DNA of 64,000 nt, taken from IMG/VR virus record IMGVR_UViG_3300046167_000873, positions 86,921 to 150,920 of that record; one strand, 5' to 3'. Each line of letters begins with the position of its first letter. Positions within the stretch are counted from its first letter, which is position 1. The notes below the pieces were generated by a model that was given only the letters and a program-made list of their open reading frames with translations, did no database searches and was not told where the DNA came from. Positions 1 to 64,000 of this stretch are shown here, one piece after another. Both the position numbers and the translations under genes were made by a program. The DNA is from a virus.

Positions 1-2844
1 AAAGACACCTGGTAAACCAAGCGACTTTGGAAATGCACCGGTCGTTGATATTTTCACAAAACGATTACGGTTTGCAGTAATTGGTGTTGATGAAACATTC
101 TTTGCTTTGACGTTATAGGTAACAGCCAGAGTAACAGATGTCGTAGTTATAGGTTGACCTGCACCGAGGTTAATTGTCATCGACGTGCGATCACTATTAA
201 CTGTAGCATTTGCTGTTGTTCGAGAACCTAAGTTGATTGGAATATTCTTTGGGAATACCCTTCGCATTGGTTCAGCACTAAATGCAAATGAACCCGAAGG
301 CTTTCGAATTGTAATTCTGTCTTGAGAATCTACACTTAAGACTTGTACAACATCGCCAGAGTTATTCTTGATCCAATCACCAGAAACTAAGTTATCTGAG
401 AATAGAGGAGTACCTACTGTTGCATCTAATACTTCAACTGAACTATTGCTTTGTCCGGCGTCTTGAACTAAAGTAATACCAGTTGCAAAATCACCGACCG
501 TTATTTCATCCTCTGGAACAATGATTAAAGTGCCTTCTTCGCTATCAGTAAGTTCACCGATATAATTAAAGATATTACCAGCTGGCAATCCTGATATTGA
601 AATATCACCACCTGAACTTACTGATTGGTTGACACTCGTTGTGCCATAGACATAGTTAATGCTGTCGCCTGAACCTGTCGTATTTGCAAATGCTTCACCG
701 GTTGTAACTGGTGAACGCCCAGTGGGTACAACAAGGCTCGTTGTTTGAGATTGAAACAACTCAGCAAACCGAGTATATGTTGAAGGTGAATATTGGTCTT
801 CTTCACCGGTTTCAGTAATTTTTCGAAGTACATCACTACCACTTGTTAATACAATATCAGCGATGCCATCTTCTGAACCACCAGAGCTTGGGACGTAGAT
901 AGAACGAATATCTCTAAAGGATGCACGGTCTAATTGGATATCAAAAATGTATACACGATAAACTGCATCATTTGTACCGTGATTGCCTGATTCAAGAAAT
1001 ACCGATCTTATCTTTGCAGTACCAATCTGATCGCCACTAATTCTTGCTGCACTTACTGCAGTATTGGTCGCGTAGTTATCGTAATACTTAACACCTTCAT
1101 CTGTTCCAGTCTGTGCTTTATATAAGTTAATTGTCTGGCCAGATTTAAATACGTGTGTACCTGCTAATTGGTTAACACGAATATAAGAACCGTAAATCAA
1201 GTCTTGTTCTTGGTTTATTTTGATTGATATATTCTTTGACTTTTCAACTTTCTTTGCATAGTTGCGTTCAGTCTTGACACGATAACCATTAATGTATGCG
1301 TGACCAGGATCTATAACATAAACGAAGTGAGTATCTGAATTTGCAATATCGCTTGTAGATCGTATAGTCAATTTAAATTGATCTAGTGCATAGTTACCAC
1401 TCTCTTCAAATGTACGTCTTGCAATCATGTCATTGATTTTATTGTACTGAGTAGTTTTAAACTGTGCGTATGGTCGACCTTCACTAAACTTAACTAAACT
1501 GAAGAACTCAGCGTCAGCTTCTTGTTCAGCAATTGTTTTTACAGAGAGCTGAGGAGTAAGCTGTAAACGGTTTGCACCAGGAGCTGAGAAGTTTGTAAAG
1601 TCATTTGAATTATCATAAAGAGTAGCATCTGTAAATACGTTAACGACCCCTTCTAATGTTGTAAATCCAACAGCAACATCACTCGGCGTATTTGAATACT
1701 TGTCAACAAAAGCAAATTGGGCATCAACGTTTAAGAAGTATCCTTTCTGATATATTTTTCCTTCAGAAACTTGGATACCATAACCAACACCAACTGGGTT
1801 AACATAACCGTCAGCAGTAGACGCAACAGTTAATTGCGTAAGGAAGGTTTGTGCTTCTAAATCTAAACTGTTGAGATTCAGTGTTGAGGCTGTTGTTGAT
1901 CCAACAGTAACATACGGTATAGTTGTATAACCAGAACCACCCCTTGTTATTTCAGCACTCGATATTGAACCGCCTCGTGTTGTTTGAATAAGGCCCGTTG
2001 CACCTGAACCAATAATCTGAGTAACACTTACTTCTTCGTTGTTACCAGATGTCTGGTTAATAAGAACTGTGTTTTCTTCGATATCATCCCATTTGCTTGA
2101 ATCAGGAGCAGGAACCAAGTCACTGTTGACTGGTTTAACTGGTACAATAAGTGTTCCAGTATCTTCATCGACTGTGGGAGTATCATAAATCTGTACGCGC
2201 AACGTTGGAGTAATAAGATCATCTACAAGAATATCGTTAATAGTAAATGATTCAATGTCAGATGTATTTCCTGAAACGACGTTGGCAATCTTAAGTGCAC
2301 TAACAACATAAACGATATCAGCGTTTGAGAAACCAGCAGATGCGCCACCTGGCACAACATTAATATCGTAGACAATATCTTGGTTACTAAATATTTTAAC
2401 AGATTCGCCTTCAGCAAACTTTGAATATTGATCATCAATGCCATTATCTTGGTATTCAACATATAATGTGTTTAAGTTGATACCGTCACCTTGGAAACCA
2501 GCAGTTCCTCGGGAAACCCTAGCAGTTATTCCAGTACTTTGACCCCTTGCAAACAGACCAATATACTCATTAACATCAACTGCTCCACCAGTACTTGACC
2601 TATCAAGTACTTTAATAAAAGGCATTTCATCCTTAAAGGTGAACTGACAGCCTGATAATATAGTGCCAGCTTTTAATATGTTATCGCCAAATTCTTCAAT
2701 TTGATTTTGCAGCATCGTCTGCAGCTGGTTCATCTCTCTTACTTGAACCGCAGTTGATGGCTTGAAAAGAACTTTATAATAATTCTTATCAGAATCGTAA
2801 TCGTCGAAATATGGAGATACGGAAAAATTAGTTGTTAACGGCAT
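1..2844 (-). CDS. Large virion structural protein, DUF4815/VrlC-like (partial, runs off the window edge)
   Basis: Not in the ORF track (no stop in window). Manual translation from ATG 2844 gives MPLTTNFSVSPYFDDYDSDKNYYKVLFKPSTAVQVREMNQLQTMLQNQIEEFG; spot checks stay in frame (APGANRL, ARRTFEESGNY, PKSLGLPGVF at position 1). Confidence 0.85.
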   Translation of the reverse strand, partial: MPLTTNFSVSPYFDDYDSDKNYYKVLFKPSTAVQVREMNQLQTMLQNQIEEFGDNILKAGTILSGCQFTFKDEMPFIKVLDRSSTGGAVDVNEYIGLFARGQSTGITARVSRGTAGFQGDGINLNTLYVEYQDNGIDDQYSKFAEGESVKIFSNQDIVYDINVVPGGASAGFSNADIVYVVSALKIANVVSGNTSDIESFTINDILVDDLITPTLRVQIYDTPTVDEDTGTLIVPVKPVNSDLVPAPDSSKWDDIEENTVLINQTSGNNEEVSVTQIIGSGATGLIQTTRGGSISSAEITRGGSGYTTIPYVTVGSTTASTLNLNSLDLEAQTFLTQLTVASTADGYVNPVGVGYGIQVSEGKIYQKGYFLNVDAQFAFVDKYSNTPSDVAVGFTTLEGVVNVFTDATLYDNSNDFTNFSAPGANRLQLTPQLSVKTIAEQEADAEFFSLVKFSEGRPYAQFKTTQYNKINDMIARRTFEESGNYALDQFKLTIRSTSDIANSDTHFVYVIDPGHAYINGYRVKTERNYAKKVEKSKNISIKINQEQDLIYGSYIRVNQLAGTHVFKSGQTINLYKAQTGTDEGVKYYDNYATNTAVSAARISGDQIGTAKIRSVFLESGNHGTNDAVYRVYIFDIQLDRASFRDIRSIYVPSSGGSEDGIADIVLTSGSDVLRKITETGEEDQYSPSTYTRFAELFQSQTTSLVVPTGRSPVTTGEAFANTTGSGDSINYVYGTTSVNQSVSSGGDISISGLPAGNIFNYIGELTDSEEGTLIIVPEDEITVGDFATGITLVQDAGQSNSSVEVLDATVGTPLFSDNLVSGDWIKNNSGDVVQVLSVDSQDRITIRKPSGSFAFSAEPMRRVFPKNIPINLGSRTTANATVNSDRTSMTINLGAGQPITTTSVTLAVTYNVKAKNVSSTPITANRNRFVKISTTGAFPKSLGLPGVF

Positions 2845-2848
2845 CGAT

Positions 2849-4036
2849 TTAGAACTCCAAAATTACTCTTATTTCTTCTGTTTGATCTTGCTGGCGTGAA
2901 ATAGGTACGTCATTTTGTATATATATGACGGCTCCTTCGTTAGGATCTAAATCACCGTATGATAAATCTAAAATATCTGCATTTACTCCGGAGACCACAC
3001 TCGCGAATGTTGCGCCAGATGATCGGCCAGTAATAATTGCTGATTGTCCTGCAGATGCTGTTACAAAATCGCCTACAACACGAGTAAGGTTTAACTGATC
3101 ATCATTCCAAGAGTGAATGTATCCAGTTGTTTCTTCGCCTGTTGCAGCATCTACTTGAAAAACCTGTTCATCAAGTTGAAATACACCTTGAGTCACATTA
3201 CCTTGTATCTTAAACAGCTGATTAAAATCTTCAAATTGGAACTGTGCACTGAATGTTCCTATTCTACTATTTATATCAATTGACTGAACGTTTCCTGTGG
3301 CTCTTGAAGTCAAACCATAAATGAGCTCACCAGTCTTAAACTTAGGAACTACTTTGTTACCAAGAAATGATGTATAGTTTGTTGGTGTTCCAACTGGTTT
3401 AGGTGGTGCATTATTATCAACAACACATGTAGCCAATTCTTTTGTTTGATATGCAATGATGCTGTAATCACCACCGGGTTCTAAGAATGGAATAGTATCT
3501 TGTAAAATGATTGCTGTTGTATTACTGCCAGCACCAACCGTACCTAGATATTTACCAGTACCAGTCACGGATTGCATATAGATATTTTCACCAGGAGTTA
3601 AGAATGTATCGAAGGATGAATCTCCTGATTGCAATACTAAAGACTTACCATCATCTTGTACTGTATTTGCAGTAAATGTACCTTCTATTTTTATTTTCTT
3701 AAACTGAACAACATCTTCGCCTTCAATAAATTCAGTTGTTGCTTCAGTAAAATAGAATTGTGTGTTTGAGAAAACAGGATCACGAATAACACCAAACTGC
3801 GAGAATGTATTTTCTGGAGAGACTAAGTCAGATTCTGAACTGTTGAAGTTAGCAACAATGCTCATCTTAGATGCACCTAACTCAACAATGTTGTTTGCCC
3901 CATGGCCTCCCTGTGGAGGTATGATGGCTCTTAAATCAGAAGGTATAATAGTAACTGGTTCGCCATTAATTTCATCAGAAATCAATGGAGGAATCTTGGC
4001 GGTAGCAAACTTATAATCTGCACCAGTATCAAACAT
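2849..4036 (-). CDS. gp8: Baseplate wedge gp8, C-terminal part (split by an apparent frameshift near 4096)
   Basis: IIPPQGGHG...ELGA, FSQFGVIRDP and terminal YIQNDVPISRQQDQTEEIRVILEF are typical gp8 motifs; the frame stays open upstream (AFARAIVDSNASNSIIRVEM). Confidence 0.8.
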   Translation of the reverse strand: MFDTGADYKFATAKIPPLISDEINGEPVTIIPSDLRAIIPPQGGHGANNIVELGASKMSIVANFNSSESDLVSPENTFSQFGVIRDPVFSNTQFYFTEATTEFIEGEDVVQFKKIKIEGTFTANTVQDDGKSLVLQSGDSSFDTFLTPGENIYMQSVTGTGKYLGTVGAGSNTTAIILQDTIPFLEPGGDYSIIAYQTKELATCVVDNNAPPKPVGTPTNYTSFLGNKVVPKFKTGELIYGLTSRATGNVQSIDINSRIGTFSAQFQFEDFNQLFKIQGNVTQGVFQLDEQVFQVDAATGEETTGYIHSWNDDQLNLTRVVGDFVTASAGQSAIITGRSSGATFASVVSGVNADILDLSYGDLDPNEGAVIYIQNDVPISRQQDQTEEIRVILEF

Positions 4037-4071
4037 TTCAACACGAATAATACTATTAGATGCATTACTAT

Positions 4072-5091
4072 CTACGATTGCTCGAGCAAATGCTTTTTCG
4101 TTTCTGTACCATCGCCGATAATTCTTACTTCTGGGAAAATATCATATGATGATGTATTGTCAAGCGGCGTAGTAAATTGATCTTCAACATAGATAACTAC
4201 GCCAACACCTGTTACAACATCAGACCTTAATATCCGTCTATATTGACCGGCACCTACTCCTGATGTAATATAGATGATGCAGTTCTTGTAGAAATCAATA
4301 ATTTGTCGTCCACCAACAACTCTATACCATTGGTTAACATTTGCTTCACCAGCAACACTAGTCAGTGTTTGACCTGATGCAATTAATGCACCGTTCTCAG
4401 CAATATCTGGTGTAATTCTATTAAAGTCATTATCTGAAAAATCAGCTGAGATATAGTTGTTATGGTTTTTGCCTTCATCAAGAACGCGAATAACATCAAT
4501 AGCACCAGGTTTTGAGTTGCTTTGAATTGTAGTATTAGCAGTAATTGGAATGAGCTTTTGTGTAGCAAACTTATTGAAGGTTGTAGAATCTATGCTGTAC
4601 AGGTATTTCCACTGATAACCATCGTTTGTTTCGTAGTAATCATCACCTGATACAAAAAGATTCTCATCATATCGTGCATCTTGGAATAAAGGCTTAACAG
4701 TTGATGGAGCGCCATTGTTGTTATACAAACACTTATAAACGTGTTTAAACGCATCTTCATCAACAACAGTATAGAAGTTCTTTTCAAAAAGATTAACTTC
4801 AGTATCATCGTACATCGTGAATATCGTACCAGCTTCCCAATCATTGCGATTAACAACAAAGTTAAAATCCCTTTCGTCAAGTTTCTTGCCTATGATCATA
4901 TTTCGAAACGCACCGATATTCATTTTTTGAGTGGTTTCAATAGGCGCTGAAATTTCATCAAGCGTAGAACCATCAGTGACATGATCACCAATAAATGAAT
5001 AATAAACAGTATTAGCCGGTTCAGTAATCGATTCTATAAACTGATCGATCATGTGAGTTTTAAATTCAGCTGGTACTAGTGACTTAGCCAT
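4072..5091 (-). CDS. gp8: Baseplate wedge gp8, N-terminal part
   Basis: VVNRNDWEAGTIFTMYDD, HVYKCLYNNNGAPSTVKP and DGYQWKYLYSI gp8 motifs; follows gp7. Confidence 0.85.
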   Translation of the reverse strand: MAKSLVPAEFKTHMIDQFIESITEPANTVYYSFIGDHVTDGSTLDEISAPIETTQKMNIGAFRNMIIGKKLDERDFNFVVNRNDWEAGTIFTMYDDTEVNLFEKNFYTVVDEDAFKHVYKCLYNNNGAPSTVKPLFQDARYDENLFVSGDDYYETNDGYQWKYLYSIDSTTFNKFATQKLIPITANTTIQSNSKPGAIDVIRVLDEGKNHNNYISADFSDNDFNRITPDIAENGALIASGQTLTSVAGEANVNQWYRVVGGRQIIDFYKNCIIYITSGVGAGQYRRILRSDVVTGVGVVIYVEDQFTTPLDNTSSYDIFPEVRIIGDGTETKKHLLEQS

Positions 5092-5109
5092 TATTGTCTC
5101 TTATATTAT

Positions 5110-7926
5110 TTACGATATTGTGATTGGATAGAAAGTGTTTTCATTTACAAACAATCCAAATTGCTTAATGTTATATTCTGTACTTGTTCCGGTAGCCGTA
5201 ATATTAACATTTTCTTCTTGTGTTCCAACATAACCACCGAATGGTTTGCTGCCGGCAACGTGTAGTATTTCAATAAGCGTCTGCTTATACTTATCGAATG
5301 GTAAAGCAGTCAATACCTGATAAGAATATTCTTGATAAAAATTGTTATCTTGAAGATACTTATCTGTTGATAAAAACGACTTTTTACTTGGCCAACTACC
5401 TTCACCAATTCCTTGCTTACCAAGATAGCCATATGCACTTACTGATCTATTTGAATCTTCACTTGATATAAGAGTAAGTACTTCTCCATCTGTAACAACA
5501 CCGTTGACAAAGCGCTTACCAAAATATCCAAATCCAGAATTAAGAATTCTAAGATCGGTAACGAATCCTTCACCTGAGAATGCTTCAGATAGAATATCAG
5601 AATTAAGACCAACACGATTCATCATTCGTGTTTCATCAACAACATATACAGATGCAGATACACCTGAGTTTTCACCGGTGATTATGTCGTTCCTTCTAAA
5701 ATCGCGCTCAGTATAAATGTGGCTGTTATCTGTAATATCAGATGATACATTTAATCTTACTGCCCATATCTCACCAGTAAGAGGCTTATGTTTTAATATC
5801 CTTGCTCTTGCAAGAGGATCACCGGTTGGTGTTGTGATAATCTCATTAATACGGAATGCTTTTAATTGAGGTTCTCTTCGGTATCTAAAATATAGGTCGT
5901 ATCTTTCCATATGATAATCACGTGGTTCAAATACAACATAATAAGGTGACCGTGAATAGCCTTGACCTGGATCAGTAACAACAATAGATTTTAATGAACC
6001 TATTTCAACAGCTTCATCTGATATATTTAAAAAGTCGCTAAGTAATGTATTTGCAAATTCTGTAGGTCCAGTTCCTTCTGAAATATATTGAATCTCAGAA
6101 TTAGCTGTGTCCCATATAGATGTATTTGCAAGAGTATCAAAGTCGTCGATAACCATCTCTGCTCCACCAGGAAATACCTTTGGCAAATCATCAATGATTT
6201 CTACTGAATCCCAATCTCTTAAAGATTGTTCTTCTTCATATTCAAATACATCGAACTTAGCAACCGTATTAAAACCAAACTGGTCAATTGAGCCAGATGT
6301 CATTCCAGTATTAGCGTTATATGTATTCGCGTTATTAAATATGTAGTTGTCAGCCTGAAGCTCACCTTCGACACCTACGACACCTGCATACGCGTTAGAG
6401 ACATTGGTTAATGTGAATGCAGTTCTAGATATTGTTTCTTGTCTAAACAATGGTTGATCGTTACGAGGCCAACCAACATTGCGCACTACGTTAGCATACT
6501 TAAGACCATTGACTGTACTAACGTATGTGTTTGAGACTTCAATTTCAGTATACCTTAAAAAGTTTTTTGGATCTTCTTGATAAAGTATGTCGCCAGCTAC
6601 AAGACTAAATTGGTCTTCATTTGAATATTCAATTGTAAATTTATCGTCCCATGCAATAACGTTAGCTTCTGCTTTTGCATCAATGACTGCTGAAGTAGTT
6701 TCTTGATTTACAGGAATTTCAATTGAATTATTAGAGGCATAAAATGTTGGAATACTATTTCCAAAGAGTGATCTTCCGTCGACAATGATTTCTCCATTTG
6801 AATTTCGTGGATAATCAGTGCCATTGTAGTTTAATGTAATGACGTTATTCTCAGAACTACTATAAACAATATGACCTTCAAATTCTACGTTTCCAGCAGG
6901 ATCATCGTTTGTTCGTACTTCAACAATTTCATTTAAATTAAGTGAAAATGCAACATCTGATACATCGGTGTTCGTAATATCTACTTTAATTGTCACAAGA
7001 TCCTGTTCGATCTTGTCAAAAACATATGATGGATCGTGGTTATAGAAATACTTGTCGTCATTAAAAACAATATCATTTAATTGTATGACTTTATCTGAAC
7101 CAATAATCTCTGCTTGGTTTGTATAACCCCAACCACCATCAATAAGAGTAAAGTTAACAACGCCAATATAGTCTGCTGTTTTACTAACGACTGCTTTTGC
7201 TTTTTTACCTTTTCCATCCGAAACATAAACTTGCTCTCCTGATGAAAAGTTAGGAGAACTAAATGTAATTTCAAATGCTGATAAAGACCCATCAATTCTT
7301 GCTGAGTAGTTATCCGTCAATAATTGTGTAGATATTCTTTCACCGGTTTTAAAGTTACCAGTAACATCTGTAATATATAGAACTTCAATATATTGATTAT
7401 CTTTCTTAACACGAACTAGCCGTTCTGCAAATGCACTTGTTGTAGAAACACTACCAAAGACTTGTTCGCCTACAAAATTAATGTTATTCTTATTAGGCTT
7501 AAGCTCAAGGTATTGTGTGTCTAACCAAGTGTTATCACTAAGTTTAAATAAGTCATCAGCAGGATAATAAACACGAGCTTCTAGACCGTAAATAAGTTTA
7601 AAGAAAAGGTCAACAGCTCTTTCTGTTCCTTTAGCACGATAGAAGTCTAACGCGTTTTTAATGAATAGCTGTTTATTCGTTGCTGTATTAAATTGAACGT
7701 TAGGCAAATACTTGTTTTTAAAATCAATAATAAATTCATCGATTGTTTTATCGATGTCACGATACTCAGGCAAATTACGTGTATGGTATGCTACTTGATT
7801 TTGTTGTTCCATCCACTCATAATACGCCTGTATGAAGGCAATAAACTTATCACCTTCTTCGCGATAGAGCTCTGGAAACTGTGACTCCAGTAAAGCACTA
7901 ATATTCTTTTCAATTTCTATAGCCAT
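5110..7926 (-). CDS. gp7: Baseplate wedge initiator, gp7-like
   Basis: N-terminal SQFPELYREEG..FIQAYYEW, DFYRAKGT and C-terminal LQDNNFYQEYSY..LHVAG; lies between gp6 and gp8. Confidence 0.75.
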   Translation of the reverse strand: MAIEIEKNISALLESQFPELYREEGDKFIAFIQAYYEWMEQQNQVAYHTRNLPEYRDIDKTIDEFIIDFKNKYLPNVQFNTATNKQLFIKNALDFYRAKGTERAVDLFFKLIYGLEARVYYPADDLFKLSDNTWLDTQYLELKPNKNNINFVGEQVFGSVSTTSAFAERLVRVKKDNQYIEVLYITDVTGNFKTGERISTQLLTDNYSARIDGSLSAFEITFSSPNFSSGEQVYVSDGKGKKAKAVVSKTADYIGVVNFTLIDGGWGYTNQAEIIGSDKVIQLNDIVFNDDKYFYNHDPSYVFDKIEQDLVTIKVDITNTDVSDVAFSLNLNEIVEVRTNDDPAGNVEFEGHIVYSSSENNVITLNYNGTDYPRNSNGEIIVDGRSLFGNSIPTFYASNNSIEIPVNQETTSAVIDAKAEANVIAWDDKFTIEYSNEDQFSLVAGDILYQEDPKNFLRYTEIEVSNTYVSTVNGLKYANVVRNVGWPRNDQPLFRQETISRTAFTLTNVSNAYAGVVGVEGELQADNYIFNNANTYNANTGMTSGSIDQFGFNTVAKFDVFEYEEEQSLRDWDSVEIIDDLPKVFPGGAEMVIDDFDTLANTSIWDTANSEIQYISEGTGPTEFANTLLSDFLNISDEAVEIGSLKSIVVTDPGQGYSRSPYYVVFEPRDYHMERYDLYFRYRREPQLKAFRINEIITTPTGDPLARARILKHKPLTGEIWAVRLNVSSDITDNSHIYTERDFRRNDIITGENSGVSASVYVVDETRMMNRVGLNSDILSEAFSGEGFVTDLRILNSGFGYFGKRFVNGVVTDGEVLTLISSEDSNRSVSAYGYLGKQGIGEGSWPSKKSFLSTDKYLQDNNFYQEYSYQVLTALPFDKYKQTLIEILHVAGSKPFGGYVGTQEENVNITATGTSTEYNIKQFGLFVNENTFYPITIS

Positions 7927-9737
7927 TAGATTCTTACTTGTTGTACGTTAATTTGAACATCCGAATCAAGTACTCTTAATATGCTCGTCTGTTGCGACTC
8001 AATATCTCTATCTTCTGGTGTAATTGAGAATGTAAGGACACCACCTTCAACTGCTTGGAATGATACATTAGAAAGAATAATCACGCCAGTAGCATAATTA
8101 ACTTCACCGGCTTGTGCAATTGCTACGTGACGATCACCTTCTTCTCTAACTATAACCATGTTGCCTTCGCCGTCATCCTCAAAGAAACATTCACTATCTT
8201 GGAATGTAAACGGAGAACTTGAAACGGCAGCTATGTCGTAAGAAAAATGTGATTTTCTTCCTTGACCAATATCACGTCTAATAGGAATATTAAATGCAAT
8301 CCTATAGTTATTTGATCCGTTAATATCAACAGTTAAAAACTTAGTAGCAAGTACATCAGTATCATTACTCACAATTGATTGTTGAGAATTATCGATTGCT
8401 GAAACGAGTTTACTGTAACGAAGTGTTTTGCCAAAGCCATTAATTTCAGATTCGTTATAACTTTGAATAGAAGATAAAACCAAGCTTCGTATATCATCGA
8501 TATTTAATGATGTTTGGTTAATGTTATATTTAACTGTTGTTCGTATACTAACGTATGTATAGTCAGGTTTAACGAAGACTGGATCAATAGACAAAGGACT
8601 TCTTGGTTTAATAAAAGAATTGTACTTTGTTTTAAATGAAGCTGGTAAGTCATCACTGTTCTTTAAATCAACCGCAACAATAACCTTACCATAAAGAGGT
8701 GGATCAAATAGTTCTCCACCATATGCAACAACATCGTTAATTTCTGAGAAGTTTGCTTTCAATAAAGTACTATAGTCACTTGAGGTTACAACACGTTCTT
8801 GAGTTGTAAAGGCTCTTGGTGCATTTAACTTAATTGAATTTAAAGATTCTGGTAAAGATCCACCAGACGCAGCAGTATGAGTTTCAACACTTAAAACAGT
8901 TGCTGTATCAATTGAATCGTTTGGAGTAAATCTCTTGATTCCATTTGGCAACTCACCATTACACGTTCTATATTCTATATTGACGATTGAATTATCTTTT
9001 GGTGGTCTTCCAATGACTCCATCACCAAAGAATATCTCGTAAGTATCCCCTTCAGATGGTTGAATAAAGAAGACCTGTGATTGTGCATCAAGACCAAACA
9101 GAGTATCTCTTTTAAGATATTGTAAAACAGTTGAACCATTATCTTCAATAACAGTAACAATTAAGCTGTTTGTATCAATTGTTTTGTTACTTGCAATATA
9201 CTTAACTGGGTTTTTAGCATTCACAACAAACGTGTCAAGAATATAATCACCTTCATAGAGCAAAACATCTTCAGCTTTAAAGTTTGCTTGTGCAGGTGCT
9301 CCAGGTGTGCCTGTAGTAATGCTTTTAGCAAGTATGTTTTCTGATGTTACGAAGGTAAAGTTTCTATTTCCTTCGGTTCCTGTAAATGATGTTCCTCGTG
9401 GAATTAATACAGTTGCATCATCAGAAGTATCTCTGAGATAAACATCAACGCTTGCAATCGCCGATCGAAATGACCTCGGAAGATAATTAAGTTCTTTTGC
9501 ATGAGAGATAATGCTGTCTCTTAGTATAGCAGAATCAAGGAACATCTCGTTTGCTACCATGTTTAGATAAAATGCATTGAGGTTTGTGTTGTATGCAAGA
9601 ATATCTAAAAGAACATTAATGTTTGAGGCTTCAAAATCGTAATCTTGAAAGATAGCCTGAGACTTTAAATACGACTTAAGATTCTCTTTAACCGTATTAA
9701 AATCAAGTGTCGATAAATCGTTACTTACGTTTGCCAT
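7926..9737 (-). CDS. gp6: Baseplate wedge subunit gp6
   Basis: LDFNTVKENLKSYL, DYDFEASNINVLLDILAYNT, NEMFLDSA, FGDGVIG, QERVVTSSDY. Confidence 0.95.
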   Translation of the reverse strand: MANVSNDLSTLDFNTVKENLKSYLKSQAIFQDYDFEASNINVLLDILAYNTNLNAFYLNMVANEMFLDSAILRDSIISHAKELNYLPRSFRSAIASVDVYLRDTSDDATVLIPRGTSFTGTEGNRNFTFVTSENILAKSITTGTPGAPAQANFKAEDVLLYEGDYILDTFVVNAKNPVKYIASNKTIDTNSLIVTVIEDNGSTVLQYLKRDTLFGLDAQSQVFFIQPSEGDTYEIFFGDGVIGRPPKDNSIVNIEYRTCNGELPNGIKRFTPNDSIDTATVLSVETHTAASGGSLPESLNSIKLNAPRAFTTQERVVTSSDYSTLLKANFSEINDVVAYGGELFDPPLYGKVIVAVDLKNSDDLPASFKTKYNSFIKPRSPLSIDPVFVKPDYTYVSIRTTVKYNINQTSLNIDDIRSLVLSSIQSYNESEINGFGKTLRYSKLVSAIDNSQQSIVSNDTDVLATKFLTVDINGSNNYRIAFNIPIRRDIGQGRKSHFSYDIAAVSSSPFTFQDSECFFEDDGEGNMVIVREEGDRHVAIAQAGEVNYATGVIILSNVSFQAVEGGVLTFSITPEDRDIESQQTSILRVLDSDVQINVQQVRI

Positions 9738-9738
9738 G

Positions 9739-10173
9739 TTATCTTACTCTGTAGAGTGTTAGTTCTAGGTTAGCGACTTGGTTTGATGTTACAATTGCAA
9801 ATTCTATATTAACGACAATAGCATTTTCATCGGGCTGTGAATCTACTGTGCAATCTATAACTCTCACTCTCGGTTCATGTGTTTCTATTGCATTATAGAT
9901 TTCTTCTTTTATTTCTTCTTCGATATGACTATCGAATTGCTCAAAAACAAATCTACTTAAGCGTGTACCGAACTCAGGATTGCGTAATCTTTCATACTTA
10001 TTCGTCAATAAAAGGTTACGTAATGCTTGCTTTACAGATTCGACATTTACTTTTCTGGTAATCTGACCCGTATTAGGGTTAGGTAAAAATGATTTGTTTA
10101 AATCACTATACTTGTCAGCGAGTGCACCAGACTGTCTATATTCATCGTTTTCTTTGGCTATTCTAATGCCCAT
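9739..10173 (-). CDS. gp25: Baseplate wedge subunit gp25
   Basis: SVKQALRNLLLTNKYERLRNPEFG, IETHEPRV; adjacent to gp6. Confidence 0.93.
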   Translation of the reverse strand: MGIRIAKENDEYRQSGALADKYSDLNKSFLPNPNTGQITRKVNVESVKQALRNLLLTNKYERLRNPEFGTRLSRFVFEQFDSHIEEEIKEEIYNAIETHEPRVRVIDCTVDSQPDENAIVVNIEFAIVTSNQVANLELTLYRVR

Positions 10174-10196
10174 GAGAATATTCCGTGTTTATAGTT

Positions 10197-10205
10197 TTAT
10201 TTATA
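10197..10205 (-). promoter_or_regulatory. T4-type late promoter TATAAATA upstream of gp25
   Basis: + strand tatttata in the intergenic gap about 25 nt before the gp25 ATG. Confidence 0.7.
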
Positions 10206-10222
10206 CAACTTTAAGTGTAGCG

Positions 10223-12160
10223 TTAATACAACTTTAAGTATAACCTTAATTTTTCTATTTCTGAATTTAAGTCTGCGATCATTGCTTGCTGTTCTTGTAT
10301 TGCCTTGATCAACCGGGTCTCAACAGTTCCCAAACCAGAAACCTGTTTGAATCCATCTTCGCCTTCGCTAACCAGATCAGACCAAGCTGTCTGCTCAAGT
10401 TCTTGTGCAATGAATCCCTCACCAGAACCTACTGTAGCATCTTTCCAGTCCCAACGCGCAGGACGTAAAGACATAATGTTGTCTATCTCTGACTCGTGGT
10501 CAACTATATTTTCTTTAAGTCGTATATCAGAGTTAGATGCAAAAGTTGGAGCGCTCGCTGAAGCTGCCTTTATTGTACCTGCTAGAGCATTCCCTCGGTA
10601 GAACTGAATAATGTTTGCAGAAGCTGTACCGTCTTGTCTGTTAATGGCTAATACAGTGTCACCGGTAGCTTCAAAAAGACCTCGACCGTTGTTCAACAAT
10701 GCAACACCCGCGTCGCCTGTACCAAAAGACGACGATGTCTTAGATACCAGGAGATTGCCTGAGGCGTCGATACGCATTCGCTCTCCGCTATTAGTTTCGA
10801 ACCTCATGTGATTAGTGCCGTGGGCATACACAACCTTACCAACTGTATCGCTGGCGCTATCTCCAAACAACAGTTGACAGTTATCGTCATTAGTAGAAAC
10901 TAAAGAAAGTAGAGTTGCTCCTGATCCGCTTAGAGTCAGAAGCCTAGAAGGACTATCAGTGCCAATACCTACGTTGCCATCGCCGTCAAGAGTCATTCTA
11001 TTTACGCTATCTGTAAAATCAAATAAATGAAACTTATCAGCGCTAGCATCAACATACCAAGCATAGGAACCTTGATTATTTGTTGCTTTAAAGGCGGCAA
11101 CATTGTCTGTGCCTTCTACCTCTATTCTTGCAATTCCTGTTTTGTAAACGTGTAGCAGTTCTTCAGGAGATGATATACCAATGCCCACTTGCCCATCGGA
11201 GCCAATGCGCATGGATTCGTCTGTCGCATTTCTATAGAACACAGTATCAGACGATGAGCCACCTGCTGCTGCGAAAAACGATAGTTCACGAGTAGTTGTG
11301 TCCTTGGTGAAAATTGCTTTACGAGTGTTGGAGCTTGGGCCGCCTAGGACGATAGAGATAGGGCCTACGTCTGTGTTAGTTCCTGTAGATACTTCAAGTT
11401 TTTCTATAGGATTATCTGTACCAATGCCCATGTTTCCTGTGGAGTCAATGGTTACCCTATCGTTATTTCCGCCAGTTGCAAAAGTTAAGTTTTGGCTGAA
11501 AGTGTCACTAGTGATTTTAGCTGCTGTTATTCCGTCCGACCTAAATCGCAAAGCCGCGGCTGAAGGAGAATCTATCGCTACTGTAACTGCGCCATTAGCG
11601 GTTCTAACGTCAAGCAGCGCAGTTGGATCTTCAGTGCCAATTCCAATATTTCCATCAGGCGTTACAACAAATCTTTCCTGAATAGTACCGGTATCATCAT
11701 TTGTTTCAAGTACAATTTTCATTGGTACTTCGTTTGATGCAGCGGTATTGGCTACACCATCGACTTTAAATCTAATCGCAGAAGAAGGTTGGAAGTCTTC
11801 ACCATCATGACCCCAGCAATAGATGCCACCTGCGATATCTCCATCTTCTACTGCCTCTGTGTTTGCTTGGCTGCCACGGGCTTTTCTTTGGGATATAACA
11901 CCACCGCCGTTTGAGTCGCCAGAAAAAGTGATCATGTTTGGATTATCGGCATGTGGGGTAGTTCGATCAGTAATAATACTAATGACTGCGTCAGAGTTTG
12001 TTCCAAGGTTTAACTTACTGCTTGAACCAAAAGTTGCAGTTGGAATACTCGCATCAGGAACTGGAATATTATTAACGGTATTTGCATATTCTTCTAATTC
12101 ACCAATTACTTGATTGGATCTCGTTAGAATATCATTAATTGCATCATCGATATCAGACAT
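10223..12160 (-). CDS. Tail fibre/spike protein with C-terminal intramolecular chaperone (peptidase S74)
   Basis: Repeated GNxGIGTxxP units; SDIRLKENI autocleavage motif, GFIAQEL, LIKAIQEQQ coiled coil. Confidence 0.88.
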   Translation of the reverse strand: MSDIDDAINDILTRSNQVIGELEEYANTVNNIPVPDASIPTATFGSSSKLNLGTNSDAVISIITDRTTPHADNPNMITFSGDSNGGGVISQRKARGSQANTEAVEDGDIAGGIYCWGHDGEDFQPSSAIRFKVDGVANTAASNEVPMKIVLETNDDTGTIQERFVVTPDGNIGIGTEDPTALLDVRTANGAVTVAIDSPSAAALRFRSDGITAAKITSDTFSQNLTFATGGNNDRVTIDSTGNMGIGTDNPIEKLEVSTGTNTDVGPISIVLGGPSSNTRKAIFTKDTTTRELSFFAAAGGSSSDTVFYRNATDESMRIGSDGQVGIGISSPEELLHVYKTGIARIEVEGTDNVAAFKATNNQGSYAWYVDASADKFHLFDFTDSVNRMTLDGDGNVGIGTDSPSRLLTLSGSGATLLSLVSTNDDNCQLLFGDSASDTVGKVVYAHGTNHMRFETNSGERMRIDASGNLLVSKTSSSFGTGDAGVALLNNGRGLFEATGDTVLAINRQDGTASANIIQFYRGNALAGTIKAASASAPTFASNSDIRLKENIVDHESEIDNIMSLRPARWDWKDATVGSGEGFIAQELEQTAWSDLVSEGEDGFKQVSGLGTVETRLIKAIQEQQAMIADLNSEIEKLRLYLKLY

Positions 12161-12169
12161 TATTTTTCC

Positions 12170-12751
12170 TTAAATGTTTGGCAGACCGTCAACTGTATTT
12201 TCGACATTATCAAGTGTCCCTCCAACCTCTGATACATCATCGACGACACCTTGTATTTCATCAGTTACGTCTGTAATACCGGCCTTTTCTAATATATCAT
12301 CTTTTATTGTTTCTGCTTTTGCAAGCGCTTTGTTTGCTTGATCAATCAATTCATTTTCAATATCTCTCATTGCGCTTAAAACTGCTTGCTCAGTACAAAA
12401 CTGTAATCTATCAACCGCTGATGTAACAGAACTTGCAAGACCAGCTAAAGCACCTGCAAGTTGTGCAAGCTCAATTGCTTGTTTTGCCATAAGTTCTACT
12501 TGCGCAGCAATTGGTCCACCTACAACCTTTGAAGCCCAAGTAAGAATATCTAAAGGATCAGTTGGCAAGTCTACAAGAGGCGCCCATTGACTTGCGATAT
12601 TAGTAATAGACTCTGTCTTTTGTTCTATAACACTGGTGATATCCTTTACCGCAGTATCAACATATCCCTGGATTGCCTGACAGCTCGTGGCCGCATCGAT
12701 ATCTTCAGTTAGTTCTTCTATGTACGCAGTACTTTCGTTTACACTCGCCAT
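12170..12751 (-). CDS. Hypothetical acidic helical protein, probably baseplate-associated
   Basis: 193 aa ORF packed between gp5 and the tail fibre. Confidence 0.6.
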   Translation of the reverse strand: MASVNESTAYIEELTEDIDAATSCQAIQGYVDTAVKDITSVIEQKTESITNIASQWAPLVDLPTDPLDILTWASKVVGGPIAAQVELMAKQAIELAQLAGALAGLASSVTSAVDRLQFCTEQAVLSAMRDIENELIDQANKALAKAETIKDDILEKAGITDVTDEIQGVVDDVSEVGGTLDNVENTVDGLPNI

Positions 12752-12762
12752 TCTTATGCGCC

Positions 12763-14277
12763 CTACGTGATTGCTGTTACGATACCGGCTATGACAGTAA
12801 CTACCTTACCATCTGCCGAAGTAAATGAGCCTGATGCACCTTTTGTTGTTCCTAGGTTACCATCAACTTTAATGCCGCCGTCTACGTAAATACCAGCATT
12901 AATAACTAAACCGCCTTTTGCTTCTATCTTTTGAAACCCCTCAACAACAATATTACTGTCTTCTTTTACTGACATATAATGTTGTTGTTGAATAGTTGTT
13001 ATTTGTGCACCACCAACAATTGTCTTTTGGTTATTAGCAACTGTCAATATAAAATTATTCTTGTCCTCAATCGGAGCAGGTGTTAATCTGTACTCATTTG
13101 CCGGATCTACACCAACACTCAATACATAGTTATTGCCAGTTGTTTGTATTGTGTTATTAGATACATCTAAATATAGGTTATTGCTGTCAATTGCACCTGT
13201 TTGATAGTTGTCCCTACCGTTATTATTTTTTCGATTATCAGGTGTTTGATCCCAACCAATTGTCCAGTGTGCAGTGTTACCTATCTTTTGGGTTGACGTG
13301 TTTGCAACTTCTACGTTGTGATCTCTTAAAAGCAATTGATTCTTATCTTTAACAACGACCTCAAAAGAAGAGTCCATTGTCTTTTTGCTACGGCGACCTA
13401 AGTAATCGTCTTCGGTAACTCCACCTGCTGTTACATAAGAATAACCAGATGGTCCAAAATCAGGCCACGTAGTTTTATCCTTGTCACCTGATGATCTTGT
13501 ATCGCCGTCAAAGAATGGTGATGGACCATTTGATATCTCTTCGTAACAACCACTGCGATGCCAAATATGTATTCTTTCATGCTTAGGTGTATCATCTATT
13601 TCTATTGCATGACCAGATTTAGTCGTGTACGTTGTGTTATATGGATATTCTGTTGAGTATGCCGTAGGGAATTCATCAACTGGTGATTTTTTCTTTGGGT
13701 CATCTTTCCACAAAGTACTAACACTGTATGGTTCTTTTGGAAGTGTTTGACCAGATCCACCACGCTCTTTCTCGTCATCAAAGAAATAACCTTTTGCAAG
13801 AGAGCTTACATCATGAAACTTAAAGTTCTCTTCAGGTGGTTCTCTTAGATCTTGAAGCATCGATTGTGGATCACTACCAGGTTCAGGATACATCGACACC
13901 TTATGGTATGTTCCAAAGATCATTGGAATATTTGCTTCGTGGCCGTCTAAATAAAAGCCAAAGCAATAAGTCCCTACTGCGATACCAGTCGGTGATAAGC
14001 CAACAGCATCAATCCAATCAGGTACAAATGTTTCTTCATCATATTCTAGTTCGTTAATTTTCTTCCAAGATAAGCTTGCCGATTGGATTGCAGACATCGG
14101 ATATGCCCACAAAAGATCTTCATCTTCTAAACCAAATGTTTCTTTTTTAAGACCTAACTCACCAGTTTGATCGTGGATAACACGTATTTTAACTCGGCCT
14201 AATCTTTCCTCGTCTTTTATATCTACAACTCTGGCCATAAACCAGTGAAAAGAATCTCCGAGATTATAATATGACAT
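12763..14277 (-). CDS. gp5: Baseplate hub/spike gp5 (OB-fold plus beta-helix, no recognisable lysozyme domain)
   Basis: WFMARVVDIKDEERLGRVKIRV, GFYLDG..PMIFG, YPYNTTYTTKSGHAIEIDDTPKHERIHIWHRSG. Confidence 0.9.
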   Translation of the reverse strand: MSYYNLGDSFHWFMARVVDIKDEERLGRVKIRVIHDQTGELGLKKETFGLEDEDLLWAYPMSAIQSASLSWKKINELEYDEETFVPDWIDAVGLSPTGIAVGTYCFGFYLDGHEANIPMIFGTYHKVSMYPEPGSDPQSMLQDLREPPEENFKFHDVSSLAKGYFFDDEKERGGSGQTLPKEPYSVSTLWKDDPKKKSPVDEFPTAYSTEYPYNTTYTTKSGHAIEIDDTPKHERIHIWHRSGCYEEISNGPSPFFDGDTRSSGDKDKTTWPDFGPSGYSYVTAGGVTEDDYLGRRSKKTMDSSFEVVVKDKNQLLLRDHNVEVANTSTQKIGNTAHWTIGWDQTPDNRKNNNGRDNYQTGAIDSNNLYLDVSNNTIQTTGNNYVLSVGVDPANEYRLTPAPIEDKNNFILTVANNQKTIVGGAQITTIQQQHYMSVKEDSNIVVEGFQKIEAKGGLVINAGIYVDGGIKVDGNLGTTKGASGSFTSADGKVVTVIAGIVTAIT

Positions 14278-14288
14278 CTATCTCTCCA

Positions 14289-15564
14289 TTATCCTAATGA
14301 TTTACCAAACTGATCTGGCTTTCGTAACTCATAGACCATTGTATGCACAAATTCATTTGCTTCATTTTTATCACAGCGATGTTTTAACGCTGTTATCATA
14401 TAGTTGTTTCGAGAATATTTCTACTTTCTTAGGTGCTCTTCCTGATAGACCTGATATTTCTGGAAGATTTAATTGCACAATATCGCCTACCTTTATATCT
14501 GTATTACCATAGACTCTAATTCGTACACCTTGCTGTGTCATTCTTTCAATAAACGGTCTTTGATAGTGTAGGTTTTTGTTGTGCTCCATTTCAGGCCGTA
14601 AACTATCTGTAACTGCCATACGGGTTACACTTGGTAATTGCTGTGTAAACGCATTAAAATCAGGACTATTTAAATCAATGCCTTGATCAATTGCTGTATA
14701 GCTACCATGATCTGATATATTGATATATTCTTCAGTATTAAAATATGTACCACGAAAAATATCAAACTCGCGATACTGATTTCTCATTGCACCTTTTTTT
14801 GTTTTTTCTGCTTGTTGGCCCTGACTCATTACTTCATAAGATAGTATTTCCCATGCATTAACATTTAGTTTAAAGTCAGCTTTGTTACCTGTTCGATACT
14901 CGTACTTCTTTCCGGCCGCACCAGCTTTACGATCAGCGATTAATTTTTCAATCGTCTGGAAATGATAACCTTGATTGTCTTCATAAAAAACAAAAACACT
15001 TGACAGGTATTTTTGTGATACGGCTCTTTCTTTAATAACGTCAATAATCTGAAAAGGTCTCTTGTTATTTACAACGTAATCAAAGTGGCCTTTTGTTTGC
15101 TCAAGTGTTACTAAAGGTGTTCCTGCTGACATATCAACGTTTAACAATGTAGCAAGTGCAATATCGTACTTCATGTCAGTATATCTTTTTGTAAACGACA
15201 TTGAAGAGTTCTTGAGAAAATCCTTTGTGACACAACGTAAAACATATGAACGAAGATTTGCCATATCGTTTGTCTTCATGTTTTGAATGGCGTTGATCAT
15301 AAAGTTATATGTAATAGCACCTCTCGATGGTGTTTGGATTGTTACTTCTATTGTTTCTTCACCACCGAGAGGATAATTATTAATTAACTCAATACCGTCA
15401 GTAATATAAAAGTCTGCCGTTACGGTGTAGTTATCAAGGTCTTCATAAATATCAAAGCTTGATACTTGCGCATATATATTGAGCTCGTCGGCACCACTAA
15501 ACTTTTTAAGTGATACCTTTTTACCAACAATAATAACCTTGCCCGCATCGTATACATTACTCAT
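14289..15564 (-). CDS. Baseplate hub protein, gp27-like (apparent one-base insertion near 14408; the ORF track ends it at 14371)
   Basis: IYEDL, FVFYEDNQGYHFQTIEKL, VYGNTDIKVGDIVQL; the shifted frame supplies the expected NYMITALKH... C-terminus ending at 14289, next to the gp5 RBS. Confidence 0.7.
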
Positions 15565-16436
15565 TATTTTAGTACTTCCGTTAGACTAAGGTTTATATCA
15601 TCTGCGTAATAGTTTTCAACAAGACTTAGGTCTCTCTTTTTCTCGTTTAAATCTTCTTCGTATGAGTAATAACTATATTGACTATAATAGACTTCCTCAT
15701 CGACAGGTATGCATTGTTGCAAAAGAATATATGAATCAAAGTCTATTTCAACCTCTACACCAGATTTCTTACCAACAAGCGTATAGTTACTTAATCTTTC
15801 AAAAGATCCATTAATGTTTTTCAGTATGATACCTGTTGAATTTGCACTAGATACCGTAGCTGTCTGATCAAGATTATTTTTAATGTAAACATTTTCATTG
15901 TCATCAAATGTTATTGATTGCTCTGAAGTGAATGATAAAGAGATAATGCGGTTTGTTGTGACATATAAATCTTCTTTAGATCGAGAGTAACCAACAACTC
16001 CGGTTGGTGAAACAATAGGCTGCCAATATTTCTTTTGATTACCAGGTAACGCTTGATAAGCACTTAGCGCTAAAATATTATCAATATATGCAGCATAGTT
16101 TGTTTTATACGTCAATATACTTTTTTGTGCTTCTTCGATTGATCCATATTTCTTTTTAATAAAGCTTGTAAAATCAGTGCTGTTTAGTGGAGTACCGTAA
16201 TAAGGATCTACGATATCATTTGCGAGATAGATTAACCAATCAAAATCGACGTCATTATAATAGTCATGTGCAAGGTGTTGTATGTTATCATCTTCTTTCA
16301 TCGTGTATTCATAAAAGGCTTCATAGAATCCCTTTACGTTTGAGTTAAAATCAACACGCTTTAAGATATTAACACCTACAGTTCCACGGTAATCTATGAG
16401 TGGAAATTTACGGAAATACTCTTCTCTATTTGACAT
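15564..16436 (-). CDS. gp53: Baseplate wedge gp53
   Basis: YFRKFPLIDY, LAHDYYNDVDFDWLIYLANDIVDPY, YEEDLNEKKR; likely start MSNREE at 16436. Confidence 0.88.
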   Translation of the reverse strand: MSNREEYFRKFPLIDYRGTVGVNILKRVDFNSNVKGFYEAFYEYTMKEDDNIQHLAHDYYNDVDFDWLIYLANDIVDPYYGTPLNSTDFTSFIKKKYGSIEEAQKSILTYKTNYAAYIDNILALSAYQALPGNQKKYWQPIVSPTGVVGYSRSKEDLYVTTNRIISLSFTSEQSITFDDNENVYIKNNLDQTATVSSANSTGIILKNINGSFERLSNYTLVGKKSGVEVEIDFDSYILLQQCIPVDEEVYYSQYSYYSYEEDLNEKKRDLSLVENYYADDINLSLTEVLK

Positions 16437-16437
16437 T

Positions 16438-17646
16438 TTATTGTCCGTCGTAATTTTCAACTTCTTGGAAGTTTAAGCCTAAGTTAATTGATACTGGATT
16501 TCCATCAACAAAATAAGCACTCGATCCTTCAGCAGAAAAGTTAATATTGAGTTGACTTACCATTGATCTTTTAAATGTACCATACATCCATGTATCACCA
16601 TCGCCGTTGACTTTAGGCTTTACTAAAAATGGATATTCTAGGTAACCGTTTAAATCTTGAGGAATTGTAAATGCACGAAGAACTGAAAGAATAGCTTTTA
16701 TCATATTAGCATCTTCTTGTGATCGTGGCACCATTTTCCAATTCCATTGAAACTGGCGTAAATCCATACCTTTAAAGAATACCGATGGGTGTGGGTTTGG
16801 TATACCGCCTATAAGTTGACCAGCAAGACCACCAGCAACAGGATCTACAGATTCTAAACCAGTAAATGCCGCTCTTCCTGCAACCTTTGATACAGCACCA
16901 TCCCCGAGAGCATCCTTTACTCTGCCGACAATATTATCACGATCGCTAGCAGTTCCGGCTGCACTTGGTTCTATCATTTTAAGTAATTGACCATGAACAC
17001 CAGTATCAGCATCATCTAATCTAATGCTAGATGTAAATGAAAAGTTTTCAGGTAGAGGTAAATGAATATTGGTATACCCACCAACTGATCCTGGAGCAAA
17101 TGGATTTGTTCGGCTATACTTTGCAAATTGTAATGTTATCCAAACAGGTGCATAAGTATCGAGATCATTAGGAAACTGAAGACCAGCATAACTTAAATCG
17201 AGCATATCTAAATCTTCTAGAACAGCACCAAGAATATCTGATTTGTTTCTCTTAATAACTTCATCAGCGCTCTTTCTTTTGGTGAGTGGTCTATTCTTTG
17301 AGTTTGCTACACTATTCCTAAATTTATTTTCTACGTTGTGTATTGCATTCTTATCTTGTATTACTTTAGGAATTATACTGCCAATAAACTCTCTAGAATT
17401 CTTACGAACAGCTCCAGCAGATTCTAGGTTTTGTGAAATACTTGCACCGATTTCCATGGTCGATCGAGCAGTGTTATTAATATTAGACAGTGCAGTTGAA
17501 ACACTACCATTAATTTTACCAGGTGTCGCTGTAATAGACACTCCGGTATTTGTAATCGCGCCTATTTGGGTTTTTTCAATAAAAGAAAGCTTTTGACTCA
17601 ACTGCCCGGTATCTGGTCCGATTTGTTTTAGTTTAGTATCAGTCAT
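16438..17646 (-). CDS. gp48: Baseplate tail-tube cap gp48
   Basis: IHLPLP, NPHPSVFFKGMDLRQFQWNWKMVPRSQED, PVSINLGLNFQE. Confidence 0.85.
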   Translation of the reverse strand: MTDTKLKQIGPDTGQLSQKLSFIEKTQIGAITNTGVSITATPGKINGSVSTALSNINNTARSTMEIGASISQNLESAGAVRKNSREFIGSIIPKVIQDKNAIHNVENKFRNSVANSKNRPLTKRKSADEVIKRNKSDILGAVLEDLDMLDLSYAGLQFPNDLDTYAPVWITLQFAKYSRTNPFAPGSVGGYTNIHLPLPENFSFTSSIRLDDADTGVHGQLLKMIEPSAAGTASDRDNIVGRVKDALGDGAVSKVAGRAAFTGLESVDPVAGGLAGQLIGGIPNPHPSVFFKGMDLRQFQWNWKMVPRSQEDANMIKAILSVLRAFTIPQDLNGYLEYPFLVKPKVNGDGDTWMYGTFKRSMVSQLNINFSAEGSSAYFVDGNPVSINLGLNFQEVENYDGQ

Positions 17647-17655
17647 TGATATCCC

Positions 17656-17663
17656 TATAAATA
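17656..17663 (+). promoter_or_regulatory. T4-type late promoter TATAAATA for the gp4-gp2-gp54-gp26 operon
   Basis: Exact TATAAATA 6 nt before the gp4 ATG. Confidence 0.75.
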
Positions 17664-17669
17664 GCTACT

Positions 17670-18107
17670 ATGAAAACATACAAAGGTTATTTTAAACCCG
17701 AAAACTGCCAAAAATATAAAGGTGATCCTTCTAACATTATTTATAGAAGTCGCTGGGAGCTCGTTTTTATGCGTTATTGTGATAAGCACCCAGATATCTT
17801 AAAGTGGTCAAGCGAAGAAATTATTATACCTTATAAGTCTCCAATTGATGGAAGGTATCACCGATATTACCCTGACTTTTATATAAAGAAAAAGAATCGC
17901 CAAGGAAAAATCGAAGAGGTGGTTATTGAGATTAAGCCAAACGCTCAAACAAAAGAACCAAAACCACAAAAGAAGCTCACTAAACGTTATTTATCTGAGG
18001 TGCAAACTTGGGGTATAAATAAATCTAAGTGGATAGCTGCAAATAAATATTGTAAAGAAAAGGGATGGGAATTCACAATAATGACCGAAAAGGAATTAGG
18101 GTTATAA
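17670..18107 (+). CDS. gp4: Head completion nuclease gp4 (TnsA-like)
   Basis: YKGDPSNIIYRSRWE, WSSEEIIIPY, HRYYPDF, IEIKP, NKSKWIAA. Confidence 0.95.
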   Translation: MKTYKGYFKPENCQKYKGDPSNIIYRSRWELVFMRYCDKHPDILKWSSEEIIIPYKSPIDGRYHRYYPDFYIKKKNRQGKIEEVVIEIKPNAQTKEPKPQKKLTKRYLSEVQTWGINKSKWIAANKYCKEKGWEFTIMTEKELGL

Positions 18108-18722
18108 ATGGCACGCAGAGAATCTAAATATCTGTTTCAACAGATATCAAAAGAAGGCGAAGCTGTCGGTATTAAGCCAGGATCGATCGACTCTAGAGAT
18201 TGGTTTAGAGACCGAGCAATGGATATTACTAGAGTTAACGCACAAAGGCTTATGACAAACAAGGCATCGATGTATCCAAATCTCACTGAGATGGATGCTG
18301 GCAGAATGTATATGTTTTTCTATGATCCTAAGCACAAAGACAAACTACCGTTCTATGATCGATTTCCGCTCATTTTTATGATGGAAAAATATACCGATGG
18401 GTTTCTTGGTATGAACATGCACTATTTGCCATTGGTTTATAGGGCAAGATTGATGGATCATTTATATGATATTGAGCGCAATGATACTCAAAGAGATAGT
18501 AAAAAGCTTGCACTTAGCTATGGTTTATTGAGAGCTGCTTCGAAATATAAATATTTCACCCCCACAGTAAAGCGTTATCTTACTGGCCATGTAAGGTCAA
18601 GGTTCTTGTATATCCCAGCAGAACAATGGGATATTGCTCTTATGTTGCCAACAGAGAGATTCAAGAAAGCGAGAAAAGGTACTGTGTGGAAAGATTCTCG
18701 TAAGAAAATTAACCAGAGATAA
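18108..18722 (+). CDS. gp2: DNA end protector gp2
   Basis: GRMYMFFYDPKHKDKLPFYDRFPL, FLGMNMHYLP, VKRYL, LPTERF. Confidence 0.95.
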   Translation: MARRESKYLFQQISKEGEAVGIKPGSIDSRDWFRDRAMDITRVNAQRLMTNKASMYPNLTEMDAGRMYMFFYDPKHKDKLPFYDRFPLIFMMEKYTDGFLGMNMHYLPLVYRARLMDHLYDIERNDTQRDSKKLALSYGLLRAASKYKYFTPTVKRYLTGHVRSRFLYIPAEQWDIALMLPTERFKKARKGTVWKDSRKKINQR

Positions 18723-18727
18723 AACAC

Positions 18728-19255
18728 ATGCCATTGAACATCAATGAATTTAAAAGCTCGTTCAGTGAAAGTTTACCAATAACACACTATGAAATGATCG
18801 TCAATCCACCTGGCAATGCCGGAGGTGGTCAAGAAATCAATCTTAGAACAGAAAGTATTATGTTGCCTGGTGTTTCTTTTTTCAGTGTTGATAATTATTC
18901 TGCGTACGGTAATGGTTTGATGTACAACATACCATACCGTTATAGCCCTCAAGAAATCTCAGTCGTCCATACTATAGACGAAGATGCTAATATGATTTCT
19001 ATTTTTAGGGATTGGACGAATAAAATTATTGACTTAAATGGAGATGATAAGTTCGGCGCAAAGTATTTCAAAGATTATGTCGTTGAAGGGCAGATTATTG
19101 TCTTCAATAGACAGTTACAAAGTGCCACTAAAAAGATAAAGCTTTTTGATTTATACCCAATATCTGTAGAACCTATCAATATGAGTTGGGGACAAAATGA
19201 TGATATAGCAAAATTAGCTGTATCGTATCGATTTACAAGATATGAAATGAATTAA
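18728..19255 (+). CDS. gp54: Tail-tube family protein (gp54 tube initiator, gp19-like fold)
   Basis: ESIMLPG, FRDW, LFDLYPISVEPINMSW, LAVSYRF; lies between gp2 and gp26. Confidence 0.65.
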   Translation: MPLNINEFKSSFSESLPITHYEMIVNPPGNAGGGQEINLRTESIMLPGVSFFSVDNYSAYGNGLMYNIPYRYSPQEISVVHTIDEDANMISIFRDWTNKIIDLNGDDKFGAKYFKDYVVEGQIIVFNRQLQSATKKIKLFDLYPISVEPINMSWGQNDDIAKLAVSYRFTRYEMN

Positions 19256-19270
19256 TAATGGAGAAAAATT

Positions 19271-19978
19271 ATGTTACCTAAGATATCACAACCGTTATAT
19301 GAAATTAATCAACCTTCGACCGGTGATATTCTTCAAGTTCGGCCGTTCCTTGTTAAAGAAGAAAAGATACTACTAGGAGCAAAAGAATCTGGTGATGGCA
19401 ATGACATTTATATGGCGATTAAGCAGATCGTTAATAACTGTGTCACGAATGAAGGGTTTGACGTTAACGATATCCCAATTGTAGATATGAACTATATTTT
19501 TATTAAATTGAGAGCATTATCTGTAAGTCCAATTGTAAAGTTTAAAGTCCAAGATAGTACTGATAATATCGAGTATGAACTTGAAATGGATTTAACTGAA
19601 GTAGAAATAAAGACTGACGAAGATCATAGCATGAAAATAGATATTGATGATCAGATTGGCATTATGATGAAGTATCCTACTCCGTCACTTTCAGAAAAAG
19701 TAAAAGATATTGAAACAGAGGTTGAATTAACAACGGCAACAATTGAAGATTCGATAGATTATATTTGGGATGCTGATGATGTTTATCCATGGAGAGATGT
19801 TGTTCAAAAAGAAAGAACAAAGTTTTTAGATGAATTACCTATTGAGATCTATAAGAAAATACAGTCTTTTTACAATACAGCTCCGAGGATTGAGCATGTT
19901 GTAACATATGAAAATAGTGAAGGTACGGAGAAGCGCGTTGTGTTTCGGGATTTGAACGATTTTTTTACGCTAGCCTGA
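19271..19978 (+). CDS. gp26: Baseplate hub assembly protein gp26
   Basis: MLPKI..P.Y, RPFLVKEEKILL, YIFIKLRALSV, MKYP, DLNDFF. Confidence 0.92.
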   Translation: MLPKISQPLYEINQPSTGDILQVRPFLVKEEKILLGAKESGDGNDIYMAIKQIVNNCVTNEGFDVNDIPIVDMNYIFIKLRALSVSPIVKFKVQDSTDNIEYELEMDLTEVEIKTDEDHSMKIDIDDQIGIMMKYPTPSLSEKVKDIETEVELTTATIEDSIDYIWDADDVYPWRDVVQKERTKFLDELPIEIYKKIQSFYNTAPRIEHVVTYENSEGTEKRVVFRDLNDFFTLA

Positions 19979-19989
19979 GTTATATCAAT

Positions 19990-20178
19990 TTGTATAACCA
20001 TTACAAAATATTATTTGACATAACTCAGTATCACAAATTATCGATGACGGATATCAATGAAATGATTCCATACGAAAGAGAAATCTACGTCGATATGATC
20101 GTTGAAAAAATGAACACAGAAAAACAAGAACAGCTTGGTGGTGGTGGAGCAGGAGTTCCAATCGAAACCATGCTATAG
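19990..20178 (+). CDS. gp51: Baseplate hub assembly catalyst gp51
   Basis: QYHKLSMTDINEMIPYEREIYV motif, directly after gp26. Confidence 0.85.
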   Translation: MYNHYKILFDITQYHKLSMTDINEMIPYEREIYVDMIVEKMNTEKQEQLGGGGAGVPIETML

Positions 20179-20187
20179 GAAAAAAAC

Positions 20188-22695
20188 ATGTCAGCAGCGT
20201 CAGTAGCAAAGATCTATAAAAGATTAGAGAAATTAAAAACAACATCAAGAGGCGTTGGCAAAGCTGGCGGTGATGTCCATAAAGCTGCCAGTGGTTCAGT
20301 CAGATCTATTACCAATATTATTAAAGGTGGTACATTAGGTGCTGTAGGTACCAGTTTATTGACTGGTCCAGATGTTCAACAACAAACTAACTTTGCTGCA
20401 CCTTTTTCTGTTGACTATACTAATCAAGCATCGAGGGTCATTGAAGACCCGATTATTGATGTACCGAATATAGTAGCTGCAGTTGAATCTGAAGAAATAG
20501 ATCAAACTCTACCAGAAGCACCAGAAAAAATTGATTTAACAACAACCGAAGAAATACCAGTTGTAGCTGAGGTTGATCCTAAAATTGTTGTTGAGAATTA
20601 TTTTAATAATGAATTAAAACCAATTCCTATTGAAGCGTCGCTACCAGCAAGCGTTTCATTTTCTGCAGAATCGCCTGAATTCCAAGCACTTCAAACTGAT
20701 GTCCAAAAACTGAATGGTTTATTGAATACAATCGGTGTTCGAATGAATACCGTTGAAGAAGCAATTGAATCTGCTGTACTTCAAAACCAAAAAACACTTA
20801 GAGATAATGAAAGGCGCAGAGACGAATCAGATGTAGAAGAAAGACCACAACCACAACAGCAGCAAAAACAACCTGGCGCACTAAGTAAAGCTGGTGATTT
20901 TATTGGTGCTGCACTTGGAGCACAACTCGCAAGATATACTCTACCCGCTATTGCATTACTTGGCGCTTCACTTGCTAGTTCTGCTGAATCTGCGTTTGAA
21001 GATGATAGTGAAGAAGCACTTGTCGAAGAGATGGATACAATTGATTCGATGCACGAGAACTATGTAAAAGCAACTGTTGGTGTTATGGCTGCAAAGTCGA
21101 CAGGCGCACTTAAAACAATTGCTGTAGGTTCTGCAATAGGAATAAGTCAGCTCAATGAAAAAGTTCCAAATGTAAAGACTGCTGTAAGCGCTCCTATGAA
21201 AAGAGCTACCCAAGCAATTGTAACAAAATCAGCACCTGTAACCACAGCAGTTAATTCGGCTTTAAAGTCTATTAAAGATATTCGGCCTAATCCAGTCATG
21301 ACTAAAGTTGTAGCTGGTTTAAAAGCATTATCTCAATTTATTACTTCTTTTGCTAAGAGTGTCGCAACTCCTTTATTGTCTAGTGCTTCTCGCTTATTAA
21401 CACCCGTTGCTGATGTTGCAGGAAAGGTCTTAAAAAGCGTGCTTGCAAAACCAGTTAATTGGTATGTAGGTATAGAGGCATTATTTTTGGCAATATCAAT
21501 GGGTGATGCATACCTAATAAACCCATCGCCAGAAGCAGAAAAAGCATTTCACAAAGAGACCAAAACAGCAATCAATAAGCTCATTGATATCATGGGTGGT
21601 ACATATATTGCTACGATGATTGGTGTTGCAATTGGTGGATCACTCGGCACTTTAGTATTACCAGTATTTGGTACTGTAGCAGGAACAATAATTGGTGCAA
21701 TATTTGGCATAATGCTTGGTGAGACTGTTTTTCAAATACTGCCGATCGATTCCATTGTCAATGCTACATACGATTATTTTATAAGGGGTGATAAAACAGC
21801 GTTTAATTCCCTTGGCAATAAAATGCTAAATCATGTTAAAAAAGAGCTTGCTGGATATGCGGACAGTTTGATTGAGACCGTCGATATAGTAACAGGTGGT
21901 GGTATTGAATTAGCCACGACTGAAGATATCTTATCTGAGTATGGTGATTTGACTCCAGTAAAATTACTCGACCAGGCTATGTCTGGTGTTGGTACTGATG
22001 AGAATGCAATTGCATACGCGTTTAAAGATATAAAGACTGAAGCACAAAGAGTTGCTATAAATGAAGCATACAAAGCTGAGACTGGATTAGATCTAGATGT
22101 ACAGCTAAAAAGTGAATTAAGCTCGTCTGAATATACAAAACTTGAACAGCAAATTAGCAAACAATTACAGAGACCAGTTCGAAGTGTACAAATCAACAAT
22201 ATAGAAACGGATATTGTAGAATCGAATATTGTACCGGCAGAGGTTGCACCAAACCAACAATCGCTTGTTCAACCAGTACGCACTGATGCTACTGTAACAT
22301 CATTAACAAAACCTAATATAACCACAAGTGGAAACATATTAGAAGTTATGACAGCGCCTCAGGGAGTTGTGGTGCCGCCTGCACAAGAAACAGAACAGAT
22401 TATTTCAAACATCTTAAATGAATCTACGGTGGTACAAGAAAAAATTGTTGATAATATGAACGTAACCAATATTAACACAGCAACGATAAGAAGCATACCA
22501 GATATTAGAATGGCTACTGTTGAACAAAAAGCTGGAGAAGGTGCTATTATTCCTATTATAGTTCAACCAAAAATAAGTCAACAACAATTTCAAAATCCGC
22601 TAGGATCAACATCTGGTCAATCGCAAATTGATACAGCAAGATCTGGATATAGAACAAGCGATGAATTCTTATCAAACTCATCGCTTCAGACTTAG
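20188..22695 (+). CDS. Tape-measure/gp29-like hub protein with a glycine-rich hydrophobic segment and one annexin-like repeat
   Basis: Follows gp26-gp51; coiled coils; IGVAIGGSLGTLVLPVFGTVAGTIIGAIFG; AMSGVGTDE...LKSELS annexin signature. Confidence 0.7.
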   Translation: MSAASVAKIYKRLEKLKTTSRGVGKAGGDVHKAASGSVRSITNIIKGGTLGAVGTSLLTGPDVQQQTNFAAPFSVDYTNQASRVIEDPIIDVPNIVAAVESEEIDQTLPEAPEKIDLTTTEEIPVVAEVDPKIVVENYFNNELKPIPIEASLPASVSFSAESPEFQALQTDVQKLNGLLNTIGVRMNTVEEAIESAVLQNQKTLRDNERRRDESDVEERPQPQQQQKQPGALSKAGDFIGAALGAQLARYTLPAIALLGASLASSAESAFEDDSEEALVEEMDTIDSMHENYVKATVGVMAAKSTGALKTIAVGSAIGISQLNEKVPNVKTAVSAPMKRATQAIVTKSAPVTTAVNSALKSIKDIRPNPVMTKVVAGLKALSQFITSFAKSVATPLLSSASRLLTPVADVAGKVLKSVLAKPVNWYVGIEALFLAISMGDAYLINPSPEAEKAFHKETKTAINKLIDIMGGTYIATMIGVAIGGSLGTLVLPVFGTVAGTIIGAIFGIMLGETVFQILPIDSIVNATYDYFIRGDKTAFNSLGNKMLNHVKKELAGYADSLIETVDIVTGGGIELATTEDILSEYGDLTPVKLLDQAMSGVGTDENAIAYAFKDIKTEAQRVAINEAYKAETGLDLDVQLKSELSSSEYTKLEQQISKQLQRPVRSVQINNIETDIVESNIVPAEVAPNQQSLVQPVRTDATVTSLTKPNITTSGNILEVMTAPQGVVVPPAQETEQIISNILNESTVVQEKIVDNMNVTNINTATIRSIPDIRMATVEQKAGEGAIIPIIVQPKISQQQFQNPLGSTSGQSQIDTARSGYRTSDEFLSNSSLQT

Positions 22696-22907
22696 GACTT
22701 TAGGACTCTTGCAATTTCTTCTTGAGTAAACTCACCCCATGTCTGATCGCCTGATGCTGCACGCTTCCATAAAGACTTAAGCTCTTGTAGCGTCCATGAT
22801 TCTTTACCGGTACCTTGAAGTATATCATCAAGAAGGCGGACGCAATAGGCCTCAGTGTAAACTGCTGAACGCGCTAGTCGCTGCCAGTTCATTTTTTGGA
22901 CATCCAT
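22692..22907 (-). CDS. Hypothetical protein
   Basis: 71 aa ORF with AGGAG RBS. Confidence 0.65.
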   Translation of the reverse strand: MDVQKMNWQRLARSAVYTEAYCVRLLDDILQGTGKESWTLQELKSLWKRAASGDQTWGEFTQEEIARVLKS

Positions 22908-22930
22908 ATTTTTCTCCTATTGACAGACTT

Positions 22931-22955
22931 AAAAAGCCCCTTAAATAAAAGGGGC
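22931..22955 (-). terminator. Rho-independent terminator
   Basis: GCCCCTT-6-AAGGGGC hairpin with a T5 tract on the - strand. Confidence 0.6.
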
Positions 22956-23156
22956 GAGAGATGAAAGCTTAGGCTTTTTTAATTGCTTTAAGAATTCTCC
23001 AAGATCAGACCATCCTTGTTGCTTATGAATAGCGGTTAACCATTCGTGCATCGCCTCGTTTTCCTTTTTAAGATTTTCCATCTTTGCGTTGTACTCAATC
23101 TCTACTGCTGAACGCACCATTCGACGTGCTTCTTTAATTTCTTTTTCAATATTCAT
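22941..23156 (-). CDS. Hypothetical protein
   Basis: 71 aa ORF whose start overlaps the upstream stop. Confidence 0.65.
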   Translation of the reverse strand: MNIEKEIKEARRMVRSAVEIEYNAKMENLKKENEAMHEWLTAIHKQQGWSDLGEFLKQLKKPKLSSLAPFI

Positions 23157-23380
23157 TATGACACCTCAGAAAAAGCTTGAATTTCACGATACTCACCACC
23201 AACAGGCCAAACATAAAACTTCATATTAATACTATGGCTATTCAATATGCCAACTTCAGGATTAGCTTGAAGCCATTCTTGTACATCTTCAAGCCACTTA
23301 ACGTTAGCAGCATATTCTAGATCTTGCTTGATCTCTTTAGGTGTAAGCCGTTTTTGATCGCGGGCTTCAGACCACAACAT
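23156..23380 (-). CDS. Hypothetical protein
   Basis: 74 aa ORF, TAATG coupling, AGGAGG RBS. Confidence 0.7.
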   Translation of the reverse strand: MLWSEARDQKRLTPKEIKQDLEYAANVKWLEDVQEWLQANPEVGILNSHSINMKFYVWPVGGEYREIQAFSEVS

Positions 23381-23736
23381 TACGCTGCCTCCTTAACTTC
23401 AGTGAATCCAAAAGGATCTACCATGTAAGACGTATTTGTAGTTTCGTCTACAATGATATCACCGACAGAGATTGAATGCATTTTATGCAACACATTCATT
23501 GAACCTTTGCACACATTTCCAATATGAAATACCTCATCAAGATCGTTGGCTTCAACAGTAGCAACACGCTTAAACAGTGGCATCATGTCAGCAGTAAACT
23601 TTTCTGAACCGAAACATTTGACATCTCGTTGGATGCGAATCTCAAGATCAAAGCTTCCATGATCACCACCCCAACCGACATTGTTGAGTACGTCTATAGC
23701 TTCTTTTGAAATTTTGTTCTGCCAAATTGAATACAT
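23380..23736 (-). CDS. YodL-like domain protein
   Basis: LDEVFHIGN...HSISVGDIIV...YMVDPFGFTEV; true start MYSIWQ right after the repeated leader. Confidence 0.7.
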   Translation of the reverse strand: MYSIWQNKISKEAIDVLNNVGWGGDHGSFDLEIRIQRDVKCFGSEKFTADMMPLFKRVATVEANDLDEVFHIGNVCKGSMNVLHKMHSISVGDIIVDETTNTSYMVDPFGFTEVKEAA

Positions 23737-23809
23737 AATCTTCTCTCTTTTTAAGTGGTTGCTCAATTGATGAAACCATTATAGTACAGTTCTTTTGAAA
23801 AGTAAACAC
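23737..23809 (-). promoter_or_regulatory. Early promoter-leader cassette, copy 1
   Basis: GTGTTTACT-17 nt-TATAAT, then GGTTTCATCAA...GAGAGAAGATTATG. Confidence 0.8.
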
Positions 23810-23820
23810 TTTTTTTTAAA

Positions 23821-23846
23821 AAAAAGAGAGCTTTTGCTCTCTTTTT
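23821..23846. terminator. Bidirectional rho-independent terminator after gene 32
   Basis: AAAAAGAGAGC-TTTT-GCTCTCTTTTT perfect inverted repeat. Confidence 0.85.
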
Positions 23847-23861
23847 CTTGGTTCTTCTTGG

Positions 23862-24851
23862 TTAGAATGGAATGTTATCTCCTTCCGAAGAAGTTTTATC
23901 TTCCCAATTCTTAAAGAAGTCTAGGTCATCATCATCGTCAGAGGCTTGCGGCGCTTCAGGTGCAGGCGCTTTAAAGTCTTCAGTTGGTGGTGTCCATGCA
24001 GCTTCAGTAGCAGGTTCAGGTGTAGGTGTAGCAACAGGTGCTTCCCAATCTGAATCTTGATTTGCTGGTGTTGGGCTTTTAAGATCTAAAACCCAGTCAA
24101 GCTTATCTTTAAGATCATCGTACGACTTAAAGTTGCTTTCAGCATTAATCTCTTCAAGAGAATATTGCTTCTTCCAGATGTTCTCAAGAACCTGATCGTC
24201 GTTATGAAGAGCTGAAGATGAATCGAAGTAAGACTTATCGTATGTCATAAAGTTATTTGAACCTTTATAGATACGCAACCTAAAGTTAGCACCTTCCCAA
24301 AAATCAAATGGGTTAATTGCTTCGTCTTCTTCAAACTCTGGATGCATCTTATCATTGATCATACTAAAGATACTAGGACCATACTCAAACAGAAAAACAC
24401 GGCCTTCATTTTCTTTGTTTGCAGGATCTTTGATAACAAGAATATTAGAAACATATTTGTTGCTGCGCTTTTGACGACGAGCTTGATTACGAGCAGGTCC
24501 GTCGTTATCATCGCTGCTGTCCCATAAAGCTTTATTCATTTCAGATACTGGATCGGGTTGGTTAATGGTTGCTCGCGAGCGTTCAATATACCAACGCTTT
24601 TGGCCACCCACTATATTATTGAAACTGTGAGTCCAGTACTTTGTGAAAGGTACATCTTCGTTTTCTGGTGCTGGCAAAAATCGAATAATGGCAGAACCGT
24701 TATCTGATTCATCACGCTTAAGTTTCCAATAGCGTGGGTCAGGTTCATATTCTTTCTTTGCTGGTCGAGAATTACCAGATGCTATATTGGCTTTATCTGC
24801 AAGTGCACCGAATTGGCTCTTGCGGTTGGCTTTTAATTGACTAAAGTCCAT
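23862..24851 (-). CDS. gp32: Single-stranded DNA-binding protein gp32
   Basis: DPRYWKL, GSAIIRFLPA, WYIE, NILVIKDPANKENEGRVFL, NPFDFWEGANFRLRI, YDKS, acidic tail. Confidence 0.96.
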   Translation of the reverse strand: MDFSQLKANRKSQFGALADKANIASGNSRPAKKEYEPDPRYWKLKRDESDNGSAIIRFLPAPENEDVPFTKYWTHSFNNIVGGQKRWYIERSRATINQPDPVSEMNKALWDSSDDNDGPARNQARRQKRSNKYVSNILVIKDPANKENEGRVFLFEYGPSIFSMINDKMHPEFEEDEAINPFDFWEGANFRLRIYKGSNNFMTYDKSYFDSSSALHNDDQVLENIWKKQYSLEEINAESNFKSYDDLKDKLDWVLDLKSPTPANQDSDWEAPVATPTPEPATEAAWTPPTEDFKAPAPEAPQASDDDDDLDFFKNWEDKTSSEGDNIPF

Positions 24852-24925
24852 ATGTATATCCTTTTTAACTATTTTGAAATATTTTTTTAAATGTTTTTAA
24901 AGGCCGACAAACAGCGTCGGCCATA

Positions 24926-24933
24926 TATTTATA
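24926..24933 (-). promoter_or_regulatory. T4-type late promoter TATAAATA upstream of gene 32
   Basis: Exact match in the intergenic region. Confidence 0.65.
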
Positions 24934-24937
24934 CCAC

Positions 24938-25138
24938 TTAGGAGTTAGCGAGGCTATAGAAGCTTCGTGTTTCACCTTTAGAGTTAGTTCGCTGAGTAGT
25001 TACAATATTATTACCTGCGGAGCGCAAGTGTGTAATTACTGCAGTTGGGTTGGCAACACGAAATCGTGCAGCAATTTGCTTTGCAGTCATTGAAGCACCT
25101 GATTGCATAGCTGAAAGAACTCGTTGACCTTGTGACAT
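24938..25138 (-). CDS. Small winged helix-turn-helix protein
   Basis: RVLSAMQSGASMTAKQIAARFRVANPTAVITHLRSAGNNI...FYSL fits a wHTH pattern; GGAGA RBS. Confidence 0.75.
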   Translation of the reverse strand: MSQGQRVLSAMQSGASMTAKQIAARFRVANPTAVITHLRSAGNNIVTTQRTNSKGETRSFYSLANS

Positions 25139-25201
25139 AATGTTTCTCCAAATTTAAGTTTAGGTTTTGATTATTTTAAATGGATAATCAACCATTGTTG
25201 C

Positions 25202-25230
25202 ATCCTACACATGTGTGTAGAATTTGTACA
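25202..25230 (-). promoter_or_regulatory. Promoter of the TGTACA-N17-TAG(A/G)AT class, overlapped by a palindrome
   Basis: TGTACA at 25225-25230, 17-nt spacer, TAGGAT; same layout at 27607 and 34549. Confidence 0.55.
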
Positions 25231-25238
25231 ATACTATT

Positions 25239-25832
25239 TTAAAAAAGTTGCTTTAAGATAGTGTTGTACTCTTCTTTGTCGTACCGTGAATTTAAGAACT
25301 CACCATACTTCAAAAGACTTTTCTTTATCTTTGGCCAGATGATTTCATCTGCGATAGTCTTATCCCAATAATTAAAAATATTGAGAGTACCATTCAGTAT
25401 ACACAACGTTTCAGCAGATACTTTCTTCTGTTGGAACATTTTAAATATCTTAGGGTATTCTCCTTGTCTAACCACGAGAGCATCATCTAATGAATCACAC
25501 TGCTTAACCTCATTGCAAAAATGGTACTTAAGACCCATTAGATTCTTCTTAGTATGTTTCCACGCTGTCTGTGTTGGGGCATCACAGAGATTGCCAATCC
25601 ATACGTCTGGATTATCACGTAAAACACTTGCAAGAAATATTTCAAAGTCATCAACATTACCTTTAAACTTCATGGCAAGTTTATGAAACTGATAACGATC
25701 CTTACGTGTTTCGAAACTTGATGCTGTTAACTTGACTTTACCACCATATCGAAAATAGCTATAGCTATCATTTTTAAAATGTATTTTGACAGCCATGTAT
25801 TTCTTGTAAGCTTCAAATGCATCCATTATCAA
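25239..25832 (-). CDS. gp59: Helicase loader gp59
   Basis: AFEAYKKYMAVKIHF..YSYFRYGGK..FETRKDRYQFHKL, ETLCIL, IIWP..KY; between gp33 and gp32. Confidence 0.92.
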   Translation of the reverse strand: MIMDAFEAYKKYMAVKIHFKNDSYSYFRYGGKVKLTASSFETRKDRYQFHKLAMKFKGNVDDFEIFLASVLRDNPDVWIGNLCDAPTQTAWKHTKKNLMGLKYHFCNEVKQCDSLDDALVVRQGEYPKIFKMFQQKKVSAETLCILNGTLNIFNYWDKTIADEIIWPKIKKSLLKYGEFLNSRYDKEEYNTILKQLF

Positions 25833-26074
25833 ATCGGTAACCTCGGCATTTTATTCAAGTAATTTAAATCTTCTGCTTCTTGTTGAAGCTTTGCTTTTAG
25901 TACAACATTCTTCTTAATGTATTTCGCTATTGACTCAATTTCAACATCATTTTTCTCGCAGTAAACAATAATTGCAGACATATAGTCGCCATTATTAGAT
26001 TTTGCAATATCATCTATTTCACTAAAGATTCGTTGCAACAGTATTGCTTCCGAATCATCTATTAATTCTGGCAC
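25829..26074 (-). CDS. gp33: Late-transcription coactivator gp33
   Basis: FSEID..YMSAIIVYCEKNDVEIE..LKAKLQQEAEDLNYL..RLPI. Confidence 0.92.
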   Translation of the reverse strand: MPELIDDSEAILLQRIFSEIDDIAKSNNGDYMSAIIVYCEKNDVEIESIAKYIKKNVVLKAKLQQEAEDLNYLNKMPRLPI

Positions 26075-26076
26075 AA

Positions 26077-26382
26077 TCAGACGCCGAAAAAGTCAGCCGG
26101 TACAACTTGACCAACCAAAAGATTTTTTAGTGTTGGCTTTGTCTGCCGTGAGAGCCACCGTTCTTCAAGATTAGCATCGGCTTTTACCGCAAGTATTACA
26201 AGCTGATTCTTAGTGTATACACTCAAATCTTCTTGGGTAATAACAATAGTACTTGATTCTTGTGGTTCATCACCTTCTACAACTCCGCTGCTGTTATCTC
26301 GAGCCATGACGAACAAGATGGCCAGTATAGCCAGTCCGACGACGAGTAGTACTAATTCTAAAGTTTGTTCAGCAAGATCCAT
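26077..26382 (-). CDS. Hypothetical membrane-anchored protein
   Basis: N-terminal transmembrane stretch LVLLVVGLAILAILFVMA; GGAGA RBS. Confidence 0.7.
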   Translation of the reverse strand: MDLAEQTLELVLLVVGLAILAILFVMARDNSSGVVEGDEPQESSTIVITQEDLSVYTKNQLVILAVKADANLEERWLSRQTKPTLKNLLVGQVVPADFFGV

Positions 26383-26409
26383 ATGGTTTTCTCCGTTGTG
26401 TGTTGTGTA

Positions 26410-26469
26410 TTAAAGAGTCAATAAAATGCCAATGATAATCCAAAGCGTAATGCGTAGTTCCATATCCAT
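26410..26469 (-). CDS. Putative 19-aa hydrophobic microprotein
   Basis: Manual translation MDMELRITLWIIIGILLTL*, preceded by GGAGG. Confidence 0.5.
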   Translation of the reverse strand: MDMELRITLWIIIGILLTL

Positions 26470-26496
26470 GATTTTGTCCTCCCTATCGTTGATGTT

Positions 26497-26533
26497 AAAA
26501 AAAGGCGGCTTTCGTCAAAGACTAATCACCGCC
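26497..26533 (-). terminator. Putative terminator after the DUF932 gene
   Basis: GGCGG...CCGCC stem followed by T7 on the - strand. Confidence 0.5.
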
Positions 26534-26539
26534 AAAGGG

Positions 26540-27541
26540 TTACGCCGCTTCGGCGTACTCGCAAGCCAGACCAAGGGCTTCGATATTTGTGTTCTTGTTG
26601 GCACCATACCATGTTGACTGCAGACGTGTATCTGCGCTGTTGCCTAATGTGTGGTTAGTCATATAAGTTACAGCGTTATATGCTGCCCACCATGATCCAC
26701 GACCAAGATCTGCACCAGGTTGTGTATCAATTACTTCAAGAGCATTAACTGCATTTCGTGAAAGCACGTTTTCACCTTTACGAATTTTGTTCATCATCTC
26801 TTCAAACGAAACAACATCGTTTTTTGTTGTCTTAGGAAAGACTCGAGCGAAGTACTCAGTCAGCTTCTCTTGAGAGAATCGCTTAGAACTTAAGAACTCA
26901 GATGCTTCTCGATATGTTTCCATGTGCTTTGAAGCAGCATCGAGTGCAGCCTTTACTTTCTCAACATCAAACTCTTGACGGTGATTCACTGAGATACCGA
27001 GTTCAGCTTTACCACTAAGAGCGAGTGAGAGAGTATTGTTGCACACAACACGAGTTGGTGTAAACCGTACATCAACACCACGACCATAATTATGTGGATT
27101 AGAAAGCAGCATATAGGATTCTACTTCGTCTTTACCACCGAACAGTGAAAAGGTTTCATTGACTTTTGCCAAGCCCCAAATGATTTTGCCTTCTTTCAAA
27201 GAACCAGCAGTGTGCATAGTCATACCACCTGCTTTTACATAATCATCGAAGAAGTTAAACGCGTCTTCGTTTTGTACTGGAATCCACTGATCACCAACAA
27301 CATCAAGTACTTTGTTATCAGAAGAACGCACTAACGCTTTCTTGCCAGGTACCGTAATTGTTTCATCACCGACATTAGTTTGCAGTGGGAATCGCTCAAC
27401 TGACCAATCAAGACCGGCAGCTTCCATGATTTCTTGAGGTGTTAGATTATCACCAACCCTTACACCAAGACCGTGCCAAGGAAGATCACCTGCGTAGGCC
27501 ATCTGAGCTTGACCGTTAATAATTTCCAATTCGTGACTCAT
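26540..27541 (-). CDS. DUF932 family protein (TIGR03299-like)
   Basis: MSHELE..MAYAGDLPWHGLG, AGLDWSV, TAGSLKEGK, TPTRVVCNNTL, WWAAYNAVT. Confidence 0.92.
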   Translation of the reverse strand: MSHELEIINGQAQMAYAGDLPWHGLGVRVGDNLTPQEIMEAAGLDWSVERFPLQTNVGDETITVPGKKALVRSSDNKVLDVVGDQWIPVQNEDAFNFFDDYVKAGGMTMHTAGSLKEGKIIWGLAKVNETFSLFGGKDEVESYMLLSNPHNYGRGVDVRFTPTRVVCNNTLSLALSGKAELGISVNHRQEFDVEKVKAALDAASKHMETYREASEFLSSKRFSQEKLTEYFARVFPKTTKNDVVSFEEMMNKIRKGENVLSRNAVNALEVIDTQPGADLGRGSWWAAYNAVTYMTNHTLGNSADTRLQSTWYGANKNTNIEALGLACEYAEAA

Positions 27542-27606
27542 AATATTACCCTTTATTAATTTAAGTTTTAACGCTTTTTAACTTCATGTTCTCACATGAT
27601 GAAGAC

Positions 27607-27635
27607 ATTCTATATAGACTAACTTACCTTGTACA
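27607..27635 (-). promoter_or_regulatory. Promoter TGTACA-N17-TAGAAT upstream of the DUF932 gene
   Basis: Exact 17-nt spacing, intergenic. Confidence 0.65.
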
Positions 27636-27662
27636 CATTTTTTTTAACAAATATCTTCTCCT

Positions 27663-27881
27663 TCATTCTTCCGAAAATGTTACGTTAGGTGGTACTTGCT
27701 TACCTATGGCAGTCCAGTAATCTCGACACCATATTCGTGTCTTGAGTATCTGTAGTCGGGTCATCTCTTTGATGACAGGGTCTAGTTCATTCTGAAACAA
27801 GCGGTCTAACTCTTTAGTAATCGCATTCTCAAATATGTGGTATGGATGACGTCCATTACTGAACCCTAGTATCTCACTCAT
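27663..27881 (-). CDS. Hypothetical protein
   Basis: 72 aa ORF, ATGA coupling. Confidence 0.65.
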   Translation of the reverse strand: MSEILGFSNGRHPYHIFENAITKELDRLFQNELDPVIKEMTRLQILKTRIWCRDYWTAIGKQVPPNVTFSEE

Positions 27882-28162
27882 CTTTTAAAATTCCTCAAGA
27901 TATGATTATCGATTGCTGCATCCAGTTTAGGATCTAGATCAAGACCTTTGATCTCGAGTTTGCGACCAAACTCCATGGCATATGAAACGACATAACTTTT
28001 CATTCTCTCACGCCACTCAATTTCTGCAAGTGAATCCAACATGGCGTTTCTTTTTTCTATGTCCTCTTGTATCTCCTTTTTGGCATCAGGAGAGTGTTTC
28101 ATGAGGACTTCCACCATGCTTTGTAACTGTGTGATTTTACTTTCAAGTAGGTTCATATTCAT
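27878..28162 (-). CDS. Hypothetical coiled-coil protein
   Basis: ORF track 27878-28198; likely start MNMNLL at 28162, coupled to the upstream stop. Confidence 0.6.
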   Translation of the reverse strand: MNMNLLESKITQLQSMVEVLMKHSPDAKKEIQEDIEKRNAMLDSLAEIEWRERMKSYVVSYAMEFGRKLEIKGLDLDPKLDAAIDNHILRNFKR

Positions 28163-28323
28163 TTCCAAGCTTCCCATCTTGTTGTATGAGTAGTGCACTC
28201 AATAAACTTGATAAGAACGTCATCTACCTGCACTAAACGTTCTACTATGGATAACCACAAGTCATGCTTTGTCTTGCATTCGTGGATTGGTATTGCTAAC
28301 TCACCGCTCTTAATTAATGTCAT
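28159..28323 (-). CDS. Hypothetical protein (54 aa)
   Basis: Manual translation MTLIKSGELAIPIHECKTKHDLWLSIV...WEAWK*; ATGA overlaps at both ends. Confidence 0.6.
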   Translation of the reverse strand: MTLIKSGELAIPIHECKTKHDLWLSIVERLVQVDDVLIKFIECTTHTTRWEAWK

Positions 28324-28508
28324 AATTTATATTTTCCTCTCCACATCTCACTAAAAAATAAATCAATCGATTCGCCTGTGTGTACTACCATTGCCATGAA
28401 ATCTACGCCATATCTTTTTTCTATGACAACCTTGCTACCTGCATTAGGATGCACTTTAAAAGGATGCACGTAATAGTACTCACCAACTTTAACATCTTGA
28501 GGACTCAC
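28320..28508 (-). CDS. Hypothetical protein (possible SH3-like barrel)
   Basis: 62 aa, DVKVGEYYYV; AGGA RBS. Confidence 0.6.
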   Translation of the reverse strand: MSPQDVKVGEYYYVHPFKVHPNAGSKVVIEKRYGVDFMAMVVHTGESIDLFFSEMWRGKYKL

Positions 28509-28762
28509 GCGTATTCCTTTATGATGGCAGTTGCTAACATAAACAAAGATACTACGTTAAGAATAATAAGTGCGCGATCTTTCCACATGATGCTGACCCA
28601 CAACCATAGAGCTACACCAAAGAATCCAACAACCAAATCAAAATCACGATACTCAACACCCGCAGCTCTAAAAGCCAGGGAAGTTAGAATCAATATGGAT
28701 GCTAGCCATTTAACGTACCAATCAAAATTGTTTGGGTACCACTTAGAATCAGGCTTGCTCAT
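28505..28762 (-). CDS. Small three-helix membrane protein (DUF6552-like)
   Basis: DWYVKWLASILIL...GVALWLWVSIMWKDRALIILN. Confidence 0.75.
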   Translation of the reverse strand: MSKPDSKWYPNNFDWYVKWLASILILTSLAFRAAGVEYRDFDLVVGFFGVALWLWVSIMWKDRALIILNVVSLFMLATAIIKEYA

Positions 28763-29035
28763 TTAATTTGACCCATAATTCTACGGTACTGGTGACGTGC
28801 GATATAGAACAAGTCATCAGCCTGATACTCGTCAAGGTTGTGTTGATTGATGGCGTACTGGTTGCTTGAGTCTTCATAATATGTCTTATATATTGATCTA
28901 TAAGATAGTTATTTGTTCATAATATAAGACATTATGGTCTAAAAGCACTATAACGTCCAGAGCTTCAGTCCACGTGTACGCGCCTCTTTTAAGATTTACT
29001 GCTGTAGTAACAGCAGCTAACATATCATCTGTCAT
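28759..29035 (-). CDS. Hypothetical protein, possibly interrupted by a one-base insertion near 28900
   Basis: MTDDMLAAV...EQITIL* then a shifted open frame YRSIYKTYYEDS...IMGQIK* whose TGA overlaps the next ATG; span is 3n+1. Confidence 0.4.
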
Positions 29036-29184
29036 TCTTCCTCCTCAATCCATGCCTGTATGTAATTATTCGAAAACATAGTTTCCGCGATACGATTAGC
29101 GGCCTGCCAGTCAATAGCCTGAATCGTTATCCTGCCTAGTGTGCCTTCGGTGGTGTGTATCAGATCAATAGTATAAGTTTTCAT
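29032..29184 (-). CDS. Hypothetical protein (50 aa)
   Basis: Manual translation MKTYTIDLIHTTEGTLGRITIQAIDW...WIEEEE*. Confidence 0.55.
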   Translation of the reverse strand: MKTYTIDLIHTTEGTLGRITIQAIDWQAANRIAETMFSNNYIQAWIEEEE

Positions 29185-29190
29185 GATTCA

Positions 29191-29337
29191 TCAAACTCCA
29201 TCTTCTTGTATTTCATAAGACACCCAGCGCCAGTCCAACATAAACTCACCATGGCTCTGCGCGTCACTCTGGCAGTCATAGGGGCCTTCTGGATCTAGCT
29301 CCCCTCCGTCTCGGTCAAACATTACCACCCAGTACAT
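29191..29337 (-). CDS. Hypothetical protein
   Basis: MYWVVMFDRDGG..GPYDCQSDAQ; GAGGAG RBS supports the internal start. Confidence 0.6.
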   Translation of the reverse strand: MYWVVMFDRDGGELDPEGPYDCQSDAQSHGEFMLDWRWVSYEIQEDGV

Positions 29338-29377
29338 TATTCGTTCTCCTCTACAGGCATTGCTAGTGCCTAGTTCG

Positions 29378-29599
29378 TTAGCAGCCTTGGTCGTGATCCT
29401 TCTTGGCCTCGTCCCAAGCCACATCACACATCTCAGCGATAATGTCGGCCTGCAGGGAGTCAGTTACGTCGTTAGTGCCGAGTGTTGCTTTAACAACAAT
29501 TGAAAAAGGGTCTAACTGTCCGTCCTTATTGTGCCAGTAGACCACGTATTTAGCGTCCTGACCGTAAAAGATGAAACTCTTAATTAGTCCTTGCTTCAT
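29378..29599 (-). CDS. Hypothetical early protein
   Basis: Start MKQGLI directly after cassette copy 2. Confidence 0.7.
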   Translation of the reverse strand: MKQGLIKSFIFYGQDAKYVVYWHNKDGQLDPFSIVVKATLGTNDVTDSLQADIIAEMCDVAWDEAKKDHDQGC

Positions 29600-29666
29600 A
29601 ATATTTTGTCTCTTCAATTAAAGTTGATGAAACCATTCTACAATAGTTTTTTTGAGAAGTAAACAC
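29600..29666 (-). promoter_or_regulatory. Early promoter-leader cassette, copy 2
   Basis: GTGTTTACT-17-TAGAAT; leader GGTTTCATCAA..TTGAAGAGACAAAATATTATG. Confidence 0.8.
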
Positions 29667-29673
29667 ATTTTAT

Positions 29674-29883
29674 TCACTCTCCCTCCAACTCTCCTACTCT
29701 TTCAAACTTTGGATCTTCTTGTTGTGTTACCTTCCACACCACACCTTCCGAGATAAACACTGTACCGCGGTAGTCATTATCACGTAGCTGCTTCGATAAC
29801 TTAGATTTGCGGCTATGCAAATTTAGATCCGCCTTTCCAATTCGCTGTGATTCTTCAAGCAACTTCTCTAGTTGTTTAATCAT
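29674..29883 (-). CDS. Hypothetical protein
   Basis: Small ORF in a tightly packed - strand run. Confidence 0.6.
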   Translation of the reverse strand: MIKQLEKLLEESQRIGKADLNLHSRKSKLSKQLRDNDYRGTVFISEGVVWKVTQQEDPKFERVGELEGE

Positions 29884-29885
29884 TA

Positions 29886-30134
29886 TTAATCCGCCCATTC
29901 ACTGTAAGTCATCAACGTTCCAAACTTTTTGAGTAATCCTTTTTCGACAGCTTTCATTTCTATGTCACGCATCTTTTTTTCACAATCCCTCACCACCTTG
30001 GCAGACGGTGTCATACTTGTACCATTTTTACGTATTGTAGGGAAATTTGATGAATCATTACGATAGTAAACTCTTGCCTCTCCAAGCATTCTACTACGAT
30101 AACATAGCTCATAGAGAATTTCTTTTTTCTTCAT
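29886..30134 (-). CDS. Hypothetical protein
   Basis: 82 aa ORF, AAGGA RBS. Confidence 0.65.
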   Translation of the reverse strand: MKKKEILYELCYRSRMLGEARVYYRNDSSNFPTIRKNGTSMTPSAKVVRDCEKKMRDIEMKAVEKGLLKKFGTLMTYSEWAD

Positions 30135-30141
30135 AGTATGT

Positions 30142-30477
30142 TTATCCTTCTTTCTCTAGATCCCAAACACCACGTCTGTCTTTGGCATCAGGCAGTCTAT
30201 TGCGAATTACCCAGGTATGTCCATTCTTTTCAGCCTCTTGAAATATCATTGCTGTTATAAAGAATCCGCCAATCACTAGAAGATGACCGCCTACGCTGTA
30301 GATGCCATAATAGATAGTATAACCTGCCCATGCAGTAAAAATTGCAGACCACATTACACTGAGATAAAACATCAGAATAAACTGAGTGTACGGGCTGGGT
30401 ATATGCCGCAAAGGATTGATCTTTAGATCGAAGAAAAAGTTATATAAATCGTAAATCCAAAATCCTACTTTCTTCAT
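30142..30477 (-). CDS. Hypothetical membrane protein
   Basis: NPLRHIP followed by two hydrophobic helices; likely start MKKVGF. Confidence 0.7.
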   Translation of the reverse strand: MKKVGFWIYDLYNFFFDLKINPLRHIPSPYTQFILMFYLSVMWSAIFTAWAGYTIYYGIYSVGGHLLVIGGFFITAMIFQEAEKNGHTWVIRNRLPDAKDRRGVWDLEKEG

Positions 30478-30941
30478 TATTGGTTTTCTCCATTTAACCA
30501 CTTTTGTGCTTGTTCAGGCGTGAGACGATATCGTCTAATGCCGTTATCGGTTCTGTACAAATCCCATTGGTCCTGATCTTCCCAGTTCTTCAACTTGGAA
30601 TCGTCGTTAGTTGTAAGGATGTATTGTACGTGCGGGAATACTTCAGGACAAGAAAGCGTCACCCAATCGAATGGATCAATTTTGACGATGTCGTCTTCAG
30701 TAAACGTCCAACTGGCCACAATTATAGGCTGGTGCCACTTTTGATATTGCTCTGCGGTGAGGTGATACCGTGGAATACCACCACCATTATCACTTTCACT
30801 GATCCGGTGCAATCGCCATTCATCTTCATCTTCCCAGTTATGATTATCCGCCCTTTTCTCTATACACATATGAGGCGAGCAGTCGGATGACATCGCGACG
30901 AACTCAAAGTGGGGTTTGTTTGGGGTTTCTGTTTTACTCAT
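30477..30941 (-). CDS. Hypothetical protein with two WEDxDxW/RYxLTxEQ domains
   Basis: Internal duplication visible in the translation; AGGAGA RBS before MSKTET. Confidence 0.75.
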   Translation of the reverse strand: MSKTETPNKPHFEFVAMSSDCSPHMCIEKRADNHNWEDEDEWRLHRISESDNGGGIPRYHLTAEQYQKWHQPIIVASWTFTEDDIVKIDPFDWVTLSCPEVFPHVQYILTTNDDSKLKNWEDQDQWDLYRTDNGIRRYRLTPEQAQKWLNGENQ

Positions 30942-31171
30942 TGAGGTTTCTCCTGTTTGGTACGGAACTTTTCCCATTGCTCGGCAGTGAGATGATACCG
31001 TCTATACCCACCGGACGTCGTGGTCGAAAGACCGAGGTCTTGCCATTCGTCTTCATCTTCCCAGTTTAAGACCGAGCCAGACCTTTTTTCCACTCTAATA
31101 CTAAAAGGCGGCTCTGGCTTATCCCACGAAAACACTACAAAGTTGTCATCAAAGTTGTCATCATCATTCAT
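30938..31171 (-). CDS. Hypothetical protein with one WEDxDxW/RYxLTxEQ domain
   Basis: Paralogous to the downstream gene. Confidence 0.75.
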   Translation of the reverse strand: MNDDDNFDDNFVVFSWDKPEPPFSIRVEKRSGSVLNWEDEDEWQDLGLSTTTSGGYRRYHLTAEQWEKFRTKQEKPQ

Positions 31172-31391
31172 TTAAATCTCTCCTTAGTTCTTCAGTCCAC
31201 TCTTCGAGTTGTCCTAGATCTATACCGTATTGAGCTTTAAACGCTGCGCCCGGCGTCATATTCTGGAATTTGCCATCGGCAGCCTGTATTGATTCTCTCG
31301 AATTCAGCTCAAATATCTTGGTAAGATATTTTATCTCCCACATTGTTGAGAGCATTTGATCTTTAATTAAAGTTAAATCTTGGGATTTCAT
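31164..31391 (-). CDS. Hypothetical protein
   Basis: 75 aa coupled ORF. Confidence 0.65.
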   Translation of the reverse strand: MKSQDLTLIKDQMLSTMWEIKYLTKIFELNSRESIQAADGKFQNMTPGAAFKAQYGIDLGQLEEWTEELRRDLNE

Positions 31392-31555
31392 TTCTTGTTC
31401 CTCGTTTTACACTTGCCGCTCATACACATCGGGCAGTAGTGCTTTCTATCTTCGTGCTCAAAACCATACGCTATTATAACACTACATCCGTCACAGAGCA
31501 AGGCTCCTCTACCGCCATTAAACTTGACTTGTGCAATCTTATACTTGCTCGCCAT
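31388..31555 (-). CDS. Small zinc-finger-like protein
   Basis: KFNGGRGALLCDGC...HYCPMC, two CxxC pairs. Confidence 0.65.
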   Translation of the reverse strand: MASKYKIAQVKFNGGRGALLCDGCSVIIAYGFEHEDRKHYCPMCMSGKCKTRNKK

Positions 31556-31764
31556 TAGGCTATGATCCACTCGTGGTCTTCTTCACTCGGCCACAATGTA
31601 AGTGTTTCTACACGACGTTTTTCTGCATAGTCATGTGTGTACCACGTACCACCTTCAACTGACCAATTCTGAACATCACAAAATATCTGTCCATCTTCTT
31701 TGAATACTTCGACACTAGCTTCTACTTCAAGGAGGCCGGTTTCGTGAATTACATTAAAAACCAT
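31555..31764 (-). CDS. Hypothetical early protein (paralogue family A)
   Basis: Start MVFNVI after cassette copy 3. Confidence 0.7.
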   Translation of the reverse strand: MVFNVIHETGLLEVEASVEVFKEDGQIFCDVQNWSVEGGTWYTHDYAEKRRVETLTLWPSEEDHEWIIA

Positions 31765-31843
31765 AATATTTTCTCTCTTCAATTAAGTGGTTAACTTCAT
31801 TTGATGTAACCATTCTACGATAGTTTTTTTAACAAGTAAACAC
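31765..31843 (-). promoter_or_regulatory. Early promoter-leader cassette, copy 3
   Basis: GTGTTTACT-17-TAGAAT; CATCAAATGAAGTTAACC..TTGAAGAGAGAAAATATTATG. Confidence 0.85.
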
Positions 31844-31847
31844 TTTT

Positions 31848-32078
31848 TTAAATTTCTCGAGGCAACGGCATCCAATGAGTAAACTTCTCATCCCATGCAA
31901 AACTATCCTTGAAAATATTGTACGTGTCACCGTACGCCCCATTACATAAATGGTAGGTTTTACCATTCATATCGATTATCTCTCCGACAACGATTAGCGG
32001 CCGATTTTCATCGAATATCTTTATTAGCACGATGTTCTGATCACGCGGGGTTTTTGCGTTAATAAGTTCCATGCTCAT
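31848..32078 (-). CDS. Hypothetical protein (DUF551-like C-terminus)
   Basis: Terminal THWMPLP motif. Confidence 0.65.
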   Translation of the reverse strand: MSMELINAKTPRDQNIVLIKIFDENRPLIVVGEIIDMNGKTYHLCNGAYGDTYNIFKDSFAWDEKFTHWMPLPREI

Positions 32079-32082
32079 CTCC

Positions 32083-32319
32083 TTAGTTAGCGCCTACGCT
32101 AATTCGATTTTCAAAGCGAGTGAGCATTAAGAACTCTTGTGCTTTGATGCCAAAGTTTTGAAGCTCTGAAGTGTGGTAACCGCCAGGCGAATACACTTTA
32201 ACGGTGTCTTCACTATCCATCAGCTGCATCGTCACTTCATGCTGAATAGGATCGATACCATTTAGCTTTGCACCAACTTGAGCAATAACCCAACCATCTT
32301 GCATTTTAAATTCACTCAT
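32083..32319 (-). CDS. Hypothetical protein
   Basis: 78 aa ORF, AGGAGA RBS. Confidence 0.7.
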   Translation of the reverse strand: MSEFKMQDGWVIAQVGAKLNGIDPIQHEVTMQLMDSEDTVKVYSPGGYHTSELQNFGIKAQEFLMLTRFENRISVGAN

Positions 32320-32332
32320 AGGTAGTTCTCCT

Positions 32333-32497
32333 TTAGTTTGTGTTATTCATGCACAGTAGATCAGTTTTTAACTCAGCTAAATAAGCTAGAGTTTCTTCAG
32401 TGATCGTATCTGGGCGGACGCTGTTGACATAGTTGATACAGTCAATTGCAGTTTTAAGTGCAGTCAATTTCTCTTGCGGATTAGAAATCTCCTTCAT
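32333..32497 (-). CDS. Hypothetical protein (54 aa)
   Basis: Manual translation MKEISNPQEKLTALKTAIDCINYVNS...NNTN*; fills the gap. Confidence 0.5.
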   Translation of the reverse strand: MKEISNPQEKLTALKTAIDCINYVNSVRPDTITEETLAYLAELKTDLLCMNNTN

Positions 32498-32729
32498 GAT
32501 TTAAACGCCTCTTTACGTAATCAATGTCGTATTCAATAGTCGACCATAAAACATTTTTATCTGTTACCTGCCTATTAACTTTGGTAAATCCAGCCGGTAT
32601 AACCTCAGGCTGTTCTATACCATCGCATAATATAAGTTCTGCAAGTTCATTGATTTCACGCTTTGCATCAGCACATGTAACGCGAGAATGTAGCTGACGC
32701 AATTTTTCATAGATCTCTAGTTGATTCAT
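32481..32729 (-). CDS. Hypothetical protein
   Basis: 82 aa ORF, GGAG RBS. Confidence 0.65.
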   Translation of the reverse strand: MNQLEIYEKLRQLHSRVTCADAKREINELAELILCDGIEQPEVIPAGFTKVNRQVTDKNVLWSTIEYDIDYVKRRLNHEGDF

Positions 32730-32731
32730 AA

Positions 32732-32932
32732 TTACTCCGCAAATCCTGATTCATACTCTTCTTCAGCTAGTTCACACAGAAGCGCGTAAAGAGCATCTGA
32801 AGGAGCGGCCTTCATTTCTTGGCCTTCTAACCACCACTTCATAACTTCACTAGCATCTTCTCGCGCAGGATCAACCCACACATTAGCAGAAACTTCAATA
32901 ACGCCTTGTTCCAAAATAACTTCTAATTGCAT
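32732..32932 (-). CDS. Hypothetical early protein (paralogue family A)
   Basis: Start MQLEVI after cassette copy 4. Confidence 0.7.
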   Translation of the reverse strand: MQLEVILEQGVIEVSANVWVDPAREDASEVMKWWLEGQEMKAAPSDALYALLCELAEEEYESGFAE

Positions 32933-33010
32933 AATATTTTCTCGCTTCAATCAATGGTTAACTTCATTTGATGTAACCATTCTACAATAGTTTTTTTAAC
33001 AAGTAAACAC
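32933..33010 (-). promoter_or_regulatory. Early promoter-leader cassette, copy 4
   Basis: GTGTTTACT-17-TAGAAT plus the conserved leader. Confidence 0.85.
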
Positions 33011-33054
33011 TTATTTGTCAAAAAAGATGATGATCCCGATGCATGACTGTGGCC

Positions 33055-33360
33055 CTAGCCCCAATGCAATTTAGCGTTGCTAAGGTCATGGGCTGACCAG
33101 CCCAACCCACTACACAAAAACGTATCAGCGGCGTCAGCCCAATTCATTCTGCCTAGAGTAGAACCTAGCTTCACCTCGACACCATCCTTGTGCGCGGACC
33201 AGGCGCGTCGCTCATTCCACTCACCAGCATCGATCACATCGGATCGCTCAAGCGTCCAACCGTTCTCGTTGATTAGGTCGAGCAGAAACCCCTTGGAGCC
33301 GACAAAAGAACTGCGACGGCCGTGGAGAGTTCCATGTATTCGGTTACCTGACTTAGCCAC
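33055..33360 (-). CDS. Hypothetical protein (GC-richer than its flanks)
   Basis: 101 aa, GTG start with AGGGGA RBS. Confidence 0.65.
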   Translation of the reverse strand: MAKSGNRIHGTLHGRRSSFVGSKGFLLDLINENGWTLERSDVIDAGEWNERRAWSAHKDGVEVKLGSTLGRMNWADAADTFLCSGLGWSAHDLSNAKLHWG

Positions 33361-33392
33361 AATCTTCCCCTTAGAGTTGAATTTCAGTAAAA

Positions 33393-33590
33393 TTAGAACG
33401 GATATCTACCGTCAAATGTAGCAGTGAGCTCGTAGTCTACGCTTTCGGTGTAATCAAACAACGCATTAAGAGTACACACGTAATCTAAAGTACTGAGGGG
33501 TTCCTCATAAGCGTGATGTGTTTTTTGCAGTGAACGTATCTCAGCTACAAGCTTATCATATGCTGCTGCTTTCATTTCTAAATCGGTCAT
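33393..33590 (-). CDS. Hypothetical early protein
   Basis: Start MTDLEM after cassette copy 5. Confidence 0.7.
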   Translation of the reverse strand: MTDLEMKAAAYDKLVAEIRSLQKTHHAYEEPLSTLDYVCTLNALFDYTESVDYELTATFDGRYPF

Positions 33591-33662
33591 AATATTTTCT
33601 CGCTTCAATGGTTAACTTCATTTGATGGAACAATTGTAAAATAGTTTTTTTCAAAAGTAAAC
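33591..33662 (-). promoter_or_regulatory. Early promoter-leader cassette, copy 5
   Basis: GTTTACT-17-TACAAT plus the conserved leader. Confidence 0.85.
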
Positions 33663-33664
33663 AA

Positions 33665-33841
33665 TTATTTTTTAGCTCTAGCAAGAGAACAAAGTTGATC
33701 ATGCTCCTTTCGTGACAGATCGCTAACAGGCATGGGTCGTCCATCCATGCTCCATTCTAATACTGCATCGCCACTATCATTAACCTCAACAGTTGCGAAG
33801 ACTATATCTGGGCCAAAGTCTGTTGTAACTCGTATAATCAT
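33665..33841 (-). CDS. Hypothetical protein (58 aa, paralogue family A)
   Basis: Manual translation MIIRVTTDFGPDIVFATVEVNDSGDAVLEWSMDGRPM...LCSLARAKK*; ATGA-coupled to the exonuclease. Confidence 0.6.
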   Translation of the reverse strand: MIIRVTTDFGPDIVFATVEVNDSGDAVLEWSMDGRPMPVSDLSRKEHDQLCSLARAKK

Positions 33842-34518
33842 CCTAATTTACCTTTGTGATAAAGATCGAAAAAATGCTCGGTGATTGGTTTCCAGTTGCT
33901 CAACGGTTCGTTGAATACAAGGGAACCTTCGCCATGGTTGACAGCCATGAGAATTACAAGTTGTTCAATATCGATATCGTAATGCTCTTTTACCATCTGA
34001 GCATACGCAGCACCTTGCATAAAATAAGATTTAATTTCACCTGCTGATTTAAACCTTTTTGATGTCTTATAATCAAGTATCGTATTTTTACCTTGATACT
34101 TGCAAATAAGATCAGATGTGCCTGCAGTTTTTAACTTATCTGAATACATCTGAAGCTCAACGCCATAGACAGTATCTACGTGTTCATCAAGATATGGTTT
34201 GATGACCTTAAACGTTTCAGATGCAATTGGATTCGGTGGTTTTTCTGGAGTTCTGCCTAGGACATAGTCTTCAGCAATATTGTGAACAGCAGTACCAGCT
34301 CGTGATGCTGTACCGGCAATCTTATTTGCTTTCTCATAACCAACTCGCTTTCTCCAAGCTTGAATTGATTTTCTGCTTAAGACACCGAGAGCTGATGTAA
34401 CTGAAACATACTTGTTACCTGATTCATTTACATACAGCCTCGGGCCATCACCTTTTCCATCAATTCTATTGAGTCGCACTGGTTCCAGTAATTTAAATTC
34501 TGCTTCAAACTTATCCAT
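33838..34518 (-). CDS. PD-(D/E)XK exonuclease (Cas4-like/RecB-type phage exonuclease)
   Basis: KYVSVTSAL, WRKRVG, GTAVH, AGTSDL, ILDYKTS, YFMQGAAYA. Confidence 0.9.
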   Translation of the reverse strand: MDKFEAEFKLLEPVRLNRIDGKGDGPRLYVNESGNKYVSVTSALGVLSRKSIQAWRKRVGYEKANKIAGTASRAGTAVHNIAEDYVLGRTPEKPPNPIASETFKVIKPYLDEHVDTVYGVELQMYSDKLKTAGTSDLICKYQGKNTILDYKTSKRFKSAGEIKSYFMQGAAYAQMVKEHYDIDIEQLVILMAVNHGEGSLVFNEPLSNWKPITEHFFDLYHKGKLG

Positions 34519-34548
34519 GGTATTTCCATCTTCAATTGTGTATTGAAC

Positions 34549-34577
34549 ATTCTATCATAGAATTGTAGGTTTGTACA
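34549..34577 (-). promoter_or_regulatory. Promoter TGTACA-N17-TAGAAT upstream of the exonuclease
   Basis: Exact 17-nt spacing, intergenic. Confidence 0.65.
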
Positions 34578-35351
34578 TCATGCAACAGATTTTATACTAA
34601 TGATCGAGTTACGATCTAGCAATTCGCTTTCTGCAATGATATATTCCCTTACAAATCCTGACCTCACAATATCATCGATACCAAATTCTATCTGAGTCAT
34701 CGATGGTACATTATTAAATACCTTCATTGCTGTCATCAGACCAGATTCTTGGTTATATCGAGAACTTGTAAGATCATCTTGTAATACATCGCCGCATAAT
34801 AGAATTCGACTATTTTCACCGACTCGAGTGAGTACTGTCTTTAATTCCATATACGATAAATTTTGTGCTTCATCCAAAATGATAATGCTATTATCAAATG
34901 TGGTTCCCCTTAGGAATGAAGTAGATTGGAATTCTACAAGACCTTTCTGCTTGAGGATGTCATATGCATCGCCTCTGGAAAATAATTCACTGCAGATAGA
35001 ACTGTATGGGGCCTCATAATTCGCCAACTTTTCTGACTCTTTACCTGGAAGGAAGCCAATGTCTTTTGTTGGTTGTGCGGATCGAATTATGGTAATCTTA
35101 TCATATCCTGATTCTGTATATTCAAAGAGATCATAAAGAGAAAGATATAGGGATAAGAAGGTTTTCCCGGTTCCTGGAGAACCGTGGAGAATGAGATGTT
35201 GACCATCGTCATATGCATCAAAAGTAAGCTTTTGATTATTTGTTTTTGGGTGGATAGTGTTTAATTTCATGCCTCTCTGGGGTACTCGATCGGACTCATC
35301 TAACACACCTTGCCTGCGAAGTGCCCGTCTTTTTCTTTTTGAAAGTGCCAT
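34578..35351 (-). CDS. phoH: PhoH-family ATPase
   Basis: GSPGTGKT, IGFLPG, FLRGTTF, ILDEAQN, TRVGENS, DDIVRSGFV. Confidence 0.95.
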   Translation of the reverse strand: MALSKRKRRALRRQGVLDESDRVPQRGMKLNTIHPKTNNQKLTFDAYDDGQHLILHGSPGTGKTFLSLYLSLYDLFEYTESGYDKITIIRSAQPTKDIGFLPGKESEKLANYEAPYSSICSELFSRGDAYDILKQKGLVEFQSTSFLRGTTFDNSIIILDEAQNLSYMELKTVLTRVGENSRILLCGDVLQDDLTSSRYNQESGLMTAMKVFNNVPSMTQIEFGIDDIVRSGFVREYIIAESELLDRNSIISIKSVA

Positions 35352-35417
35352 GTAAAACCCTTTTTGTTATGAATTAAGTTAACGACTAATAATATAGGGT
35401 TTAGTTTTCCTCCTTTT

Positions 35418-35651
35418 TTAGAATGTGTTTATATTTTCTCCTCGGCCTGAGGCCTTCTTAATTGATTTAAGAACATCACGGAATCCTTCATCAGGTTTCA
35501 TAGTGCCACTATCTCTTACAAGACCTTGGCCGCCTGAGATGACTTGGGTGAGTTCTGGATTGGCTTGTTTGAATTCATCAAGCTGTGACATACGTAATAT
35601 GTAGTCCTCAACTTCGCCTGATTCTATATGTTTAAAAGTATATGTTGGCAT
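35418..35651 (-). CDS. FmdB-like small protein
   Basis: MPTYTF..SGE..KPDEGFRDVL; commonly found upstream of phoH in T4-like phages. Confidence 0.7.
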   Translation of the reverse strand: MPTYTFKHIESGEVEDYILRMSQLDEFKQANPELTQVISGGQGLVRDSGTMKPDEGFRDVLKSIKKASGRGENINTF

Positions 35652-35655
35652 GGAC

Positions 35656-35850
35656 TTATTTATCCTTAACAACATCTTTAAAACGATAATATTCGTCCAT
35701 CCAGGTATGAGTAATTGCTTTACCTGTCATGGAACGGCCAGTATTCATACCTTGAGCTTGAACGCCTCTCAATGGCCCTTTACGGGCACCACCATCTGAA
35801 AATACTTTATCATACTCACGATGGATCTTATCTTTACGTGTTTTGCTCAT
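35656..35850 (-). CDS. Hypothetical protein
   Basis: 64 aa ORF, ATGA coupling. Confidence 0.6.
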   Translation of the reverse strand: MSKTRKDKIHREYDKVFSDGGARKGPLRGVQAQGMNTGRSMTGKAITHTWMDEYYRFKDVVKDK

Positions 35851-36269
35851 TTGAATAACTCCGGTAATGCCTCACTAACAGTCTTTAAAGTAATTCCTTT
35901 AATTGGTTTATTATCTTTAATGTCTAAAAGGAATTTAGCATCATCTCCATTAAGTGACTCTAACAGTTCAATAAACAAACTTTCCCTTCGGTTCCGCTTA
36001 ACAGCGTTTTGTGGATGATCAAAGAAATACTTTAGTTTCCTATATTCACGGTATAACCCGCCGTGATCATCGATCATATCTTCAGCCTCTTTATAAGGAG
36101 GCGAACCTTCAGGCAAACTAAATTTAATCCTATCATCGTATATTGTTTTTAAGATAACCATAGCGGCTGGAATACTACGAAGACCTTGTAGCTTTGTTAT
36201 CTTTTCTTTACGTGAACCAATTTCTCCTATTTCTTTGAGGAGGACCGATAGTTTTTTCAGTTGTGGCAT
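35847..36269 (-). CDS. Conserved T4-like hypothetical protein (DUF6433-like)
   Basis: FSLPEGSPPYK..LYREYRKL..RRESLFIELLESL; follows rnh. Confidence 0.8.
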   Translation of the reverse strand: MPQLKKLSVLLKEIGEIGSRKEKITKLQGLRSIPAAMVILKTIYDDRIKFSLPEGSPPYKEAEDMIDDHGGLYREYRKLKYFFDHPQNAVKRNRRESLFIELLESLNGDDAKFLLDIKDNKPIKGITLKTVSEALPELFK

Positions 36270-36270
36270 T

Positions 36271-37128
36271 TTAAAACTCCATTATGACATCTGTTAGATT
36301 TTTTAGTTTGTGTTTAATAAAGTAATTGAAAAGTTTATTACGTGGTTTGTTGTCCTGTTCTTTCAATTGCTGAAGCGATTCTGCCTTTATCCTTGCTGGG
36401 ACATTATCTAAGTCTATCATCATTTTGTTTCTAGCGTAATTACGCTTAAGTTCATCATTCATTCCATTCCAATCTTCGGTTGAAAGTATCTCATCAACTT
36501 TGGTTTGGCGGAGTTGCTTCTGACGCTTATCTACATTAACAAATGTATCATCATCAGATAAGAAATTAGGAACGCCATCACCAGAATCACCACGAAGAAT
36601 ATGCGTTGCAAGATATAGGTTAGCGTCCTTACAATCAATCCACTTTTTCTGAACTGGACTATATTGCTTGACGTTACTATATTTTTGGAGTTGTTGGAAA
36701 TCTTTATCGCTTGAAAGAATTAAAATAGGATCACCACCAAGCTCTCGCCCATATTCTTGAACGATACTTGCAATAATATCATCTGCTTCTGCTTTTTCTA
36801 TAAGAATAGTAGGATAAGGAAAGAATTCATAAATTTCTTCACGAATCTTATTCAGAATTCTGTAGACTTCATTCCAGTCAAATTGTGATTTTGTGCGGGC
36901 AGTTGCACGAGATGCTTTATAGTAGGGGTAAATTTCTTTTCGCCAGTTAGACGAAGAATCGCATGCAATAACTAATTGACCAAATTCTTTTTCAAATTGA
37001 TTTTTCGAAAGACGAATAGAATTAAGAATGGTATGGCGCACTAAATCTTCGTGAATCACACCATTAAAGTTTTTTGCTTCGGCCATAATACTAGCAATAG
37101 CTACATGATTAAAGTCTAAAATTATCAT
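36271..37128 (-). CDS. rnh: T4-type RNase H (5'-3' exonuclease)
   Basis: NWRKEIYPYYKASR, EADDII, ILSSDKDFQQLQ, ILRGDSGDGVPN. Confidence 0.95.
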   Translation of the reverse strand: MIILDFNHVAIASIMAEAKNFNGVIHEDLVRHTILNSIRLSKNQFEKEFGQLVIACDSSSNWRKEIYPYYKASRATARTKSQFDWNEVYRILNKIREEIYEFFPYPTILIEKAEADDIIASIVQEYGRELGGDPILILSSDKDFQQLQKYSNVKQYSPVQKKWIDCKDANLYLATHILRGDSGDGVPNFLSDDDTFVNVDKRQKQLRQTKVDEILSTEDWNGMNDELKRNYARNKMMIDLDNVPARIKAESLQQLKEQDNKPRNKLFNYFIKHKLKNLTDVIMEF

Positions 37129-37162
37129 TAAAAAATCTCCATCATAATGATATATATACTAT

Positions 37163-37483
37163 TTAAAAATCAAACTCAAGCTGTTCTTCAGAGCTTTCTT
37201 GATACTTTAACGATAGATTATACATCGTCCTTGATAAATCTTGAATAGGGTGATGTAGCTTCTCTGCTTTATACATAACTGATTTAATCGCCTCATATGC
37301 CATTGATATATCTATGATGTAGTCGTCTGATGTAACGTCATATCCATCTTCTATGAGAGTGAATACAACATCATCAAAAATATCATCGCAGTACATCTCT
37401 ATTCTATTTACAATTTCAAGAATATCTTCGCCGCTAGATTCTGTGGGTTTATTTACCCCAGGGAATTGTATAATTTCACCCAT
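37163..37483 (-). CDS. Conserved hypothetical protein
   Basis: IIQFP N-terminus and YEAIKS..HHPIQ motif; upstream of rnh. Confidence 0.7.
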   Translation of the reverse strand: MGEIIQFPGVNKPTESSGEDILEIVNRIEMYCDDIFDDVVFTLIEDGYDVTSDDYIIDISMAYEAIKSVMYKAEKLHHPIQDLSRTMYNLSLKYQESSEEQLEFDF

Positions 37484-38486
37484 TTGTTGTTGAGTAACTA
37501 AACATGGTTGATGGATCTACCTCAAAAGTTCTTGATTCTACGGTAGGATATCTATCACTCAATAATTGTAAAACGGCATTCCATTCATTTGCACGTGTTG
37601 GCCAACCATAAAACAAATTAGCGTATGACGCGGCTGATGCAGTTCTGGGCTTGATTACGTCGTAATTAGTTATGACACCATCTAACATATTATAAAACGT
37701 ACTAGCGTGTGCTGAGACGTCCTCATGCCATTGATACATCTCGGTCCAGTTTGCAGCTGTTTCGTAGAGAGCACCATAATTAGGATGAACGCAAATATTA
37801 CCAGCAGCCATTGCTTCCATGAGACATAAACATGACGTCTCTTGCCAAGTTGATGGGTATGCAAAGATGTGTGAATTTTGTAACGCAGTTCTAATTTCAC
37901 TATTACTTACAGTTCCATGATTTGTGACAGTTGGCAGTGATTCCAGTTTATCAAATACCATCTTATAATTTTCATCATTTTTGCCCCATCCATAAAGCTC
38001 AAATGAAGAGTAAACATCGAGAGTGATATTATCATGCTTTTCAAGAAGTTTCTCATAGACAGCAGCTAAAATATTAAGTCCACGATGCGGAGTACTATGA
38101 TAGATTAAATTAATTGTGTCTGTTGGTTTTTCCTTAGGCTCAATTGGTTGAATAGCATTTTGCAATACAAGACACTTAGACCACGGAATATTAAACCTAT
38201 TAATATATCCTTGGGCTTGCCAATTAGAAACGAAGACAAACATGTGAAACTGATGAATACTATCTGCAAACAAGTTATTTTCTGGATCCTCTGGTAAATC
38301 ATGGGCCCAAAAGATTCTAATCTTTTCTTCATCAAGTTCACGAACACGGCTTGATACTATTTGAAAGTCTTCAAGCCTTTCTTTAGGTATTACATCAAGT
38401 AATGCGTAATTGAGTAGTTCAGTACCACCTAATGAATTTTCATTTGTGTCATTTCTTTTAAATTCGCCGTCATAAATCTCAGCCAT
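37476..38486 (-). CDS. Glycosyltransferase (GT4/GT-B fold)
   Basis: GGTE, WAHD, FVSNWQ, YHSTPHRGL, FAYPSTWQETSCLCLMEAMAAG. Confidence 0.88.
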   Translation of the reverse strand: MAEIYDGEFKRNDTNENSLGGTELLNYALLDVIPKERLEDFQIVSSRVRELDEEKIRIFWAHDLPEDPENNLFADSIHQFHMFVFVSNWQAQGYINRFNIPWSKCLVLQNAIQPIEPKEKPTDTINLIYHSTPHRGLNILAAVYEKLLEKHDNITLDVYSSFELYGWGKNDENYKMVFDKLESLPTVTNHGTVSNSEIRTALQNSHIFAYPSTWQETSCLCLMEAMAAGNICVHPNYGALYETAANWTEMYQWHEDVSAHASTFYNMLDGVITNYDVIKPRTASAASYANLFYGWPTRANEWNAVLQLLSDRYPTVESRTFEVDPSTMFSYSTTNG

Positions 38487-38489
38487 AAC

Positions 38490-38678
38490 TTATTTTCCTA
38501 TCATCGTGTCACGATCTTTTTTAATGTTTGATTCTCGAACAGAGCGAACATCTGCAAGATTACCTTTCTTACTTTTATTGTCTAAAGAAAAAAGGCAGTA
38601 TATATAACCTGGTTTGCCAGCCTGTGCTATGGGATGCACAATTTCGTTTGTTTTTTTAACGCGCCAAATATCTAACAT
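38490..38678 (-). CDS. Hypothetical protein
   Basis: 62 aa ORF, GGAGA RBS. Confidence 0.65.
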   Translation of the reverse strand: MLDIWRVKKTNEIVHPIAQAGKPGYIYCLFSLDNKSKKGNLADVRSVRESNIKKDRDTMIGK

Positions 38679-38693
38679 AATAAATCTCCAAAT

Positions 38694-38918
38694 TTAATTC
38701 ATTTCAAGGTGAAGAATAGGATCATATACAAATTCATCATTAATGTACACAATCGGTGTTCCATGATCTACGTGCTCAGCATGGTCTTTCATAAAATCAT
38801 CGTAAGATAAATCTTCGTTTATTACTTGTTCTTTAAATGGCAATTTTTTCCATTGTAAATATTCTTTGACTGTATTGCACGCACCACAATCTTTTTGAGA
38901 TATAACTAGTATTTTCAT
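38694..38918 (-). CDS. Glutaredoxin (NrdC/NrdH-like)
   Basis: CGAC and GTPIVYIN motifs; near nrdAB. Confidence 0.85.
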   Translation of the reverse strand: MKILVISQKDCGACNTVKEYLQWKKLPFKEQVINEDLSYDDFMKDHAEHVDHGTPIVYINDEFVYDPILHLEMN

Positions 38919-39448
38919 TTTTGAAAATCCTCACTTTCTATATATTCTTTCCAATCTGGCCTGTTCTCGCCATTGATAATCACATATGGAAAATTTAAAT
39001 ATTGTTTTTCTTCAACAGATTCATCTACAAAAAAATCTTTTATGAACTTAGACGTAGGACCAACATCATCGTCTATTCTTACGACTTTATAGATTATCTC
39101 TTTTTCTCGCAAATACTCTTCAGTTTCTTTGCATCCTTTACAATTAGGTATTGATATTAAAGCAATAACATCAGATAATCTTCTGTGATACCAGCCTTTA
39201 GATTCTTCTATGTGTGTTTCTACACAACCATTTTCATAGTACGCAATAAAATCAGCAATGTATTTTCCATCAACATATACGGCTGGTGTGCCTTTTATAT
39301 TTGAAAATATACACTCTGCTTCTGGTACAGGAAGATCCCCATCAGGAGCAACACGATACGTTTTGTATTGTATATTATTCTGCTGGAAATATTTTTCTAG
39401 CTCAAGAGAAAATAGATCAAATGGTTGTATCAACATTGTTACTTTCAT
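38915..39448 (-). CDS. Tandem two-domain glutaredoxin-like protein
   Basis: Domain 1 has GTPAVYVDGKYI but no CxxC; domain 2 has CKGC..FPYVIING. Confidence 0.7.
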   Translation of the reverse strand: MKVTMLIQPFDLFSLELEKYFQQNNIQYKTYRVAPDGDLPVPEAECIFSNIKGTPAVYVDGKYIADFIAYYENGCVETHIEESKGWYHRRLSDVIALISIPNCKGCKETEEYLREKEIIYKVVRIDDDVGPTSKFIKDFFVDESVEEKQYLNFPYVIINGENRPDWKEYIESEDFQK

Positions 39449-39870
39449 AATTTCGTTAAATGCCTACCGTTAATTTTTCCACCAATAAAATCATTATAAT
39501 ATTCTTCACTAATGATTGCTTCGCTATCTACTTGATGCTTTAATTCATAGTAATTACATTGTGTTCTTGTGTAACACAATTCTAATACAGACCTTTTAAA
39601 TTGTAAACATCCATATTCTTCGATATCTGCTTTTAGTGAGTTGCTCGATCCATAATAATCTTTCCAGTCTGTCTCAACAATCTTTTTTCTTTTGCGAGTC
39701 TTACCTTTGAGCGGCGGGAGTTTGCGTGTAGCGAAGAAGAATTTTTTACCAATGTATTTTCGACCAGTTTCGATATGTTCAATTAGGTATACCATTCCGG
39801 TATACTCTTCAATATCTGCTGACTCCAGGGGTTTTCCGTTCAGCATCCAAGGGTTTTCGTATGTTGACAT
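39445..39870 (-). CDS. GIY-YIG endonuclease
   Basis: GMVYLI..TGRKYIGKK, WKDYYGSS, YYELK, YYN. Confidence 0.85.
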   Translation of the reverse strand: MSTYENPWMLNGKPLESADIEEYTGMVYLIEHIETGRKYIGKKFFFATRKLPPLKGKTRKRKKIVETDWKDYYGSSNSLKADIEEYGCLQFKRSVLELCYTRTQCNYYELKHQVDSEAIISEEYYNDFIGGKINGRHLTKL

Positions 39871-40303
39871 ATTTTATAATTACGTCCGCTTCTTCAAAGA
39901 GATGTTTTGTAAACTCGAAGCTCTCGTTCCACTTCGGTATGGTAAAACTTCCCTCATCAATAATGACTTCTTTGATGCCAACCTGTATAATACCTTTTGC
40001 ACATTCACTACAAATAGGAAGACCATACGCATAAAGTTTAGCACCGGCTAATGATATACCATTCAAACAAGCATTGTAGATACAATTCTTTTCTGCATGT
40101 ACTACATATTTATACTTAACTTCACGGTCTTCATAACGCTCTTCATCATCTGAAATACTACGAGGAAAGCCGTTGTATCCAGTAGATAAGACTTGGTGGT
40201 TATCACCAACGGCTACACAACCAATTTGCTTAGATGGATCTTTTGACCACTGCGAAACTTCCCTGGCCATCTCCATAAAACGTATATCCCATTTATCCAT
40301 CAT
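39809..40303 (-). CDS. cd: dCMP deaminase
   Basis: SKDP, TGYNGFPR, HAEKN, PICSECAK zinc motif. Confidence 0.93.
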   Translation of the reverse strand: MMDKWDIRFMEMAREVSQWSKDPSKQIGCVAVGDNHQVLSTGYNGFPRSISDDEERYEDREVKYKYVVHAEKNCIYNACLNGISLAGAKLYAYGLPICSECAKGIIQVGIKEVIIDEGSFTIPKWNESFEFTKHLFEEADVIIKYVNIRKPLDAERKTPGVSRY

Positions 40304-40306
40304 AAT

Positions 40307-40834
40307 TTAATGCTCTTTAATATACCAACTCGCAATTGTAAATCTAAAATAATCTGCCTTATAAGAATATGTAGCAGCACAATGATTCATTTCACCATCA
40401 AACGCAACAATCCTTCCTGGTCTATAGTTGCATACATGTCTTACTTCATCTGAATGGCTATCCCAAAACTTAAGTTCACCACCCCATGCGCTATCCCATT
40501 GCATGTTAACCATGTATAAACAAGTGACTAACTGGTTTTTTCTATCGCCAAATTGATCACGGTGTGCTCTGTTAACAGCACCTGGTACTCCACAATTGAT
40601 GACTGTTTGTACGAGCTGATGATGTTCAATATCTTCTTTAAACACATTCCTAAAATAGCCGTCTAATAAACCTGCTATATGCGAATCATTAACAACCTTA
40701 TGGAGAAAAATATCTTGGGTGTATGTGTCATCTTTCCACCCAAGATGATAGTTCTCTTGCATGCAATGTTCGAACAATTTATGACGATGATCCATACTCA
40801 AAACATTATCATGAATTTTTACCTTCACCTTCAA
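40307..40834 (-). CDS. 2OG-Fe(II) oxygenase
   Basis: HRD, W..AWGGEL, PGRIVAFDG..H, RFTIA. Confidence 0.88.
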   Translation of the reverse strand: MKVKVKIHDNVLSMDHRHKLFEHCMQENYHLGWKDDTYTQDIFLHKVVNDSHIAGLLDGYFRNVFKEDIEHHQLVQTVINCGVPGAVNRAHRDQFGDRKNQLVTCLYMVNMQWDSAWGGELKFWDSHSDEVRHVCNYRPGRIVAFDGEMNHCAATYSYKADYFRFTIASWYIKEH

Positions 40835-40986
40835 TCATCTTCTATATCTTCATCCATATCTGAAAGCAACGCACTACACATTGGACAATATAATATTTCT
40901 AGTTCTTCAGTTTCGTAATTTGTCTGCTTGACAATAACATCGCTTTTAATTTCACACGACAGACAATTAATTGTTTTCTTATACAT
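40831..40986 (-). CDS. Small zinc-ribbon protein (51 aa)
   Basis: Manual translation MYKKTINCLSCEIK...LYCPMCSALLSDMDEDIEDD*. Confidence 0.7.
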   Translation of the reverse strand: MYKKTINCLSCEIKSDVIVKQTNYETEELEILYCPMCSALLSDMDEDIEDD

Positions 40987-40995
40987 TATTATACC

Positions 40996-42081
40996 CTAAA
41001 ATGAAAAATCTTTAAACGTATCATCATCAAGATCCTTTTTAATACCACCAATTATATATGATGTAATTTCTGTTTCTTGTGGTGCTACTTGTACTTCGCC
41101 GCCACCGATCCATTTCTCCGTCCATGGCAATGGATTAGTAGATACACGAGGACCTAAGGCAATCGCATGTAAACGCTTAGCAACAATAAAGTCTACATAT
41201 TCAGCCAATAAAGTTTCGTTTAAACCAATCATTGATCCGCCACTAAATAAATAAGATGCCCATGTTTTTTCTTGTTCGCCGACATCAGTAAAGATCTGAC
41301 GTACTTCGTCCGCGCAGTCTTCAGCGATCTTCTCAAAATCTTTATCTTCTCTTGGCAACAATTTAATCAACTGTTGTGTTGATGCCATGTGAATATTTTC
41401 ATCGCGAGCAATAAACTTAATAATCTTCGCATTACCCTCCATCTTCTTCAATTCAGCAAACGCCCATGAGCATGCAAATGAAACATAGAAGCGCACACCT
41501 TCAAGCGCATTGACAGCATTTAAACACAACCATAAAAGCTTTTTATGTTCATATAAATCATATTTTGCTTTTTGTGTTACTGCATGATTTGTTGTATATT
41601 CCATCAGCAAATCATAATATTTAGAAATAGAACTAGCGCACTCGGCAATCTCTTTAATATCGAGCATCTCATCAAATACTTTAGATGGATCATTATAGAT
41701 GTTACGGATAATGTGAGTATACGACCGTGAATGAATCGTTTCAAAAAATGACCAAGTGACCAACCAATTCTCAAGTTCAGGTAAAGAACAGATCGGCAAA
41801 AATGCTTCAACCGGGCCTCGACCTTGTACTGAGTCAAGTAAAATCTGTCTTTTAAGATTACTTGTAAATATATGTTGTTCATGTTGAGTTAGCGTTTTAA
41901 AATCTTTGCTGTCACGGCTCACATCAACTTCTTCAGGCCTCCAAAAGAAACCAAGCTGCTTTTCAGTTAATTTCTCGAATATGCTATAACGTTGCTTGTC
42001 GTAACGAGCAATATTAACCGATTCACCAAAGAACGCTGGTTGTGTTGTAGCATCTATCTTTTTTGTATCGAATACCGACAC
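40996..42081 (-). CDS. nrdB: Ribonucleotide reductase class Ia beta subunit
   Basis: FFWRPEEV, QILLDSVQGR, ETIHSRSY, LEGVRFYVSFAC, IARDENIH, VAPQETE. Confidence 0.98.
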   Translation of the reverse strand: MSVFDTKKIDATTQPAFFGESVNIARYDKQRYSIFEKLTEKQLGFFWRPEEVDVSRDSKDFKTLTQHEQHIFTSNLKRQILLDSVQGRGPVEAFLPICSLPELENWLVTWSFFETIHSRSYTHIIRNIYNDPSKVFDEMLDIKEIAECASSISKYYDLLMEYTTNHAVTQKAKYDLYEHKKLLWLCLNAVNALEGVRFYVSFACSWAFAELKKMEGNAKIIKFIARDENIHMASTQQLIKLLPREDKDFEKIAEDCADEVRQIFTDVGEQEKTWASYLFSGGSMIGLNETLLAEYVDFIVAKRLHAIALGPRVSTNPLPWTEKWIGGGEVQVAPQETEITSYIIGGIKKDLDDDTFKDFSF

Positions 42082-42099
42082 TTATACCTCCTATATTCC

Positions 42100-44409
42100 T
42101 TAAAGTTTACACGCATCGCAGTCTTCAGGATTTCTCCAATCACATGCTTGCGGTTCTTCTTCTGCTTCTGCTTCTTGGTTTGATGATACTATTTCGCCAG
42201 CACCGTCATATGTTTGAAAATAATATAGTTGCTTACCACCATACTTGTAAAACATTAACATATGTTGTAGCATATCTGACAATGGTATTTTTTCATCTTT
42301 AAAGTGTAAAGGATTATAAGAAGTATTTACAGATATGCCTTGATCGATAAACTTCTGCAATACAGCCATAATCTTAAGATAACCTATAGGAGACGTTTGA
42401 TCCCACAACAAGTCATATTTATTTTTTAGATTTCGTATGTTAGGAACAACCTGCTTTAGAACGCCATCCTTGGATTGCTTAATGCTCACAAGAGATCGTG
42501 GTGGCTCAATGCCGTTAGTACTATTACTAATCTGTGCTGATGTCTCAGCGGGCATCAGGGCCATCAGAGTAGAGTTACGAATACCATACTTTCTAAGTTG
42601 ATTGCGCAAAGATTCCCAATCTAGCTTATATACTGGTTTAACTAATTCATCAACAGTTGTTTTGTAAGTATCGATAGGCAGTTGACCTAAACTATATTTT
42701 GTTTCATTAGACTTACTACACGCACCTTTGTCTTGCGCTATATCGGCAGATGCCTTAATAAGACAGTACGACCATGCTTCGGCGTATTCATGAATCAACT
42801 CAAGATTAGGGTCTTGATAGTTTGTATTATTCTTTGCTAACCAATACGCAAAGTTGATAATACCAATACCCAAAGGTCGGCGAGCTTCTGTTCCAAGCTG
42901 CGCAGCAATGACTGGATAATTCTGATAATCAAGAAGTGCATCAAGTGCCATTACCAAAATAGTACATGGCTTGAAGAAATCTTCAGGCGCTTTGATGTTG
43001 CCCCAATTGACAGCGGCAAGAGTACAAAGACTAATCTCACCATTAGGATCGTTAAGATCATTCAATGGCTTTGTCGGTAGATTAATCTCACAACAAAGGT
43101 TGCTCATACGAATAGGTGCTTTTTCTTTAATGAACGCACCATGATCGTTGGCGTTATCAACGTTCATTAAATAGATTCTACCAGTATCTTTACGTTCTTG
43201 CATGAACGCAGCAAATAGATCACGTGCAGCAACCGTCTTCTTACGAATCGATGTCTTACGTTCAGCCTGTTCATACAAAGTTCTAAACGCATCAACATCA
43301 GTAAAGAATGTTTCGTACAATTCAGGAACTTCATTTGGACAGAAAAGTGTGATGTTCTGCCCTTTTACAAGACGTTCATACATAACCTGATTAAACTGTA
43401 CGCCATAATCAAGATGACGTACTCGGTTGTCTTCGGTACCTTTGTTGTTCTTAAGAACCAATAGGTCTTCTACTTCCAAGTGCCAGAGTGGATAATAGAG
43501 AGTAGCCGCACCTCCGCGGACGCCACCTTGGCTGCAAGACTTGACAGCACTTTGAAAATACTTATAGAAAGGTATAGACCCAGTGTGACTGGTATCGCCA
43601 TCCCGAATAGCAGAACCCAGAGAACGAATGCGACCAGCGCCGATACCGATTCCGGCTTTTTGAGATACATATTTAACAATGGAGGATGCTGTTGCATTGA
43701 TAGAATCCAATGAGTCATCAGTTTCGATGAGAACACATGATGAGAACTGTCGCTGACTCGTACGAACTCCCGCCATGATAGGTGTAGGTAAACTAATATC
43801 AAAATTAGATAGAGCGTTATACAGATCACCAGCGTAAAACATCCTGTTAACACCGTAATTGTGGAATAGACACATAGCAATACACATCATTGCCATTTGT
43901 GGTGTTTCGTATATATCATTAGTGACACGATTTTTTACTAAGTACTTACCACGCATTTGTTCCATTGCTGCGTAAGTAAGATTAAAATCGCGTGTGTGAT
44001 CAATTTTAGATTCTAAGTACTTGTATTCTTCGTCGGTGTATCCTAGCTCAGGATCTAAAAAGATTTCGTCATATGTTCCTTTGCTAACACAATTTTGGAT
44101 GTGTTCTTTTAATGAAGGCGGATCAAACTGACCATAAACTTCTTTGCGTAATCCATAATTAATCAGGCGACCTGCAACATATTGATAGTTTGGTGCTTCT
44201 TCACTAATCATATCAGCAGCAGCTTTAATCAATGTTTCTTGAATATCTGTTGTACTAATATTATTATAGAACTGGATATGTGTTTTTATTTCTAACTCAG
44301 AAACAGAGACACCAGTTAAATCTTCACAAGCAAACCTAGTAACCCTGTGAAACTTTTCAAGATCAATTACTTCTTTCTTACCATTTCTCTTTACTACATT
44401 AATTTCCAT
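42100..44409 (-). CDS. nrdA: Ribonucleotide reductase class Ia alpha subunit
   Basis: ATP cone, PTPIMAG, FSSCVL, CSQGGVRGG, SNLCCEI, SNSTNGIEP, C-terminal CDAC. Confidence 0.98.
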   Translation of the reverse strand: MEINVVKRNGKKEVIDLEKFHRVTRFACEDLTGVSVSELEIKTHIQFYNNISTTDIQETLIKAAADMISEEAPNYQYVAGRLINYGLRKEVYGQFDPPSLKEHIQNCVSKGTYDEIFLDPELGYTDEEYKYLESKIDHTRDFNLTYAAMEQMRGKYLVKNRVTNDIYETPQMAMMCIAMCLFHNYGVNRMFYAGDLYNALSNFDISLPTPIMAGVRTSQRQFSSCVLIETDDSLDSINATASSIVKYVSQKAGIGIGAGRIRSLGSAIRDGDTSHTGSIPFYKYFQSAVKSCSQGGVRGGAATLYYPLWHLEVEDLLVLKNNKGTEDNRVRHLDYGVQFNQVMYERLVKGQNITLFCPNEVPELYETFFTDVDAFRTLYEQAERKTSIRKKTVAARDLFAAFMQERKDTGRIYLMNVDNANDHGAFIKEKAPIRMSNLCCEINLPTKPLNDLNDPNGEISLCTLAAVNWGNIKAPEDFFKPCTILVMALDALLDYQNYPVIAAQLGTEARRPLGIGIINFAYWLAKNNTNYQDPNLELIHEYAEAWSYCLIKASADIAQDKGACSKSNETKYSLGQLPIDTYKTTVDELVKPVYKLDWESLRNQLRKYGIRNSTLMALMPAETSAQISNSTNGIEPPRSLVSIKQSKDGVLKQVVPNIRNLKNKYDLLWDQTSPIGYLKIMAVLQKFIDQGISVNTSYNPLHFKDEKIPLSDMLQHMLMFYKYGGKQLYYFQTYDGAGEIVSSNQEAEAEEEPQACDWRNPEDCDACKL

Positions 44410-44420
44410 TGACGTCTCTC

Positions 44421-44639
44421 TTATTCTTCATCTTCATCTGTTTCTTCGTTAATTTCAACATCATATGAGTATTTTATACCATATAATTGTTCTAGTGAAT
44501 TAAAACAACTGCGAATGCCATCGGTTGCACCTAGTTGATAACCAATATTATTGCCTTTATAATAACCCATTGTTCTGCCTATCATAAAAGCAATGAATAT
44601 TGTACCTAAGGTTGCAAGCGCGTGCTCAGTACTACTCAT
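44421..44639 (-). CDS. Hypothetical membrane-anchored protein
   Basis: N-terminal hydrophobic helix, GxxxG repeats, acidic tail. Confidence 0.65.
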   Translation of the reverse strand: MSSTEHALATLGTIFIAFMIGRTMGYYKGNNIGYQLGATDGIRSCFNSLEQLYGIKYSYDVEINEETDEDEE

Positions 44640-44902
44640 CTAAAACACCTTCTTCTAAGTTTTTAAATTCGCCATAGCCTTCAACAAAGTTTTCACACAA
44701 GTCTTCAGCAAAACCAAGTGCATGATCATAGACGAGCCGTGTGGCCCACAGAGTCAATTCTTGCCTTCTCGCTAACTTTGTACAAACGACAAATATAACG
44801 AGCTTTTGGTGGATTAGTCAAGGACATAATACTATCTTTTGAAAGGATAGCTTTACGTGACTTATCTTGCGCGTAATATTGGGATACCGTTTCTTCTGTC
44901 AT
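44632..44902 (-). CDS. Hypothetical protein (apparent one-base insertion near 44765)
   Basis: MTEETVSQYY...YKVSEK then shifted frame QELTLWATRLVYDHALGFAEDLCENFVEGYGE..DE*; span is 3n+1 and fills the gap. Confidence 0.55.
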
Positions 44903-45918
44903 GCTTTTCTCCATGCTGTGAATATCAGTTTTGCTTCTAAACCAGATGATATATTACACTGTAATAACTCATTAATGATACCAATTTCATTATTTAATAC
45001 CATATCATTAATATCTTTAGAATTTATCCATTCAGGAAATATAACAATGCTGTATCCTTTATCTATTACTCTTTCCATTCTTTGGCATGTTTCTTTTGAT
45101 CGGGGTTCATTATCAAAAACAAACACTGAATTTTCGTTCACCAAATCATAATTTATAGATGCACCTGACATAGCGATACTATTATCTACGAACATCGAAT
45201 CGATAGGTCCCTCGAGAATATAGTGGGTTTTAGACCTATCACACTTGTCTAATCCGAAAGCTTTTGGCTTTGTTTTATCAAGCATTATAGTTATATATCT
45301 AAGACCTGACGGACGAAGGGAGCGCCCCTGAAAACCAAATAAAGATGAATCTTCATCTAAAAACGGAATGATAATGCGTGGTTCATCTTCACCAGGTTTT
45401 TTCGCTAAAAGGCTTTCATCGATATTCATTACCCATTCCATGAATTTTGGGGCATAGAATAGTCTATGGTGAGCAGTCGTTGGTATTTTTCTTGATACAA
45501 CATACTGCTTAACAGGATGGTGGTGTGGAAGCTGAGAGATTTTCTTTAGCTTCGCAAGAGGACTTAATTTAACAAACGTAGGGGGTTTCATCTTTGCTGC
45601 AAATATTTCAGCTTCAGACTTAACTCTTTTCTTAGAACCACCGGATTCGATTAACTTTTCTCTCACAAACTCTTGGTAGAGATTAGGATCAACCATTTCG
45701 ATGAGTTTATCGATACTTAGTGTTATAGAACAATTATGACAATGGTACAATAAACCAGAGGTTTTTGTATTTGGAAATATCCACCCTCTAGCTTTATATT
45801 TGTTTTTAAGGGAATCACCACATGCCGGACAGCGGAAGTTATACGTATCTTGCTTCTTCCTTTTAAACATGTCCAATCGGTTAGACATCAAACCTATATA
45901 CTTCTGTTCAAGCCACAT
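44899..45918 (-). CDS. gp61: DNA primase gp61
   Basis: NFRCPACGDS..YHCHNC zinc finger, RIIIP, GFQGRSL, ILEGPIDSMF, FDNEPR, KDINDM. Confidence 0.96.
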   Translation of the reverse strand: MWLEQKYIGLMSNRLDMFKRKKQDTYNFRCPACGDSLKNKYKARGWIFPNTKTSGLLYHCHNCSITLSIDKLIEMVDPNLYQEFVREKLIESGGSKKRVKSEAEIFAAKMKPPTFVKLSPLAKLKKISQLPHHHPVKQYVVSRKIPTTAHHRLFYAPKFMEWVMNIDESLLAKKPGEDEPRIIIPFLDEDSSLFGFQGRSLRPSGLRYITIMLDKTKPKAFGLDKCDRSKTHYILEGPIDSMFVDNSIAMSGASINYDLVNENSVFVFDNEPRSKETCQRMERVIDKGYSIVIFPEWINSKDINDMVLNNEIGIINELLQCNISSGLEAKLIFTAWRKA

Positions 45919-45968
45919 ACTATATAATCCTTTAAGTTTTACACTCTTAAAGAGATTCTAACACGCAA

Positions 45969-46433
45969 TTACAATAAATGGAACACATTATTTCCTACGT
46001 ATGCTGAAAAACCAGTAATGAATACCCAGAAAGCTCTGTTGATTAGAGTTGTAGTACGGTGTACTTCAGCTGTCTTCAGCTCTAGATCAGCAATACGGGT
46101 TTTTTGTTCTTGGCGATCTTCTTCACATTGTTGGTTATCTTGATCAAAGTGGCTCTTAAGAAGATTGTACTTACCGATCTGCACTGATATCTCTTCTTTT
46201 AGATGATCAATCTCTTCAGAATGGCGATTCAAGCGATTCCAGTAGTCGACCTTATTAATTTCTATTTGTGCAACTCTTTCTTCTACGCGCGCAGATTCTA
46301 CTCTTGCAGTGGCAAGAGCTTCCATGATTTTATCTAGCTTATCATTTAATGCGTCTAAGCGTACAACAGTTTGCTCTAACCGTTGATAATAACGGTTGCT
46401 CTCTATATCAGACATATCGGTTATATTATCCAT
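45969..46433 (-). CDS. Coiled-coil protein with C-terminal transmembrane helix (possible lysis accessory)
   Basis: Heptad-rich body and terminal AFWVFITGFSAYVG; next to a holin-like gene. Confidence 0.6.
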   Translation of the reverse strand: MDNITDMSDIESNRYYQRLEQTVVRLDALNDKLDKIMEALATARVESARVEERVAQIEINKVDYWNRLNRHSEEIDHLKEEISVQIGKYNLLKSHFDQDNQQCEEDRQEQKTRIADLELKTAEVHRTTTLINRAFWVFITGFSAYVGNNVFHLL

Positions 46434-46895
46434 TTAAGGTCGATTAAAAATATTTTTTTCTAATGCTCTCGATCCAAACCAAAATGATATAATTGCGGCG
46501 AAAATAGCCTGAGTTTCTGGATCCCAAACAATCAATATTGCCGTTTGGAAATCTTGTGTTTCTGTTGCAGCCACTAGAGATGAAATCTTAACCGCGGCGA
46601 ACAACCCAAAAAATAAATAAGTTATAACAGGTCTTACACTCTTTCTTAACCAAGACAAAGGACCTGTGTCTTTCTGCATTGCTGTGTCGTGCGCAATCAA
46701 TCTTTGGTGTTCATTATCCAGTGCCATGGCTTGAAACTTCATCAGATCGATGTCTGCATTCTTCTCAGCCATCGTCATCTGCATTCTCATAATTTCAAGT
46801 TGCTTCTTATTATCTTCCTTCTTGCCAAAGTGATTAATTACACTTGGAACAGTGGATCCTAAGAAACCTACTATTGAACCCAATAAAGTTAACAT
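46434..46895 (-). CDS. Putative holin (GTA-type 3TM holin family)
   Basis: MLTLLGSIVGFLGS, LRKSVRPVITY, AAIISFWFGSR. Confidence 0.7.
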   Translation of the reverse strand: MLTLLGSIVGFLGSTVPSVINHFGKKEDNKKQLEIMRMQMTMAEKNADIDLMKFQAMALDNEHQRLIAHDTAMQKDTGPLSWLRKSVRPVITYLFFGLFAAVKISSLVAATETQDFQTAILIVWDPETQAIFAAIISFWFGSRALEKNIFNRP

Positions 46896-47407
46896 TACTT
46901 CATCATCTTAGATTGAAGTAGTCGTCGGCCACCGACTTCAATATAATTTCTTGTCAGTACCTGCGTCTTTCTTTTCTTTTTAATTCCTGGCTCACCATCA
47001 GGACCAACACCGATACCAGCAACCTGACCTGATCCCGCTGTATTCACTGGCGCTTCTTCTATAATCATTTGAGCTTCATCCATATACTTGTTCAATGTTT
47101 CTTCTAAGTAATCAAGATCATCTGCGTCAATGTTCTCTTCTCTTATAAGCAACAATGCTGCAGCAAATGAAGCAAGTCTTGTTTTGCCCGCAGGTAATTT
47201 ACCTAAAAGCTTTTTAAGGTTAGCAACTAAACGATCAAAGTATCCCCAAGATTTATCTTGATCAATACTCCTATTTTGTTTTGATACAATAACCTTTCCA
47301 TCTTTATCAATGACACCAGACTTATATGCATCCCATTTTTCAAAAGGCGTAACCAGTCTCCGAAGAAAACTGTATATTAATCCTATGTCTATTGCGCCCT
47401 TTGCCAT
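46895..47407 (-). CDS. Conserved T4-like hypothetical (probable virion) protein
   Basis: FLRRLVTPFEKWDAYKSGVIDKDG, RLVANLKKLL, ASFAAALLLIRE, then an EEAPVN..G..AG module. Confidence 0.75.
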   Translation of the reverse strand: MAKGAIDIGLIYSFLRRLVTPFEKWDAYKSGVIDKDGKVIVSKQNRSIDQDKSWGYFDRLVANLKKLLGKLPAGKTRLASFAAALLLIREENIDADDLDYLEETLNKYMDEAQMIIEEAPVNTAGSGQVAGIGVGPDGEPGIKKKRKTQVLTRNYIEVGGRRLLQSKMMK

Positions 47408-47796
47408 TATAGTTCCCTTAAAAGTTTTACTATATTAATATCAACTCCAATATCGTTTGATATTATATGGTTGCCTTCAGTTTCAATATGCTGTACTACT
47501 TCTGGCATCTTCGATAAAAACAACAAAAACGTTTTTAGTATCGGCCAATGATGACGGTCAATTTTAAAAAATAACATTCTTGTTGCACCATCATGTTGAA
47601 AAACGTTATATAGAGTAATCAAATGATTTAATATAAGCCTTTCTTTTAAATCATCATTTTTTTGATAACGAGAAAAAAGTCTTTTAAGATACTTAAATCT
47701 TTTTAGATCGTCATAAAACTCTTCAGTGTCATAACAAACGCTTGTATAATTTGCAGCAGCATATAATAAAAAATTAGATTCAGTCAATACCTTCAT
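47407..47796 (-). CDS. Conserved T4-like hypothetical protein
   Basis: NFLLYAA.NY, EFYDDLKRFKYLKRL, ERLILNHLI.LYNVF. Confidence 0.8.
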   Translation of the reverse strand: MKVLTESNFLLYAAANYTSVCYDTEEFYDDLKRFKYLKRLFSRYQKNDDLKERLILNHLITLYNVFQHDGATRMLFFKIDRHHWPILKTFLLFLSKMPEVVQHIETEGNHIISNDIGVDINIVKLLREL

Positions 47797-47807
47797 AACC
47801 TACCTTA

Positions 47808-47845
47808 AAAAAACTCCCGCGTACCAAACTAGGAAGAGGCGGGAG
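47808..47845 (-). terminator. Putative terminator hairpin
   Basis: CTCCCGC...GCGGGAG stem followed by a T tract on the - strand. Confidence 0.55.
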
Positions 47846-47854
47846 CCGTATACA

Positions 47855-48211
47855 TTAACTATCTGGGAATTCAGTATCGTCTGCAGTACCAGCCGGATCT
47901 GCTACTAAAGTAGTCGCAGTATTAGCAAAGTCTACCGCATCGCCAGTAGCAAATGCGTTTTTAGATAGAGCAACAAGTACTTCGTGATGGACTCGACCGG
48001 CACGAAGACCAGTTCCTTCTTCACGAAGAACCCAACCTGTAGGTACGCTGCCTTTTCCATCGCCGCGTGCTGCAGCTGATTCGTCAGTGTCTACTCCAAA
48101 CGTACCGATTGGTGTAGTACCATAGATATCTTGTCCGCTTTCGCCAGTATCACCGTCCGCAATAAACTTAGGTGCATCAGAAAGTTGGTCTCTATTTCCC
48201 CATTGTGACAT
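47855..48211 (-). CDS. Conserved virion structural protein (possible head decoration)
   Basis: MSQWG start, FGVD, GWV, GRVHHEVLVAL, DDTEFPD; GATAAATA late-promoter variant upstream. Confidence 0.65.
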   Translation of the reverse strand: MSQWGNRDQLSDAPKFIADGDTGESGQDIYGTTPIGTFGVDTDESAAARGDGKGSVPTGWVLREEGTGLRAGRVHHEVLVALSKNAFATGDAVDFANTATTLVADPAGTADDTEFPDS

Positions 48212-48250
48212 GGTTTTATCCTCTGAGTGGTTTACTTTTTATTTATCTGA

Positions 48251-49897
48251 TTATTTTTTTCGCATATTGCGAAGCTTCTTAAAATCCTTACTATCAATTT
48301 TGCCATCATCATGAACGTCCAGATGCTTATCTTGCGCTGGCGTTAGAGCTTCGTTCTTTTTAGCTAATTTTTTGGATGCAAGATCAGAGCCGTCTTCACG
48401 CTTTTTAGCTAAGTTTGCATTCTTCTTCATAGCAGGAGTATCATCCGCGAAATCACTTCGACGGCTTGCTGCCATTGAATAACTATTGCGAGCCTTAAGA
48501 GCTTTCTTGTTGGCCTTCTTAATATAAGATTTAAGAGTAGAAGTATCAAGCTCAACTACCTGCTTGACATCTTCGTGAACAGGATTTTCCCGATCAAAGA
48601 CTTTTTGGTCTGCACGATCTTGACCACGTTGTCGTTTAGCCATCTTCTTGTCGTGGTACTTCTTCCCCGCTTCGCCTGGATTATACTTGTCGCCAGCAAC
48701 AGCGTGCTTATCTGCTTCACGACCTGCTTTCTTAGAATAAGACTTAAGAGTAGAAGTATCAAGCTCATCAACCTGCTCGACTTCTTCGTTGTATCTCCTT
48801 TTAGCTCGATCAATACCGCTTTGACGTTTATCGGCTTTGGCGAATCTCTTGTTGCCTTTATCAAATTCCGAGTCGCTCATTTTAGTGTCGCCAAAGCTGG
48901 CTGCTGATTGACTCCTGTCTAAGTGATCCATACCATGTGCCTTGTTCACATTGCGGCTTTTTATTGCCTTGGATAGATAACTCTTAACAGTATTTTTTTT
49001 TAGTTCATTAACTTGCTCGACTTCGTCAGGTTGACTTACTGACTCGTGGTGAGTTTTCATACCAAGGTTCTTTTGGTTGTAACCCATCTTGTTCATATGC
49101 GACTTATATGCTTTGTGCGCTTCACTACCAGATCCACCAAGATGCTTCTTGACAAAATCGCCGTGAAAACCCTTCTTACCACTTGACACCATACCGTTAT
49201 CGTGGTTGTCTGCATCGCTAGTGTGCTGCTTTACTGCGGCAGCAGCTTTGTCGCCATGAACAGATTTAATTTTATTCAGGATCTGGCCAGCTGCTGCTTT
49301 ACCGTAGTTTTGAAAGTGCTTCGCAGCAAGGTGACCTAGATTGTTCTCATCGAGTTGACTCATTTCAGCAAAGTGACTTACTGACTCGTGATGAGTTTGC
49401 ATGCCAAGGTTCTTTTTCGTGTAACCCATCTTGTTCATGTGAGACTTGTACGCTTTATGTGCTTCACTGCCCGACCCGCCAAGATGCTTACTGACGAAAT
49501 CCTTGTGAAAACCCTTCTTGCCTGACGATACCGTGCCGTTATCATGGTTATCGGCATCAGCAGAGTGTTGCTTTACAGCAGCAGCAGCGGAAGCACCATG
49601 AACAGATTTGATTCGGTTCAGAGTCTGAGCAGCTGCTTGTGATGCTCGCTCTGGATTACGGTGACCTGACTCTGAGTTTGAGTTACTGTAGTGCTGGAAG
49701 TGCTTTGCAGCGAGGTGACCAAGATTGGACTCTTCAATTTGACTCATCTCGTCAAGATAGATGCTGTACGCTTCTTTGACAGACATTTTTTTCTTTTCAT
49801 CTGCTTTAGAAGCATGAACTGCTTTTCGTTGAGCATCTGATACATAACCCTCACGATTTAAAATTCGATCAATAAGATCTCTTGTTATATCTCTCAT
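48251..49897 (-). CDS. Putative capsid-internal polyprotein (basic modules separated by acidic linkers)
   Basis: Duplicated His-rich module, three ExVxQVxE linkers, EF-hand-like final module. Confidence 0.7.
   Translation of the reverse strand: MRDITRDLIDRILNREGYVSDAQRKAVHASKADEKKKMSVKEAYSIYLDEMSQIEESNLGHLAAKHFQHYSNSNSESGHRNPERASQAAAQTLNRIKSVHGASAAAAVKQHSADADNHDNGTVSSGKKGFHKDFVSKHLGGSGSEAHKAYKSHMNKMGYTKKNLGMQTHHESVSHFAEMSQLDENNLGHLAAKHFQNYGKAAAGQILNKIKSVHGDKAAAAVKQHTSDADNHDNGMVSSGKKGFHGDFVKKHLGGSGSEAHKAYKSHMNKMGYNQKNLGMKTHHESVSQPDEVEQVNELKKNTVKSYLSKAIKSRNVNKAHGMDHLDRSQSAASFGDTKMSDSEFDKGNKRFAKADKRQSGIDRAKRRYNEEVEQVDELDTSTLKSYSKKAGREADKHAVAGDKYNPGEAGKKYHDKKMAKRQRGQDRADQKVFDRENPVHEDVKQVVELDTSTLKSYIKKANKKALKARNSYSMAASRRSDFADDTPAMKKNANLAKKREDGSDLASKKLAKKNEALTPAQDKHLDVHDDGKIDSKDFKKLRNMRKK
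49033..49747 (-). repeat. Tandem intragenic duplication of a 110-125 aa module
   Basis: Copies about 49375-49747 and 49033-49363 share NLGHLAAKHFQ..IKSVHG..HLGGSGSEAHKAYKSHMNKMGY..THHESVS. Confidence 0.9.
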
Positions 49898-49909
49898 TGT
49901 TTATTCCCC

Positions 49910-50830
49910 TTATTTTAATAATTCTGGCATGTGTTTTTTAAATACTTTAAGAACATCTTTATCTGCATCTTTTGATTTTAAGAATGCTCTTAAATCCCTA
50001 GTGTCGTTATCTGCGGATTGATTTAAAAGAAACGCAGCCATTTCACCAGAAGATGATTTTATTTTCTTGAGTTCGTTTTCTACTTTACCTTTCTTTGCGA
50101 TCCGCATTTTCAAAGACGCTTCGTTTATCTTCGCAATAAGGCCGTCGACTTCTTCACGAGCGAGTTTCTTATTTGCTAACTCAATTCCCTTGCGTCTCTT
50201 CGCAGCACGAGCTTTGAATGTGTTTTTAATCCAAGCGTGCTGAGGCTCAGGGTAGTGAGATGCATTGGTCTCGCCAGCTTTAGCAGAAAGCTCTGACTTT
50301 TTCTTATAAGACTGTAAAGTAGATTTATCCAACTCATCAACCTGTTCGACGTCTTCTTTTCTATAAGGATAATCCGAAAGTTTACCAGTAGCACCAACTT
50401 TTGTTTTACCAGCTAATTTTTTATCTGCAAGATCGTGGCCTTTTTCACGGCGCTTTTGAATCTCAGTTGCACCCGCTGCTTTAGCATCACGGTGATGAAG
50501 TGCTGCTTGATCTTGGTATCGTTGGATTGTCTTTTTAGTCAGCTCATTAATTTGTTTTAACTCTTCAAGTGATCTCTGCTTTTTCCTATCGTATGAGCCT
50601 TTACCTTTTTTTGGTTTCATGGCGCCAGGTTTACGACCAGAAAGAATATCGCTTAACCTCTTTCTAGCAGATTTTTTATTCATATCTGCTTCTTTAATTT
50701 CCTTATCGCTCATTTTATCTTGTCCTGGAGTTTTATTTTTAAAATCTTTTACGCCTTCGGGTTCACCCCATTTGTGCAAAGGGCCGTCTGGATCTTTTTT
50801 ATTCGGCACCTGACTCACCGTTTTGATCAA
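49910..50830 (-). CDS. Putative capsid-internal polyprotein
   Basis: Lys-rich modules separated by EELKQINE, EDVEQVDE and EEVDGLIAKINE; start codon uncertain. Confidence 0.65.
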   Translation of the reverse strand: MIKTVSQVPNKKDPDGPLHKWGEPEGVKDFKNKTPGQDKMSDKEIKEADMNKKSARKRLSDILSGRKPGAMKPKKGKGSYDRKKQRSLEELKQINELTKKTIQRYQDQAALHHRDAKAAGATEIQKRREKGHDLADKKLAGKTKVGATGKLSDYPYRKEDVEQVDELDKSTLQSYKKKSELSAKAGETNASHYPEPQHAWIKNTFKARAAKRRKGIELANKKLAREEVDGLIAKINEASLKMRIAKKGKVENELKKIKSSSGEMAAFLLNQSADNDTRDLRAFLKSKDADKDVLKVFKKHMPELLK

Positions 50831-51011
50831 AGGTTACCGCAGGTTGTACCGGTTCAATAGTTGGTACTTCATTTTCTTTTGCTCTAGCATAAGCTGTTGC
50901 AGGATTAAATTGTGCCTCAGCGTTTTGCTGGTAAAGATCTTGATTCTTTTGAACGACATCTAAAACAGAAGCCATCAAATTAGCATTTTGTTTTGTACTT
51001 TTAATATCCAT
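50799..51011 (-). CDS. Hypothetical late protein
   Basis: AGGAG RBS and AATAAATA late-promoter variant upstream. Confidence 0.65.
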   Translation of the reverse strand: MDIKSTKQNANLMASVLDVVQKNQDLYQQNAEAQFNPATAYARAKENEVPTIEPVQPAVTFDQNGESGAE

Positions 51012-51041
51012 TGTGATAACTCCTATTGTGTCTGTTATTTA

Positions 51042-52661
51042 TTAAGCTAAATCTTTATCGTGGTTTAAACCACCTTTCTTCTTCTTCGTAATAAAGGCGT
51101 TTACGCGCGCATGTCCCCATTGTTGTGGAGTAGTACCAGGACGATGGCCTGTTTTCCATGCTGCAACACCACGGTTATAAACCTTTTTTAAAGTAGCTAC
51201 AGAAATACCAGACTTCTTTGACTTTTCAGCAAAACTATTTTCTTGTATAACTTCTTCTTTATTGAGTTTTTTATTTCTTGCATCACGTTCTTTCTTTAAC
51301 AACGCTGCAACTGCGCTCATTTTCTGACGATCAGCAGATGTAGGTTGATTTGCTTTAGATGCACGATAGTCAGCAAAGTTAGTTCCTTCATCAGCTTGCT
51401 CGACTTCTTCAGAGAAACCAAAGACCTTGTCTACCTTCTTCTTACCATACTTGGCACGTAAGATTTCAGAGACAGCACCTTCTTTATCATAACCCTTGAC
51501 ATCGTCACCTCTGTTTACAAGAGCAACTTTATTACGGAGTTGTTTGATAGGCATCTTCTTCAGTTCTTGATATTCTTTATACATCGGTGAAGACTTATCA
51601 ATCTTGCCTTCATCAACCTGCTCGACTTCTTCACCCTGCCACTCTGGTTCTTGTTTCTGTCTATTTTTCTGCAAATAATCATGATCTGCTTTAGTCCATT
51701 TTCCAGAACTAGACTTCTTACCAACTTCTTTCTTTACTTCCGGTTTTTTAGCCTGCTCGAGCGACTCTGGAACACAGTTAGGAACTTGCTTATCACCTTT
51801 CTTCTTCATGCCTTGTTGCTTATACCCTTTCCAACAAGTCTTTTCATCCATCATATTGTCAACAAATTTAGTAAATCTTGATTTCTTCATTGGCTTTTCT
51901 CTCGCTTCTTTATCTCCAGGTGCATCTTTATACGCTGATGGATTATCATCGCTCTTTGGACCGTGCTTCTTGAAGTGTGCATCTCGCTTTGCTTTTGTTG
52001 TTTTCTTTAAACCTTTGTGATATGCAGCGGGTTGGGTGCCCTCTCTATCTTTAATATCAGGATCTTGTGCTGACTTTTCTTCGGAGAACTCAACACCAGT
52101 TGCATGAGGCTTCAGATCTTTATGCAGTCTATCAGCATGTGCTTTACTCTTTGCTTTAAAGATTACACCCTTATCAGTAGAACCACCATACTTAATATGA
52201 CCAGCCTTTTCATGTTTCTTCATCACATCATTAGCTTTCTTTTGACGAGAATCACCATCGAGGTGATCAAGGCGTACATGAATCTCTGACTCAGTCATAG
52301 CGTTCTTGATTCGGGTATCTCTTCGACGTGCTTGATCCATCATGCGGTCATGCTTTTCTTTATCGGCTTGTTTTTCTCGCTGAATCTTTTCTCTCGCCAT
52401 CTTAGCATTGACACTTTCTTTTTGAAGTAACTCGTAAGCAACCTTTGCATCAATTGGCAAGCTATACTTGTCAACAATCTTTGAAACACGAAAAACCTTA
52501 GTTGCGCCGAGATTTTCTACTGTCTTTAATTTCTTTTTAATAAAATCAAGTGCTTTTTTATACTTCTTTCTATGAACTGTTTTTGCTCCAATAACTTTCA
52601 TCATTGACGCTGCTTCATCAACGCACTCACCTTCGTCTAAAAACTGACCAAACCTTTTCAT
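51042..52661 (-). CDS. Putative capsid-internal polyprotein with CTS-like N-terminus and DUF5824-like C-terminal module
   Basis: MKRFGQFLDE; CWKGYKQQGMKKKGDKQVPNCVPE; two EEVEQxDE linkers; KSGIS..LKKVYNRGVAAWKTGHRPGTTPQQWGHARVN. Confidence 0.75.
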   Translation of the reverse strand: MKRFGQFLDEGECVDEAASMMKVIGAKTVHRKKYKKALDFIKKKLKTVENLGATKVFRVSKIVDKYSLPIDAKVAYELLQKESVNAKMAREKIQREKQADKEKHDRMMDQARRRDTRIKNAMTESEIHVRLDHLDGDSRQKKANDVMKKHEKAGHIKYGGSTDKGVIFKAKSKAHADRLHKDLKPHATGVEFSEEKSAQDPDIKDREGTQPAAYHKGLKKTTKAKRDAHFKKHGPKSDDNPSAYKDAPGDKEAREKPMKKSRFTKFVDNMMDEKTCWKGYKQQGMKKKGDKQVPNCVPESLEQAKKPEVKKEVGKKSSSGKWTKADHDYLQKNRQKQEPEWQGEEVEQVDEGKIDKSSPMYKEYQELKKMPIKQLRNKVALVNRGDDVKGYDKEGAVSEILRAKYGKKKVDKVFGFSEEVEQADEGTNFADYRASKANQPTSADRQKMSAVAALLKKERDARNKKLNKEEVIQENSFAEKSKKSGISVATLKKVYNRGVAAWKTGHRPGTTPQQWGHARVNAFITKKKKGGLNHDKDLA

Positions 52662-53251
52662 TTTTTATCTCCAGATTTACCAATTAAACCTAAAACTTTT
52701 CTTTTGTTTTGAACAGTTAAACTATTAAAGTCTTGTTTCCAAGATTTTACATCACGAGAAGAAACTTGAGCAGCGTTACCAGCAGCAACACCAAGAACAA
52801 TTGCACCAATAAGCGCCATTTTTGCCAACTTGCCTTCTTCTAATGAATTGTTGCCTTCATATGCAATAAATGGTGTCTTTGATTGAAAGTTCTTTTTTCT
52901 CATAATCGTTTTTGCTTTAACAGCAATCATCTCTTTACCAGATCTATCTCTTTCAGGTTTAATCACTGCTGGTATATTAATCTTAGACTTCTTATCTTTT
53001 AATACAGCTTCAGAACCCTTTTTTGCTTTAATCTTTTTACCTTGTTGACCATCTATTTTATCGATGATTGAAGAAATCTCATCAGCAGAAATATCTGGCT
53101 TATTTCTAGGATCATTAATCCTGTCCCTAAAATGATTGCCTTTAATATCAAGATCAATCTTATGCTTCTTTAATTTTAAGTCGGCTTTTTTCTGCAATGC
53201 ATTCAACTCAGAATTTGAAACGTCTTCTTTAAATTGACTAAATGATTTCAT
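52658..53251 (-). CDS. Putative capsid-internal protein with CTS-like N-terminus
   Basis: Likely start MKSFSQFKE at 53251; HFRDRINDPRN..KTIMRKKNF module, then a second module after SLEE. Confidence 0.7.
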   Translation of the reverse strand: MKSFSQFKEDVSNSELNALQKKADLKLKKHKIDLDIKGNHFRDRINDPRNKPDISADEISSIIDKIDGQQGKKIKAKKGSEAVLKDKKSKINIPAVIKPERDRSGKEMIAVKAKTIMRKKNFQSKTPFIAYEGNNSLEEGKLAKMALIGAIVLGVAAGNAAQVSSRDVKSWKQDFNSLTVQNKRKVLGLIGKSGDKK

Positions 53252-53253
53252 CG

Positions 53254-54084
53254 TTAACAGTTCCAACGCTTTAATGACATTGCCTTCCTTGTCGGACGAC
53301 CTTTCTCGTCTTTCATAGGACCTTTCATTCCGCCCATTCGAGCACAAAATGATTTACGGCGCTTAGCAGCTTTACCGTCTGGATCGAGCTTACTTGGTGG
53401 AGTAGTTACAGCAGTTTTAACGCCAGCTGCCTTTGCACCTTTACGCGTCAAGCCAGCACCATCCTCGGTTGGTCGCCTATGACCTTTGGCATCATCACCA
53501 CGCTTATTTGGTTTGTCATCTTCGGTGATTGCGAGTTCAGTGTTGATAGCATCAAACGTTTCTTGAGCTGACATAGTATTGCGATATTCTAAAAATGCTT
53601 CCTTTAAATCTTCGTAGCATACATTGTACTTTTCGCTTTTCCTACGCAGATTCTTTTCAATCTTTTCGGTAATGATCTTCTTATATTCAGTTTCATAGAA
53701 ACCATAAACGACATTCATGATGTCATAGTTTTCACGACGAGTTTTTCTTGCTTGACTTAGCCTGCTCATTTCAGCTTTTCGTACTTTAGGAAGTAAGCGT
53801 TTAGCAAGACGAGCAATAACGGCTTTCTTATTAGATAATTTCTTATCAACCTGAGCTCGTTGTGAAAAGCCTAATTTTTTATAGTCTTGGCCGATCTTTC
53901 CTGCTAGTTTACCACGCAAAATTTGACGAGCTTGTTTTTGTGCCCGATTCTTTAGCTTTTTCTGGTCAGCCATTTTAAACTTTGCTTTCTTTCTTCCAAT
54001 TCTCAGTTTGCCCTTGATTCTTTTGGCAACCTGTCTTTTCTTCATTCTTTGCTGTAAATTTAGCACTTCATTGATATTAGACAT
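53254..54084 (-). CDS. Highly basic putative prohead-core/internal protein with DUF6321-like C-terminal module
   Basis: INE then an Arg/Lys-rich domain (LQQRMKKR..KLKNRAQKQAR); after AITE, GAGLTRKG..RRKSFCARMGG..SLKRWNC. Confidence 0.7.
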   Translation of the reverse strand: MSNINEVLNLQQRMKKRQVAKRIKGKLRIGRKKAKFKMADQKKLKNRAQKQARQILRGKLAGKIGQDYKKLGFSQRAQVDKKLSNKKAVIARLAKRLLPKVRKAEMSRLSQARKTRRENYDIMNVVYGFYETEYKKIITEKIEKNLRRKSEKYNVCYEDLKEAFLEYRNTMSAQETFDAINTELAITEDDKPNKRGDDAKGHRRPTEDGAGLTRKGAKAAGVKTAVTTPPSKLDPDGKAAKRRKSFCARMGGMKGPMKDEKGRPTRKAMSLKRWNC

Positions 54085-54095
54085 GCTTTTCCCTG

Positions 54096-54196
54096 TAATA
54101 ACAGAGAAGCAAGGATGAGGCGGGATATAAAGAATCCTGGCGATTGCCAGAATATGATGAAGGATTGCCTCAGCCTAACTTCATTAATTGTTATTA
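54096..54196 (-). ncRNA. Predicted structured 5' leader RNA of the internal-protein operon
   Basis: Nested complementary arms TAATAACA/TGTTATTA, GAAGTTAGG/CCTTGCTTC, TGAGGC/GCCTCA, CTGGC/GCCAG. Confidence 0.55.
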
Positions 54197-54204
54197 TACT
54201 TATA
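54197..54204 (-). promoter_or_regulatory. Late-promoter variant TATAAGTA
   Basis: One mismatch to TATAAATA, immediately 5' of the structured leader. Confidence 0.5.
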
Positions 54205-54209
54205 TGTTT

Positions 54210-54818
54210 TTAAAATTCACTAAATGGAACGTGATCCCAGGGTAACATGGTCTTTGGATCGTTGGATAAGTTGACTATTTGTGTATCACCTTTAAGAGCG
54301 ATCAGGCGATCCATAAGCGTCTTATATGGATCGGCCATTGCAATATACTCAGGTACATTTTTAAATTGCCAGAGAGGATCTGGGATGCCTCTGGTTTGCA
54401 TATCATATCCAACACCGTATGCTGCAGTTGATCCATCTGGTTGTGGTGTATAGTTCATATCAAAACCAATACAACCAATATGAGTCGGTTTTAAGTGGTG
54501 AAGTATCCAATACATTGTACCGAAATAGATAGGCAGACCTAAGTAAATCCTTGCTTTTTCCCATGGCATCTTTGACATGCCGCAATACGATGCTTTGAAT
54601 CCAAGATTGCCTTCTCTCGAGTGTACTTTCTGATACGCTCTCTTTTTCATATAGAGTTGTTTTCTTAAATCTTGAGGATAATCACCTGCATGTATTAAAT
54701 GGTCCCATTTCGTTGTTACTCGCCAAACATTATTTACACCAACAACCGTAACTTTATCTGTGTGCCAGTCGTTTATTTGTACGAGACTTGGTCCTGATCC
54801 TGCTGCAATGACTTTCAA
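54210..54818 (-). CDS. Putative sugar-transfer protein (DUF115/sialyltransferase-like Rossmann fold)
   Basis: IAAGSGPSL, VVGVNN, HIGCIGFDM. Confidence 0.55.
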   Translation of the reverse strand: MKVIAAGSGPSLVQINDWHTDKVTVVGVNNVWRVTTKWDHLIHAGDYPQDLRKQLYMKKRAYQKVHSREGNLGFKASYCGMSKMPWEKARIYLGLPIYFGTMYWILHHLKPTHIGCIGFDMNYTPQPDGSTAAYGVGYDMQTRGIPDPLWQFKNVPEYIAMADPYKTLMDRLIALKGDTQIVNLSNDPKTMLPWDHVPFSEF

Positions 54819-55591
54819 AATCTACGGCCTCTTGCATGGTCTCTATCTTTAAACATAAAGCAGTCATAGTGACTGCCGTGATGACCTGTTTTTGTGAGAC
54901 TATCATTAAGTGTTTTGATTTCTCTGTATCCATATTTTTCATGGTTTTCAACAAATATATTATAGCCATGACTTCGCACTTCGTCTTCCATATCTTGCAT
55001 TGTATAGTTTTGTTCTTTTAATGCCAGATCACTGCATTCAATATAAAGGACAGGCGAGTGCTTCTTTAATAGTTCACGAAATCCTTTTAGCGCCCTAATT
55101 TCACTACCTTCAATATCCATCTTTACAAAATCAATACTATCCAAATCCTTAAACATTTCATCAAGAGTAAAACCTTTGACCCCTGTTTTAGATGGGTGGT
55201 ATTGCTTAATCCAGCTTTCGTTTGCTTTTACTCTTGATGGGTCTTTTACAGCCATTGTTTGATTACTATCAGAAACAATCGCATGGATTGGTGCGATAAC
55301 ATTCTCTAGTCGATTATGCTTTATATTTCTTAAAAGAACTTCATAGCTTTCATTAGTCGCTTCAACAGCATAAATCTTTGGTGGTTTACACTGCAACGCA
55401 AAAGGAATCGAGAAGGTTCCAACATGTGCACCAATATCTAAAACAATATCTGTGCTATGTATGACTTTTTGATCTAACATGATCTTTTGCTTTGGTGTTT
55501 GTAATCCACCGTATCTGACCATGTTACTGTATATTTTATCGTCTGGAACTTCGAGGTTGCCATACTTAGACTCGATCATTTTTGTTTTCAT
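54815..55591 (-). CDS. FkbM-family methyltransferase
   Basis: VLDIGAHVGTFS, AVEA, TLDEM, FVKMDIEGSE..LKG. Confidence 0.9.
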   Translation of the reverse strand: MKTKMIESKYGNLEVPDDKIYSNMVRYGGLQTPKQKIMLDQKVIHSTDIVLDIGAHVGTFSIPFALQCKPPKIYAVEATNESYEVLLRNIKHNRLENVIAPIHAIVSDSNQTMAVKDPSRVKANESWIKQYHPSKTGVKGFTLDEMFKDLDSIDFVKMDIEGSEIRALKGFRELLKKHSPVLYIECSDLALKEQNYTMQDMEDEVRSHGYNIFVENHEKYGYREIKTLNDSLTKTGHHGSHYDCFMFKDRDHARGRRF

Positions 55592-56178
55592 AGATACAGT
55601 TCCGTGTCGATTCTTGTGTGAGCCTTTATATTATATCCAAGTTCTGCATATAATTCTGCAACCTTATTTCTTTCTTCTATTGCTGCGTGCTTGTGTTCAA
55701 ATATAATTCTTTTTGGATACACTGACTTATCTTTCCCTACAAGGTACGAATAATAATCAATGAGTATTTTACAGTCATTGCCTTCTACATCAATCTTTAA
55801 CTGCTTTATTTCTTCAATCTGCTTTAACTCTATAAAATCACCGAGTGACATCTGCGGCACAGTTGTCTTTACAAACTTGTGTTCCATCTTAAACCGAATT
55901 GCTTCTGGGTGCATATAACCAATTGAGTTACAACCTTTCCACCAATAAGGTAGATTTTCTTGAGCAATGATTTCAGGTGGTATATGATATATTTCACATG
56001 TTCCATTTGTACCATCAGGTGAAATTGCAATACAGCATTTCTCTACCTTAGGTTTATTCGGTAACCTATCTAGATATGTTTGTATCGGCTCTATTGAGAA
56101 TCCAACAGTGTGATCATCAGCAACCTCGATTAATGTCCTAAAATCACTTGTACCAATTTCTATAAAATCCACATTCAT
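55588..56178 (-). CDS. FkbM-like methyltransferase
   Basis: FIEIGTSDF, SIEP, LKIDVEGND, IIFEH. Confidence 0.8.
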   Translation of the reverse strand: MNVDFIEIGTSDFRTLIEVADDHTVGFSIEPIQTYLDRLPNKPKVEKCCIAISPDGTNGTCEIYHIPPEIIAQENLPYWWKGCNSIGYMHPEAIRFKMEHKFVKTTVPQMSLGDFIELKQIEEIKQLKIDVEGNDCKILIDYYSYLVGKDKSVYPKRIIFEHKHAAIEERNKVAELYAELGYNIKAHTRIDTELYL

Positions 56179-56828
56179 TTCATAATCCTTTCATCATTAA
56201 ATTCTTCCTTCATCCAACCCTTATACTTACGGTGATAATGAATGAGTGTTTGATCAAATCTTGGTTCTTGATCCCAGCGGCCTAAATGCCAATTAAACTT
56301 TTCAGGCAATCCGTTAAACCTCTGCTGCTCAATCACAAATAGATTAATCATCAATTGATCCCATCCACCCATATGACCACCTGGTGGATTTTGAATATTC
56401 TTTTTAAAGTATTCACCGACCAAAGAATATATTTTTCGAGGAAATACAACAACACCAGAATTGCCATGTCCACCATGTGCATCTAACCATTGGTTTCTCG
56501 ATTTCAATTTCATTTGAACATAGTTAATTCTATCATCTTGTATATGATCAAATATATTATCAAAGTTATTAGTGGCGAGTATGTCGCTATCCATAAAACA
56601 AATTGCGTCGTAGTCTTCACACCAACCTTCAATAAACGGCAGAAAGATACCATAGAAAGGCGCATGCCCAAAATCATGGTCTAAAAACTTATAATCAGAT
56701 CTACACTTTTCAGCATACTTTGATACTGACTTACGACTTAACACGTGATATTCATACCCTAAATCTAAACACGGTCCATCTGTCGCACGTGCTCTATCTC
56801 TGTAATATTGGTATATTAATGTCTTCAT
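56175..56828 (-). CDS. Glycosyltransferase (GT-A, GT8/GT34-like)
   Basis: ICFMDSD DxD motif, NSGVV, DQLMIN, KFN, LIHY. Confidence 0.8.
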   Translation of the reverse strand: MKTLIYQYYRDRARATDGPCLDLGYEYHVLSRKSVSKYAEKCRSDYKFLDHDFGHAPFYGIFLPFIEGWCEDYDAICFMDSDILATNNFDNIFDHIQDDRINYVQMKLKSRNQWLDAHGGHGNSGVVVFPRKIYSLVGEYFKKNIQNPPGGHMGGWDQLMINLFVIEQQRFNGLPEKFNWHLGRWDQEPRFDQTLIHYHRKYKGWMKEEFNDERIMK

Positions 56829-57679
56829 ATTCTTTTTCTTCTTCTATAGCCTGCAGTTTTATTTGTTGGTTTATTCTTATACACATCTGTATTATTAGTA
56901 GTTGCCGGCTTCTCTGGTTCTGGCTTTGGCTTTTGTTTTCGTACCATTTTAGGTCTGTGTCTTGGGTGTGTTGTATCATGCGCCCCAATATAGTGTTCTG
57001 CAAATGATCCAATAAAGGGATAGTTCTTTGTGGCGCTTTTTGCCCAGATCGTACTTTTTCTTAACCAGCCAACTGCTGGTGTTGGCGACATAATTTTAAT
57101 CGGCACTTTTGTTTTGCGTGATTTTAAGAAGTGTGTATTATCTATAGCACCTGGAATACCAATATCTTCAAGCTCTTTTAAAAGAAGTCGTGCAGTTTCT
57201 GGTGTAATAGCATAAGCATGAGCACCTTCGTGGCCGGCACCAATAACATCTACAATTTCAGTCGGAGGGCCTGCTGTCACATGATCATAATCTTCTAATT
57301 TTTGTATCTTATATCCAAGTGCAATAATGCAGTTATCAATAAGATCGATATCTATCTTATGAAACATTACTGCATCATGTTCAAGAATAATCGCAGGCTT
57401 ACCGTGATCCCGTACTTTGCACCACGCCATTGCGTGACCTGATGTTGCGCATTGTGCTGTATTTCTTTTTGGTTTAAATGAATTAACGTTGAGTATCTTG
57501 GTTGGTACTTTTGCCCAAGCGTCCATTGCAACATTAGGTCCGCCGTGATTTCCATCAAACCACTCGATGTATTCCCATTCTAAACCAATTTTATCACACG
57601 AGTCAGAACAAACCTTTGCGTATTCTTCACTGATTAAATTGCCCTTCATCATAATAATAAAAGCTTTTGTTGGTTTCAT
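56825..57679 (-). CDS. Glycosyltransferase family 25-like protein with a basic C-terminal tail
   Basis: CATSGHAMAW, IILEHDA, GAHAYAITPETARLL. Confidence 0.8.
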   Translation of the reverse strand: MKPTKAFIIMMKGNLISEEYAKVCSDSCDKIGLEWEYIEWFDGNHGGPNVAMDAWAKVPTKILNVNSFKPKRNTAQCATSGHAMAWCKVRDHGKPAIILEHDAVMFHKIDIDLIDNCIIALGYKIQKLEDYDHVTAGPPTEIVDVIGAGHEGAHAYAITPETARLLLKELEDIGIPGAIDNTHFLKSRKTKVPIKIMSPTPAVGWLRKSTIWAKSATKNYPFIGSFAEHYIGAHDTTHPRHRPKMVRKQKPKPEPEKPATTNNTDVYKNKPTNKTAGYRRRKRI

Positions 57680-58341
57680 AAAAGAATATCTAGTGCTTCA
57701 AAATCATTAGCGTAGTATCTTAAAACAGCATCCTTTGTTTTTTGGTCATAATACTCTTCAACTAATTCGTTCATTGGTTTTTGTGGACGCTTACCTGACT
57801 TATGTTGTTTAATTGAGTGCTTGATACTATGGCTTTTACTAAAAAGTTCAAGCTCTTGATTTAAATTTTCATATCGCCATATTTCTATGTTTGGTTGGAT
57901 TTGATCAGCCACTTTAATATAATCAATTTGACAAAATGCATTATTAGTATCTGATTCGTGAACGCCGTTAGAAAACACTTCTCTAAAATGGTTTGCGCTA
58001 GGTTGTTTTCTCTGTTGCTTACACAAAAAGAAATATAGACTTAACTGTCGATCAAACGGATTACGGAGAACCATAATTTTAGTCATTGATTTTGCTTTAT
58101 CACGGGTGATAATCTCGTTACTCACTAATTCATCGAGAGTTAAATGTATAAACCTACTCTGATGTCTATACTTGGATAAGACTGCTGGTGGGATATTATT
58201 GTTGTTTATCCCACAATCATTGACCGCAGTATACTGATCATTAGAGTCACAACAATTCCTTACAAAAAATTCTGCAAGACTAGAGCTTGCATTTTTTGGG
58301 ACTCGTAAGAATATAAAATTGTTTGAATGAGATACTACCAC
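57676..58341 (-). CDS. Sulfotransferase family 2 protein
   Basis: FIFLRVPKNASSS (5'-PSB), RNPFDRQLSLY (3'-PB), YYANDF. Confidence 0.88.
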   Translation of the reverse strand: MVVSHSNNFIFLRVPKNASSSLAEFFVRNCCDSNDQYTAVNDCGINNNNIPPAVLSKYRHQSRFIHLTLDELVSNEIITRDKAKSMTKIMVLRNPFDRQLSLYFFLCKQQRKQPSANHFREVFSNGVHESDTNNAFCQIDYIKVADQIQPNIEIWRYENLNQELELFSKSHSIKHSIKQHKSGKRPQKPMNELVEEYYDQKTKDAVLRYYANDFEALDILL

Positions 58342-59189
58342 TATTCTGACGCCTCAATAGCATTATAGATTTTAAAATCATTCGAATAATATTCTTTGAT
58401 TTTATCAATTATATTTTGATCTAATGATTCGAAATGCTTATGGATTGTTTTATTGGATTGAAAATCTGGCAGTGATCTACCACACATTTCTTCTAGCATG
58501 GGCTTTATTTTGGTATCTATATCACATGTTCTATAGACAGTCATCGGCTTACTAAAGTCAATTGTCTCGCTCTGAAGCGTTAAAATAAACCCGCTATACA
58601 AGTGACTTAAAACAGAAACAATCCCTTCAACTGGCGCTTCTGGATCATACTCATAAGGTTTAATGTGTTGGTATTCAATAAAATCTAATGGCTTAAATTC
58701 AGTTAATCTTTCAGGTGAAAAGAGATCACGCAATTTTTTACTTGTATTATTAAAATGGTTTTTTTCTCTGTCTGACTTTGCCAAATATGTTACGTTAGTA
58801 TGTTCCCAATCGATTATCCGCATATGTAGATTATTAAGAGCAGACACAAATCGAATCATTGGATCTTGTACAATAGCAATACATACTACTGGCGCCAGGT
58901 CTGAAACTTCTTCCTCAAAGTTTGATCTATATTTTTCTTCTGAGGCCCTCAGATATTTGATTTTTGTTTCTGCTGAAATCTCACTGTTTAATTTCCGTTT
59001 TTCATACTGATTTGGATCAATTATCCAATTATCTAAATAATCACACGAATCTTCACCTGACGCAGCAGCAACAAGCAAATTCTTGATTGTTTTTGAACCA
59101 CACCTTGGATTAGAATGTACTCTTACATACGTATCGCCGGCTTTAATTATTAAATGCCCTGTATCACCAGGCTGTACTGAGGATTGCAT
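58341..59189 (-). CDS. Sulfotransferase family 2-like protein
   Basis: NPRCGSKTIK, QDPMIRFVSA, IKEYYSNDF. Confidence 0.75.
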   Translation of the reverse strand: MQSSVQPGDTGHLIIKAGDTYVRVHSNPRCGSKTIKNLLVAAASGEDSCDYLDNWIIDPNQYEKRKLNSEISAETKIKYLRASEEKYRSNFEEEVSDLAPVVCIAIVQDPMIRFVSALNNLHMRIIDWEHTNVTYLAKSDREKNHFNNTSKKLRDLFSPERLTEFKPLDFIEYQHIKPYEYDPEAPVEGIVSVLSHLYSGFILTLQSETIDFSKPMTVYRTCDIDTKIKPMLEEMCGRSLPDFQSNKTIHKHFESLDQNIIDKIKEYYSNDFKIYNAIEASE

Positions 59190-59230
59190 ACCAATTCACC
59201 CTTGTCAATATTTCTTATATTTATTAAACA

Positions 59231-59860
59231 CTATTTAATAGTTTTACCTGGCGTTCCCATCATTACTTTAAACATTGTCTTACCACTAAAATCACGAAGG
59301 TATCCATAGTCGATGAGAAACGGAAATTTCTTAAGAGTTAATTTTGCATCGTCTGGTAATTCACCTCTATAGCCTTTAACAGGTATAATAGTATCTTTGC
59401 CCTTTGACATTTTAAGGACATCGTCAGGAGATATAAGAAATTGTTTTATGACTTCAGGGGGTGTTATTTTAAGCGCGAGCCCTAAAGCAGCTTTAGATTT
59501 TTCACCATACGCTCGCTTTAAGTCGTTTTTGCATATCTCTATTATACGGCGTTTTCCATCAGCGGATCCATCTGTTCCTGATGCAACGATCTTCCGTCCA
59601 CCCTTGTCTTTGTAAAAAGCAACAGCCACGACTTTACCGTTGACTGTTGCTACTTTCCAAAAAGGGATTTTCATCATGGCTTCTTTGGATTGGAAGCCAT
59701 TACTTTTGATGCCACCTATTGATGCATAGGATTTTTGAACCATATCCCAAACAGTGTCGATATAATCTTCTTTCTTAGGATTATCTGCAATTAAATTGAC
59801 GAATCCTTCGTTTAAGCTTTTAAACTCCTTAAATGACGTCGTCTGTATCTTCGTGTCCAT
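59231..59860 (-). CDS. Hypothetical protein with CTS-like N-terminal motif
   Basis: TSFKEFKSLNE near the N-terminus; TATAAAT just upstream. Confidence 0.65.
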   Translation of the reverse strand: MDTKIQTTSFKEFKSLNEGFVNLIADNPKKEDYIDTVWDMVQKSYASIGGIKSNGFQSKEAMMKIPFWKVATVNGKVVAVAFYKDKGGRKIVASGTDGSADGKRRIIEICKNDLKRAYGEKSKAALGLALKITPPEVIKQFLISPDDVLKMSKGKDTIIPVKGYRGELPDDAKLTLKKFPFLIDYGYLRDFSGKTMFKVMMGTPGKTIK

Positions 59861-60458
59861 ATATAAGCTCTGCATTTATATAAAATGATTTTATCAGTTC
59901 TATACTTTCATCCCAATGCTGAAACCGGTGATTACCACCAGGAAAAGAATGAACTTTAAAACTGCTATCATACTTATTTATAGTTGCATGAGAGTCAATA
60001 ACTTCATCATCCATATCAAGTAAAATAAGTCCACAGCCTTCATGACCCATCGGGTCATATGAATTTACAGTAGCTTCAGTAAGATGATACTTTTTACCGT
60101 CATACGTTTCACCATCACCAATTCTACGCTGTAGAGTCTTTTCAGGATCAACGGCTGGATTAATTGCAACAAACGGTATGCCGTATTTGTGGCCAAGACG
60201 TTGAGCTAACCAACCTCCCATAGAAGTGCCTATAAAAAGATCTATTTCAAGCAATTCTGATTGATGGTAAATACTATGATAAAACTCTAGCTGATCATCA
60301 ACTGATAAAGTATAATCTGGTGTAAAGTTCCAAACCGTTCCATGATGCAAGAATGAACTTACAAGCTTATTTAAATAGTACTTCTTAGTGCCTGGTTCTG
60401 GCAGTGGTCCATTGTCTAATGGTTGACCGCCAAACCCATTAATATACATCACATTCAT
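59829..60458 (-). CDS. Alpha/beta hydrolase, YqiA/UPF0227 esterase family
   Basis: YINGFG, IGTSMGG nucleophile elbow, INPAV, DEVID, GGNHRF. Confidence 0.88.
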   Translation of the reverse strand: MNVMYINGFGGQPLDNGPLPEPGTKKYYLNKLVSSFLHHGTVWNFTPDYTLSVDDQLEFYHSIYHQSELLEIDLFIGTSMGGWLAQRLGHKYGIPFVAINPAVDPEKTLQRRIGDGETYDGKKYHLTEATVNSYDPMGHEGCGLILLDMDDEVIDSHATINKYDSSFKVHSFPGGNHRFQHWDESIELIKSFYINAELIYGHEDTDDVI

Positions 60459-60459
60459 A

Positions 60460-60642
60460 TTAAACCATCTCCCGCTGTTCGTCGATTTGATCACCAATTC
60501 GATCTTCTATTTGATCAAGTTTGATACTTTTTTCTTTACCTTCAGGCGTACCAGAAGACCATGACTCCCTACTATTAAGAGTAAGCGAAGATATAATCAT
60601 ATAAATGTCTTCACCAGAAAGTTCTAGATTAAATTTTTTCAT
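60460..60642 (-). CDS. Hypothetical protein
   Basis: 60 aa ORF in a packed run. Confidence 0.6.
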   Translation of the reverse strand: MKKFNLELSGEDIYMIISSLTLNSRESWSSGTPEGKEKSIKLDQIEDRIGDQIDEQREMV

Positions 60643-60644
60643 TA

Positions 60645-60902
60645 TTACATGCCCCGTACAGTACGAATTGAAGATCGAGTAAACCTTGCACCTACTGAGC
60701 GTCGCTGTCGCAAATTAGCTTTGATCAACATGTGACGCACACCACGGTTGGTTTTTACTGGCTTTATATTACGACTGAAATTGAGGTTGAGGATAGGGCA
60801 GTTACCAGCCATGTGACACTCAGTGTCAAGGACACGCCAGTCCCACTGAGCAGGGTTACGTGCATCGCGTCGATCTTGAAGTTGCTGTAAAGTGATTGAC
60901 AT
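60645..60902 (-). CDS. Hypothetical basic early protein
   Basis: Start MSITLQ after cassette copy 6. Confidence 0.7.
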   Translation of the reverse strand: MSITLQQLQDRRDARNPAQWDWRVLDTECHMAGNCPILNLNFSRNIKPVKTNRGVRHMLIKANLRQRRSVGARFTRSSIRTVRGM

Positions 60903-60980
60903 AATATTTTCTCTCTTCAATTAAAGGTTAACTTCATTTGATGGAACCATTATACGATAGTTTTTTTGAAAAGTAAATAC
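60903..60980 (-). promoter_or_regulatory. Early promoter-leader cassette, copy 6
   Basis: TTTACT-17-TATAAT plus the conserved leader. Confidence 0.85.
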
Positions 60981-60989
60981 TTATTTGTC

Positions 60990-61072
60990 AAAAAAAATGA
61001 TGATCCCGATGCATGATGCCCCCTCACCCGTCGGTGGGCAGGTCAACAGTTTTATCGGGCATGGGATCATCA
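60990..61072 (-). terminator. GC-rich multi-stem structure with T tract (terminator-like or ncRNA)
   Basis: TGATGATCCC/GGGATCATCA 10-bp stem, inner ATGCCC/GGGCAT and CACC/GGTG stems, T8 tail. Confidence 0.6.
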
Positions 61073-61076
61073 AAAA

Positions 61077-61160
61077 CTAGTATCCAGAAAGAGTTAAACC
61101 GAAATCCATGAGTAAACCAAAGGCAATTCCGATCAAGGCAATAATGATATAATCTTTCAT
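61077..61160 (-). CDS. Putative 27-aa membrane microprotein
   Basis: Manual translation MKDYIIIALIGIAFGLLMDFGLTLSGY*; GGAG RBS and ATGA coupling. Confidence 0.55.
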   Translation of the reverse strand: MKDYIIIALIGIAFGLLMDFGLTLSGY

Positions 61161-61519
61161 GAATTTGCTCCATTAAAATCAGCGATAACATCGTTCATTT
61201 TCTCAAAAAGCCTGTTAACTTCTGTGATTGATAACTCTTCCAAGCTATCCCACAAGTGCCCTACAAACTCTTGTGCCATAGTTTCAATGACATCATGACA
61301 TATCATGTCCATACCATGGATATCATGATCTAAAGCTTCATTGAATGACATAATTTCACTGACAGATCTAGGATCACTCCAGGCTGTGTGGCACCTTCGT
61401 TGAGAATCATCAATCATCTCGTTTCTCTCTGAGGTCCCATCAGTCCACTCGATCGCTGTCATCGGCTCTTTGCTTTTATCAGTCCAGCAGAAAACTTTAA
61501 GATTTTTTATATCGGTCAT
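61157..61519 (-). CDS. Hypothetical early protein
   Basis: 120 aa, directly after cassette copy 7. Confidence 0.75.
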   Translation of the reverse strand: MTDIKNLKVFCWTDKSKEPMTAIEWTDGTSERNEMIDDSQRRCHTAWSDPRSVSEIMSFNEALDHDIHGMDMICHDVIETMAQEFVGHLWDSLEELSITEVNRLFEKMNDVIADFNGANS

Positions 61520-61595
61520 AATATTTCCTCACTTCAATCAAGGGTTAACTTCATTTGATGGAAACATTATAGAACGGTTTTTCTTAAAAGTAAAC
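61520..61595 (-). promoter_or_regulatory. Early promoter-leader cassette, copy 7
   Basis: GTTTACT-17-TATAAT; CATCAAATGAAGTTAACC..TTGAAGTGAGGAAATATTATG. Confidence 0.85.
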
Positions 61596-61597
61596 AA

Positions 61598-62245
61598 TTA
61601 TTTTCGCAATATTGCTTGTTCTCCACGGACGACGAGTGATGTTCTTATCTCATAATTGCAATTGACTGGAGCATCTGCTGAGTGAAGCGTTCTGCCGTCA
61701 AAGAAGACAAGGCGGTTTGGAATATAGTCAATTGACTCAACAAGTTCTTTTTCACGATTGTAAAAATGAAGCTGACCTCCCCAATCCTTATTCCATGTTG
61801 GTTGGTCGTAATATAAAAAAGATATATTTTGATCTGATTGACTATCAAGGTGTATCGTTCCTTGAAGACCAACAGTTTGCCCATTAGTACCAATATAATC
61901 TAAGCTTCCCCAATCAAAACCAAAACTATCTTGAATAAGATTGTGCATAAATCTTGTGAAGACATGTCTTCCTGAGGTATACTCTTCTTCACGTATTATA
62001 TTACTGAGAGGATCAAACGTATCAGGGCAATTCCGATGTTTTATATACAAAGCGGTACCCCAAAATCGGTGTGCATATTCACCATTGGGTTTTTGTACTT
62101 GATTCGAGAGCTGCCAAGAAAAAGAACTTATCATCTTATTCACCCAAGCGTGCGTTAAAGGGTGAAGCCAATTGTCTATAATGTTAATATTTTTCAAAGG
62201 AAGCTCATCGATGTGAAAAGCTTTTTCGTGCTTAACTACTTTCAT
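61598..62245 (-). CDS. 2OG-Fe(II) oxygenase
   Basis: NGQT..GTIHLD, WNKDWGGQL, PNRLVFFDG..HSADAP, RTSL. Confidence 0.9.
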   Translation of the reverse strand: MKVVKHEKAFHIDELPLKNINIIDNWLHPLTHAWVNKMISSFSWQLSNQVQKPNGEYAHRFWGTALYIKHRNCPDTFDPLSNIIREEEYTSGRHVFTRFMHNLIQDSFGFDWGSLDYIGTNGQTVGLQGTIHLDSQSDQNISFLYYDQPTWNKDWGGQLHFYNREKELVESIDYIPNRLVFFDGRTLHSADAPVNCNYEIRTSLVVRGEQAILRK

Positions 62246-62555
62246 CTGATTGGCTATCTTGGTGTTCAGAAGTAATAAGCATCTGAAGATAATCTTCGAT
62301 AGACAGATAATCCGCTGGTTCTGTTTTATCTAATAAAGCAGCAACCTCATATAGCATATTCCAGGCATCATCAAAGAACTGCAGCGCTCTTCTTGCATCT
62401 TCTTTTCGGTAGTGAGTAGATCCTTCACGACCAATAATTGATGCTTCTAACAGTCCGGATTCAGAAAAGAATCCATGGTTTTCATTGCTTCTATTGATTT
62501 GCTGAAAAGTATATTCGTGCAGTTGATCCATGATTTGTTGAAGTTCATCAGCCAT
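62232..62555 (-). CDS. Hypothetical protein
   Basis: 107 aa ORF, AAGGTG RBS. Confidence 0.7.
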   Translation of the reverse strand: MADELQQIMDQLHEYTFQQINRSNENHGFFSESGLLEASIIGREGSTHYRKEDARRALQFFDDAWNMLYEVAALLDKTEPADYLSIEDYLQMLITSEHQDSQSDESS

Positions 62556-62571
62556 AATATTTCACCTTGTA

Positions 62572-63309
62572 TTATTTTCCTAAGTAAACCCTCGGCTTAA
62601 TTGTGCCTGAGGTAATTCGTTCAAATTCAATATCTCTTTTTTCTATTCTAGCAATTCTTGCAACATCACCCATTTGATAACCGCCACCGTTTTGGTTGGC
62701 CATAAAAATAATGTTGTGGCTCTTAAAATATTTGTCGTATGCTAGATCTTGGAAATCTTTAAATGCTTGCTCTAATTCATTTGGAAATTTCTTCTTAATA
62801 ATACCTAGCTCGGTCTTATTTACCTCTGCTGGATTAGCGGTTAATCCTGCTGCTTTCTTTAAATCTTGAACTGATCGTATGATATCACTCATGACAATCT
62901 TACCGCCTAATTTAAAGTTAGATGCATATCCGTCAGGACTTACATTGACCGCTTTAACTTCAAACTTCTTACTTCCTACCTCTAAGTCACCATCTGTTTT
63001 GCCACCTGATAGTGATGCAAGTTGAATCAAATAAAACAGTGTGACTTCACCTGGACCTATATTTTTAAGCGGATACATATGGAGCGCTTTAAAGGCAGCT
63101 GCATCTTGATTTCTCAGTTTAGAAATAGCCTGATTAAGTGCTATTTTAGTGAGATTAGTAGTCTTAATAAATTTTGGTTCTACCTTATTAAAATATTTGG
63201 TCGTAAATAAATGTTGGATTTCTTCTTTATATCTTAAGGTTTCGAAGTCAGTAGTCTTAAGATTAAAGTTTGTTGACTGCAAAGCATTCTTAATAAATTT
63301 CCTGTCCAC
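62572..63309 (-). CDS. Putative PD-(D/E)XK nuclease-fold protein
   Basis: IGPGEV..GDLEV..FEVKA (E..D..ExK); TATAAATA upstream. Confidence 0.55.
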   Translation of the reverse strand: MDRKFIKNALQSTNFNLKTTDFETLRYKEEIQHLFTTKYFNKVEPKFIKTTNLTKIALNQAISKLRNQDAAAFKALHMYPLKNIGPGEVTLFYLIQLASLSGGKTDGDLEVGSKKFEVKAVNVSPDGYASNFKLGGKIVMSDIIRSVQDLKKAAGLTANPAEVNKTELGIIKKKFPNELEQAFKDFQDLAYDKYFKSHNIIFMANQNGGGYQMGDVARIARIEKRDIEFERITSGTIKPRVYLGK

Positions 63310-63338
63310 GAAAATGGCCTTATCTTTTTTATGTAATG

Positions 63339-63347
63339 TTATTTATA
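63339..63347 (-). promoter_or_regulatory. T4-type late promoter TATAAATA
   Basis: Exact match just downstream of the denV terminator. Confidence 0.65.
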
Positions 63348-63352
63348 TAAAA

Positions 63353-63377
63353 TAAAGGGGACATAAAGCCCCCTTTA
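63353..63377 (-). terminator. Rho-independent terminator after the DenV-like gene
   Basis: TAAAGGGG/CCCCTTTA stem with a T-rich tail. Confidence 0.65.
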
Positions 63378-63392
63378 GAATAATCTTAACAA

Positions 63393-63980
63393 TTACTTAT
63401 AGCAGAACCAACTTGGAACATCACGTTTTGTCCATACCATTTTAAATCGTTCTTGCTTTGTTTCGTAGAACTTACGATAAGAACCAACAACATCACTTGG
63501 ATCTATACACTCAGGATTAGAACCCATAGCAAGAGGCATTGGAGTGAGTTCTAATGATTGATCTATATTGACAGGTGGTGATATTAACCATGGTAGCAAT
63601 GATTCTGACTTGTGTTTCTTATCATAGCGGTGGGTGTACTCGTCACACATTGCCATAAGAAGTCTTACTGCCCAATTATAGTTACCAAGCGTCTGGCGAG
63701 CCCAGATTGTACATGGATGATTTGCATGTGCAACCTTATACAGATTATCTTCTCGAGCGTCAGGAAGCACCCAGTGCTTCTTAGTGCGCCTCCTACCTGA
63801 CTTAAGGAAAACATGTAGGCCTTCTTCATCAACTACAGGAATATCTTTTTGGTTACCGTCAAGCAGCCGATGAACTGCTGAAAGCATTTGTGCTTCCTCA
63901 ACAACCATCTTAGGTACATGCTTATCACAAAGTGATTGCGCTGCAGCGCGTGGATTATGCTCAATAATAAAACGATTCAT
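63393..63980 (-). CDS. Pyrimidine-dimer DNA glycosylase family protein (DenV-like)
   Basis: MNRF..AAQSLCDKHVPKMVVEEAQMLS, HANHPCTIWAR, EYTHRYDKKHKS, SYRKFY, WTKRDVPSWF. Confidence 0.85.
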   Translation of the reverse strand: MNRFIIEHNPRAAAQSLCDKHVPKMVVEEAQMLSAVHRLLDGNQKDIPVVDEEGLHVFLKSGRRRTKKHWVLPDAREDNLYKVAHANHPCTIWARQTLGNYNWAVRLLMAMCDEYTHRYDKKHKSESLLPWLISPPVNIDQSLELTPMPLAMGSNPECIDPSDVVGSYRKFYETKQERFKMVWTKRDVPSWFCYK

Positions 63981-64000
63981 AATAATATTAACCCTACTTT

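What the first reader, a model, noticed from the sequence alone, without database searches (positions are those of the whole stretch)
21955..22150. Annexin repeat inside a tape-measure-like tail protein
The segment KLLDQAMSGVGTDENAIAYAFKDIKTEAQRVAINEAYKAETGLDLDVQLKSELSSSEYTKL follows the annexin consensus (AMKGxGTDE..I..QR..I..AY...G.DL...LKSELSG) closely. It has the type II Ca2+ site GxGT with an acidic cap 39 residues later (canonical 38). It follows a glycine-zipper hydrophobic stretch. Annexins bind anionic phospholipids in a Ca2+-dependent way and are mainly eukaryotic, with sporadic bacterial members. Inference: the ejected protein may use Ca2+ to dock on the host membrane during DNA entry.
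Basis: partly seen in the sequence, partly recalled or inferred. Interest (0 to 1): 0.78.

Follow-up and report, generated by a model that had tools for sequence, protein, structure and literature searches.

The report
Annexin repeat in phage tape measure
An uncultured T4-like phage carries one real, intact annexin repeat (the eukaryote-type calcium- and membrane-binding module) in the tail protein it ejects into the host, right after that protein's membrane-inserting hairpin, and I found no published description of this combination.

Summary
Observation confirmed. Window 21952-22158 (aa 589-657 of the 835-aa ORF 20188-22695) is a true annexin repeat:
- Pfam PF00191 scores 31.4 bits against a cut-off of 25.
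- phmmer against PDB annexins gives E down to 5e-10.
- The AlphaFold model has pLDDT above 90 and superposes on annexin IV repeat 1 (Z 9.4, rmsd 2.0 A over 68 residues).

The GxGT loop and the acidic cap E643 are intact, with 39 residues between them rather than the canonical 38.

The host protein sits where T4 gp29, the tape measure/hub protein, would be. The late operon runs gp4-gp2-gp3-gp26-gp51-[this ORF], followed by gp32. Five related metagenomic contigs keep this order.

The 56 family representatives break down as:
- 23 keep a canonical GxGTD loop.
- 11 have a near-canonical loop.
- 8 have a degenerate loop.
- 12 lack the repeat. Two of them carry an M15 peptidase in the same slot.

One member has a lysozyme after its annexin repeat. 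The slot therefore appears to hold envelope-acting cargo.

Ca2+-dependent docking on the host membrane is the best mechanistic reading, but it is untested. I found no literature on phage annexins and no match in 50,697 GenBank phage records. First readers of this scan noted the same feature in two other genomes.

The parts
17656..17663 (+). T4-type late promoter motif TATAAATA, just upstream of the gp4 homologue. It is the likely start of the late operon that ends with the annexin-bearing gene.
   Evidence: Pattern search. Ten copies in the window against 6.5 expected, so the motif alone is weak evidence; its position 7 bases before the gp4 start is what suggests function.
17670..19978 (+). 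Homologues of gp4 (head completion), gp2 (DNA end protector), gp3 (tail tube-like / terminator) and gp26 (baseplate hub), in one direction upstream of the gene.
   Evidence: PHROG hits phrog_218, phrog_429, phrog_45 and phrog_150, E 1e-17 to 1e-59.
19990..20178 (+). 62-aa ORF in the position of the short gp51-like hub assembly gene.
   Evidence: ORF list. The equivalent 54- and 62-aa genes in L001 and L007 carry a weak Pfam Gp51_C hit. Cr30 annotates a 'baseplate hub assembly catalyst' in the same place.
20188..22695 (+). 835-aa tape-measure/hub protein (positional gp29 equivalent), P0002.
   Evidence: ORF and translation. Conserved synteny in five related contigs. Cr30 annotates a tail tape measure protein in the same slot. 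TMP PHROGs match 6+4+2 family members. phrog_794, the only one of the two TMP PHROGs tried that matches the 150.9-kb record, hits only this ORF. The full-length model is mostly long helices and disorder.
20440..20838 (+). Conserved N-terminal acidic/Pro-rich small beta domain (aa 85-160) and a 55-residue helix (aa 163-217) that ends in the family-wide NERRRDE-x-D-x-E motif.
   Evidence: Alignments A1 and A2. Full-length model, pLDDT 75-87.
21451..21735 (+). Hydrophobic region: a helix at aa 422-444 and the 46-aa glycine-zipper hairpin at aa 471-516, the predicted membrane-inserting part.
   Evidence: Kyte-Doolittle scan with a maximum of 2.05. Invariant Gly ladder. Sub-threshold Pfam Gly-zipper_Omp and DUF6861. 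phrog_794 match.
21736..21951 (+). Helical linker (aa 517-588) that includes a short helix (aa 578-585) ahead of the repeat; the next three residues are E586-Y587-G588, and Y587 and G588 are nearly invariant.
   Evidence: Domain model helices H6-19, H23-55 and H64-71. Y71 and G72 of the fragment (Y585 and G586 by the fragment's offset of 514; the tyrosine and glycine that fit are Y587 and G588) are nearly invariant in A3.
21952..22158 (+). Single annexin repeat, five helices A-E, aa 589-657.
   Evidence: Pfam, PDB sequence search, AlphaFold pLDDT 90-98, Foldseek with all top 50 hits annexins, and VIA Z 9.4 with rmsd 2.0 A over 68 residues against annexin IV residues 17-84.
21985..21996 (+). 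G-V-G-T, the AB-loop of a type II Ca2+ site (aa 600-603). In the six closest homologues G600, G602, T603 and the next four residues (DENA) are invariant; position 601 varies (V, L, A, F).
   Evidence: Translation. Invariant columns G600, G602, T603, D604, E605, N606, A607 in A1.
22114..22116 (+). E643, the acidic cap of the Ca2+ site, in K-S-E-L as in annexin V and VI.
   Evidence: Translation. E643 and L644 invariant in A1. Aligned to the LKSEL block of annexin VI repeats.
22183..22692 (+). Low-complexity, predicted disordered C-terminal region (aa 666-816) ending in a conserved tail (D825 invariant and F827 nearly invariant across 56 family representatives).
   Evidence: Full-length model pLDDT below 50. 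A2 invariant columns.

Best explanation
SHOWN. The 835-aa ORF is the tail tape measure/hub protein (positional equivalent of T4 gp29) of an uncultured T4-like myovirus. Between its glycine-zipper transmembrane hairpin (aa 471-516) and its disordered C-terminal region it carries one genuine annexin repeat (aa 589-657), and the sequence signature of a type II Ca2+ site is intact. The module is widespread in this tape-measure family. It sits in a variable slot where other members carry a peptidoglycan peptidase, or have a lysozyme further downstream. INFERRED. By analogy with phage T5 pb2, the tape measure is expelled from the tube into the periplasm after sheath contraction, with its C-terminal part leading. 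The annexin repeats (one per subunit, so several per oligomer) load with the Ca2+ that equilibrates into the periplasm. They then bind anionic phospholipid head groups on a host membrane face. This would hold and orient the neighbouring hydrophobic hairpin for insertion and formation of the DNA channel. My confidence that it is an annexin repeat is about 0.95. That the host protein is the tape measure: about 0.85. That the repeat works as a Ca2+-dependent membrane dock: about 0.4, which is still the single most likely function. The confidence number given for this explanation as a whole (0.4) is that of its weakest, functional step.
For: Annexin identity: Pfam above the curated cut-off; PDB annexins at E down to 5e-10 with 35-43% identity; confident five-helix model with Z 9.4 and rmsd 2.0 A over 68 residues. 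Ca2+ site: in the six closest homologues (30-63% identity overall) G600, G602, T603, D604-E605-N606-A607, E643 and L644 are all invariant. Tape measure identity: the gene order gp5/gp53/gp48/gp4/gp2/gp3/gp26/gp51-[gene]-gp32/gp59 is kept in the related contigs (the short gp51 ORF is not called in two, and in L001 gp51 is not beside the gene and the contig ends before gp32). Cr30 annotates its tape measure in that slot. TMP PHROGs match 12 relatives. Of the two TMP PHROGs tried on the whole record, only phrog_794 matched, and only here. The model is helical and disordered. There is a late promoter motif at the operon start. Envelope-acting slot: Peptidase_M15_3 sits at aa 626-676 in P0035 and P0042, which lack the annexin. 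Phage_lysozyme lies after the annexin in P0023, and SLT occurs in one member. Analogy: T5 pb2 has a 46-residue hydrophobic stretch followed by a muralytic domain; both are expelled, and the hydrophobic part is proposed to insert into the host membrane (PMC10038345).
Against: There is no biochemical evidence for Ca2+ or lipid binding by any prokaryotic or viral annexin repeat (PMC10569963). A single repeat binds weakly compared with the four-repeat eukaryotic core. Eight relatives keep a repeat-like sequence with a destroyed loop (GEGMFDLAE type), 11 have altered loops, and 12 have no repeat. Ca2+-dependent docking therefore cannot be essential to the family. I found no sequence similarity to T4 gp29 or to the Cr30 tape measure, so the tape-measure assignment rests on position, architecture and relatives. 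The oligomeric state and the direction of exit are taken from other phages.
Confidence: 0.4

Rival explanations
1. The annexin repeat is a structural or assembly module. It would be a compact, possibly Ca2+-stabilised helical bundle that acts as a spacer, an oligomerisation or hub-contact element, or a metastability latch of the tape measure inside the tube. It would have no lipid-binding role.
For: The repeat-like sequence persists with a degraded Ca2+ loop in a whole clade of 8 and in 11 further relatives. The module is dispensable in 12 relatives. P0053 has a second, loop-less repeat next to a canonical one and no strongly hydrophobic stretch of the glycine-zipper kind (no 19-residue window above Kyte-Doolittle 1.4). 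Many eukaryotic annexin repeats also lack functional Ca2+ sites (general knowledge).
Against: In the query's own sub-clade the most conserved block of the domain is exactly the Ca2+ loop and its cap. The slot otherwise houses enzymes that act on the cell envelope after ejection, not structural spacers.
Confidence: 0.3
2. The repeat binds a different anionic envelope ligand or a host protein through its Ca2+ site, rather than bilayer phospholipid. Candidates are lipid A/LPS phosphates on the way through the outer membrane, or a periplasmic or inner-membrane protein.
For: The same sequence evidence for an intact Ca2+ site applies. Annexin Ca2+ sites coordinate phosphoryl groups generically (general knowledge). 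The host and its envelope are unknown.
Against: Nothing specific points to it. The closest sequence matches are phospholipid-binding annexins A4, A5 and A6.
Confidence: 0.12
3. The 835-aa protein is not the tape measure. It would be another ejected or baseplate-associated protein, and the true ruler would be encoded elsewhere in the missing part of the genome (about 17%).
For: No detectable similarity to T4 gp29 or the Cr30 tape measure. The record is only 83% complete. P0002 itself hits no TMP PHROG above E 1e-3 in hmmscan.
Against: The slot between gp26/gp51 and gp32 is conserved in the contigs examined that reach gp32, and in Cr30 it holds the annotated tape measure. Relatives match TMP PHROGs and carry the lytic domains typical of tape measures. 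The architecture is long helices plus a hydrophobic hairpin. T4 gp29 and the Cr30 tape measure also have a central hydrophobic or Gly-rich stretch.
Confidence: 0.1
4. The annexin resemblance is a chance or compositional match.
For: The domain is short (about 65 aa). Foldseek E-values are only about 4e-3.
Against: Independent sequence and fold evidence agree, the motif is conserved across relatives, and the profile search retrieves hundreds of multi-repeat annexins through this segment only.
Confidence: 0.01

Closest known systems
Eukaryotic annexin core repeats (annexin A4, A5, A6 repeat 1-type; PDB 1i4a, 2zoc, 1avc)
   Same: Same five-helix repeat (Z 9.4, rmsd 2.0 A over 68 residues; 35-43% identity). 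Same M-x-G-x-G-T-D-E loop and K-S-E-L acidic cap.
   Different: One repeat instead of a four-repeat disc. It is embedded in an 835-aa helical virion protein. There is one extra residue between loop and cap, an extra N-terminal helix, and a family-specific E-Y after the cap. Ca2+ and lipid binding have not been shown.
Bacterial single- and multi-domain annexins (Cytophaga hutchinsonii and others; Kodavali et al. 2014, PMC3894181)
   Same: Annexin repeats outside eukaryotes, in variable copy number, fused to unrelated domains.
   Different: That survey found no annexins in viruses. None of the bacterial proteins has been characterised biochemically (PMC10569963). Here the carrier is a phage tail protein.
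Phage T5 tape measure protein pb2 (Boulanger 2008; Linares 2023, PMC10038345)
   Same: A tape measure with a roughly 46-residue hydrophobic two-helix stretch followed by a C-terminal envelope-acting domain. The protein is expelled on infection and is proposed to form the membrane channel.
   Different: T5 is a siphovirus and its cargo is a metallopeptidase cleaved off during assembly. Here the phage is a myovirus and the cargo is an annexin repeat. No sequence similarity was tested or claimed.
T4 gp29 (baseplate hub subunit / tail length determinator) and the annotated tape measure of Caulobacter phage Cr30
   Same: Same genomic neighbourhood (gp26, gp51; in Cr30 also gp32). Similar size class, and a central hydrophobic or Gly-rich stretch.
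   Different: No detectable sequence similarity. Neither of those proteins turned up in the annexin searches of GenBank phages.
Annexin-domain (PF00191) proteins encoded next to extracellular contractile injection systems (Geller et al. 2021, PMC8213781)
   Same: An annexin domain associated with a phage-tail-derived contractile injection machine.
   Different: There the domain is listed among putative anti-eukaryotic toxin or effector domains in separate cargo genes, not inside the ruler protein. The target here is a bacterial envelope.

Membership tests
Annexin repeat (Pfam PF00191) | Score above Pfam's curated gathering threshold | tested here: met
   31.4 bits against 25 for the whole protein; 37.4 bits for the 65-aa piece. 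35.1 bits in the six-frame search of the phage's own record.
Annexin repeat (Pfam PF00191) | Five-helix (A-E) repeat fold | tested here: met
   AlphaFold model with pLDDT 90-98 over aa 575-664 and five helices plus one N-terminal extra helix. All top 50 Foldseek PDB hits are annexins. VIA Z 9.4, rmsd 2.0 A, 68 aligned residues. This is a predicted structure, not a solved one.
Annexin repeat (Pfam PF00191) | Type II Ca2+ site signature: G-x-G-T in the AB loop plus an acidic residue about 38 residues downstream | tested here: met
   G600-V-G-T603 and E643, with 39 residues between them. All except the variable position 601 are invariant in the six closest homologues.
Annexin repeat (Pfam PF00191) | Ca2+-dependent binding to anionic phospholipid | not testable with these tools
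   Needs biochemistry.
Canonical annexin protein (eukaryotic type) | Core of four (or eight) tandem repeats forming a disc | tested here: not met
   Only one repeat in the protein and only one PF00191 match in the whole 150.9-kb record. It is an annexin-repeat-containing protein, not a canonical annexin.
Tail tape measure protein (T4 gp29-type) | Encoded with the baseplate-hub and tail-completion genes as a late gene | tested here: met
   It follows gp4-gp2-gp3-gp26-gp51 on the same strand behind a TATAAATA motif. The same slot is occupied in the five related contigs and in Cr30.
Tail tape measure protein (T4 gp29-type) | Sequence similarity to known tape measure proteins | tested here: inconclusive
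   hhalign against T4 gp29 and the Cr30 tape measure gives nothing meaningful. However, 12 relatives match TMP PHROGs 167, 794 and 5062, and phrog_794 matches the Gly-zipper region of this ORF at E 4.8e-4. Tape measures diverge fast.
Tail tape measure protein (T4 gp29-type) | Long, mostly helical or extended protein with a hydrophobic segment | tested here: met
   The full-length model has helices of up to 55 residues, 367 residues with pLDDT below 50, and no large globular domain. Hydrophobic hairpin at aa 471-516.
Tail tape measure protein (T4 gp29-type) | Present in the tail lumen and sets the tail length | not testable with these tools
   The phage is uncultured. Needs virion proteomics, cryo-EM or genetics.
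Multifunctional tape measure of the T5 pb2 kind | Hydrophobic two-helix stretch followed by an envelope-acting C-terminal module | tested here: met
   A 46-aa hairpin is followed by the annexin here. M15 peptidase, lysozyme and SLT modules occur in relatives. This shows the architecture only; no activity was tested.

The most novel reading that the evidence does not exclude
Annexin repeats are an ancestral, recurrent component of the tape measure proteins of a large clade of uncultured aquatic T4-like phages. They would act as Ca2+-gated membrane-docking (perhaps membrane-bridging) devices that couple tail contraction to formation of the inner-membrane DNA channel. This would be the first viral annexins and the first defined lipid-recognition module in a phage tape measure. 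It would also make phages a possible vehicle for spreading the annexin repeat among bacteria.
Probability: 0.3. Interest if true: 0.8.

Novelty: new variant of a known kind. Interest (0 to 1): 0.6.

Why it matters
How the tape measure of a contractile-tailed phage finds and opens the cytoplasmic membrane is still poorly understood. A recognisable, well-studied lipid-binding module placed next to the membrane-inserting hairpin gives a directly testable handle, through Ca2+ chelation, loop mutants and liposome assays.

For annexin biology, it extends the repeat to viruses, where a 2014 survey found none. It also offers a naturally single-repeat, oligomer-displayed form.

The family provides natural controls as well: members with an intact loop, a degraded loop, no repeat, or the repeat replaced by a peptidase.

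Tried and rejected
- tblastn of the full protein and of the 97-aa domain against 50,697 GenBank phage records, and megablast of 8 kb around the gene, all gave no match. No cultured phage could therefore serve as a reference for this protein. The nearest cultured phages by gp6 are Stenotrophomonas DLP_6, Caulobacter Cr30 and Sinorhizobium phiM12, at 35-38% identity.
- hhalign of the family profile against the Cr30 tape measure and T4 gp29 gave no meaningful alignment. T4 gp29 against the phage's own record found nothing, and phrog_167 found nothing there either.
- NCBIfam returned nothing for the protein.
- BFVD returned one probable relative, an 801-aa uncharacterised protein of an uncultured Caudovirales phage. 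The remaining hits were noise.
- The pattern scan of IMG/VR found only 5 further loci. The pattern-based method is probably insensitive here.
- Four literature searches for annexin combined with phage, tape measure or Caudoviricetes found no description of a phage annexin.
- Chance similarity was considered and rejected, as was the idea that the ORF is something other than a virion late protein.
- I could not measure the Ca2+-site geometry because model coordinates are not exposed.
- I could not predict an oligomer.
- The tree is midpoint-rooted FastTree with support values not shown. It is only suggestive of ancestral presence with several losses.
Full report
**1. The observation**

It is aa 590-654 of an 835-aa ORF at 20188-22695.

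- Pfam's Annexin model PF00191 matches aa 592-646 at 31.4 bits, above the curated cut-off of 25 (E 2e-7). The 65-residue piece alone scores 37.4 bits.
- A phmmer search of aa 515-700 against all PDB sequences returns 49 distinct sequences, all annexins. Single-stretch matches go down to E 5e-10 for annexin A4 repeat 1.
- The alignments pair the phage block M-S-G-V-G-T-D-E with M-K-G-L-G-T-D-E, and L-K-S-E-L-S with L-K-S-E-L-S/T-G.
- G-V-G-T is aa 600-603 and the cap is E643. That leaves 39 residues between them against the canonical 38, and the extra residue lies in the B-C loop.

That zipper is aa 471-516, has a Kyte-Doolittle maximum of 2.05, and all seven of its glycines (G483 to G511) are invariant in the close homologues. 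It remains below Pfam's cut-off.

**2. The fold**

I modelled aa 515-700 with AlphaFold2 on an alignment of 34 family members.

- pLDDT is 90-98 over aa 575-664. The model has five helices in the annexin order plus one short N-terminal helix.
- All 50 best Foldseek hits in the PDB are annexins, at about 2.0 A rmsd over 67-68 columns and 31-43% identity.
- The VIA second look gives Z 9.4 and rmsd 2.0 A over 68 residues. Model residues 75-143 (aa 589-657) align to residues 17-84 of annexin IV, which is repeat 1.

Sequence and predicted fold agree, so this is a true annexin repeat. It is not a canonical annexin. There is one repeat in the protein and only one PF00191 match in the whole 150,920-base virus record.

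**3. The carrier protein**

The window is part of an IMG/VR virus record estimated to be 83% complete. It belongs to a distant T4-like myovirus.

- Homologues of gp8 (in two pieces), gp7, gp6, gp25, gp5, gp53, gp48, gp4, gp2, gp3, gp26, gp32 and gp59 are all present.
- The nearest cultured phages share only 35-38% identity in gp6.
- The gene is last in a same-strand run gp4-gp2-gp3-gp26-[62-aa gp51-like ORF]-[835 aa]. The run starts 7 bases after a T4-type late promoter motif. The gene is followed, after a few small ORFs, by a convergent gp32.
- In T4 the hub cluster is 26-51-27-28-29.
- In Caulobacter phage Cr30 the annotated 'tail tape measure protein' sits directly after gp26/gp51 and next to gp32.
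- Five metagenomic contigs encoding relatives keep essentially the order gp5, a roughly 420-aa gene, gp53, gp48, gp4, gp2, gp3, gp26, (gp51), [this gene], gp32, gp59. In L001 the gp2-gp3-gp26-gp51 block is inverted and the contig ends before gp32.

A profile search over 1.84 billion representatives found 458 proteins at E <= 0.001. About 55 of the 150 listed are family members, matched over long stretches.

- Of the 56 I aligned (A2), 6, 4 and 2 match the three tape-measure PHROGs 167, 794 and 5062.
- Single members carry Phage_lysozyme or SLT domains, and two carry Peptidase_M15_3. These are the accessory domains typical of tape measures.
- Of the two tape-measure PHROGs I tried on the phage's own record, only phrog_794 matched (E 4.8e-4), and its match falls on the glycine-zipper region of this ORF; phrog_167 found nothing.
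- The full-length model is mostly long helices (one of 55 residues), has 367 residues below pLDDT 50, and shows no large globular domain.

I found no sequence similarity to T4 gp29 or to the Cr30 protein. Both of those also have a central hydrophobic or Gly-rich stretch. I take the protein to be the gp29-equivalent tape measure/hub protein, with confidence about 0.85.

**4. The annexin module across the family**

I sorted the 56 representatives by hand from the aligned segments:

| Class | Number | Notes |
|---|---|---|
| Canonical G-x-G-T-D loop | 23 | includes the query |
| Near-canonical loop | 11 | one glycine or the threonine replaced, or small insertions |
| Degraded loop (G-E-G-M-F-D-L-A-E type) | 8 | aligned, repeat-like sequence |
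| Partial | 2 | back half of the repeat only |
| No repeat | 12 | includes P0035 and P0042 |

- The homology of the degraded-loop group to the query repeat is only moderately supported (hhalign probability 50%, E 1.6e-4, over helices B-D).
- Pfam itself detects only 8 of the 56 at E < 0.001.
- In P0035 and P0042, which lack the repeat, an M15 peptidase lies at aa 626-676. That is the same slot, after the glycine zipper.
- In P0023 a lysozyme (aa 787-910) follows the annexin repeat.
- P0053 comes from the same genomic slot. It has a canonical repeat followed by a second, loop-less one, and no strongly hydrophobic stretch like the query's glycine-zipper hairpin.
- A quick tree on the non-annexin columns places canonical repeats in nearly all deep branches. 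The degraded form falls in one clade, and absences fall in about five places. This fits ancestral presence with several losses, but the tree is midpoint-rooted and I did not assess its support.

**5. How it most likely works**

Four things are shown: the domain identity, its intact Ca2+ signature, its position about 75 residues after a two-helix hydrophobic hairpin, and the envelope-acting nature of the modules that occupy this part of related proteins.

The rest is inferred. In T5, the tape measure pb2 has a 46-residue hydrophobic stretch followed by a muralytic domain. On receptor binding the C-terminal part is expelled first into the periplasm, and the hydrophobic stretch is proposed to insert into the host membrane to form a channel (PMC10038345). 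By the same logic, the annexin repeats would reach the periplasm just ahead of the hairpin. There would be one repeat per subunit, so several per oligomer, giving the avidity that four repeats give a eukaryotic annexin. The periplasm equilibrates with external Ca2+. The repeats could then bind anionic head groups (PG, cardiolipin) on a membrane face and position the hairpin for insertion.

I put this at about 0.4. The main rival, at about 0.3, is a purely structural or assembly role. It is supported by the relatives whose Ca2+ loop has decayed or whose repeat is gone. A different anionic ligand or a protein partner comes in at about 0.12. The possibility that the carrier is not the ruler comes in at about 0.1.

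**6. Comparison with what is known**

- Tape measures with lytic cargo domains and membrane-inserting segments are known (T5 pb2, mycobacteriophage and lactococcal examples; PMC10038345, PMC5099701).
- Annexin repeats occur sporadically in bacteria. A dedicated survey found none in viruses or archaea (PMC3894181).
- As of 2023, no prokaryotic annexin had been characterised biochemically (PMC10569963).
- The closest thematic precedent is the listing of PF00191 among domains encoded next to extracellular contractile injection systems, interpreted there as anti-eukaryotic effectors (PMC8213781).
- My literature searches found no description of an annexin repeat in a phage protein.
- No GenBank phage record matches the domain by tblastn.
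- Automatic annotation does see it: the protein collection's precomputed Pfam column lists PF00191 for this protein. UniProt/BFVD also holds an uncharacterised 801-aa relative from an uncultured phage.
- First readers of this scan noted the same feature in two other genomes. The motifs quoted in those notes resemble family members P0027 and P0022.

**7. Verdict**

This is a real and well-conserved feature. I class it as a new variant of a known kind: a multifunctional tape measure whose cargo is an annexin repeat. Equivalently, the annexin repeat family is extended to phage virions. The proposed Ca2+-dependent membrane docking is reasonable and easily testable, but unproven. Interest 0.6.

Noticed in passing
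window 2849-5091 (-): The gp8-type baseplate wedge homologue is split into two adjacent genes. ORF 4072-5091 matches positions 3-228 of phrog_438 and ORF 2849-4036 matches positions 245-478. This could be a natural split or an insertion between the halves.
   Followed up: no
window 19958-20178 (+): gp26 ends next to a run of seven T (gaTTTTTTTacg, about 19961-19967). The following 62-aa gp51-like ORF starts with TTG. I did not test it.
   Followed up: no
window 12170-12751 (-): A 193-aa ORF lies between a tail-fibre-like gene and the gp5 homologue. It has no PHROG match and only faint NCBIfam similarity to alpha-xenorhabdolysin subunit A, FlgL and spanin-like helical proteins.
   Followed up: no
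L014:8001-10850 (+), protein P0053: A related phage's protein in the same genomic slot has two tandem annexin-like repeats (a canonical one at aa 281-349 and a loop-less one at about 385-460) and no strongly hydrophobic stretch like the query's glycine-zipper hairpin. The repeat has therefore duplicated within this tail-protein family.
   Followed up: partly
proteins P0026, P0037, P0040, P0043 and about 95 others: Metagenomes hold many multi-repeat annexin proteins (up to 9 matched repeats in a 2,562-aa protein). Several are on contigs of 0.6-1 Mb, and one is named as coming from a Candidatus Eremiobacteraeota MAG. Prokaryotic annexins look far commoner than the 17 species reported in 2014.
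   Followed up: partly
window 20440-20667 (+), aa 85-160 of P0002: A small, moderately confident beta domain with a family-wide D-P-x-x-V-E-N-Y-F motif sits ahead of the long helix of the tape measure. Its role, for example contact with the tail terminator or the tube, is unknown.
   Followed up: no

Follow-up and report, generated by a model that had tools for sequence, protein, structure and literature searches.

The window analysed here, a 64,000-nt stretch of DNA from a marine, pelagimyophage-like, T4-type phage, contains at positions 48251-54084 a cluster of five minus-strand ORFs (A-E; ORF listing, positions as in a sequence-only reading of the same DNA) that encode mosaics of basic modules. 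The features described below make it probable that A-E are prohead-core cargo of the kind known from the T4 internal proteins, but enlarged and strung into chains, which would be loaded into the prohead and cut there, the released modules being kept with the DNA.

Organization of the gene cluster

The genes, their joints and the neighbouring genes are as follows.

53254-54084, minus strand: gene E, 276 aa
54067-54084, minus strand: short E leader MSNINE, 6 residues
E residues 7-140: N-terminal module, very basic and helical, net charge +34
53521-53532, minus strand: AITE joint closing the middle module of E
53263-53457, minus strand: C-terminal DUF6321 of E (domain match)
52658-53251, minus strand: gene D from its likely start, 197 aa
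53225-53251, minus strand: D leader MKSFSQFKE, then a 130-aa module
52835-52846, minus strand: SLEE joint of D
52661-52834, minus strand: tail of D, with a hydrophobic helix
51042-52661, minus strand: gene C, 539 aa
52632-52661, minus strand: T4-type C leader MKRFGQFLDE, with a second site, GECVDE, after it
51609-51632, 51387-51410 and 51240-51257, minus strand: acidic linkers of C
51054-51230, minus strand: C-terminal DUF5824 of C
50799-51011, minus strand: small acidic ORF between C and B, 70 aa; good ribosome-binding site
49910-50830, minus strand: gene B, about 302-306 aa
B N-terminus: DPDGPLHKWGEPEG ... KTPGQ, conserved, not T4-like
50543-50566 and 50333-50356, minus strand: linkers of B
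50357-50542 and 50144-50332, minus strand: two hairpin modules of B
48251-49897, minus strand: gene A, 548 aa
49730-49747 and 49346-49363, minus strand: joints MSQIEE and MSQLDE of A
49364-49729 and 49028-49345, minus strand: two His-rich modules of A
49004-49027, 48764-48787 and 48551-48574, minus strand: acidic linkers of A
48788-49003, 48575-48763 and 48338-48550, minus strand: three hairpin modules of A
48266-48358, minus strand: EF-hand-like DxDxDG tail of A
47407-47796, minus strand: DUF7207 gene, synteny anchor downstream of the cluster
46434-46895 and 44899-45918, beyond DUF7207: holin-like gene and primase, with nrdA/nrdB

Gene D begins at TTG 53347 in the ORF list; the alternative start at 53251, which opens the MKSFSQFKE leader 2 nt past the stop of E, is likely the true one. 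Gene B probably starts at GTG 50818, as in database cluster P0124. Intergenic ATAAATA elements lie at 51036-51042 and 48240-48246, with TATAAGTA upstream of E. The placement of the cluster in a late region, as first proposed, agrees with these ATAAATA-type elements beside its genes, but the motif is not enriched across the 64,000-nt window as a whole, and the placement is only suggested.

The 70-aa acidic ORF, which is absent from the sequence-only reading, is preceded by the AATAAATA element at 51036-51042 and overlaps the start of B with its end, in the +1 frame. A homologous arrangement is found in the relative L008.

Composition, leaders and linkers

Lys, Arg and His make up 23-28% of the residues of A-E and Asp and Glu 11-15%, the net charge being +3 to +34 for the modules and -2 to -4 for the linkers. 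The earlier description of five basic mosaic proteins with acidic linkers ending in hydrophobic-x-Glu is borne out, all ORFs and every listed linker having been located. The acidic octapeptide pattern occurs seven times in A, B and C versus none in 2000 composition-preserving shuffles, and the full octapeptide is absent from every other frame of the 150.9-kb genome. One linker, EEVEQADE, carries Ala at P3, which is non-canonical for T4 gp21.

The C leader MKRFGQFLDE agrees with T4 MKTYQEFIAE at positions 4, 7, 8 and 10, the positions that T4 genetics ties to targeting and processing (PMC9026906). In T4, the N-termini of ipII and ipIII read MKTYQEFIAE followed by Ala at the cut, and that of ipI begins MKTFKEF. 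Leaders of homologues are of the same kind (MKTFKEFINE, MNIFKEYTE and similar). The D leader is a nine-residue variant with Phe at P3; a T4-like leader is absent in A and B, and E has only the six-residue MSNINE. All T4 key positions are present in the leader of C, and the comparative evidence supports the reading of the C and D leaders as true T4-type capsid-targeting sequences. The linkers occupy the same register relative to the modules as does the leader end.

Conservation and motif avoidance at the joints

The hairpin module, which is the commonest and reaches eight copies per chain, allows this register to be examined at 426 junctions from about 150 divergent proteins other than A-E. Immediately upstream of the module, P1 is Glu in 99.8% of copies and never Asp, and P3 is Leu, Ile or Val in 99.8%; P2 is variable, with Asp dominant. 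At the N-terminus of a chain, the hairpin follows either a T4-like leader or a short M...L-N-E peptide, each ending in the linker register. The rule extends to other modules: hydrophobic-x-E lies almost always just upstream of DUF5824, whatever precedes it (74 different junctions), and also holds for the His-rich module. The linker is conserved at the DNA level as well.

Within the variable loops of the hairpin, L/I/V-x-E was observed 4 times versus 53.8 expected, an about 15-fold avoidance; with one module per protein the values are 1.0 and 18.5 (Poisson 2e-7). The control motifs L/I/V-x-D, E-x-L/I/V and L/I/V-E occur in these loops at 0.9-1.0 of expectation. The exclusive use of Glu at P1 and the avoidance of the motif within modules support the view that selection acts on the linkers as it would on sites of a specific protease. 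The residues past the cut, L-S-K-x-T-L, are extremely conserved and part of the module itself, and part of the conservation upstream of the cut could also be structural. In the AlphaFold2 model of a linker-module-linker segment, two helices have pLDDT >90 and both linkers are non-helical (pLDDT 51-58); the module is modelled with confidence as a helical hairpin and the flanking linkers as disordered.

Protease, relatives and virion proteins

The genome encodes a gp21-type prohead protease (Peptidase_S77; profile search E 1e-38, 129 bits, cut-off 27), which lies outside the window (G000 48390-49052) and adjoins the scaffold and major capsid genes, far from the A-E cluster. In the major capsid protein, ALRE/N aligns with the T4 gp23 site FLTE/A. 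Peptidase_S77 was also found in all six IMG/VR records of at least 100 kb that bear the linker-plus-module DNA pattern.

Module-by-module comparison with L008, C48C1, HTVC008M, Melnitz, L009 and phiM12 reveals gain, loss, fusion and splitting exactly at the linkers, confirming that module order and content vary while the linkers persist; homologues are therefore not collinear over their full length. C48C1 and Melnitz encode homologues of the N-terminal module of E as separate basic proteins with leaders of their own, and in L008 the entire E sequence follows a cytidylyltransferase in one fused chain. The 130-aa module of D forms the end of mosaic proteins in L009 and phiM12_458, and the structural neighbours of D in the Atlas are viral cytidylyltransferase/DUF5824 mosaics. 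Chains of relatives also carry fused NMNAT-like/cytidylyltransferase, zeta-toxin/AAA kinase and HNH domains. In T7-like podophages, DUF6321 stands alone, with neither leader nor acidic linker.

The order DUF7207, holin-like gene, primase and nrd recurs in L009, phiM12 and cyanophage S-SCSM1, and the DUF7207 protein is 41% identical to SSCSM1_96. In S-SCSM1, the cluster syntenic with A-E lies upstream of the holin-like gene, primase and nrdAB, and most of its genes (89-93, 95 and 97) carry a virion-protein annotation based on mass spectrometry of purified virions of this cultured phage (PMC9602691). Gene 91 (NMNAT) starts with MKSFLQFLKE followed by Ala, and genes 89 and 92 have EEVENVDE- and EEVELDE-type linkers. 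The authors of that study considered the NMNAT a possible contaminant of the virion preparation (PMC9602691). Because A-E show no more than marginal BLAST similarity to these virion proteins of S-SCSM1, the link between them rests on synteny and shared design.

Proposed mechanism and alternative explanations

In the proposed pathway, C, D and perhaps E would be recruited to the scaffolding core via the N-terminal capsid-targeting sequence. During maturation, the gp21-type serine protease would cut after the Glu of L/I/V-x-Glu, at leader ends and in the flexible acidic linkers. The chains would thereby be reduced to pieces of 3-15 kDa, most of them basic (helical hairpins and the His-rich, DUF5824 and DUF6321 modules), and the remnants of the acidic linkers would be lost. 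The basic modules most likely remain on the packaged DNA as counter-ions and may exit the capsid with it. The linker is also the place where related phages differ by module gain, loss, fusion or splitting. The sequence-only reading counted some 20 fragments, a number that stands if leaders and acidic linkers alone are cut; if every L/I/V-x-E is cut, it becomes about 33. Its description of a repeat-spacer design at the protein level is an analogy only.

The released modules could instead be injected and act mainly against host defences or in host takeover, as a changing repertoire of effectors rather than as DNA counter-ions, in the way that T4 IPI* acts against GmrSD. T4 internal proteins have been described as diverse defence inhibitors that have the targeting sequence alone in common (PMC3012670), modules turn over rapidly between close relatives, and relatives bear the NMNAT-like, zeta-toxin/AAA kinase and HNH enzymes on the same chains. 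However, no fold recognisable as that of an effector or inhibitor is present in the modules of A-E, none of 10 proteins scanned against Pfam and PHROGs matches a named defence or anti-defence family, and the commonest module is a generic basic two-helix hairpin present in up to eight copies per chain, for which a bulk role based on charge is a better fit than inhibition of a specific target. A mainly effector role is judged unlikely. That A-E are assembly factors of the prohead core, like gp67 and gp68, which are cut and then expelled before or during DNA packaging, with a role in head assembly or size control and nothing delivered, appears quite improbable. Hairpin polyproteins do occupy the gp67/68 slot, from portal to protease, in relatives: one, of 958 aa and with the leader MKTFRQIISE, has the portal gene on one side and an 82-aa gene, Peptidase_S77, scaffold and Gp23 on the other, and another of 1188 aa lies two genes upstream of the protease. 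In T4, cleavage of gp22, gp67 and gp68 yields several fragments, most of which leave the head (PMC9026906), and gp68 combines an N-terminal half that is acidic and rich in sites with a C-terminal tail that is strongly basic. Yet the hairpin-module profile has no similarity to T4 gp67 or gp68, and the cluster of the source genome is distant from the head genes. Module interiors are spared the cut motif, whereas the scaffold of the same genome has 23 sites in 352 aa, which suggests that modules are meant to survive. Being basic, released modules would bind DNA; moreover, fused cytidylyltransferase/NMNAT-like enzymes and zeta-type kinases would be odd in a scaffold, and the NMNAT was found in mature virions.

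Very improbable is the reading in which A-E are cytoplasmic, unpackaged nucleic-acid-binding repeat proteins with acidic stretches as flexible or autoinhibitory spacers, their likeness to protease sites and leaders being coincidental. It would accommodate the conservation of the joints well past P3 and P1, the position of the cluster amid replication and nucleotide-metabolism genes, and a podophage DUF6321 that works without linkers. Chance likeness is nevertheless difficult to reconcile with 426 junctions none of which has Asp at P1, even though Asp is the dominant residue at P2; this matches the finding in T4 that Asp in place of Glu blocks processing (PMC9026906). It also leaves aside that avoidance inside modules is specific to the cut motif, that one joint type precedes unrelated modules, that leaders agree with T4 ipI-III at key positions, that modules co-occur with Peptidase_S77, often adjoining it, and that products of the syntenic cluster are found in virions.

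A broader extension of the cargo reading is possible but tentative: marine T4-like phages may carry a combinatorial capsid set of about 20 modules from few polyproteins, in which the linker is both protease and DNA recombination joint and so allows phages to exchange modules, some modules or fused enzymes are ejected along with the DNA as ready-made host-takeover or anti-defence factors, and the repeated basic hairpins replace host polyamines as DNA counter-ions in nutrient-poor hosts.

Comparison with known systems

Of the polyvalent proteins (Iyer, Burroughs, Anand, de Souza, Aravind 2017, PMC5512222), A-E recall the multi-domain chains predicted to travel with DNA, the shuffling of domains between elements and the processing proposed for some. 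Polyvalent proteins, however, comprise recognisable effector enzymes thought to be processed by an in-chain peptidase domain; the text of that paper makes no mention of cyanophage (PMC5512222). A-E consist mostly of small basic modules without known function, with processing predicted to be by a separate prohead protease at a conserved linker. They show only DUF5824, DUF6321 and unnamed modules, and thus no comparable set of conflict-effector domains, and no in-chain peptidase domain was seen in them or in the chains of relatives.

In phiKZ, 201phi2-1 and SPN3US, many head-internal proteins (inner-body and ejection proteins) are processed by gp21-related prohead proteases, which likewise cut behind a Glu in a short motif, and their propeptides contain redundant sites (PMC9026906). 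These are giant-phage families in which propeptides are taken off single proteins, and no polyprotein of repeated modules joined by a fixed linker is described for them. Their cut motif is S/A/G-x-E.

Like the cuts predicted for A-E, those made by gp21 in the T4 core proteins gp22, gp67 and gp68 are many and yield small fragments (PMC9026906); relatives encode hairpin polyproteins in the gp67/68 slot, and gp68 has a basic tail. Unlike A-E, in which sites are confined to joints, the core proteins are site-rich throughout and are destroyed; the hairpin-module profile matches neither gp67 nor gp68, and the source-genome cluster lies outside the portal-protease slot.

The closest resemblance is to T4 IPI, IPII, IPIII and Alt, with which the cluster shares the 10-residue leader (aromatic at 4, Phe at 7, Leu or Ile at 8, Glu at 10; in C), an encoded gp21-family protease with a predicted L/I-x-Glu cut rule, and basic, fast-evolving cargo genes away from the head genes. 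In contrast, each T4 cargo protein is one unit from which terminal propeptides alone are removed, whereas A-E string together unrelated or repeated modules with conserved internal acidic joints. Sequence similarity to IPI-III is limited to the leader, a T4-like leader is missing from two chains of the five, and no internal-protein or Alt family came up when A-E were scanned against Pfam and PHROGs, the sole functional label being cytidyltransferase. A-E would thus work like T4 internal proteins yet not be homologues of known members. We found no paper describing a protease-jointed polyprotein cargo design; that of A-E is most likely a variant of the T4 capsid-targeting and gp21 system, extended to polyproteins.

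Gene cluster and genomic setting

The window spans the right-hand end (64 kb) of a virus record of 150.9 kb and contains T4-type baseplate genes, gp32, PhoH, nrdA/nrdB and primase. At the DNA level it is closest to Phage C48C1, Pelagibacter phage HTVC008M and Methylophilales phage Melnitz, all three Kyanoviridae. Beyond the window, the same genome encodes a Peptidase_S77 (gp21-type) prohead protease whose gene adjoins the scaffold and major capsid genes. The scaffold protein is packed with L/I/V-x-Glu motifs, and ALRE/N in the major capsid protein aligns to the T4 gp23 maturation site FLTE/A (slashes mark cuts or putative cuts). Upstream of the protease, at 50015-50755 of the whole record and in the gp67/68 neighbourhood of this genome, lies a gene whose 246-aa product mixes acidic with basic segments and bears several L/I/V-x-E motifs. 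The relevant features of the window are:

54210-59189: methyltransferase and glycosyltransferase genes, just upstream of the cluster
54084 down to 48251, minus strand: mosaic-protein genes E, D, C, B and A, in this order
48551-51632: seven acidic linkers

The methyltransferase and glycosyltransferase genes are syntenic in two loci of related phages, L008 and L009, and thus form a conserved neighbourhood with the putative cargo genes. In L009 the synteny also includes a 1017-aa mosaic, a 702-aa hairpin chain, DUF7207 and nrd genes.

Lys, Arg and His make up 23-28% of the five proteins. Cutting in silico at the linkers yields modules of 26-134 residues with net charges of +3 to +34, separated by peptides of net charge -2 to -4. 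An acidic octapeptide pattern occurs seven times, versus 0 in 2000 shuffles, and the full octapeptide is absent from the rest of the genome. ORFs, composition and charge thus bear out the sequence-only reading of five basic mosaic proteins with acidic linkers, and every linker it named is present; its layout of five genes stands but missed a 70-aa acidic ORF between C and B. A +1 frameshift fusing this ORF to B was discarded because the B-type N-terminus has its own start codon in relatives. B probably starts at a GTG at 50818, and the start of D is likely at 53251 rather than at the TTG upstream. At the DNA level the seven linkers have a mean pairwise identity of ~78%, and their valine codon is GTC, a minority codon in these genes; both are consistent with duplication or recombination at the joint as a route of spread.

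Three further segments stand out. An EF-hand-like or dockerin-like mini-module of A (48266-48358, residues 514-544; ..K-L/I-D-x-N/D-x-D-G-x-I/V-D-x-x-D-F-x-x-L-R-K-K) recurs in the related loci L012, L003 and L004 and in many cluster representatives. Pfam gives it just a sub-threshold Dockerin_1 match; it may be a Ca2+-binding loop within capsid cargo. The C-terminal 58 residues of D, past the SLEE joint (52661-52834), comprise a hydrophobic transmembrane-like helix and then a basic tail, and could be a membrane-active fragment; the D-type modules of L009 and phage phiM12 lack this end. The N-terminus of B (50690-50830) has a conserved start, DPDGPLHKWGEPEG..., also found in L008 (7440-7560) and in the HTVC008M, C48C1 and Melnitz mosaics. 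In many relatives it is accompanied by a recurring K-T/D-T-P-G-Q motif, and the L008 version leads into an internal T4-like leader, MKSFKEIQQE. This N-terminus and motif may represent a second kind of joint or signal.

Joints as putative protease sites

A profile of the ~65-residue hairpin module, present in three copies in A and two in B, was searched against 1.84 billion cluster representatives and matched 314 proteins, which hold as many as 8 copies apiece. A Pfam scan of ten of these proteins found no family covering the module. In other proteins, 426 junctions have Glu immediately ahead of the module (P1) in 99.8% of cases and Asp in none; the third residue ahead of it (P3) is L/I/V in 99.8%, and P2 is variable. 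For N-terminal copies of the module, the joint register is exactly where a T4-like leader (MKTYKTVITE/LSK..., MKHYKDLVSE/ISR...) or a short M..LNE peptide ends. The rule also applies to unrelated modules: to DUF5824 (almost always, over 74 distinct junctions), to the His-rich module and to the E-type basic module, whose junction is ...SLEE/ALNAQQ in L008 and MSNINE/VLNLQQ in the window.

Within the variable loops of the hairpin module, L/I/V-x-E occurs 4 times versus 53.8 expected; counting one module per protein, the figures are 1.0 and 18.5 (Poisson 2e-7). The control motifs L/I/V-x-Asp, Glu-x-L/I/V and L/I/V-Glu occur in the same loops at 0.9-1.0 of expectation, and L/I/V-x-E is 1.5-fold enriched outside the module loops of the same proteins. 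An AlphaFold2 model of linker, module and linker is a confident two-helix hairpin with both linkers low-confidence and non-helical. The junction statistics, motif avoidance and linker model together argue that the mosaic proteins encounter a Glu-specific L/I/V-x-E protease that the modules are meant to survive. The acidic stretch might instead simply be the start of the module's first helix. This was rejected since the modeled helix begins past the joint, the same linker precedes unrelated modules, and one homologue begins right at the module, lacking the acidic stretch. For E, single-sequence AlphaFold prediction gave a poor model (pLDDT 64.8) in which residues 2-153 form long helices and DUF6321 is left unmodelled.

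Putative capsid-targeting leaders

In the T4 record, ipII and ipIII start with MKTYQEFIAE/A and ipI with MKTFKEF.... T4 genetics assigned residues 4 and 7 of this leader to targeting and residues 8 and 10 to processing; gp21 cuts after L/I-x-Glu, and Asp at position 10 blocks processing (PMC9026906). The leader of C, MKRFGQFLDE, agrees with T4 at all four key positions. Most of the 120 listed homologues of C, out of more than 1277 metagenomic ones, start with T4-type leaders (for example, MKTFKEFINE, MNIFKEYTE), which supports the earlier proposal that such leaders are capsid-targeting sequences. Of all real gene starts in the genome, just those of C and D fit a strict T4-leader pattern; A and B have no T4-like leader. 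Cytidylyltransferase-fused versions occur with and without a leader, which thus behaves as a detachable tag.

A ~410-aa protein with a KxDG nucleotidyltransferase-like motif is encoded in four related loci (L002 4558-5781, L003 3413-4645, L004 4555-5811 and L008 1575-2804), and L009 has a 409-aa counterpart (Pfam DUF6267). It bears T4-like leaders in relatives (MMLDFKNFITE, MKKFNNFIIE), is missing from the window cluster and is probably a further packaged enzyme.

Relatives and module shuffling

A degenerate DNA pattern of linker plus module occurs in 49 IMG/VR records. Peptidase_S77 is present in all six pattern-bearing records of at least 100 kb and in both records at least 90% complete. Among relatives, a 958-aa chain (leader MKTFRQIISE, eight module stretches) is encoded in the T4 gp67/68 slot, flanked by the portal gene on one side and by an 82-aa gene and the protease, scaffold and capsid genes on the other; another chain, of 1188 aa, is encoded two genes upstream from the protease gene. 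The related-locus search with protein A returned one close relative only, and tblastn queries with A and D gave no match among 50,697 phage records, probably owing to low-complexity filtering and mosaic structure.

Close relatives differ by whole modules. The L008 homologue of C has six acidic linkers and different content, C48C1 encodes DUF5824 separately, as a 90-aa protein bearing a leader of its own, L008 fuses E to a cytidylyltransferase, and phiM12_458 joins E-like and D-like modules. Whether module content varies while linkers persist had been put forward as a check, and such variation is seen in L008, C48C1 and phiM12.

DUF6321 also occurs in other settings. In T7-like cyano- and pelagi-podophages it stands alone (L005 2408-2778 and L006 2247-2641, 71-81 aa), without a leader and almost without acidic residues. 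A second very basic protein of 49-50 aa accompanies it, both lying between the scaffold and capsid genes, suggesting that T4-like phages are not alone in having small basic head-associated proteins. Synechococcus phage ACG-2014f, a cyanomyophage, has an 839-aa mosaic between gp16 and gp17 (L007 1610-4129) with DUF6321 at its end and a different repeated joint-like motif, E-x-F-S-N/S-W-R-D/N-D/N, also found in SSCSM1_92.

Virion proteins of cyanophage S-SCSM1

Genes 89-93, 95 and 97 of the cultured cyanophage S-SCSM1 share the gene order of the window, with holin-like, primase, nrdA and nrdB genes downstream of them, and mass spectrometry of CsCl-purified particles led to the annotation of their products as virion proteins (PMC9602691). 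Genes 89 and 92 encode basic mosaics with joints of the EEVENVDE and EEVELDE type. The gene 91 product (NMNAT) starts with MKSFLQFLKE/A, and the P-SSM2 and S-RIM50 cytidylyltransferases bear the same leader; NMNAT-like proteins recur in cyanophage virion proteomes according to the S-SCSM1 authors (PMC9602691). DUF7207 is 41% identical between the window and S-SCSM1. Since BLAST similarity of A-E to S-SCSM1 proteins is marginal, the virion data support the locus and the design rather than individual proteins.

Possible module functions

A Foldseek PDB search with the hairpin model returned generic helical hairpins only, with no match at E <= 0.001; thus, no fold-based function can be claimed for it. 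His-rich modules had no usable match in the ESM Atlas. Fragments may stay with the DNA, be expelled in the manner of scaffold fragments, or be injected. Released modules could act as anti-defence factors, a minority possibility; neither Pfam nor PHROGs matched any module to a named family of defence or anti-defence proteins. The favoured reading is that the repeated basic hairpins would serve as bulk DNA counter-ions co-ejected with the DNA.

Implications and comparison with known systems

If the mosaic proteins are indeed capsid cargo cut apart by the prohead protease, one address tag and cut rule, that of T4, serve abundant ocean phages (pelagimyophages, cyanomyophages and rhizobiophage relatives), which fill their capsids with long modular chains destined for cleavage into many pieces. 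DUF5824 and several unnamed module families, found in hundreds to thousands of metagenomic proteins, would thereby gain a function (DUF6321 is not confined to the cargo-polyprotein setting), and the recurrent NMNAT-like enzymes of cyanophage virion proteomes would be accounted for. Leader, joint and avoidance together would provide a simple rule for predicting capsid cargo from sequence alone, and the system would be a natural design for loading several proteins into T4-type capsids.

Literature searches found no description of such a polyprotein design for cyanophage or pelagiphage internal proteins or capsid targeting, and no paper on DUF5824, DUF6321 or DUF7207. Textbook accounts of the T4 capsid-targeting sequence and of gp21 processing cover only single small coliphage proteins. 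Other basic proteins with leader-like sequences have been noted in T4 relatives, the leader has been proposed as a possible general loading device, and multi-site cleavage is known for gp22, gp67 and gp68 (PMC9026906); polyvalent proteins are likewise an established idea (PMC5512222). Unlike these systems, the proteins described here combine a polyprotein format with a near-invariant acidic joint and avoidance of the cut motif within modules, and it is this combination, with its very wide spread among marine T4-like phages, that appears to be new.

Follow-up and report, generated by a model that had tools for sequence, protein, structure and literature searches.

The window analysed here is a 64,000-nt stretch of a 150.9-kb record from an uncultured marine myophage that is T4-like. 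Its G+C content is about 0.37, in agreement with its first description as AT-rich. Three adjacent ORFs on the minus strand encode basic proteins, in which a 23–24-nt repeat encodes an acidic linker of eight residues with the consensus (K/N)-EEVEQVDE. The genes and linker elements are as follows (fractions give identity to the reference 23-mer; L numbers are other viral contigs):

48251–49897, minus strand: P0001, 548 aa, pI 9.6, 14% Lys, three linkers
48552–48574, minus strand: linker copy EDVKQVV(E), 19/23, in P0001
48765–48787, minus strand: linker copy EEVEQVD(E), 23/23, in P0001; right end of a 263-nt, 90.5% match to L206
49005–49027, minus strand: linker copy DEVEQVN(E), 20/23, in P0001; homology end versus L122/L204/L205 and versus L206
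49910–50830, minus strand: P0002, 306 aa, pI 9.9, 19% Lys, one full and one degenerate linker
50334–50356, minus strand: linker copy EDVEQVD(E), 21/23, in P0002, followed by LDKSTLQSY
50543–50566, minus strand: degenerate seventh linker EELKQINE, 15/23, in P0002, followed by LTKKTIQRY
51042–52661, minus strand: P0003, 539 aa, pI 9.7, two linkers and a C-terminal DUF5824 domain (PF19141, E 5.6e-18)
51234–51257, minus strand: linker remnant EEVIQE, preceding the DUF5824 module
51388–51410, minus strand: linker copy EEVEQAD(E), 21/23, in P0003
51610–51632, minus strand: linker copy EEVEQVD(E), 23/23, in P0003
52658–53347, minus strand: P0004, neighbouring ORF with the internal Met start MKSFSQFKED, without a full linker

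The first-pass annotation reported six copies of the 23-mer in three genes. All six were found on the minus strand, in frame within the ORFs at 48251–49897, 49910–50830 and 51042–52661. No further copy was found beyond these three ORFs in the whole record, and 0 matches are expected by chance (100 shuffles). The two identical copies (48765 and 51610), described as about 2.8 kb apart, are spaced by 2845 nt, and the other four match at 19–21/23 as stated. The description of the sequences between copies as mostly unrelated holds only in part. The flanks of the two identical copies are unrelated right up to the 23-mer, but four window copies precede a related module start, L-x-x-(S/N/K)-T-(L/V)-x-S-Y. 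The copies at 48552 and 48765 have 64 nt in common at 88%, including the start of the next module, and P0001 contains an internal 342-nt tandem duplication (49005–49295 and 49347–49637, 77%). The modules joined by the linkers are small and basic (70–140 aa, pI 9.5–10.4). The remnant EEVIQE is aligned with EEVEQINE of the L122 orthologue, and an 84% DNA match to L122 begins at 51242.

A scan with a degenerate pattern, covering every possible coding of EEVEQVDE, identified at least 137 copies on at least 119 viral contigs, with diverse flanks. Among the contigs listed, 87 of 119 have T4-like backbone genes in common with this genome, and gp21 is nearby in 18. The repeats might simply be young, left by a small number of recent cassette duplications (linker plus module) in this lineage and not by an ongoing process, as the 64-nt resemblance and the tandem duplication in P0001 would suggest. 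This is very improbable, however, given the unrelated flanks of the identical copies and the same consensus in so many diverse contigs with unrelated modules. Modules of this phage are also found in its cultured relatives C48C1, HTVC008M and Melnitz, and the full linker was absent at the one C48C1 locus examined. When positions 47000–53000 were searched against phage isolates for near-identical DNA, no match was obtained, and a 34-residue linker-plus-module query gave only a weak match to S-SKS1. No relatives of P0002 were found in the viral contigs, and the linker motif was not found in a full-text literature search.

The window linkers end in V-D-E, V-N-E, V-V-E or A-D-E. The cleavage motif of T4 gp21 is L/I-X-E (PMC9026906), and the linkers follow its rule of a hydrophobic P3 and Glu at P1, with Val or Ala at P3 as a relaxation of the T4 Leu/Ile. 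The same phage encodes a prohead protease of the gp21 type (MEROPS S77; PF03420 match, 129 bits, genome positions 48555–49007) as well as gp23. The T4 capsid-targeting sequence is about 10 residues long; positions 4 and 7 are the key ones, and residues 8 and 10 are those of processing (PMC9026906). The N-terminus of P0003 (MKRFGQFLDE) and the internal start of P0004 resemble this sequence, whereas P0001 and P0002 show no such resemblance at their annotated starts. No late promoter TATAAATA was found directly upstream of P0001, P0002 or P0003. Because V-D-E fits the hydrophobic-x-Glu rule and the phage encodes such a protease, P0001–P0003 are most likely head-cargo polyproteins, with predicted cleavage behind the last linker Glu. 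They are comparable with T4 IPI–III and Alt (PMC9026906) in belonging to a T4-like phage with a gp21-family protease, in being basic and variable, in the P0003 N-terminus that is similar to the 10-residue targeting peptide, and in a linker that ends in hydrophobic-x-Glu. In contrast, each T4 protein has one leader, while here several modules are placed in one chain and the linker is an extended, strongly conserved acidic stretch of eight residues.

The linker had been proposed to be conserved as DNA. Its codon counts over the six copies are as claimed (GTC in 6/6, GAG in 4, CAG in 4), and the genome usage of these codons is 13.5%, 24% and 27%, respectively. Among the six copies, 62 of 88 same-residue codon pairs were identical versus 48.0 expected, an excess with P of 0.027 for genome usage and 0.008 for the own usage of the three genes. 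Over all codons, identity in the window exceeds the codon-bias expectation only modestly, because GAA and GAT are favoured codons in any case. The shared rare codons carry a strong signal, since GTC in all six copies would occur by chance with a probability of 0.135^6, or about 6e-6. Measured against codon bias, the proposed conservation stood for the rare codons in the window and for codons 1–7 family-wide, and was weaker for total window identity.

In the family-wide test, 123 independent (unique-context) copies among the matches listed were each compared with the codon usage of their own locus. Codons 1–7 were skewed to GAA GAA GTC GAG CAG GTT GAT (z of 5.2, 5.6, 6.6, 7.9, 5.9, 5.7 and 3.5, respectively), and codon 8 showed no skew (z −1.7). 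The skew was present in all four G+C strata, with GTC being weak at G+C 0.37–0.40 (0.16 versus 0.13 expected). The central favoured codons GTC, GAG and CAG are used less than their synonyms in these A+T-rich genomes, and the skew at codons 1, 2, 6 and 7 favours common codons, not rare ones. A nucleotide-level role unrelated to recombination, in the mRNA or the DNA, such as a rare-codon translational pause that aids module folding or a binding site, could account for the rare central codons and for the skew across the strata. Nevertheless, the lean to common codons at the other four positions does not fit it. No RNA fold or hairpin common to the six copies was found (z −0.7 to +0.7 for five of the six, with differing structures), and RNA structure is rejected. 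Such a function also leaves the within-genome variants and the linker breakpoints described below unexplained, and we regard it as quite improbable. Avoidance of off-frame stops was considered as the cause of GTC and rejected, because the preferred GTT-GAT at codons 6–7 itself creates an off-frame TGA. As a control, the T-L-x-S-Y start after the linker had only 15 copies, which is too few to be informative.

Another explanation is that the linker acts only as a peptide. EEVEQVDE would be needed by the protease or for assembly, illegitimate recombination would occur anywhere and selection would keep the linker-joined products, and the likeness of the DNA would reflect codon context and leftover ancestry. 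The modest rise in total window identity is consistent with this explanation, and so is the neighbouring-codon context (Glu is encoded by GAA in 86% of cases when another E follows and by GAG in 40% when Q follows). However, the context accounts for only part of the skew. GTC is used in 38–44% of linkers versus about 13% (12.7%) for V before E generally, and the skew covers all seven codons but not the eighth. In addition, the linker shows an excess of codon sharing (0.62 versus 0.49) roughly double that of conserved orthologous motifs within these genes.

Linker copies are also more alike within a genome than between genomes. Of seven synonymous sites, 5.47 matched within a genome versus 4.52 between genomes for copies matched in G+C (15 loci, window left out, one-sided p 0.004). 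Rare private variants are common to the copies of one genome despite unrelated flanks, for example GTG/GTG in L023. The contigs L204 and L205 are 99.7% identical across 6.76 kb and then diverge between GAAG and AAGTC of a linker. Between the two contigs, a conversion-like patch of three substitutions and a 3-nt indel is confined to another linker, and three donor copies with the consensus exist on the same contig. A repeat or cycle at the end of the L204 contig could be an assembly loop. Neither the private variants nor the confined patch is expected if only the peptide matters. The within-genome homogenisation and the linker-confined patch indicate that linker DNA is copied between sites, which bears out the suggestion that the synonymous conservation is a sign of copying or recombination.

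Breakpoints were defined as the ends of DNA HSPs of at least 85% identity inside linker-bearing ORFs. Nineteen of 77 HSP ends lie inside a linker, whereas positions drawn at random from these ORFs do so in 2.8% (about 9 times chance, p 3e-13), and the independent events are about half of the 19 because ends are counted in both partners. This test replaced an earlier global blastp test of HSP ends against strict linkers, in which the enrichment was only about 2-fold and repetition of module starts together with degenerate linkers caused noise. The contigs come from metagenome assemblies, in which a chimeric join at a 24-nt repeat is unlikely at the usual k-mer sizes. In the window, the copies at 49005, 48765 and 48552 are ends of recent homology to other contigs. 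L122 shares a 441-nt segment with the window at 89.6%, which ends in the copies at 49005 and 48552. At the latter, near-perfect identity ends past the first four bases (GAAG), and L122 has only GAAG plus a V-N-E site at this right-hand breakpoint, without a full linker. The identity to L122 is 86% and 93% on the two sides of the middle linker, which is suggestive only. The L206 match spans linker-module-linker exactly, from 49027 to 48765, and L013 is a mosaic with a partner switch inside a linker. These ends support the expectation that homology between related genomes would break at the repeat.

The breakpoint positions vary within the linker, from its 5' edge to its 3' tail. In the R64 shufflon, a dedicated recombinase, Rci, catalyses site-specific inversion between inverted sfx repeats. 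The linkers are similar in that a short conserved repeat bounds in-frame exchangeable coding segments. In contrast, no recombinase or integrase family match was found in the 20 neighbouring ORFs scanned (PHROGs), and inversion of the shufflon type is impossible because all copies are direct repeats on one strand. Together with the variable breakpoints, these points leave a target of a shufflon-like recombinase close to refuted.

No module deleted cleanly between two linkers was found among the contig pairs, and the indels were found elsewhere. In the P0003 orthologues, modules change order at junctions where the 24-mer is missing and just M-D-E or V-x-E is present, so shuffling can do without the full linker. 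These bare hydrophobic-x-Glu junctions are as expected from a peptide signal, and a functional filter, by which only products with intact modules and cut sites survive, would likewise put breakpoints at linkers. The skew, the private codons and the confined patch nevertheless make the explanation by the peptide alone unlikely. DNA homology, and not selection alone, may place the junctions, with the swaps at the bare sites leaving room for either.

The probable explanation, in our view, is that the acidic linker joins basic modules and provides a short portable homology for their in-frame exchange, in addition to a predicted gp21-type cleavage. Breakpoints, homogenisation and synonymous skew give comparative support to the first-pass proposal of an in-frame crossover and module-shuffling junction. 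We regard it as very probable that the linker is a joint for in-frame recombination and, with less certainty, a cutting site of the head protease. Its copies would be homogenised with one another through gene conversion or crossover. Because all copies share one reading phase, crossovers inside the linker would preserve the frame automatically, and they would carry whole modules from one position, gene or co-infecting phage to another. A crossover between the copies at 51610 and 48765, for instance, would delete 2845 nt and fuse residues 1–351 of P0003 in frame to residues 379–548 of P0001. The exchange would probably be the work of the phage's UvsX-type recombination system on short homologies; the genome contains a UvsX-like gene of the RecA family. 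Packaging into the head and cleavage after the final Glu would be further steps.

Short conserved peptides also border exchangeable C-terminal modules in polymorphic toxins, for example VENN in CdiA and PxxxxDPxGL in Rhs, and their coding DNA may act as homology for swapping. The linker is similar in position, but those systems are bacterial, with one border per protein and a linked immunity gene, whereas here a phage has many borders per protein. In T4-type phages, PeSL cassettes mediate modular gene shuffling and form mini-circles (PMC2839356, PMC4122927). Both elements are short repeats of T4-type phages at which insertions, deletions or replacements begin or end, with recombination between dispersed short homologies. 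As for PeSLs, the end points coincide with the repeat, but the linker has no sigma-70-like early promoter and terminator stem-loop between genes. PeSLs lie between genes, consist of a promoter plus a terminator and mobilise entire genes, whereas the linker repeat is coding and in frame, lacks a promoter or hairpin and would move protein modules. The conserved glycine-rich motifs and His boxes of the T-even tail-fibre adhesins gp37/gp38 (PMC3157838, citing Tetart 1996, 1998) are a further related case. They are core structural elements within a single folded domain, while the linker sits between unrelated modules, is a probable protease site and is conserved at synonymous sites.

A further, tentative possibility is that the linker is not just a passive hotspot but dual-coded. 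At the protein level it would be a protease site and at the DNA level a 23-nt recombination signal that is maintained, for in-frame reassortment from a population-wide module library. The shared library would consist of small capsid-delivered effector modules of marine T4-like phages, and excised linker-to-linker circles would be possible, like the PeSL mini-circles. If true, this would be a prokaryotic-virus analogue of exon shuffling.

One degenerate pattern of the linker leads to at least 119 contigs, and it can be used as a search handle for cataloguing modules and choosing isolates. If the proposed roles are true, one short sequence would both free many small proteins from one packaged chain and keep crossovers in frame, so that any crossover between chains would yield a working new combination. 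It would be a rare clear phage case of selection or molecular drive on synonymous sites. The idea of T4-type recombination cassettes would extend from whole genes to protein modules, and the fast diversification of injected or head-internal proteins in uncultured marine T4-like phages would be explained.

The window covers bases 86921-150920 of a 150,920-bp IMG/VR record. Proteins encoded by this record include a gp21-type prohead protease (PF03420, 129 bits), the major capsid protein gp23 (473 bits) and a RecA-family UvsX-like protein. The NrdA/NrdB and gp61-like primase genes adjoin the linker-bearing ORFs, and the nearest isolates at the protein level are Phage C48C1 (Kyanoviridae), Pelagibacter phage HTVC008M and the Methylophilales Melnitz phages. 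On these genes and relatives, the source is assigned to an uncultured marine T4-like myophage. The G+C content of the window is about 0.37.

The first-pass annotation had reported six copies of the 23-mer encoding the acidic linker EEVEQVDE in three genes, two identical and four matching at 19-21/23. All six were located, in frame, in three neighbouring ORFs:

48251-49897: ORF P0001
48552, minus strand: linker copy EDVKQVVE, 19/23, in P0001
48765, minus strand: linker copy EEVEQVDE, 23/23 exact, in P0001
49005, minus strand: linker copy DEVEQVNE, 20/23, in P0001
49910-50830: ORF P0002
50334, minus strand: linker copy EDVEQVDE, 21/23, in P0002
50543-50566: degenerate seventh copy, EELKQINE
51042-52661: ORF P0003
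51234-51257: linker remnant, EEVIQE
51388, minus strand: linker copy EEVEQADE, 21/23, in P0003
51610, minus strand: linker copy EEVEQVDE, 23/23 exact, in P0003

None of the six matches would be expected by chance, and no copy beyond the six, the degenerate seventh and the remnant was found in the whole 150,920-bp genome. The three proteins contain 14-19% Lys (pI 9.6-9.9), and the linkers divide them into pieces of 70-351 residues, mostly 70-140, with a pI of 9.5-10.4. Only the C-terminus of P0003, a DUF5824 domain, scores above the Pfam curated cut-off. The sequences between copies had been described as mostly unrelated. This holds for the identical copies 51610 and 48765, where unrelated sequence begins directly at the edges of the 23-mer, but a related module start (L-x-x-S/N/K-T-L/V-x-S-Y) follows four of the six copies, two of which have 64 nt in common at 88%.

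A tandem duplication of 342 nt (291 nt aligned, 77%; window 49005-49637, minus strand) lies within P0001 as well. Its unit is bordered by L-D-E, F-A-E and the V-N-E of the linker, so hydrophobic-x-Glu sites are respected by older duplications too. The stretch preceding the first ATG in P0002 (window 50689-50797, minus strand) encodes the peptide DPDGPLHKWGEPEGV.D.KNKTPGQ. Because this region is kept in the viral contig L122 (82% DNA identity) and L195 contains a similar peptide, P0002 is probably coded from a TTG start, or the region is part of a small conserved leader module.

The synonymous identity of the linker exceeds the codon-bias expectation, as its proposed conservation at the DNA level implied. 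GTC accounts for 13.5% of Val codons in the genome, GAG for 24% of Glu and CAG for 27% of Gln. Among the six window copies, 62/88 codon pairs were identical versus 48.0 simulated with genome usage (P 0.027; P 0.008 with the usage of P0001-P0003 themselves). This overall excess is only modest, since GAA and GAT are preferred codons in any case. The sharing of rare codons is a far stronger signal, with GTC in 6/6 copies (probability ~6e-6).

Viral contigs were scanned for any DNA encoding EEVEQVDE, a search unbiased at synonymous sites, which gave at least 137 copies in at least 119 contigs. Among the matches listed, nearly all copies lie inside ORFs, usually preceded by Lys or Asn, and the sequence after them is very diverse. 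Since 87 of the 119 contigs listed share other genes with this genome, and gp21 was found in 18, the motif is a trait of marine T4-like phages. When 123 unique-context copies among the matches listed were compared with each locus's own codon usage, codons 1-7 were all skewed toward GAA GAA GTC GAG CAG GTT GAT (z 5.2, 5.6, 6.6, 7.9, 5.9, 5.7 and 3.5), and the third base of codon 8 showed no skew (z -1.7); conservation at the DNA level thus covers precisely the 23-mer first noted. Neighbouring-codon effects account for part of this skew. GAA is used in 86% of E before E and GAG in 40% of E before Q; by context, GTC is expected for 12.7% of V before E versus 38-44% observed in linkers, and CAG for 37% of Q before V versus 63-67%. 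For conserved orthologous motifs in these gene families, the excess codon sharing is about half that of the linker. No RNA fold common to the six window copies was found.

Concerted evolution was tested at 15 loci with at least two exact-peptide copies among the matches listed, excluding the window and its close relative. Copies in the same genome matched at 5.47 of 7 synonymous sites versus 4.52 for G+C-matched copies in other genomes (one-sided Wilcoxon p 0.004; p 0.0013 with the window included). Copies with unrelated flanks have genome-private rare variants in common, such as codon 6 GTG in both copies of contig L023.

Breakpoints between contigs were defined as clustered internal ends of megablast matches (≥200 nt, ≥85% identity) between different contigs. 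In the linker-bearing ORFs, 19/77 ends lay inside a linker 23-mer versus 2.8% for random positions in those ORFs (binomial p 3e-13); 31% lay within 5 nt of a linker versus 4% expected. Window copies 49005, 48765 and 48552 are ends of this kind. One event is visible from both partners, so independent events number roughly half of the ends, and the enrichment stands despite this. The aligned contigs have single 200-250-nt modules in common (86-97% identity), with linkers at the borders, outside which the sequences are unrelated. L013 carries a pair of neighbouring modules whose closest relatives lie in two different contigs, and the partner switches inside a linker. No clean linker-to-linker deletion was found among contig pairs.

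The closest relative is L122 (= L127), together with the metagenome contigs L204/L205. The segment common to the window and this relative (441 nt, 89.6%; window 49011 to 48571) has its left end in the tail of copy 49005 and its right end four bases into copy 48552, after 54/55 identical bases, where the partner has no full linker. In the relative it sits in a gene with a P0002-type N-terminus, so modules have moved between genes. The match to L206 (263 nt, 90.5%; window 49027 to 48765) consists precisely of one module and its two bounding linkers, and the modules on either side are unrelated. An 84% match over DUF5824 begins at 51242, within the remnant linker, and the orthologue lacks the modules flanked by 51610 and 51388 and has other linker-bounded modules in their place. 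A selection filter would also keep surviving junctions at linkers, and in P0003 orthologues the module order changes at junctions with a bare M-D-E or V-x-E as well.

P0003 orthologues in L124-L203 carry the same modules in differing orders and fusions, namely the nucleotidyltransferase-like domain, QDPDIKDREGTQP, CW.GYK..GMKKKG..VP.CV, HVRLDHLDGD and DUF5824. In L193, for example, the HVRLDHLDG and QDPDIKDREGT modules have exchanged places compared with their order in the window.

Sequence exchange between linkers is also suggested by L204 and L205, which are 99.7% identical over 6.76 kb. Six of their 19 differences (three substitutions and a 3-nt indel) fall within a single linker, around which ~2.5 kb contain no other difference. 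Over 18 nt, the L204 version is identical to three other linkers of the same contig; no donor for the L205 version was found in that contig. Such a pattern is what short-patch conversion by another linker would look like. The two contigs part at GAAG|AAGTC, precisely where a linker begins in L204, beyond which L204 carries a 771-nt in-frame block for a second time (99.87% identical; L204:6005-7534). The blocks are joined through a full EEVEQVDE linker and the contig ends with the second block, which may represent a tandem duplication, permuted module order, a circle junction or a contig-end assembly loop. Assembly chimeras joined at the 24-nt repeat are an unlikely source of the junctions. Elsewhere, at L204:2190-2214 and identical coordinates in L205, ten substitutions in 25 nt, all synonymous, separate the contigs at the N-terminus (MKKIVISFGRMNP) of a nucleotidyltransferase-like ORF. 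This cluster resembles another short conversion patch, in this case with a diverged homologue as donor.

Cleavage by gp21 follows a hydrophobic-x-Glu rule (L/I-X-E in T4; PMC9026906), and the linker end V-D-E fits the hydrophobic-x-Glu form. The T4 capsid-targeting sequence has ten residues, with positions 4 and 7 for targeting and 8 and 10 for processing (PMC9026906). It is resembled by the start of P0003 (MKRFGQFLDE, window 52632-52661, minus strand) and by an internal Met start of the neighbouring ORF P0004 (MKSFSQFKED, window 53227-53256, minus strand). Because of these resemblances and the V-D-E end, the linker-bearing proteins are most likely head-cargo polyproteins cut at the linkers. 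No late promoter was found directly upstream of P0001-P0003. Many orthologues begin with (M)IKNFSQYLVEEE, followed by the nucleotidyltransferase-like domain. Outside the window, a gp22-like scaffold (genome 47283-48350, minus strand) has EVTDQVDVEVVE at its start, and KKEVDEA occurs in a core-protein-like ORF (genome 50015-50755, minus strand); both are weakly linker-like and would fit shared protease recognition.

Among the papers accessible to full-text search, none mentions the EEVEQVDE motif. Three systems come closest in function: T4 internal proteins processed by gp21 (PMC9026906), PeSL cassettes, which shuffle at gene level in T4-type genomes (PMC2839356), and gp38 adhesins, with exchanges at conserved motifs (PMC3157838). 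In contrast to the linker, none of them combines a repeated cleavage-type linker between modules with conservation at synonymous sites. All copies read in the same phase, so a crossover anywhere in the linker would be in frame. The proposed role of the linker DNA as an in-frame crossover point gains comparative support from the homogenisation, the breakpoints in linkers and the L204 patch, which supports the view that the linkers exchange sequence with one another and are the preferred joints of module exchange.
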